In this document: positions 1 to 22,468 of the stretch, one piece after another
Numbering within the stretch: position 1 is the first letter of the stretch
How the letters are laid out: each line of letters opens with the position of its first letter
Origin: Candidatus Helarchaeota archaeon
GTDB lineage: Archaea; Asgardarchaeota; Lokiarchaeia; Helarchaeales; RDOG01
Direction of reading: 5' to 3'
NCBI GenBank assembly: GCA_029838215.1
Contig: JALGVI010000059.1
Span: 1 to 22,468 of the forward strand
Length of the DNA stretch: 22,468 nt
Position numbers and translations under genes: made by a program
The notes under the pieces: generated by a model
The model's database searches: none
Seen by the model: the letters and a program-made list of their open reading frames with translations, nothing else
What the model was told of the DNA's origin: nothing

Positions 1-2
1 AA

Positions 3-164
3 GATTTTGACATTTTCGGTATTAAATCAATGGAAATGCTCTTACCGTGGAAAATTATTGAAGTGCCTCTGGATCCCTACCTATCCATGTTAGTTCTCGC
101 CGTGGTTTCTTTAATATGTCTATTCGCCACGCAATATTATGTACAGCGAAAGAATTTGACATGA
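3..164 (+). CDS. 3' end of a membrane protein truncated by the window edge, possibly an ABC-type permease
   Basis: Frame open from base 3 to TGA at 162-164: DFDIFGIKSMEMLLPWKIIEVPLDPYLSMLVLAVVSLICLFATQYYVQRKNLT. It has one hydrophobic helix followed by a YYVQRKNL tail resembling permease C-termini, and a T-tract follows. Not in the ORF track. Confidence 0.55.
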   Translation, partial: DFDIFGIKSMEMLLPWKIIEVPLDPYLSMLVLAVVSLICLFATQYYVQRKNLT

Positions 165-176
165 AACGAACCATAA

Positions 177-191
177 TTTTTTTTTCTTTTT
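177..191 (+). terminator. Oligo-T archaeal-type terminator candidate
   Basis: TTTTTTTTTCTTTTT begins 13 nt after the stop at 164. Confidence 0.5.
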
Positions 192-313
192 CCAACTTCA
201 CTTATTTTCTTAATGTTAAATAAATATATGATTTACCAAAAATTGCGCCATCAGAACTTATATTGATGAACTATGAAGATATGTTCAAGTAGCATGAGGT
301 TGAGGTTTAAACC

Positions 314-2095
314 ATGAAAAATGCAAGAATGAAACCAATAATCCTTCTCTTTTTACTCATGTTCATTTTGACAATATGCATGTTTCCTGTCTTATTGAAT
401 CAACAAATGCTAAGAGGAGATACATCTCAGGATTTTCTCACATCTCAAAACTATTCTGCCCTAAGTTTAATCAATATTACTGGTTATAATAATCAATCTG
501 TTCCATCTATTGCGCTGGACTCTAATGGTGATGTACACGTGGTGTTTAGTGAAGAAGAAGGCAATGCCACGGATGTTATATACGTGACGTCGAAAGATAC
601 GTTTAACTCACGTATGAACGTTTCAAAAGGCATTGCAAATGTATCCAACTTATTTGCAGATATTGGCGTGGACACAAATGGCAAGGTTCACGTTATTTGG
701 CTGGGTTCAAATAATAGCATTAATTGGCAGCTTTATTATTCAAATGATGGAGGCTCGGGTCAATTTGGCACGACCAGCATGATTGCAGCTAATGTTAGTG
801 CAGCTAGTCCACCAAAATTGGAAATAGGAACAGATAATGTCGTCCACGTTGTATGGGAAGAAAATTTAAGGTTATATTATGCGAATAGCTCCGATTCCTT
901 TAGTTCCGTTAAAAACGTTTCGAATCTTCCTGTAGCGACTTACAATTGGAATTATCTTCCTGAAATAGCAATTGATTCTAATAACATTGTTCATGTATCT
1001 TGGTATAATCTCTGGTTTAATTATACAATAGTATCTTTCATTCCTCTGAACTTCTCAATTGCCGTACACAATGGATTTCTTTATGCAAATAGTTCCGATG
1101 ATTTTCAGAATCACATCAACGTAACGTCAAATAATTTCACGGGCTATGTTGATACGACTGGTCTGATTAATTACATGTCAAATCTTTCAATTACAATGCG
1201 CGAATATTCTGATATTTGCGTGACGAATGATGGAAACGTTCACATTACCTGGATGAAAATTAATGGAACGGACGAAACGATCTCATATGCAAATAAGACT
1301 GATAATTTTCTTACGAATACCACGATCTTTCATGATAACTCATCAAGTCTATACGCGGCTCCATATAAACTTGCCATCGAGGCACTTGCAAACGACACAA
1401 TATGCATAGCTTGGTCTACAAACCTTACAACTAAGACACCGAAGGATTTTGATATTTACTTGAACGTTAGTATTAATGGATTCAATAATACGATTCAATT
1501 AACGGATCTAGTGGGTAACGATACATATCAAACATTTTGTGTTGATGATAACGATTATTTCCACATGGTCTGGCAAGATAACACCGAAAACGACACGCAA
1601 GTTTATTATCTAAAGGCGAAATTTGGACCATTGCCCGATGGTGATGGTGTAACCCCCATACCATTCGACCTGATGACTTTCTTCATTATCATTGCTTCCA
1701 TTTCAATTGGTGCCATGGCAATTGCTTCTGGTGCAACTATAGTTGTCTGGAAAAAGAAAAAAGCTTCGAGTACAAGACCCAAGATCGTGAAAAAGACCCC
1801 AAAAAGTCTTGGAAAAAGCGTGAAGGCTTCTTTAAGTTCAATTCAGCACTCAAAAATTCTTGAAGAACTCGAATTCCTCGAGAAAAATCCCATTTCTCCT
1901 GAATTGATTAAAGATCCTGCCTTGAAGAATTATCTATCTGGTTCAATAGTTGTTTTGTCTCCCTCGGTAATTCAAAGAGTTGATAAATTACAAATGACTG
2001 AATCAGAAAAACTTGAGCTTTTATCTGAGCTGGGGACTTTAAGTGAAACCGAAGCTTCAGAATTGTTGACAAAAATTGAATCTTCAGGTGCGTGA
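314..2095 (+). CDS. Cell-surface beta-propeller (BNR/sialidase-like repeat) glycoprotein with TM anchor and cytoplasmic tail
   Basis: N-terminal basic+hydrophobic signal; seven repeats of type P.I..D..G.VHV.W; about 26 N-x-S/T sequons by hand count; TM helix at about 1670-1750 followed by KKKK; about 110-aa cytoplasmic tail. GAGGT RBS-like motifs at 296-306. Confidence 0.8.
   Translation: MKNARMKPIILLFLLMFILTICMFPVLLNQQMLRGDTSQDFLTSQNYSALSLINITGYNNQSVPSIALDSNGDVHVVFSEEEGNATDVIYVTSKDTFNSRMNVSKGIANVSNLFADIGVDTNGKVHVIWLGSNNSINWQLYYSNDGGSGQFGTTSMIAANVSAASPPKLEIGTDNVVHVVWEENLRLYYANSSDSFSSVKNVSNLPVATYNWNYLPEIAIDSNNIVHVSWYNLWFNYTIVSFIPLNFSIAVHNGFLYANSSDDFQNHINVTSNNFTGYVDTTGLINYMSNLSITMREYSDICVTNDGNVHITWMKINGTDETISYANKTDNFLTNTTIFHDNSSSLYAAPYKLAIEALANDTICIAWSTNLTTKTPKDFDIYLNVSINGFNNTIQLTDLVGNDTYQTFCVDDNDYFHMVWQDNTENDTQVYYLKAKFGPLPDGDGVTPIPFDLMTFFIIIASISIGAMAIASGATIVVWKKKKASSTRPKIVKKTPKSLGKSVKASLSSIQHSKILEELEFLEKNPISPELIKDPALKNYLSGSIVVLSPSVIQRVDKLQMTESEKLELLSELGTLSETEASELLTKIESSGA
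503..1579 (+). repeat. Seven protein-level beta-propeller blade repeats
   Basis: PSIALDSNGDVHVVF, ADIGVDTNGKVHVIW, PKLEIGTDNVVHVVW, PEIAIDSNNIVHVSW, SDICVTNDGNVHITW, YKLAIEALANDTICIAW, QTFCVDDNDYFHMVW. Confidence 0.75.
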
Positions 2096-2099
2096 TGAA

Positions 2100-2738
2100 A
2101 TGACTATTGAGATGCCTTCAATGCCTTTGACTGAAATACAACAGCAGGTTTTAAACGTGGCACTTGATCTGGTCAAGAAACGTCGCGAACTCGAAGTAAA
2201 TGACATTCTGACTGTCTGCAAGAAGAAGATCAAAAAAGACGAGAAGCAGATCCTTTCTGCTCTATATTTTCTTTTTAGAATGAAGTACATCGTGCCTGGT
2301 AGCCGTCTCACGAAGATGAATCTTTTTGAGAATACAGTTCGAAAGAACCTGCACGATTATATAGCTCACAATCCCGGTGTCCACGTGAGAGAATTGCAGG
2401 ACCAATTTCAGCTTGGTTCCTATGCTGTTTCTTGGCATCTTCACGTGCTGGTGAAATTTGGATTGGTAAAAGAAAGGAATTTTAGTAACAAACGCGTCTA
2501 TTTTCTAAGCACATTTGGTCATGATGAAGAGAAAACATTCGTGCTCCGGACTGATATAACACGAAAAATATACGAAAGTCTATTGAATTATGGAGAAATG
2601 CGTCTTTCTGAACTAGAACAACATCTGGGAATCAAGTACAACATCATTCAATATCACTTAAAACGCCTCGAAGAAGTAGAGTTGATAGAACGCGTGGATT
2701 ATGGTGGCATCACTAAAATTGGAGCCAAAAATTTTTAG
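2100..2738 (+). CDS. Multi-winged-helix transcriptional regulator (COG3398-like)
   Basis: Two clear wHTH units (NPGVHVRELQ...AVSWHLHVLVKFGLV and MRLSELEQHLGIKYNIIQYHLKRLEEVELIER) plus a helical N-terminal domain. ATG at 2100 has AGGTG at 2086-2090 upstream and lies 4 nt after the previous stop. The ORF track starts at TTG 2076. Confidence 0.8.
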   Translation: MTIEMPSMPLTEIQQQVLNVALDLVKKRRELEVNDILTVCKKKIKKDEKQILSALYFLFRMKYIVPGSRLTKMNLFENTVRKNLHDYIAHNPGVHVRELQDQFQLGSYAVSWHLHVLVKFGLVKERNFSNKRVYFLSTFGHDEEKTFVLRTDITRKIYESLLNYGEMRLSELEQHLGIKYNIIQYHLKRLEEVELIERVDYGGITKIGAKNF

Positions 2739-2798
2739 ACAGGATCGCCAAAAAACGCCCCACATGTTTTTTTTAATCGATTAGAATAGAAGACATAG

Positions 2799-4181
2799 TC
2801 ACAAATTCTTGCCGCAATAGGCACAGAATTTTGCTTCTTCCTCAATGTCATGACCACATGCTGGACACTTGCTGATTTTTATAATTTTCTCCTGTTTCAA
2901 TACTGTTGGTTGCTTGTGTTCTTTGATTTTTATTGATCTTATTCGTAAATTATATTTCTTCTTGATCATTTTTTCCTCTTGCTTGAATGAAGCAAAAACT
3001 TCGTTTGCATTTGTTAGTGTCAATTTTTCCTGAGCGTGTTTCGCGTTTTCCATGATTTTTTCAAATAATTCTTTTCTGGCTTGTAAAATTTTGATCCTTT
3101 TTTCAAGAAAAACCCGACTGGTTCGTGTCGTGGTTTGTGCTCGTATGTCTTGAAGCCTGCTAATTGTTATTGCTATTTTTTCGATTTTCTTCTGCAATTT
3201 CTTGTTCACGTTTCGAATCTTGTAGGAAACTTCTTCATGGCTTAAGACCTTAAAAACTCGACTTGATAATATCCATGCTCCGAAAAGAGTTGCATAAGTC
3301 ATGAAAATCCCCACTAAAGCGAATAATAGATAAGCGAGAGGAACCGTATACATCAAACTTGTATCACTGGGAATGAAAAAGGAGATCCAGAAGTCATAGA
3401 ATGCATGTGCCATCACGCTCGCCCAGATTATCTTCAAGTTATTGCGATAATAAGTCAATATCAGTCCGATGGCAAAGATTTGATTCAGACCAATAACCAT
3501 TTGCACCATCATGTAGATTGCATCCATCATTCCCATGATATTTGGATAATCAATAAAAGCAAAAATGGCACCAATCACGAATTTGGGAATGTGAATGGCT
3601 GCAAACAAGATGTTTACAAAGATCGGGGCAAAATGCAAGCCAAATATCTTTGAAGAGTTGGCAAAAAGGTATCCCCTGAAATAGAATTCTTCGGAAATAC
3701 CAACTAACAGGAATAAAACGAGCATTAGTAAGTTAGTGAACGTGAAAAGGTTAAAAGACAATGGCAACGGGAATAGGAACGCAACCCAGATAATCAAGTA
3801 TCCACTGGCAGCAAAAAAACCAAACGCAAATGTTGAAATGAGCCAACCATTCGATTTTGGAATTGCGGGCTTTGTTATTCCCATATCTTGTAAAGTTGTC
3901 GTGCGAATATCGAAAAATATCAAAGCAAGAAATAATACAATAGCGATCAATTCGTAAACAATGTTAAAGAGTGTCTGAAACAAGATATCGTCATAAAACG
4001 GTAAAAAACGGAACACGTTATATCTAAGGTATCTTATAACGGTATATTGAAGAAGCAAGACCGTGATGAGAGGTCCAAGAAGAACCAAGAGACCAATTAT
4101 TATTCTTGCGAGGTAGGGTGATCGAACCTTTGGTGAAATATCCTCGGTAGATGCCGAATCAATGGAAATTTTCCCACTCAA
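2799..4181 (-). CDS. CPBP (CAAX/Abi) family intramembrane protease with C-terminal coiled coil and zinc ribbon
   Basis: Multiple TM helices; motifs GISEEFYFRGY, FAAIH and AHAFYDF; Lys/Glu-rich helical tail; terminal CPACG...CAYCG ribbon. TTG start with GAAGTGA upstream. Confidence 0.85.
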   Translation of the reverse strand: MSGKISIDSASTEDISPKVRSPYLARIIIGLLVLLGPLITVLLLQYTVIRYLRYNVFRFLPFYDDILFQTLFNIVYELIAIVLFLALIFFDIRTTTLQDMGITKPAIPKSNGWLISTFAFGFFAASGYLIIWVAFLFPLPLSFNLFTFTNLLMLVLFLLVGISEEFYFRGYLFANSSKIFGLHFAPIFVNILFAAIHIPKFVIGAIFAFIDYPNIMGMMDAIYMMVQMVIGLNQIFAIGLILTYYRNNLKIIWASVMAHAFYDFWISFFIPSDTSLMYTVPLAYLLFALVGIFMTYATLFGAWILSSRVFKVLSHEEVSYKIRNVNKKLQKKIEKIAITISRLQDIRAQTTTRTSRVFLEKRIKILQARKELFEKIMENAKHAQEKLTLTNANEVFASFKQEEKMIKKKYNLRIRSIKIKEHKQPTVLKQEKIIKISKCPACGHDIEEEAKFCAYCGKNL

Positions 4182-4285
4182 ATATAATCACTTCATCATC
4201 AAAATCCGTCATTATTGAGTTGCATGTCAATCGTTTTAAAATTATTCTTTGAGGAAAGTCATTTTTTTCTCAAAAACAGACTGGA

Positions 4286-4999
4286 TCAGAGATATTTTGA
4301 AATTTTCGGCATTTTATCTCCTAGGATTTTTCGGGCTTCTCTGATAATGCCGTTTAAGAAAATCCAGCCGAAAAAAGTCATCAGTCGGGCGTCATAACGA
4401 ATTACTGAAATTGAATAATACATTCTCAATTTTCTTTTATTGCCCTCAACGTATTTAACGTAGTAAATATCTAAATCCAAGAAAACCTTTTTTCTCAGGA
4501 CCCACTCAACATTAGGTTCTCGTTCCCACTTTGTTAAAAATTCACTTCCAATTTTTGGAGCGATGAGTGCCGCAGTTTTTCCACCAATTACTTCAATAGG
4601 TTGGAATCTTTGTCCAATGATGTCCCACAATACCTTCTCGGGCTCGAGATCTTCGTGGGCTTCCGCATATTTCTCAAGTGATATCAGGTCTTCCGTGTCA
4701 ATGATCACAATGCCCGTCCTGCAAAAAATTTCCATGAACTCTAAATATAATTGCGTCAGGACGTAGGCATCTTCCGTGGGAACCTTTAACGAGCTCTTGG
4801 AATAAAAAATCCTGAGCTCTGCTGGAAATCCCTCTTCTTCGTCCTCTTCATTATAGATCATGATGATCTCAAAATACGGGAACGGCTTGATTGAAATAAC
4901 CCATTCTGTATCCTCGTATGGCTTCCAAGGCTTTTTATCTGCAAGTATCACGTCAAATATGTCGTCTAGCATCTCCATGCTAACACCAAATTCGGCCAC
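4286..4999 (-). CDS. DUF3786-like protein with two related halves
   Basis: KPFPYFEIIMIYNEEDEEEGFPAELRIFYSKSSLKVPTEDAYVL resembles the DUF3786 P.VP...W.GDEEFPA...LFD...TED motif. EWVISIKPF and EWVLRKKVF suggest internal duplication. Start is GTG 4999 or ATG 4978. Confidence 0.55.
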   Translation of the reverse strand: MAEFGVSMEMLDDIFDVILADKKPWKPYEDTEWVISIKPFPYFEIIMIYNEEDEEEGFPAELRIFYSKSSLKVPTEDAYVLTQLYLEFMEIFCRTGIVIIDTEDLISLEKYAEAHEDLEPEKVLWDIIGQRFQPIEVIGGKTAALIAPKIGSEFLTKWEREPNVEWVLRKKVFLDLDIYYVKYVEGNKRKLRMYYSISVIRYDARLMTFFGWIFLNGIIREARKILGDKMPKISKYL

Positions 5000-5108
5000 C
5001 TTGAAAATCCTCCAGCCTGATGAAATTTGCAGGATTGAACGAGTCCACGATTACCACGGCTCCAAAAACCACGTAAATGAGAGGGAATTCTAAAATTAAT
5101 TTTGCGGC

Positions 5109-6068
5109 TCAGGTCGTTCTCTTGATGCCTGATAGGGCTCGCATGTAAAACTTGTGATCTTGGTATTCTAATTCAATTAATTTCTTTTCACGTAACATGC
5201 GCTCTATCACGGACCAATCTAAATTGGCTTTCTCAAGATATTCTTTCAATCCATCTTCTCTCATGGGATGGACTGCTGTAATGCTTAAAATGTTCTCTTC
5301 GATATCTCCCGTGTAGGCAAATTCGCTCCCTTCATAATCTATTAAATATTCGACTTGATTACAGCTCTTGCTGAAGACTTGAAAAGCGGCATTCAGTTCT
5401 TTTTCTCCTGCAGGTCGAACCCAATTTTCTGCCGGAGGTCTCGTTGGAATCGCAATATACGATGTTTTTGGCTTAATTTCTTCGAGAAATCCTGCAATTT
5501 TCTTGATCTCGTTTAAATCATCATTTACGTCTCGGACGAGCATTGTCTCTGTTGCCAAATCACCCGAAAATTGTTTCGCAAAGATCTTCATCCCTTCTAA
5601 TATTTGCTCGTGTTTTAACGACTCGTGAGGTCTATTGATTTTTTGCCAAATCTCCTCACTTACGGCATCCACTTTCAAGGAAACCCAATCCGCTTGAGAA
5701 AGCACGTGCCTAACTTCCCCATCCCAAATAAGAGTTGCATTTGAAATCACGGCAATCTTGATTCCTAAAGGTTTCAAAAGTTCAATCTCCCTCTCTAAGT
5801 TTAAGTCAAGAGTGGGCTCTCCATCAGGGACAAATGTCAAGAAATCAATTGCATCTCCTCTCTTCTTCACGTCGTCAACTTTATTCTGAACCGCTGCCAC
5901 GAGTTCACTCGGCTCGTAAAACTGTTGCCTTCGAATCTTAACTTTCTTTGTCCTCCCAAGTTGGCAATAAATGCAAGAGTAGGTACAATTCTTAGGAGGA
6001 ATGTTATTTATTCCGAGGCTTCGTCCCAACCTTCTCGAAGGGACTGGCCCAAATGCAATGTTTTCCAT
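5109..6068 (-). CDS. Radical SAM protein (COG0731-like)
   Basis: CTYSCIYC CxxxCxxC motif; N-terminal FGPVPSRRLGRSLGIN; TFVPDGEPTL; ISNATL. Confidence 0.9.
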   Translation of the reverse strand: MENIAFGPVPSRRLGRSLGINNIPPKNCTYSCIYCQLGRTKKVKIRRQQFYEPSELVAAVQNKVDDVKKRGDAIDFLTFVPDGEPTLDLNLEREIELLKPLGIKIAVISNATLIWDGEVRHVLSQADWVSLKVDAVSEEIWQKINRPHESLKHEQILEGMKIFAKQFSGDLATETMLVRDVNDDLNEIKKIAGFLEEIKPKTSYIAIPTRPPAENWVRPAGEKELNAAFQVFSKSCNQVEYLIDYEGSEFAYTGDIEENILSITAVHPMREDGLKEYLEKANLDWSVIERMLREKKLIELEYQDHKFYMRALSGIKRTT

Positions 6069-6180
6069 GTAAAATCAATTCTCCATGATCAATTATCATC
6101 ATGAAATCCATCTAGTACTTATCATGTCCGACTTAAGATTATTTCTTGCTCTTTAGATGTAAAAAAAATCATGATGATCT

Positions 6181-6290
6181 TGACGCACCGCTAAGTTGCG
6201 CGTTTCCGTCTTCAGATGGGACGGAACTACCTTGGACGGGGTCGTGTCTCCCAGCACGTCCATTAATGTCCAAGTTATACCATCTGGTAT
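6181..6290. other. GC-rich intergenic element with multiple complementary segments (candidate structured RNA or MITE)
   Basis: Perfect 7-nt complementary pairs TTCCGTC/GACGGAA, CTTGGAC/GTCCAAG and CAGATGG/CCATCTG, plus TGGACG/CGTCCA and ATACC/GGTAT, within about 110 nt set in AT-rich DNA. Confidence 0.45.
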
Positions 6291-6312
6291 TATTCAAATC
6301 AAGTTATTTCTT

Positions 6313-7071
6313 TTATTCATTGTCATTTTTGCCCAATTCATAATAACAACATGATTTTTCCTTTTGTATTTTAAGAACCTTGATATAAAGGTCCCTTTTT
6401 GTATATCTATTCAAATTTTCTTCAAAAAATCCTGCAAGAAGATAATAAAATGCTTCTGTATCTCCTACGTAAAATCCACCAGTATACTCAACCCGGATAA
6501 TTAATACATTTGGATCGTTTGAGGGTGATATTTCAGGTATGAGCATTGGCATTTTGCTATAATAATTAAAAACTTCAAAGATTTGCAAGGCAAATTTACC
6601 AACTTCTTTCATAAGTTCTTTATCCGTTTTAGCTTCATGAACAAGTCTTGCGGATTTTATGGGTGGCCAATAAAGACTTCGAGACATTTCTCGCCCAATT
6701 TTCATTAGGAGCTCGTGAGAATCTGGATGTAATGGATAAATTACCTTTTCAAATCCTTTCCAAAAACTTGTTAAGAAATTTGAGATTAGTGATTGGACAT
6801 TTTTCAAAATATTTTCTGAACTTCTATTTACTCTATGAATAAATTTTGATTGCCCGACTTGCTTTACGGTGATCAATTGTTCTTGTTCTAACGAGGCAAG
6901 ATGATTCCTAATGGTGTTTCTAGTTACCCCAAGTTTTTCAGCTAATTGGGAAATATTTAATCCATATTCTTCATCCCTTAGAATTTCTAAAATCTCAAAT
7001 CTAATATCTCTTTTGCTTGTACTTTTAAAATGAGTTGTTTCATTGTTTTTTGAGTTATTTTCCTCTTTCAT
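6313..7071 (-). CDS. wHTH transcriptional regulator with C-terminal V4R/Bet3-like ligand-binding domain
   Basis: RFEILEILRDEEYGLNISQLAEKLGVTRNTIRNHLASLEQEQLI is a wHTH. The C-terminal region has the V4R-like pattern ...KIGREM...YLLAGFFEENL...SCCYYEL. Divergent from the SCP2 operon. Confidence 0.75.
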   Translation of the reverse strand: MKEENNSKNNETTHFKSTSKRDIRFEILEILRDEEYGLNISQLAEKLGVTRNTIRNHLASLEQEQLITVKQVGQSKFIHRVNRSSENILKNVQSLISNFLTSFWKGFEKVIYPLHPDSHELLMKIGREMSRSLYWPPIKSARLVHEAKTDKELMKEVGKFALQIFEVFNYYSKMPMLIPEISPSNDPNVLIIRVEYTGGFYVGDTEAFYYLLAGFFEENLNRYTKRDLYIKVLKIQKEKSCCYYELGKNDNE

Positions 7072-7193
7072 CCTTTAAACCCTTCTGTTATTTGAAATTG
7101 GCATAATTTCCATATTTCTCTTCAATACAAAGTATTTCAAAATATTTTTTATCTAAGAATCAAAATACTTATATTGTATAAAAACCTAATCAG

Positions 7194-7217
7194 TAGTGGT
7201 GAAAAAAAAGACCACTA
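7194..7217. promoter_or_regulatory. Candidate operator: 7-bp inverted repeat
   Basis: TAGTGGT-N10-ACCACTA lies between a TATA-like region (TTATATTGTATAAAAA, about 7169-7184) and the GGAG RBS (7222-7225) of the SCP2 gene. Confidence 0.5.
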
Positions 7218-7233
7218 AAATGGAGAAAAAGAT

Positions 7234-7701
7234 GTGAAAAAAATGGTAACATTTGATGATATTAAAGAAATGGGAAAAAAATGGGCTAAGGATTATTGTA
7301 AAGCCTTGAATTCCTCTGAAGAATATGCTAAAGCCGCAAAAGGATGGGGCATTGATTTTGAAGGTGCCATGATGTTTGTTTGGGATCCTAGCGGGGAGTT
7401 GGACTTCCCTATAAAAAGTTTCATCGATCTAAAGGATGGAAAATGCCTTGGAATTACACTCCTTGCCCCTGATGAAGAACCCCCACGACCCCCTGGAATG
7501 ATTCTAAGGGCTCCTATGAACATTTGGAAGAAATTGGCGAATAAAGAGCTCAATCCCGTTCAATGTTTAATGAATGGGGATCTCCAATTAGAAGGTGATA
7601 TGGGTCTTGCAATGCAATATTCGCAAGCAGCTTTAATGTTAGCTGACGCTACAGAAGGTACTGATATGTCGTTTATAGATCAATTTGATGTTGGGGATTA
7701 A
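7234..7701 (+). CDS. SCP2 sterol/lipid-binding domain protein
   Basis: ALNSSEEYAKAAKGW...LRAPMNIWKKLANKELNPVQCLMNGDLQLEGDM is the SCP2 signature. Start is GTG 7234 or ATG 7243. Confidence 0.85.
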   Translation: MKKMVTFDDIKEMGKKWAKDYCKALNSSEEYAKAAKGWGIDFEGAMMFVWDPSGELDFPIKSFIDLKDGKCLGITLLAPDEEPPRPPGMILRAPMNIWKKLANKELNPVQCLMNGDLQLEGDMGLAMQYSQAALMLADATEGTDMSFIDQFDVGD

Positions 7702-8448
7702 ATGACAAAATATGAACAAGTCAATTACTCAATGCCTTGGCAATGTGGACATTATCCACCACCACCAATATATTATCCAAGAATGCGAGCCATTGTTTGT
7801 TTAATGGATCTTGATTTAACAACAAAGAAAAAGTTTCTACCACCTGAATTTGAACCCGTTAGATCCCCTTTTGACTCAATATTCATCTCAGAATATTCTG
7901 AATCCTCAATAGGACCATATAATGAAAATTTAATTCTCTTATATTGCAAGTTTGAAGATAAAGCGGGATTATTCGTGATGAATATTTATGTTGATGATGA
8001 TGTAGCACTTACTGCAGGACGAGAAATTTGGGGTTATCCAAAGAAAATGGCCCACATTGAACTTTCTCAAGTTCAAGGAAATATCGTAAAAGGATCATTA
8101 ACAAGAAAAGAAAAGAAACTTATTGATGTTGAAGTAGAATTAACCGATAGACCACCTGGAATCGATCCCGGTTTTATAATTTCGTCTACTCCGCTTTTTA
8201 ATTTAAAAATGTTCCCTGATGTTGCAGATAATACGAAACCTTGCTTGAAACAAGTAACTGCAACAACATTACTATGGGACAATTTTAAGGTTAAACGTGG
8301 ATTAAACGTGAAATCTATCACAAGTGAATATTCTGAATATGATATCTGTGCAGAATTAGTGAATAAGGCGAAATTCAATCAAGGTGGCTTTTATGTAGAG
8401 TGTCATCAAACACTTCCTAATGGAGAATTACTAAAAAAATTAATTTAA
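7702..8448 (+). CDS. Acetoacetate decarboxylase superfamily protein
   Basis: GPYNE...IYVDDDVALTAGREIWGYPKK, which includes the Schiff-base lysine position. Abuts the upstream stop with 0 nt gap. Confidence 0.88.
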   Translation: MTKYEQVNYSMPWQCGHYPPPPIYYPRMRAIVCLMDLDLTTKKKFLPPEFEPVRSPFDSIFISEYSESSIGPYNENLILLYCKFEDKAGLFVMNIYVDDDVALTAGREIWGYPKKMAHIELSQVQGNIVKGSLTRKEKKLIDVEVELTDRPPGIDPGFIISSTPLFNLKMFPDVADNTKPCLKQVTATTLLWDNFKVKRGLNVKSITSEYSEYDICAELVNKAKFNQGGFYVECHQTLPNGELLKKLI

Positions 8449-9972
8449 ATGGTGAGAAGCCTGTCAGACATTTCAACGGTATTAGATAAGATTCAAGACG
8501 TGGTTGGAACAAAATACGTGTCAAATTCTGAACCAATTCGCTATTCTTACGCCCGAAACGCTGATCCAATCTTGAAAGGAGTTCCGGATATAGTGGTTCG
8601 ACCTTCCTCAACGGAAGAAGTGTCAAGAATAGTGAAAATTGCTAATGAGACCCGAACGAAAATCATTCCAAGAGGTGGTGGTGCTGATCTTACCGGTGGA
8701 GCAAAACCCATTGGTGATGGTGGTATTGTTATAGATATGACTCGGATGAATAACGTCTTGGATGTTGACTTGGGTAGTCGTGTTGTAACGGTGGAATGCG
8801 GCATTTCTTGGTCTGAATTGTGCGAGTACCTAAGAAAAGTTGATATTGGCTATTACCCTGGTAGCACGGGACCTGCAAGCGGATTTGGAGCAACGATTGG
8901 CGGTGGTTTATCTAACAATAGCTTGGGTGGTGGTGGTGCTCAGATGTATGGTGCAGTGACAGATCAGTGTGTTGGGCTTGAAGTAGTTCTCCCAACAGGA
9001 GAAATCATTCAAACTGGTGCTAGGGCCAATAAATACATGAAACGTGCGTTTTCAAGACATGGTTTAGGTCCTGATTATAGTGGTTTATTTTTCGGAGATG
9101 TAGGTATTCATGGCATTAAAACGAAGGCGTCATTAAACATTTACCCATTACCGGAGTATGTTGGGTTCAATACTTTTGATATAGCCACTACAAGTGACCA
9201 ACGTTCAATCGAGCGGGCAAGAGACGTCATAAAGAAGTGGCAACATTCTGGAGTTAAAATTCACGATATATATTTCTACACAGAAAGTTATGCTCGTGTA
9301 TTAAAGATATTTCAAGTAAAGAAACCTTTCATTACCATGAATATACAGGGAGGCATAATATTTTACGTTACGGTTGGCAATACGTCAAGAGAACTAGATG
9401 AGAATATTGAACACCTAAATAAGATTGCCAAGGAATCGAATATTAGAAAATTGGGACCCACAATCGAAGAAGGAAATCTTGGAAAATGGTTTGCTGAAGA
9501 AGATGGTCGATGGCAGTGGGCACATATTTATTGGGGTTTATTAGGACCCGCAACTGGTTCCCTTGGTACGTGTCTAAAAACCCCAACTGATACATTACCT
9601 GCTTATGTTGATTTATATAACCGTTGGTCAAATGAAAACACCAAAAATTTTTCCAAGATCGGTGGTGGAACTGCAGATTTCATTGTGATAGGCTGCCACC
9701 CACATTACATTGACGTGACTGGTGGAATATCCTTGAAACCCAAACCTGAACAGTATGAGATGATCTATAATATGTGGAAATCTCTCTTGACTGCTCAAAT
9801 CACGGAGTTGGGAGGCATGCATTATTGGATGGGGGAAATAATTGGGCATGCACTAGTCGATTCAGGTGCATTATCGAAAGAATATTACCAATTCATGATT
9901 AATATCAAGAAAACACTGGATCCTAATAAAATAATAAGCCCAAATAAATTCCGGTTAGCAATGCATTATTGA
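8449..9972 (+). CDS. FAD-binding oxidoreductase (VAO/PCMH; GlcD/alkyl-DHAP synthase-like)
   Basis: PDIVVRPSSTEEVSRIV, PRGGGADLTGG, ATIGG, GLEVVLPTGEII, and C-terminal IKKTLDPNKIISPNK. 0 nt gap to the previous gene. Confidence 0.9.
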   Translation: MVRSLSDISTVLDKIQDVVGTKYVSNSEPIRYSYARNADPILKGVPDIVVRPSSTEEVSRIVKIANETRTKIIPRGGGADLTGGAKPIGDGGIVIDMTRMNNVLDVDLGSRVVTVECGISWSELCEYLRKVDIGYYPGSTGPASGFGATIGGGLSNNSLGGGGAQMYGAVTDQCVGLEVVLPTGEIIQTGARANKYMKRAFSRHGLGPDYSGLFFGDVGIHGIKTKASLNIYPLPEYVGFNTFDIATTSDQRSIERARDVIKKWQHSGVKIHDIYFYTESYARVLKIFQVKKPFITMNIQGGIIFYVTVGNTSRELDENIEHLNKIAKESNIRKLGPTIEEGNLGKWFAEEDGRWQWAHIYWGLLGPATGSLGTCLKTPTDTLPAYVDLYNRWSNENTKNFSKIGGGTADFIVIGCHPHYIDVTGGISLKPKPEQYEMIYNMWKSLLTAQITELGGMHYWMGEIIGHALVDSGALSKEYYQFMINIKKTLDPNKIISPNKFRLAMHY

Positions 9973-9985
9973 GGTAGAGTGAAAC

Positions 9986-11206
9986 ATGGAAAAAGTAAAA
10001 AACTTGAAAGAAGTTGAAAGTGCAGCACTTTCCTGTGTTGCGTGTGGACAATGTAGAAATCCAATGTGGGCTTCAAAAGGGCGATTTGGTGTGTGTCCAG
10101 TCTATTCAACAGATATCACACCTAAATTCGAAGCATTTTTTGCACGAGGAAAAAATATGATCATAAAGTCTATATTATGGGATGATTTACCACTTTCCAG
10201 TGAGATAGCAAATATTTTCTATCAATGTACTACTTGTGGTTCGTGTGAAGAGTTCTGTCATAATTCTATGAACTCAGAAATCAATTTTGCCAACCATAAA
10301 TGGATGAAGCACGTTGAAGTATATGAGGCGTTGCGTGCTGACCTTGTTGAAGCAGGGTTTGCCCCTAAAGAACATCAGGAAATGAATAAAGCTCTTCTTG
10401 AAAAAGATAATCCTTACGGTCGCGACCAAGTAGAAAAAGAAGATTGGACTAAAGATTTGAATTTTACAATAAAAAATGCCTCTAAAGAAAGCGTGGAATA
10501 CCTTTATTTCGTGGGATGCACGTCAGCGTTAAGTCCATCAACACGAGTAGTTGCTCAATCTACTGCAAAAATATTACATAAATTAGATGTAGATTTTGGA
10601 ATTCTTGGAAAAGAAGAAATTTGTTGTGGAAGTGTTGCTAAACGAACTGGTAATTTGAAAGTATTTAATTCTGCATTAGAAAAAAATATCAAGATTTTTA
10701 AAGAAAAAAACATAAAAAAAATTATTACAAGTTGTGCTGGGTGTTATCGCACGTTTTTAAAAGATTATAATAAGGAATTGGACGGTATTGAAGTTGTACA
10801 CACGTCTGAATTCATCCAAAAATATTTAAAAGAACATGAGGTAGAATTAAAAAAATTGGATATTGTAACAACATATCACGATCCTTGCCATCTTGGAAGA
10901 CATTGCGATTTTTATGACCCTCCTCGAGAAATATTGAATCAAATTTCTGAACTTAAAGAAATGCAACGCATTAAAGGAAATGCCTTGTGTTGTGGTGCAG
11001 GTGGAGGGGTGAAAAAAACTTATCCTGAACTTGCAATGGAAATATCAAAAAATCGAATACAAGATGCAGAGGATACCGAAGCTACATGCCTTGTAAGCAC
11101 GTGTCCATTCTGCCATAGAAATTTAATGGATGGTTTGGAAAAAACGGGATCTACACTAAAAATGCGTGATCTCACAGAACTAATCATTGAATCCTTAAAA
11201 AAATAA
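9986..11206 (+). CDS. (Fe-S)-binding protein with 4Fe-4S and two CCG domains (GlcF/HdrD-like)
   Basis: CVACGQC...CP, CTTCGSCEEFC, YFVGC, CCG, SCAGC, YHDPCHLGR, CCGAGGG and TCPFC motifs. Confidence 0.92.
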   Translation: MEKVKNLKEVESAALSCVACGQCRNPMWASKGRFGVCPVYSTDITPKFEAFFARGKNMIIKSILWDDLPLSSEIANIFYQCTTCGSCEEFCHNSMNSEINFANHKWMKHVEVYEALRADLVEAGFAPKEHQEMNKALLEKDNPYGRDQVEKEDWTKDLNFTIKNASKESVEYLYFVGCTSALSPSTRVVAQSTAKILHKLDVDFGILGKEEICCGSVAKRTGNLKVFNSALEKNIKIFKEKNIKKIITSCAGCYRTFLKDYNKELDGIEVVHTSEFIQKYLKEHEVELKKLDIVTTYHDPCHLGRHCDFYDPPREILNQISELKEMQRIKGNALCCGAGGGVKKTYPELAMEISKNRIQDAEDTEATCLVSTCPFCHRNLMDGLEKTGSTLKMRDLTELIIESLKK

Positions 11207-11238
11207 TTATGAAAATCAAGTAAAAACGGTGATTATGA

Positions 11239-12384
11239 ATGAATAATAACTATGGAGACATTCCTGAAGACGTAAGGGCAAAACCTTTTCTTCCAACTAT
11301 GCAAAATTGGATGTGGAAAATTTTTAAAGCCTTGGGTTGGGAGCAAATGGAGAAATATATTCACGTAGCAGAAGATTGTGCATACTATTTTTTTGAAGAT
11401 AGACTCAATGAATCTATAAGTACCGCACAAGCTGTTTATAACGGTAAAATTACGGAACATGAGAAAGTATTATCCTATATAACAGCAATTCCACCTTTAA
11501 CAATTAGGTCAGATCTTTGTCAAGGGACGACCAAGCTAATTGGAGGTGAATCTCTTGACGTAACTTGGATACCATTAAGTGATTTTAATCAAGAAGTGTT
11601 CATGTTATTAAATACACATCTAGAAGATGGTATTCCTGTTGACTGGTGGATTGTAAATCGAGATGATGAATTATTGGACCGAAGACACATGAAACTAGGA
11701 TATAAAATTAGAGATATGCCGACAAGAATGAGGGACTTTACGAAATTCGGGAACAAAGTAAAAAGTGTTTTAATGGATATAAGGAATGAAAGAACGCCAC
11801 AATGGAATTCTTCACACTACATAACTGCACCAGTCTGGACATCATATGCAGTAGAAGAATTTATGGCGAGTTCAAATTTCGAATCAATTGCAGGCATGTA
11901 CTTTGGATGGGCAACAAAAGATAAGTATAAACTCCCTGATTACTGTTATACACTTCATCCTTGGCCCTCAATCTTAAACATGATGTACATGGGTGGGATG
12001 GAAGCACTTATCTATAAATTATCTGGATTAACAACGAGATCTCAGTTTTATATCCAACCGATTGAGAAACGAACCATGCAGCATTTCCATGATAATATGC
12101 CATCAGCTATAGATCTCATGAAAGAATCATATGCAGAAGGATTCCCATTCCCAATTCAGACGATAAAGTTAACAATGCCTAATATTAAGAGTAAAAATGC
12201 CGAAATTCGATTCCAAAAACAATATCCAAAAGGCAAATTCATCAAGATGGAAGATTTGAACATTACGTTCGAGGATGCTGTGAATGGTATTTTTACTAAT
12301 ATAACTCATGAAACGGATCCTAGCGAAAAAATTGATGAATCAAGAATTATTTCTAGGGGAATAGGAAGTAAAACTAGCTTTTAA
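11239..12384 (+). CDS. Hypothetical soluble protein (381 aa), last gene of the SCP2 operon
   Basis: Long ORF with GGTGA RBS at 11228-11232, 32 nt after the Fe-S gene. No family recognised. Confidence 0.8.
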   Translation: MNNNYGDIPEDVRAKPFLPTMQNWMWKIFKALGWEQMEKYIHVAEDCAYYFFEDRLNESISTAQAVYNGKITEHEKVLSYITAIPPLTIRSDLCQGTTKLIGGESLDVTWIPLSDFNQEVFMLLNTHLEDGIPVDWWIVNRDDELLDRRHMKLGYKIRDMPTRMRDFTKFGNKVKSVLMDIRNERTPQWNSSHYITAPVWTSYAVEEFMASSNFESIAGMYFGWATKDKYKLPDYCYTLHPWPSILNMMYMGGMEALIYKLSGLTTRSQFYIQPIEKRTMQHFHDNMPSAIDLMKESYAEGFPFPIQTIKLTMPNIKSKNAEIRFQKQYPKGKFIKMEDLNITFEDAVNGIFTNITHETDPSEKIDESRIISRGIGSKTSF

Positions 12385-12394
12385 TAGCCATTAA

Positions 12395-12685
12395 CTAGTC
12401 CACGAAACCGTCCAAAATGGGTAGGGAGTGGCTACCCGGTAGTGAAATATTCGGTTTGGTGCTGAATAATCCCGTTTCGAACTTGAAAGGTTTTTTTCTT
12501 GCAGCAATCTGGATGGCGGCAACCTCGTGGGCATTCATTTTTTTCTTGCACGATGGACAATACACGACATCCCAATCATTAAGAGTCCTGAAATCCGGCT
12601 CGAACACGCCCGTGGCGTGCCATCGCCGCAAGGTCTTCGTGCAGACCCCTAAAAAACTCGCTGCAACTGAAATGCTCAAATACAT
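12395..12685 (-). pseudogene. Chimeric tnpA'-'tnpB remnant
   Basis: MYLSISVAASFLGVCTKTLRRWHATGVFEPDFRT is the MerR-like HTH start of IS607 TnpA. YCPSCKKKMNAHEVAAIQIAAR is the TnpB Zn-ribbon half plus an NAA.NI-type RuvC-III end. The junction is near 12583. Confidence 0.75.
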
Positions 12686-12770
12686 GAAATCAAAAAATAA
12701 AAAACAATTTTTAAATGTCCAAGATTGCCCTCATTTCCAGTGACTATTATTGCACGGTCAGACCATTCAC
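12395..12770 (-). mobile_element. Internally deleted IS607-family-like element (non-autonomous); ends approximate
   Basis: Contains a tnpA-like 5' end and a tnpB-like 3' end in one short ORF, a hairpin GGGTAG/CTACCC (12419-12437), and recurring TGGAC motifs near both ends. Exact termini cannot be fixed. Confidence 0.7.
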
Positions 12771-12881
12771 GTAAGCATTTAAAACTTGAGGAATGGAATA
12801 TTTGATCAATTCAAAAATTTAATCGTCAAGCAAGAGAATATCAATTTCGGCATTCTCACGGATATTATTTGGTGTGCTTTG

Positions 12882-14474
12882 ATGGACTTGGATGAAAATA
12901 TTTATAATGCACTAGTTGAAATTATTGGAGAGCGATTCGTTTCGAAAGATAAAGTCATTACGGAAGCATATTCTTTTAATTGGTTCAACGATGTCATTAC
13001 TATTAGAGAGAATCGGGAATCCAGCAATTTTTTGAATGCTCCTCTTGCGGTTGCACTACCTGGAACGACTGAAGAAGTCATTAAAATCGTTAAATTAATT
13101 CACGAAGTAGGATTGAAATTCAAAGCTCAAAGCACGGGCTTGGGCGGTTGGAATTGTCCATTAACCGATGACGTGATCATTTTGGACATGCGGCGAATGA
13201 ATGAGATACGTAAAATCGACAAGAAAAACATGTTTGCCGTTATAGAACCATATGTCACGGGTGCAACTTTGCAAGCGGAATTACTCAAGCATGACCTCAA
13301 CACGCACATGCCCGGCGCAGGTCCTCAAGTGTCTCCTCTTGCAAGCTCGACTTCAATGTGTGGTCCCGGTTTCACGGGCGACGTGACTGGATATTCTGCG
13401 AGGAATGTACTGGGTGTCGAATGGGTCTTGCCTAACGGGGAGCTATTAAAACTGGGTTCACTTGGGCTTGATGGTGATCCTGACTGGTATTGCGCGGATG
13501 GACCTGGGTTCAGTTTGAGAGGTGTCATGCGGGGTGCGCAAGGTGTTAGAGGTGGGCTCGGTGTCTTTACTGCATGTGCCGTAAAATTATATCCTTTTCC
13601 ATGCGAGCCGAAATGGAACCTTTCGGGAGTCTCGCCCAATTATGAATTCGACATACCAAACTATATGGAATTTCATTTTATCAATTATAAAAATTGGGAA
13701 TTAGCAGAACGTGCTTTAAATCGTTTTTCAGAAGAAGAAATCGGATTTATGGTCTGTTACATATCGAATTTCGCTGCCTTTGCCTTATTTTCGAGAGATC
13801 GTGCCGATCTTGCAAAAAAAGCGGCGTCCATCGGGCGGCTGAAGAAACCGCTCTGTGTGTTGCTTTGCGGCAGAACAAAGCGCGAAATTGAATATAAAAG
13901 AAAAGTACTGGATCATCTTATTGAAGAAACTGGCGGAAGAGACTTCACGACAAGCGGTAAATTCGTTCCAAGGTCTCAATCGTATGTTGAAGCATTACGA
14001 AGCATGCTTGGAATTCATGCTTTTCTTGCCACTGGGTCATTCGAATCAACTTTTGGTGGCATGGATTCTTTGACTTTGGCTTTTAGGATGGCTAAAGAAA
14101 ATGTTGTTTTAAAAAAGGAGTTCATCGAGAAACACTCATTACCCGATGATCAGGGTCAATCTGGCTGGATCCAGACATACGAATACGGGCACTATGCTCA
14201 TTCCGAAATGCCAACGATGTATGATATTAATGACCTGAGTTCTAGACAAGGAATGTTCGAATATTACGAAAAATCGGAAGACGTGTGTTTAAATAAGAGC
14301 CTGAATTTTCCGTTCTTCATTGATGGAGATAAACTTCATGAAAAATGGGGTGAAAAAACGTGCAACTACCACGTTTGGTTGCGTAAAATAAAAGAAGCAT
14401 TTGACCCTCAAAATACGGCTGATTCCAGCTTCTACATCTCAACAACAAGTGAGTTGGCGAGAAGAAGTGGATGA
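12882..14474 (+). CDS. FAD-binding oxidoreductase (VAO/PCMH family)
   Basis: VALPGTTEEVIKIVK, ILDMRRMNEIRKID, AVIEPYVT, LGVEWVLPNGELLKLGS, and IKEAFDPQN. ATG 12882 has GGTG at 12871-12874 upstream. The ORF track starts at TTG 12786. Confidence 0.9.
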   Translation: MDLDENIYNALVEIIGERFVSKDKVITEAYSFNWFNDVITIRENRESSNFLNAPLAVALPGTTEEVIKIVKLIHEVGLKFKAQSTGLGGWNCPLTDDVIILDMRRMNEIRKIDKKNMFAVIEPYVTGATLQAELLKHDLNTHMPGAGPQVSPLASSTSMCGPGFTGDVTGYSARNVLGVEWVLPNGELLKLGSLGLDGDPDWYCADGPGFSLRGVMRGAQGVRGGLGVFTACAVKLYPFPCEPKWNLSGVSPNYEFDIPNYMEFHFINYKNWELAERALNRFSEEEIGFMVCYISNFAAFALFSRDRADLAKKAASIGRLKKPLCVLLCGRTKREIEYKRKVLDHLIEETGGRDFTTSGKFVPRSQSYVEALRSMLGIHAFLATGSFESTFGGMDSLTLAFRMAKENVVLKKEFIEKHSLPDDQGQSGWIQTYEYGHYAHSEMPTMYDINDLSSRQGMFEYYEKSEDVCLNKSLNFPFFIDGDKLHEKWGEKTCNYHVWLRKIKEAFDPQNTADSSFYISTTSELARRSG

Positions 14475-14511
14475 TCTTTGCTTGAAAATTAAAAATTAAA
14501 TATTTTGACTG

Positions 14512-15057
14512 ATGAAAATGACGAAAATCGTGCCGGGAGAATATCCCAAGCAGTTTGAAAAAACAATTAAAATTAAAGATGGAACGAAGGTTTTTCTAAG
14601 ACCGATCAAGCCTGAAGATCGTGAATTATGGCTTGAATTTTATCTATCGCTTTCAAAGATGGCAAAATATTATCGCTTCTTTTCGTCACGCCCCGATCCT
14701 GACGAAAAAATGATAAAACAATATACTCAGATCGACTACGTCAATAATTTTGCCTTGATTGCTTTGGTCAAGGAAAACGAAAAAGAACGCATGGTCGGTG
14801 TCGTTCGTTACGTGCTTGATCCGAAATCCGGCAATGCCGAGCTTGCGATTGTAATTGCTGACGACTGGCAAGGACGGGGCTTAGGAACCAAAATGTTAAT
14901 TGAAATGTTGGGAATAATGATAAAAAGAAAGGTACACAAGGTCGTTGGAGATGTATTCTTGGAAAATGATAAAATGATGCAACTAATGCGTGAAAGCGGG
15001 TTTAAATTCATAGGAGAATCCCAGTACGGAATCAGACATTTCGAGTTCGCGCTTTGA
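14512..15057 (+). CDS. GNAT N-acetyltransferase (Pat GNAT-domain-like)
   Basis: LRPIKPED, YYRFFS, YTQIDY, AELAIVIADDWQGRGLGTKML, and VFLENDKM motifs. Confidence 0.9.
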   Translation: MKMTKIVPGEYPKQFEKTIKIKDGTKVFLRPIKPEDRELWLEFYLSLSKMAKYYRFFSSRPDPDEKMIKQYTQIDYVNNFALIALVKENEKERMVGVVRYVLDPKSGNAELAIVIADDWQGRGLGTKMLIEMLGIMIKRKVHKVVGDVFLENDKMMQLMRESGFKFIGESQYGIRHFEFAL

Positions 15058-15287
15058 TTTGATTTCTTCCTTGAAAATTTCACCAATTTTCAACGACGAC
15101 TTAAAAATGTCTCTATTTGCCACTTTTTTTTATCTAAATTATTTACTCACGAATGTCCTTCTCTTAAAATTTACTTTTAGATTCTTTATGTTTTTTATAT
15201 GACATAAAAATTTGGTGCGATTGATTTTTTAGGACTTGAATACCCAATAGTTCATGGATATTGGTTAGAAAAAAAAGGATTGGGGCA

Positions 15288-15401
15288 ATGAAAAGAAAAG
15301 AAGTGGATTATACAAGAAAAATCTTCTATAACATCGCATTCTTCACGTTGCTTTTTATCGTGATAGCGATTTTTTTGATGGTAATTTCATTTTTCATGTA
15401 A
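15288..15401 (+). CDS. Small single-pass membrane protein (37 aa), absent from the ORF track
   Basis: MKRKEVDYTRKIFYNIAFFTLLFIVIAIFLMVISFFM. Basic N-terminus plus one long hydrophobic helix; GGGG upstream; ends 14 nt from the convergent HAD stop. Confidence 0.55.
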   Translation: MKRKEVDYTRKIFYNIAFFTLLFIVIAIFLMVISFFM

Positions 15402-15415
15402 TATGGGATTTCATG

Positions 15416-16201
15416 TCAGGACGAAGAAGGAAGAGCATTTAATTTTTCTATGATGGGGATCAATTCACGTAGGTCCTCAAGAACGTGATCTGCCTCTATT
15501 TCTATTGGATGGTGATATAACGGATTGGAATCCATGGTTGGATGACCGTCCGCATCTGTTTGAGGTCGAGATATTAGAACCGACCAGATGCCCGCATCTT
15601 TCGCTCCCTTTATATCGTCCCATTTCGTGTCTCCACAAAAAATTGCCTCTTGAGGCTTCACTTTTAACCGAGCCAACGCATCGTGAAAAATCACGGGATT
15701 TGGTTTCCGAATTCCCGATTCTGCCGATGTCAAGATGACATCAAAGAATCCCGTTATTCCCAAGTAATTCATGTTTTCTCGTGCAAAATCTCCCCGAGAA
15801 ATATTCGTGATCACCGCCAATTTCAGCTTGAATGCCTGTTTTAATTGTTGAAGCAAGTCCTTGACTTCTGGATAAAGTTTCGTGTTCGGCATCCATATTT
15901 CATTTCTCAACCGGATGACTGCTTCAAGATCATCATCTTGCAAATCCGATTTTTTCACGCCCAGCGCAAGAAAGATTTCCTCCCACCAGTGCTTCGGATC
16001 TATCTCCGTGAAAGGATGCGTGTCCCTTTGCTTGAAATATTTGATGTAAATTTTTTCTTTCGTCTTGCGAAATGTTGTAAAATCCACTTTTATTCCAAAT
16101 TTTCTTTGTAAAAATTCGTGAGTCTGCACGTCGGGGCTTTTCGTGGCTGATGGATCTATCAAGGTCCTGTAAAGATCAAAAATAACCGCTTTTATTGGCA
16201 T
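15416..16201 (-). CDS. HAD superfamily hydrolase
   Basis: IFDLYRTLID (motif I), VITN (II), RKPNPVIF (III), and GDTKWDDIKGAKDAG (IV). Likely start MPIKAV at 16201; the ORF extends to 16279. Confidence 0.9.
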   Translation of the reverse strand: MPIKAVIFDLYRTLIDPSATKSPDVQTHEFLQRKFGIKVDFTTFRKTKEKIYIKYFKQRDTHPFTEIDPKHWWEEIFLALGVKKSDLQDDDLEAVIRLRNEIWMPNTKLYPEVKDLLQQLKQAFKLKLAVITNISRGDFARENMNYLGITGFFDVILTSAESGIRKPNPVIFHDALARLKVKPQEAIFCGDTKWDDIKGAKDAGIWSVLISRPQTDADGHPTMDSNPLYHHPIEIEADHVLEDLRELIPIIEKLNALPSSS

Positions 16202-16576
16202 GAAAATCATCATAAGACCGATGAAATTATTTTTCAATTTTTTCATGACCTGCAAGAAATTAAAAATTTGTTGAAACATGATTTCTGTCTTAAAAATTCA
16301 TTTAAATTCATATTTTTCATGATGGTGAATGATTTTTCCATTTAAATCAATAACAAAATGTTCCACTTTTATAGTAACGATTATGGCACGGTGATGAAAT
16401 TTTCCTGACGTTTTTTCACGTAGATTTGAATAATCCCCTATCAATTATTGGAGCTAAGACCGAAATCCTCGAGCTTGACGTATAAACAAATCCTTTTTTA
16501 GGATCATGTTTTTAGTTCTTTTTTGGATCAAAATTTCATGGTTTTTAAAATGGATTTGTCCATCTGAGGTCTTGTA

Positions 16577-17521
16577 ATGAATAGAACTTTTCTACCCCAA
16601 AAATCACGTGGCGGGCTATATCTTATCATCACTCTTGGTGGAATTGTCGCTCTATTTAGTTGTATTTTACTTTTTACATTCCCAACATTAACCAATACTC
16701 CGTTTACATTTTTTATATTGATTCTATTCATCGTGTTTCTTTGTGTTTTCGCCTATTTCATTTTTGCTTTTTATACAATGAAATACGTGTTTGCGACGGA
16801 CCATCTCTTGATTCAATGGGGATTGATCAGGCGGAAAATACTATATGAAAATATTAAAACCATGGGCTTGACTTCTGATTGGATTTATGATGGTCTTCGA
16901 CTCGGGGGCATCGCCCTCCCTGGTTATTATGGTGGCAAATTCATGCTCCTCCTCAATGGAATTTACGAGCACATTACTTTGTATTCATCCACGACTAAAA
17001 ACTTGGTAATCATTTATTACAAGCAAGGGAAGAAATTGAAGACTTGCGGCATTTCGCCTGAAAATCCTGAAGCATTCCTTTCGGAACTCCAAAAGAGGAA
17101 TGATCAAATTGAAAAAACCACGATTAAAACGCGAGAACCTTTGGAATCCGAACCTGAAGACATTATTAGAAACGTTCTATATTCTAAAATTGCATTTATC
17201 GCATCGCTTGCCATTCTTACTATCGGTGTCGTGTTTTTCGTCGTCCTGTTTGTTTTTTTACCACCTATTGTTCCGGTCCATTTTGATGTCTATGGAGTGC
17301 CGAATCGATGGGGATCCAAGCTTGAATTGATAGGAGTCCTAATCCTTCTCATTGTAGTTGGTCTCGGATTTACTCTTCCGCTCTATATATTAACTCGTAC
17401 GAAAACGGAGCTCTTGAAATCATCAAATGGGTATAAATTAATGTTGGTCGCATTGGGCATCAACTTGGCATTAGTTATTCCGACAATTGCGACCCTTCTA
17501 CTCACGCTCATCGCTGTTTGA
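16577..17521 (+). CDS. Membrane protein with bacterial PH domain and DUF1648
   Basis: Two N-terminal TM helices; IQWGLIRRKILYENIK...GGIALPGYYGGKF...ISPENPEAFL (PH-like); LPPIVPVHFDVYGVPNRWGSK (DUF1648) with flanking TM helices. Confidence 0.75.
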   Translation: MNRTFLPQKSRGGLYLIITLGGIVALFSCILLFTFPTLTNTPFTFFILILFIVFLCVFAYFIFAFYTMKYVFATDHLLIQWGLIRRKILYENIKTMGLTSDWIYDGLRLGGIALPGYYGGKFMLLLNGIYEHITLYSSTTKNLVIIYYKQGKKLKTCGISPENPEAFLSELQKRNDQIEKTTIKTREPLESEPEDIIRNVLYSKIAFIASLAILTIGVVFFVVLFVFLPPIVPVHFDVYGVPNRWGSKLELIGVLILLIVVGLGFTLPLYILTRTKTELLKSSNGYKLMLVALGINLALVIPTIATLLLTLIAV

Positions 17522-17565
17522 CAGGTTCGAAGAAAAGATATTTGCGCTGCACATAGATCGGATAA

Positions 17566-17573
17566 TTTATTAA
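17566..17573 (+). promoter_or_regulatory. TATA-box candidate for the tRNA gene
   Basis: TTTATTAA about 30 nt upstream of the mature tRNA 5' end. Confidence 0.45.
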
Positions 17574-17602
17574 TCGTAAAGATTTATGAATTTTATATCA
17601 TC

Positions 17603-17720
17603 AGCCCGGTAGTGTAGTGGCCAAATCACGCGGCCTGCGTGAGACTAGTCATCGAGGGCTCTGAGCGAATTTCTCGAGAGAAACCCTTGGACCACGGTTC
17701 GAATCCGTGCCGGGCTACCA
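17603..17720 (+). tRNA. tRNA-Gln(CUG) with two introns (21/22: 17625-17648; 37/38: 17665-17682)
   Basis: Acceptor AGCCCGG/CCGGGCT + A + CCA; T-arm CACGG-TTCGAAT-CCGTG; anticodon stem GAGGG/CCCTT; anticodon CTG at 17661-17663. Removing 24 + 18 nt gives a canonical 76-nt tRNA, and both introns show BHB/BHL geometry. Confidence 0.88.
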
Positions 17721-17721
17721 A

Positions 17722-17727
17722 TTTTTT
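17722..17727 (+). terminator. Oligo-T terminator of the tRNA
   Basis: T6 lies 1 nt after the CCA end. Confidence 0.55.
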
Positions 17728-18015
17728 AAAACTCTGTTAGAAAGAATTTTAGGTCGAGGAAAATTCGCCATGATGAAAGCAATAGCTTCTTTTTTCGTGC
17801 AGAATTCTGCTTGATCTCATGGGAACTGTTTCTGCTGATAATGATGCCATCCGATTCAATCCAAGCATGATGCTTCAACAATACTTAAATTAAAGAATCA
17901 AGTTATCTCAATATATTGAATTAGAATCAAGTCAATTTCGAAAATGAAAAAATTTCGAACGTGGAAGCACTTCTAAAGAAAGTTTCTGGATTCGTCATGA
18001 TTTATAGGTGATTTA

Positions 18016-18651
18016 ATGGTAGAAATTTACAGCGTATTACCGAATGGCGAAACAACATTTGTAACCACTCCAACCGTTCAAGATGCGTTAGATAGTGAAG
18101 CTGTTCTCATAATTATAGACGACGACACGCGTCTCATCTATTTATGGAAAGGTCAAAAATGTTCCGTAGCCAAGAAATTCATTGGTGCCCGGACTTCCCA
18201 ACAAGTGCGGGGCGCTCGCGGTTTGATGTATAAGGTTTTGCCCGTGGACGAAGGTGAAGAACCGAACGAATTTATGGCTATTAGACAAAAGGAAGTAGCA
18301 CAGAGTCCCGATCAACGATTTGCTCGACCCGAAGTGGCAGATGATGCTGAAGCCGCAAAACTGGGTGCACCTCCAACTGCAGCTCCGAAAGGATTATCAG
18401 AAGATTTGAAGAAGCAATTATCTGAAGAACCCTTGCCTGATGGATTTGAACAAGAGTCTGTCATCGTGGGCACTGATCTTTATGGCGTGGCAAAATCAAC
18501 AGCCAAAATTCTGGGGAAAGAAGTGACAAAGAGCGAATTCATGAAGACCGAACTCCCTGATGGCACTATTTTTGATCCCGCTTATGGTCTACGTTTCTTG
18601 ATAAAAAGTGGGAAAGTAGCCGCCATTGAATTGTTGAAAAGAAAGAGTTGA
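18016..18651 (+). CDS. Gelsolin/villin-like single-domain protein with Pro/Ala linker and uncharacterised C-terminal domain
   Basis: ALDSEAVLIIIDDDTRLIYLWKGQKCSVAKKFIGART...VLPVDEGEEPNEF fits the gelsolin-repeat pattern. Linker is GAPPTAAP. GGTGA RBS upstream. Confidence 0.8.
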   Translation: MVEIYSVLPNGETTFVTTPTVQDALDSEAVLIIIDDDTRLIYLWKGQKCSVAKKFIGARTSQQVRGARGLMYKVLPVDEGEEPNEFMAIRQKEVAQSPDQRFARPEVADDAEAAKLGAPPTAAPKGLSEDLKKQLSEEPLPDGFEQESVIVGTDLYGVAKSTAKILGKEVTKSEFMKTELPDGTIFDPAYGLRFLIKSGKVAAIELLKRKS

Positions 18652-18911
18652 TGAAAATGTCCCAGCAATTAGATGAAATCTTGAAGGAAGACCTTCCAGA
18701 AGGTTATGAACGAGAAGGTGTTGTCATCCCTCCCGTTTTCTACGCAGTAACCGAGAAAAAAACAATGGTCTTGGGAAAAGAAGTCGTGAAAAAAGAAATT
18801 GAAAGGCAAGATGACCTCCCCGAAGGGTTTATTTTTTCTGCTGACTATACTCCACGACTCTACATTAAAGGTGGCAAAGTCGTAGCCGTTGAAATTCTCA
18901 AGAAAGTGTAA
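18651..18911 (+). CDS. Stand-alone paralogue of the C-terminal domain of the upstream gelsolin-like protein
   Basis: Ungapped-to-one-gap alignment gives about 31/70 identities by hand (LP.G.E.E.V...Y.V...LGKEV.K.E...LP.G.IF...Y..R..IK.GKV.A.E.LK). TGATG stop/start overlap. Confidence 0.85.
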   Translation: MKMSQQLDEILKEDLPEGYEREGVVIPPVFYAVTEKKTMVLGKEVVKKEIERQDDLPEGFIFSADYTPRLYIKGGKVVAVEILKKV

Positions 18912-18949
18912 TTTCTTCTCTTTTTATCATTTTTTTCGTTTTTTTATCA

Positions 18950-19705
18950 TTATTCCATTTCAATTGATCTATCGAATACATATAGACTTGTTGCTAACAT
19001 GCCAAAGAAAAAAAACAACAGCCCTATCAAGTCAAAGATTGAAAATAATTGACCTCCCAGTAGGAACCGTAAAAGGTTCACGCTAAAACTGAGCGGATTC
19101 AAGCCGGCAATGATCGCAAATGGTGGCAAAAAATTTAGGATGAATTGGGGATAATACACGGTTGATGCAAACATGAAGAAAAGGCTAATGATGGAGCGAA
19201 ATAACATGTATTTTTCGTGATTCTTTATGATCAGTCCAAAAATTATGGAAAAACCAGAAATACTGGCTGCCGTTATGAAAATTAGAAGAATTGCCAGAAA
19301 GAAAATGCCCGGGTGAAACGCCTGATAAGCGAGTAGAGCCACAATTAAAGCAGGAAAGGAGAAAGTGAGACTTCGTAAACCGCCTGCAAGAAGTCGACCC
19401 GTGATTAAAGTCAATCGTTTCACGGGCAAGGAAAGCAAATATCCCTGCATTCCAAATAATTTTTCCGAATTTAATTCCTGTCCCAATATCATTGAAGTGG
19501 CAAAAACGGACGTGATGGTTATTCCTGGAGCTAAAAAGGCAAAATAATTGAATCCCACGACCAAGTTATTTAAACTCAGAGCAAGAATGATCAAATCCGT
19601 GATGTTCATCAGCATCAAGCCAACGACCCACCACGTATAATGACTGAAATTACGTATGTCACGTTCAATTACAATGAGCAAGCCGCGAAAATCTTTCATG
19701 TTCAT
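18950..19705 (-). CDS. ABC-2 type transporter permease
   Basis: Six TM helices; YFAFLAPG, YLLSLPVKRLTLITGRLLAG, FASTVYYP, and LNPLSFSVNLLR. Confidence 0.88.
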   Translation of the reverse strand: MNMKDFRGLLIVIERDIRNFSHYTWWVVGLMLMNITDLIILALSLNNLVVGFNYFAFLAPGITITSVFATSMILGQELNSEKLFGMQGYLLSLPVKRLTLITGRLLAGGLRSLTFSFPALIVALLAYQAFHPGIFFLAILLIFITAASISGFSIIFGLIIKNHEKYMLFRSIISLFFMFASTVYYPQFILNFLPPFAIIAGLNPLSFSVNLLRFLLGGQLFSIFDLIGLLFFFFGMLATSLYVFDRSIEME

Positions 19706-19709
19706 GATC

Positions 19710-20456
19710 TCAACTCGCTTGAATTCTCGATTTGAATGCTTTATAACTCACGATGAAAAGAATGATGGAAATGGCAGAAATGAAGAGAAATGATGAAAAG
19801 AGGAAGAGCGGCATTTCGAGCCCAAGTCCCCAACGATATATGCTCGCTAAATGAGAGAGAGGATTAAAATATGAAGCTGGACGGATCCAGAGTGGAATGG
19901 CAAATTGCGGATAGTATATCGTGGAAATTTTGATGAGAAATGCATCTATAGTCCCAATGATGATGTCAATCTTTTGTGCAGAATGAATGGCAGAACCCAA
20001 AACTATTGCAAAACCCGTTGCACCCAAAACAAATAGATAAAGAAAACCGAGTGCTATGAGCATGTTTGGCACGTTTAAAGTGGTTCCGCTTAAAATGACA
20101 GAGATTAAGATGATCGGTCCTACATATACAAATACGGTAACTGAAGTCCCTATCGTTCGTCCGAGTAAATATTCCGTTCTGGAAACAGGCAGGCTTAAAA
20201 GATATTCGAAGACGTGCGTGTTGTGTTCTCCACTCAATCTGTGTGCAATCACCATTGAACTGGTCCATAGCGTCAGGACTACCATCCCTGAGGAATAAAA
20301 CGCCGTGTAATTTAGAAATGGGATCAAGAGATTTAGAATGGAGGAATATATGAAAATTAAAACGAAATAACCCAAATACTGCGTTAACACGTAAACCTTA
20401 TTGCTGAAAAGGAGTTTTAAGTCTCGGAGCGCTATGTAAAAGATTTTTTTAATCAT
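19710..20456 (-). CDS. ABC-2 type transporter permease
   Basis: Six TM helices; EYLLSLPVSRTEYLLGR, ISTIYYP, and FNPLSHLASIYR. 4 nt from the partner permease. Confidence 0.88.
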   Translation of the reverse strand: MIKKIFYIALRDLKLLFSNKVYVLTQYLGYFVLIFIYSSILNLLIPFLNYTAFYSSGMVVLTLWTSSMVIAHRLSGEHNTHVFEYLLSLPVSRTEYLLGRTIGTSVTVFVYVGPIILISVILSGTTLNVPNMLIALGFLYLFVLGATGFAIVLGSAIHSAQKIDIIIGTIDAFLIKISTIYYPQFAIPLWIRPASYFNPLSHLASIYRWGLGLEMPLFLFSSFLFISAISIILFIVSYKAFKSRIQAS

Positions 20457-20738
20457 TTCGAATCATCTAATGAAGAAACGATTTTTATTACCAATCACAT
20501 TCATCTCATCATCCAAGTTTGAAAAATATTTTGAAAAAAGAAAGTTCTTTCAAAAAGTGCAATTTTTAGAGATTTTTTTAACACAATGAATTAGTTATAA
20601 TGAAATCTTTCTTAATTCGCTTTCAAACATGATTTAAACCTGCCCATAAGTATTTATTTGACTTAGACCTAAATTCTATTTCTGCTACAGTTATCTACAA
20701 TGCTATCCTTAATCAAATATAATTGAGGTTTTCCGAAA

Positions 20739-21110
20739 ATGTCAAGAATTGCTTTTCAAAAAGATGAAATGACAAAAATCGAAGAAGATTTCAAGAAGAT
20801 TCCGTTGGACGAAGGAACAATGGAACGAATCTCTCAAATGGCTGTTTTTTTCCACGATATCTTTCCCAGCTTGACTCTCATGTGTACAAAAGGGACGATA
20901 TTATTGTCTTTGAAGGAATGGCAAATGAAAAATAAAATTCGTGTCGATGATATTCCAAACCTGCCACGTGCTAAAATGCAAAAGGCAGTCGCGGATATCA
21001 ACGTTATGGTAAAAGAACGAATCAAGAAACTGGTACTGAGAAAAGAAGATGAGGCAAAAGTTGAGGAAATTTTTGCAGAAGCATTAGAAAAAGCGTTGAA
21101 AATGTATTAA
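20739..21110 (+). CDS. Hypothetical helical protein (123 aa)
   Basis: Clean ORF with GAGGT RBS about 9 nt upstream and a downstream T-tract. No family recognised. Confidence 0.75.
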   Translation: MSRIAFQKDEMTKIEEDFKKIPLDEGTMERISQMAVFFHDIFPSLTLMCTKGTILLSLKEWQMKNKIRVDDIPNLPRAKMQKAVADINVMVKERIKKLVLRKEDEAKVEEIFAEALEKALKMY

Positions 21111-21237
21111 ACTTGGTTACTTCGTCGTAAAGAGGGAACATCACTTTTTTTTACCTTTGAATCATACAAAATATCAAATTAAAAATAAAAGGAATGATTG
21201 ACTAGTAAATTACTTTAGACATGAAAGGAGTGGTTTC

Positions 21238-22266
21238 ATGGCAGATATTATCATTCTCATTAATGAAAACTCCGAGTTTAACGTGACTAATTTGGCTTCC
21301 AAATTAAAATCGGAGATCGTTGAATATTTTGGATCCGAATTTAAGACTAAAGATCCCGTGGTTTACATAGAAAGAGACGAAGTTGCACGATTGAAGGGGA
21401 AGACAATTGTTTACGTGCAAAGCCTTTATCCCGACACGGGAAGTCGGATTAACGATTTTAATTTTACCCTTGATCTTTTATTCGGAAAGGATCGGAAAGG
21501 CAAGAGAAAAATCGAATTCAAGAATTTAATCATATTTTTTCCGGTTTCCACCTTTCTGCGAAGTGATGCTCGTTTTTTTGATGCCCAGCCCGATAAATTA
21601 TATGCCAACGCCATTAATGTATTTGGAAAGTACTTGAAGCCATATCTTGAAGCATTTCCTAATAAGATTATCGGAATAATCACGATTGATGCTCATTTAC
21701 ACCGCTACAACTTGAAACAACTTTCTGATGCTTTTGGCGTTTCCGTGTATGATATTTCTGCCATTCCCGCATTGTCCGAAGTTTTATTGGATAACATTTC
21801 GGATGTCAGCACTCCGATTCTCATCGCCCCTGATGAAGAAGCCGAACAATGGGCAAAACAGATGCAGGAAATTCTTGAGAAAAAGTTCGAACAGGTAAAC
21901 GTGATCCAGCTTTACAAGCATCGTTTTGGTGATGGCGATGTTTCCATTTCACAATCTGAGCAATTCACTCACGTGACAGGGAAAACCGTGATCATTTATG
22001 ATGACATGGTCGGAACCGGCGGCACGTTAATCAGGACGATTGAACGCGTGAAGGAGCACGACCCACACGACATCATAATATTAACAACTCACATGTATCC
22101 AATGGGAATGGAACGATTGCTAAAGCAAGAAATCGTCTCCTTGATCATCACGACTAATACAATCAATCAAATGACGACATCTCGAAAAGTCAAGACTGTA
22201 TCATTAGGGAGACCGGTTGCCGAAATGGTACTTAAGATAATCAAAGAGCATTCGACTAATTCTTAG
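21238..22266 (+). CDS. prs: Ribose-phosphate pyrophosphokinase-like protein, divergent
   Basis: YVQS, ITIDAH, IAPDEEAEQWA, YKHR, IIYDDMVGTGGTL, TTH, and ITTNTI map onto PRPP synthetase motifs. GGAG RBS upstream. Confidence 0.78.
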   Translation: MADIIILINENSEFNVTNLASKLKSEIVEYFGSEFKTKDPVVYIERDEVARLKGKTIVYVQSLYPDTGSRINDFNFTLDLLFGKDRKGKRKIEFKNLIIFFPVSTFLRSDARFFDAQPDKLYANAINVFGKYLKPYLEAFPNKIIGIITIDAHLHRYNLKQLSDAFGVSVYDISAIPALSEVLLDNISDVSTPILIAPDEEAEQWAKQMQEILEKKFEQVNVIQLYKHRFGDGDVSISQSEQFTHVTGKTVIIYDDMVGTGGTLIRTIERVKEHDPHDIIILTTHMYPMGMERLLKQEIVSLIITTNTINQMTTSRKVKTVSLGRPVAEMVLKIIKEHSTNS

Positions 22267-22289
22267 CAATGCTCGTGATGAAAGCTGAT

Positions 22290-22466
22290 TTACCTCGGCG
22301 TGAAATAATCCGTCGGCTTCATTCTATACGTGTATTGATAATTTGAATCATTAAAGAATAGTCTTTGTCCTTTTTTAAAGATATAGGGAACGCGCTTTTC
22401 CATTGCCAATTTATAGAAGCTTTGCTTGCTTCTCATGCGTATGCCCGGTTGTGAATTGCCATAAAA
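22290..22466 (-). CDS. Possible 3' end of a gene entering from the right edge
   Basis: Only minus frame open from the edge to TAA at 22292-22290: FYGNSQPGIRMRSKQSFYKLAMEKRVPYIFKKGQRLFFNDSNYQYTYRMKPTDYFTPR. Convergent with prs, gap 23 nt. Confidence 0.4.
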   Translation of the reverse strand, partial: FYGNSQPGIRMRSKQSFYKLAMEKRVPYIFKKGQRLFFNDSNYQYTYRMKPTDYFTPR

Positions 22467-22468
22467 CA

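Follow-up and report, generated by a model that had tools for sequence, protein, structure and literature searches.

A compact gelsolin-domain gene followed by a free copy of its C-terminal X domain in Helarchaeales archaea

Organization of the gene pair

The window analysed here is the whole 22,468-nucleotide stretch of contig JALGVI010000059.1 (assembly GCA_029838215.1) from Candidatus Helarchaeota archaeon. It encodes a compact 1DGelX-type protein (gene 1), which has one gelsolin domain and a C-terminal domain of another kind, and a stand-alone X-domain protein (gene 2), which corresponds to that C-terminal domain. The coordinates of the two genes, of the domains of gene 1 and of the flanking signals are listed in Table 1.

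Table 1. Features of the gene 1-gene 2 locus (positions in the window)
Feature	Position	Strand	Description and basis
Shine-Dalgarno-like motif GGTGA	18007..18011	+	4 nt 5' of the gene 1 ATG; read from the sequence
Gene 1 (P0001)	18016..18651	+	ORF, 211 aa; compact 1DGelX-type protein
Gelsolin/cofilin-fold domain of gene 1 (residues 1-95)	18016..18300	+	Pfam PF00626, PDB 7c2f_B, Foldseek
Flexible linker of gene 1 (residues ~96-126)	18301..18393	+	Low pLDDT, poor conservation
X domain of gene 1 (residues 127-211)	18394..18648	+	AlphaFold2 model; homology to gene 2
Gene 2 (P0002)	18651..18911	+	ORF, 86 aa from ATG 18651, or 84 aa from ATG 18657; stand-alone X-domain protein
Three oligo-T tracts (T5, T7, T6)	18921..18945	+	Likely terminator, just 3' of the gene 2 stop; read from the sequence

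Transcription in archaea terminates at oligo-T tracts, and the three tracts behind gene 2 are likely to be the terminator of a two-gene unit. Direct reading of the sequence between genes 1 and 2 revealed no oligo-T tract. With such tracts after gene 2 and none between the genes, the two look like a single transcription unit. Two convergent ABC-2 permease genes come next after gene 2.

The stop codon of gene 1 (TGA, 18649-18651) and the ATG at 18651-18653 together form the sequence TGATG, which the preliminary description had read as an overlap that couples the translation of the two genes. The sequence itself is present, but the alternative start at 18657 would give a gap instead. Orthologues of gene 2 start at residues matching this second ATG ("MSQ..."), and a database protein identical to gene 2 has 84 aa, so the two genes overlap by 1 nt or are separated by 5 nt. 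Seven related loci, on four metagenomic contigs (L012, L013, L014 and L016) and in three genomes (L051, L052 and L053), have spacers of 5-24 nt between the two genes. Most of them carry a GGTG or GGAG Shine-Dalgarno-like motif ahead of gene 2, and several have GGTG or GAGG motifs 5' of gene 1. Coupling through TGATG would therefore apply at best to this one genome: tight operon linkage is conserved, whereas overlap-based coupling is not.

Gelsolin domain and linker of gene 1

The N-terminal domain of gene 1 belongs to the gelsolin/cofilin superfamily by sequence, fold and the presence of the W-x-G motif. Residues 22-87 match the Pfam family PF00626 with 23.2 bits (cut-off 21), and the best phmmer match among PDB sequences is the Thor ProGel 7c2f_B (E 1.2e-10), with further matches to the 2DGel proteins of Loki, Heimdall and Thor. 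The AlphaFold2 model of gene 1, built on 22 homologues, aligns with 7c2f_B in Foldseek at a TM score of 0.85 (by target), an rmsd of 1.9 Å and 32% identity, and 43 PDB gelsolin-family chains including 7c2f_B match the model at E ≤ 1e-3. The W-x-G motif of gelsolin domains is found at Leu43-Trp44-Lys45-Gly46. Trp44, Gly46, Lys54, Phe55 and Ala58 are invariant in the alignment of the domain (A4), and Trp44 and Gly46 remain invariant across 18 Gel domains. By analogy with characterized relatives the domain is predicted to bind actin, and an actin is encoded in the same genome (440 bits).

The pLDDT of the model is ~90 over residues 1-100 and ~80 in the C-terminal domain, with values below 50 at residues 105-124, which are predicted to be disordered. 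The linker is also poorly conserved, with a median identity of 16% among orthologues, and the protein ends 2-3 residues past the X domain, without a C-terminal tail. The layout first read from the DNA alone, a gelsolin domain joined by a flexible linker to a beta-rich domain, was thus borne out both in its gelsolin fold and in its order, the C-terminal domain comprising 85 aa. Full-length homologues of gene 1 (22 proteins, 197-307 aa) all come from Asgard archaea, mostly from Helarchaeota.

The X domain shared by the two genes

In a BLASTP comparison, residues 127-209 of gene 1 aligned with residues 3-85 of gene 2 at 35 identities over 84 positions (42%), and the E value of 2e-18 for this one pairwise comparison is well outside chance. 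This confirms the proposal, made from a hand alignment with an estimated identity of ~44%, that gene 2 is the C-terminal domain of gene 1 in free form. The AlphaFold2 model of gene 2, made from a mixed alignment of 23 domain copies, has a pLDDT of 88.4 and a pTM of 0.73 and consists of an N-terminal helix (residues 3-12) and five β-strands. The X domain of gene 1 is predicted to have the same order of elements, with one helix (residues 129-137) and five strands (144-151, 154-165, 168-178, 190-197 and 200-209). PxG, YxxR and E motifs are conserved in both.

No Pfam or NCBIfam family was found for the X domain. The best match of its profile to PDB sequences is at chance level (E 0.62), and the best Foldseek match of the model in the PDB has an E value of 0.1 and a TM score of ~0.2. 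A wide VIA-align comparison gave Cache/GAF/PAS-like sensor domains as the best matches (Z 4.9), below the level regarded as meaningful, and the weak resemblance to Roadblock/HBXIP proteins (Z 2.8) was unusable for assigning X to that group. A feature search of the ESM Atlas produced no usable match, and a shape search of the same resource found X only in three Asgard clusters (TM 0.67-0.74), one of which is named "putative Gelsolin-like domain-containing protein".

We also considered X as a degenerate gelsolin domain, which would make gene 1 a cryptic 2DGel protein. This was rejected, as the X and Gel profiles align with an hhalign probability of 0.15%; unlike the Asgard 2DGel proteins, gene 1 has no second gelsolin domain. 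Gelsolin chains are missing from the structural matches listed for the X model, an absence which is not decisive alone.

Conservation and phylogeny of the gene pair

At all eight loci inspected, genes 1 and 2 lie next to each other on one strand, always with gene 1 first, and proteins of the gene 1 type (197-220 aa) and of the gene 2 type (83-92 aa) are found on the same contigs. The source genome has three Gel-X paralogues, namely gene 1, the canonical 278-aa P0058 and the 222-aa P0059, in addition to the free copy. Among 31 sampled genomes of Lokiarchaeia, a small frame beside a frame of 209-216 aa is present in five of the seven genomes of the window's order. Neither a gene 1-type nor a gene 2-type frame was found in the remaining two (93% and 82% complete), and neither gene occurs in the 24 genomes of two other Lokiarchaeia families. 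In this sample the gene 1-gene 2 pair, a putative operon, is specific to Helarchaeales and conserved there, which supports the earlier treatment of the two genes as a unit. Their adjacency, orientation and short spacer are kept at protein identities down to 42-63%.

Both genes are under purifying selection, and gene 2 is the most constrained of the three modules. Synonymous sites are saturated between orthologues (pS ~0.75). The gelsolin domain has a pN of 0.31 and a median amino-acid identity of 55%, the X domain of gene 1 a pN of 0.30 and an identity of 55%, and gene 2 a pN of 0.21 and an identity of 66%. A short protein without a known family, which copies the 3' part of the gene upstream, might be taken for a non-functional relic, left by a gene split or by partial tandem duplication. 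For gene 2 this is highly improbable: the low pN at saturated pS and the highest median identity mark it as a real gene, its 33 homologues (83-92 aa, 68-100% identity) are all intact, most relatives have a Shine-Dalgarno-like motif of their own before it, and its fold is predicted with confidence (pLDDT 88).

A first phylogeny of X recovered two monophyletic clades, one of gene 1 X domains and one of gene 2 proteins, which mirror each other in their internal branching, a pattern that fits a pair already present in the common ancestor of its carriers. In this tree the two clades form a polytomy with the long forms. A second tree, which left out the very long-branched P0059, assigned both clades to a single subfamily (96/97), not as sisters. 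Since the relation of the two clades is resolved only to this shared subfamily, the origin of gene 2 as a simple tandem duplicate of gene 1's own X domain is not proven.

Distribution of the X domain in Asgard archaea

The X profile matches 269 of 301 sampled Asgard genomes, including 88 of the 90 high-quality ones, usually once per genome outside Lokiarchaeia and two to six times within this class. The domain is almost always located near the C-terminus of frames of 260-345 aa. Among 1.84 billion proteins, 225 representatives are the only matches to the profile; one match, the 3481-aa bacterial repeat protein P0144, looks like a false positive caused by its repeats. Five long Gel-X proteins were translated, from Odinarchaeum LCB_4 (286 aa), a Thor-type genome (315 aa), a Hod-labelled genome (301 aa), family f16 (304 aa) and Loki (273 aa), and all have a gelsolin domain, a long P/K/E-rich linker, X and a short tail. 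The long Gel-X genes adjoin a Roadblock/LC7 gene in Odin, Thor-type, Hod and Loki genomes as well as in the source genome. Other contexts of X include a Gel-X-coiled coil protein (L055, 420 aa), X with a HeH/SAP-like motif (P0209), X with a Cys-rich (Zn-ribbon-like) tail, and a 444-aa protein with X as its N-terminal domain.

Gene 1 resembles the Thor 1DGelX protein (Akil et al. 2020, PNAS, PMC7444086) in having just one gelsolin/cofilin domain, at the N-terminus, and a C-terminal region of a non-gelsolin type. It is ~100 aa shorter, with a linker of ~30 aa compared to the ~70-110 aa P/K/E-rich linkers of the long forms, and it has no counterpart of the C-terminal tail with an L..L.D..FFK-like motif found in these forms, including the Thor protein. 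Gene 1 is thus a truncated, order-specific paralogue of the 1DGelX kind, in which the linker and tail of the canonical 270-345 aa proteins are absent. The Thor ProGel (7C2F), which is the best match to the gelsolin domain of gene 1 in both sequence and structure, differs in consisting of this domain alone, without X, and has weak activity.

The preliminary description had left it undecided whether the beta-rich domain equals the published domain X, and our results answer this positively with good probability. Domain X was not crystallised by Akil et al. (2020), who modelled it as a coiled coil with I-TASSER, and X alone could not be produced in the preprint (PMC7444086). One source assembly of that work is Thorarchaeota SMTZ1-45 (PMC7444086), in which a 305-aa protein aligns with gene 1 across both domains (E 1e-28), its residues 177-254 being 36% identical to gene 2 (E 2e-15). 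In the Thor-type family f10, the X profile matches 65 of 76 genomes, one match in each and no free X gene, unlike the gene 1-gene 2 arrangement. Gelsolin matches in five Thor-type genomes occur in frames of 93-114, 199-267 and 307-332 aa; the only ones longer than 270 aa (307 and 332 aa) belong to the X-domain family, with the X match itself listed for the 332-aa frame.

The domain is pan-Asgard, nearly always C-terminal to a single gelsolin domain, and homologous to the C-terminal regions of the Thor, Odin, Hod and Loki proteins that combine one gelsolin domain with an extension. On these grounds the beta-rich domain is very probably the folded core of the 1DGelX domain X, the protein compared here being that of SMTZ1-45 and the published construct that of SMTZ1-83. 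The coiled coil predicted for domain X in the published work (PMC7444086) differs from the beta-rich models obtained in the present analysis and probably reflected the low-complexity linker.

Free and doubled X domains

The distribution and phylogeny of X indicate that free X proteins arose at least three times, in one case besides gene 2 directly behind the parental gene. This case was found on two Logan contigs (L059 and L060), where an 88-aa free X protein is encoded 34 nt downstream of a gene for a 348-aa Gel-linker-X-tail protein. The 348-aa protein belongs to a different, Loki-type subfamily of Gel-X. The 88-aa protein shares 55% identity with the X domain of its neighbour (E 4e-29) and only 33% with gene 2, and it forms a sister pair with the neighbour's X (99/94) inside the Loki-type clade (100/99). 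No small-frame relative of it was seen in the 301 reference genomes, which marks it as a young, local event. The 113-aa free X protein P0104 falls into the canonical long-form clade (99/96) and is encoded among unrelated genes, without a gelsolin neighbour, so a Gel-X gene next door is evidently not required for a free X to work.

A second X domain is also found fused in the same chain. Some Lokiarchaeia encode Gel-X-X proteins (L054, 442 aa), and the X profile search detected two matched stretches each in P0089, P0090 and P0106. The Lokiarchaeial Gel-X-X proteins (L054, P0089 and P0090) have the composition of gene 1 plus gene 2, one gelsolin and two X domains, and differ in carrying both X domains in one polypeptide. 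According to the tree, their duplication is independent and took place in another X subfamily. By a Rosetta-stone-type argument, such fusions suggest that two X modules act with one gelsolin domain.

These data bear on a reading in which gene 2 has a function separate from that of gene 1. The protein would serve as a stand-alone X adaptor for whatever X binds, either the sides of F-actin or a non-actin partner such as a Roadblock/LC7 protein, and its position next to gene 1 would reflect local duplication only. The orphan P0104, the Roadblock/LC7 gene beside long Gel-X genes, and the occurrence of X with HeH/SAP-like, Zn-ribbon-like or coiled-coil extensions or at the N-terminus of the 444-aa protein are all compatible with this, and the varied domain contexts mark X as a portable module. 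However, the adjacency, orientation and short spacer of the pair are maintained across the whole Helarchaeales spread, the presence and absence of the two genes coincide, and the same arrangement arose a second time independently. A history of duplication is by itself insufficient to explain such retention, and both the independent role and the purely historical adjacency appear improbable.

Discussion

Considering the pair as a whole, we lean, tentatively, towards gene 2 being an accessory second X subunit for gene 1, the two genes forming a two-gene operon in the Asgard actin-regulation toolkit. The gelsolin domain of gene 1 would bind actin as ProGel does in 7C2F. According to Akil et al. 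(2020), ProGel alone is weak, while the Thor 1DGelX severs, nucleates and bundles filaments in a calcium-independent manner, and its extension was proposed to hold a filament side-binding element (PMC7444086). By analogy, the X domain might give gene 1 a second contact and so convert a protein that binds monomers weakly into one that severs, nucleates and bundles, although the source of this extrapolation is a Thor protein whose linker is longer and which, unlike gene 1, has a C-terminal tail. Gene 2 would then add a second X module per gelsolin unit, so that the working particle would be Gel-X plus X, equivalent to the Gel-X-X fusions of Lokiarchaeia. The two X domains may pair with each other, in the manner of the homo- or heterodimerisation put forward in the preliminary description, or sit on neighbouring like sites along the filament, and gene 2 would set the valency and activity of gene 1 as an accessory subunit, not as an inhibitor. 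The idea of a second X module draws on the persistence of the two genes side by side, their joint presence and absence, the re-evolved arrangement on the Logan contigs, and the composition of the Gel-X-X proteins. A three-chain complex prediction with the Gel domain, the X domain of gene 1 and gene 2 as partner returned neither support nor counter-evidence.

Small free copies of interaction domains often act as competitors, and gene 2 might, as the preliminary description also suggested, be a dominant-negative protein that takes the site, on actin or on another X, of the X domain of gene 1. The common fold and the shared PxG, YxxR and E motifs mean that gene 2 could plausibly recognise the same target. 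Furthermore, the published 1DGelX bundles short filaments (PMC7444086), which implies a multivalency that a free X could break. The result would be a lower effective valency of gene 1 and a switch in its activity, for instance from bundling or severing to capping. Both this role and this effect seem unlikely to us. An inhibitor made from the same transcript at a fixed stoichiometry would be a poor switch, the Gel-X-X fusions point to a second X as an additional component and not an antagonist, and conservation is higher in gene 2 than in its supposed target domain. The balance of these observations favours the accessory subunit over the competitor.

In a stricter form of the accessory-subunit proposal, which we consider a less secure possibility, the free X would be an obligate second subunit that pairs with the X domain of its neighbour or binds the filament beside it, and the two proteins would make up a two-component actin severing and bundling machine. 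If so, the composition of one gelsolin and two X domains would have been invented at least three times in Lokiarchaeia, through gene duplication in Helarchaeales, through a second duplication in the Loki-type lineage, and through the in-frame Gel-X-X proteins. X would then represent a new Asgard-specific actin-binding or self-associating fold.

A comparable design has been described for the Loki 2DGel, which has a linker and a C-terminal Zn domain and is accompanied in the same lineage by small proteins consisting of the Zn domain alone (Akil et al. 2022, PMC9433394). The principle is the same as in gene 1 plus gene 2, and the components differ: the Loki protein has two gelsolin domains and a putative Zn-binding extension in place of the beta-rich X. 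The passages on the free Zn-domain copies make no mention of their adjacency or operon linkage (PMC9433394). Literature searches on 1DGelX, on Asgard gelsolin and roadblock proteins, and on Helarchaeota gelsolin retrieved no description of an X fold, a free X or such an operon. Hence, the earlier impression that a paired stand-alone copy of X had not been published holds for the literature searched, with the stand-alone Zn domains as the close analogue.

Only a few links between actin regulation in archaea and in eukaryotes have experimental support, and Asgard gelsolins are one of them. The most active single-domain form, 1DGelX, owes its activity to domain X (PMC7444086). The present results describe the conserved core of this domain as a small alpha+beta domain, which roughly nine in ten of the Asgard genomes sampled encode. 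That X was doubled repeatedly and independently, in some cases as a separate gene and in others by fusion, hints at its mechanism, and this evolutionary clue did not turn up in the literature searched. A stand-alone X protein of 84-88 aa occurs naturally and is strongly conserved, and therefore represents a ready construct for determining the structure of X and whether it binds F-actin, itself or another partner. Together, genes 1 and 2 provide a natural two-gene system for testing how valency affects severing versus bundling. Thus, the main value of the finding is practical: Helarchaeales offer a conserved free X and a two-gene system for working out the role of domain X.

Free X domains and other X-domain architectures

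A second, independent case in which a Gel-X gene (a single gelsolin domain plus the X domain) has its own X domain repeated as a free gene just downstream was found in a Loki-type subfamily. At both loci representing this pair (L059 and L060), the two genes are separated by a 34-nt spacer, and the free X shares 55% sequence identity with the X domain of the neighbouring Gel-X protein. The short contig L058 looks like another X/Gel neighbourhood, with the order X then Gel. Its free X gene lies between two partial genes: one, of which the end is present, has a PYPY...CxxC...C tail, and the other, of which the start is present, is a gelsolin-domain gene bearing the same PYPY motif. Further architectures include a Gel-X-X protein, a Gel-X protein extended by a heptad-like Q/E/K-rich coiled coil, whose source belongs to the same order as the window (Helarchaeales), and a protein combining X with a HeH/SAP/Rho_N-like motif, for which the Pfam scores were slightly under the cut-offs.

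Gelsolin- and X-domain features in the compared loci
Feature	Location	Strand	Details
Gel-X paralogue P0058	G000:C111:22027-22278		278 aa; this genome
Gel-X paralogue P0059	G000:C154:9199-9435		222 aa; this genome
Gel-X and Roadblock/LC7 neighbours	L003 8-862 beside 1438-2274	(+) beside (-)	this genome, G000:C111
Gel-X and Roadblock/LC7 neighbours	L019, L023, L047, L048, L049		further loci
C-terminal L..L.D..FFK-like motif	C-termini of P0060, P0061, P0062, P0063		loci L047-L050; Odin, Thor-type, Hod-labelled and f16 genomes
Gel-X gene + free X	L059 140-1186 and 1221-1487		348 aa + 88 aa
Gel-X gene + free X	L060 960-2006 and 2041-2307		348 aa + 88 aa
Free X gene	L058 1-975		free X of 87 aa; 1-975 is the whole 975-bp contig
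Gel-X-X	L054 1226-2554	(-)	442 aa
Gel-X + coiled coil	L055 680-1942	(-)	420 aa; coiled coil ~200 aa
X + HeH/SAP/Rho_N-like motif	protein P0209		219 aa

Genomic context of the gene 1-gene 2 pair

The pair is followed by an eIF-6 gene at most of the related loci (L013, L014, L015, L016, L052 and L053). ABC-2 transporter genes adjoin the pair instead in the window, L012 and L051, and in L012 they separate it from an eIF-6 gene located farther downstream. This synteny probably has no functional meaning. ARAGORN predicted no tRNA in the whole window, which includes the candidate two-intron tRNA-Gln at 17603-17720 upstream of the pair; this negative may simply reflect an inability of the tool to handle the proposed non-canonical introns.

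Gelsolin family and long Gel-X proteins

Besides gene 1, this genome encodes two Gel-X paralogues. A frame located where contig C99 ends (~27.6 kb) matches gelsolin two or three times, and contigs C16 and C69 carry further gelsolin-domain frames, indicating that the gelsolin family is expanded in this genome. Four long Gel-X proteins (P0060 to P0063, from Odin, Thor-type, Hod-labelled and f16 genomes) have in common a short C-terminal motif after the X domain (L..L.D..FFK-like, then K/E-rich residues), which may form an amphipathic helix or correspond to a WH2-like element. Neither gene 1 nor gene 2 carries it.

Odin, Thor-type, Hod-labelled and Loki genomes, as well as this one, have a Roadblock/LC7-domain gene adjoining the canonical long form of Gel-X. 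The neighbouring gene encodes a protein of ~130 aa, or of 284 aa in the case of this genome, and the short gene 1-gene 2 pair in the window lacks one beside it. This pan-Asgard linkage of gelsolin with a Roadblock/MglB-like protein is a hint that actin control may be linked to a GTPase.
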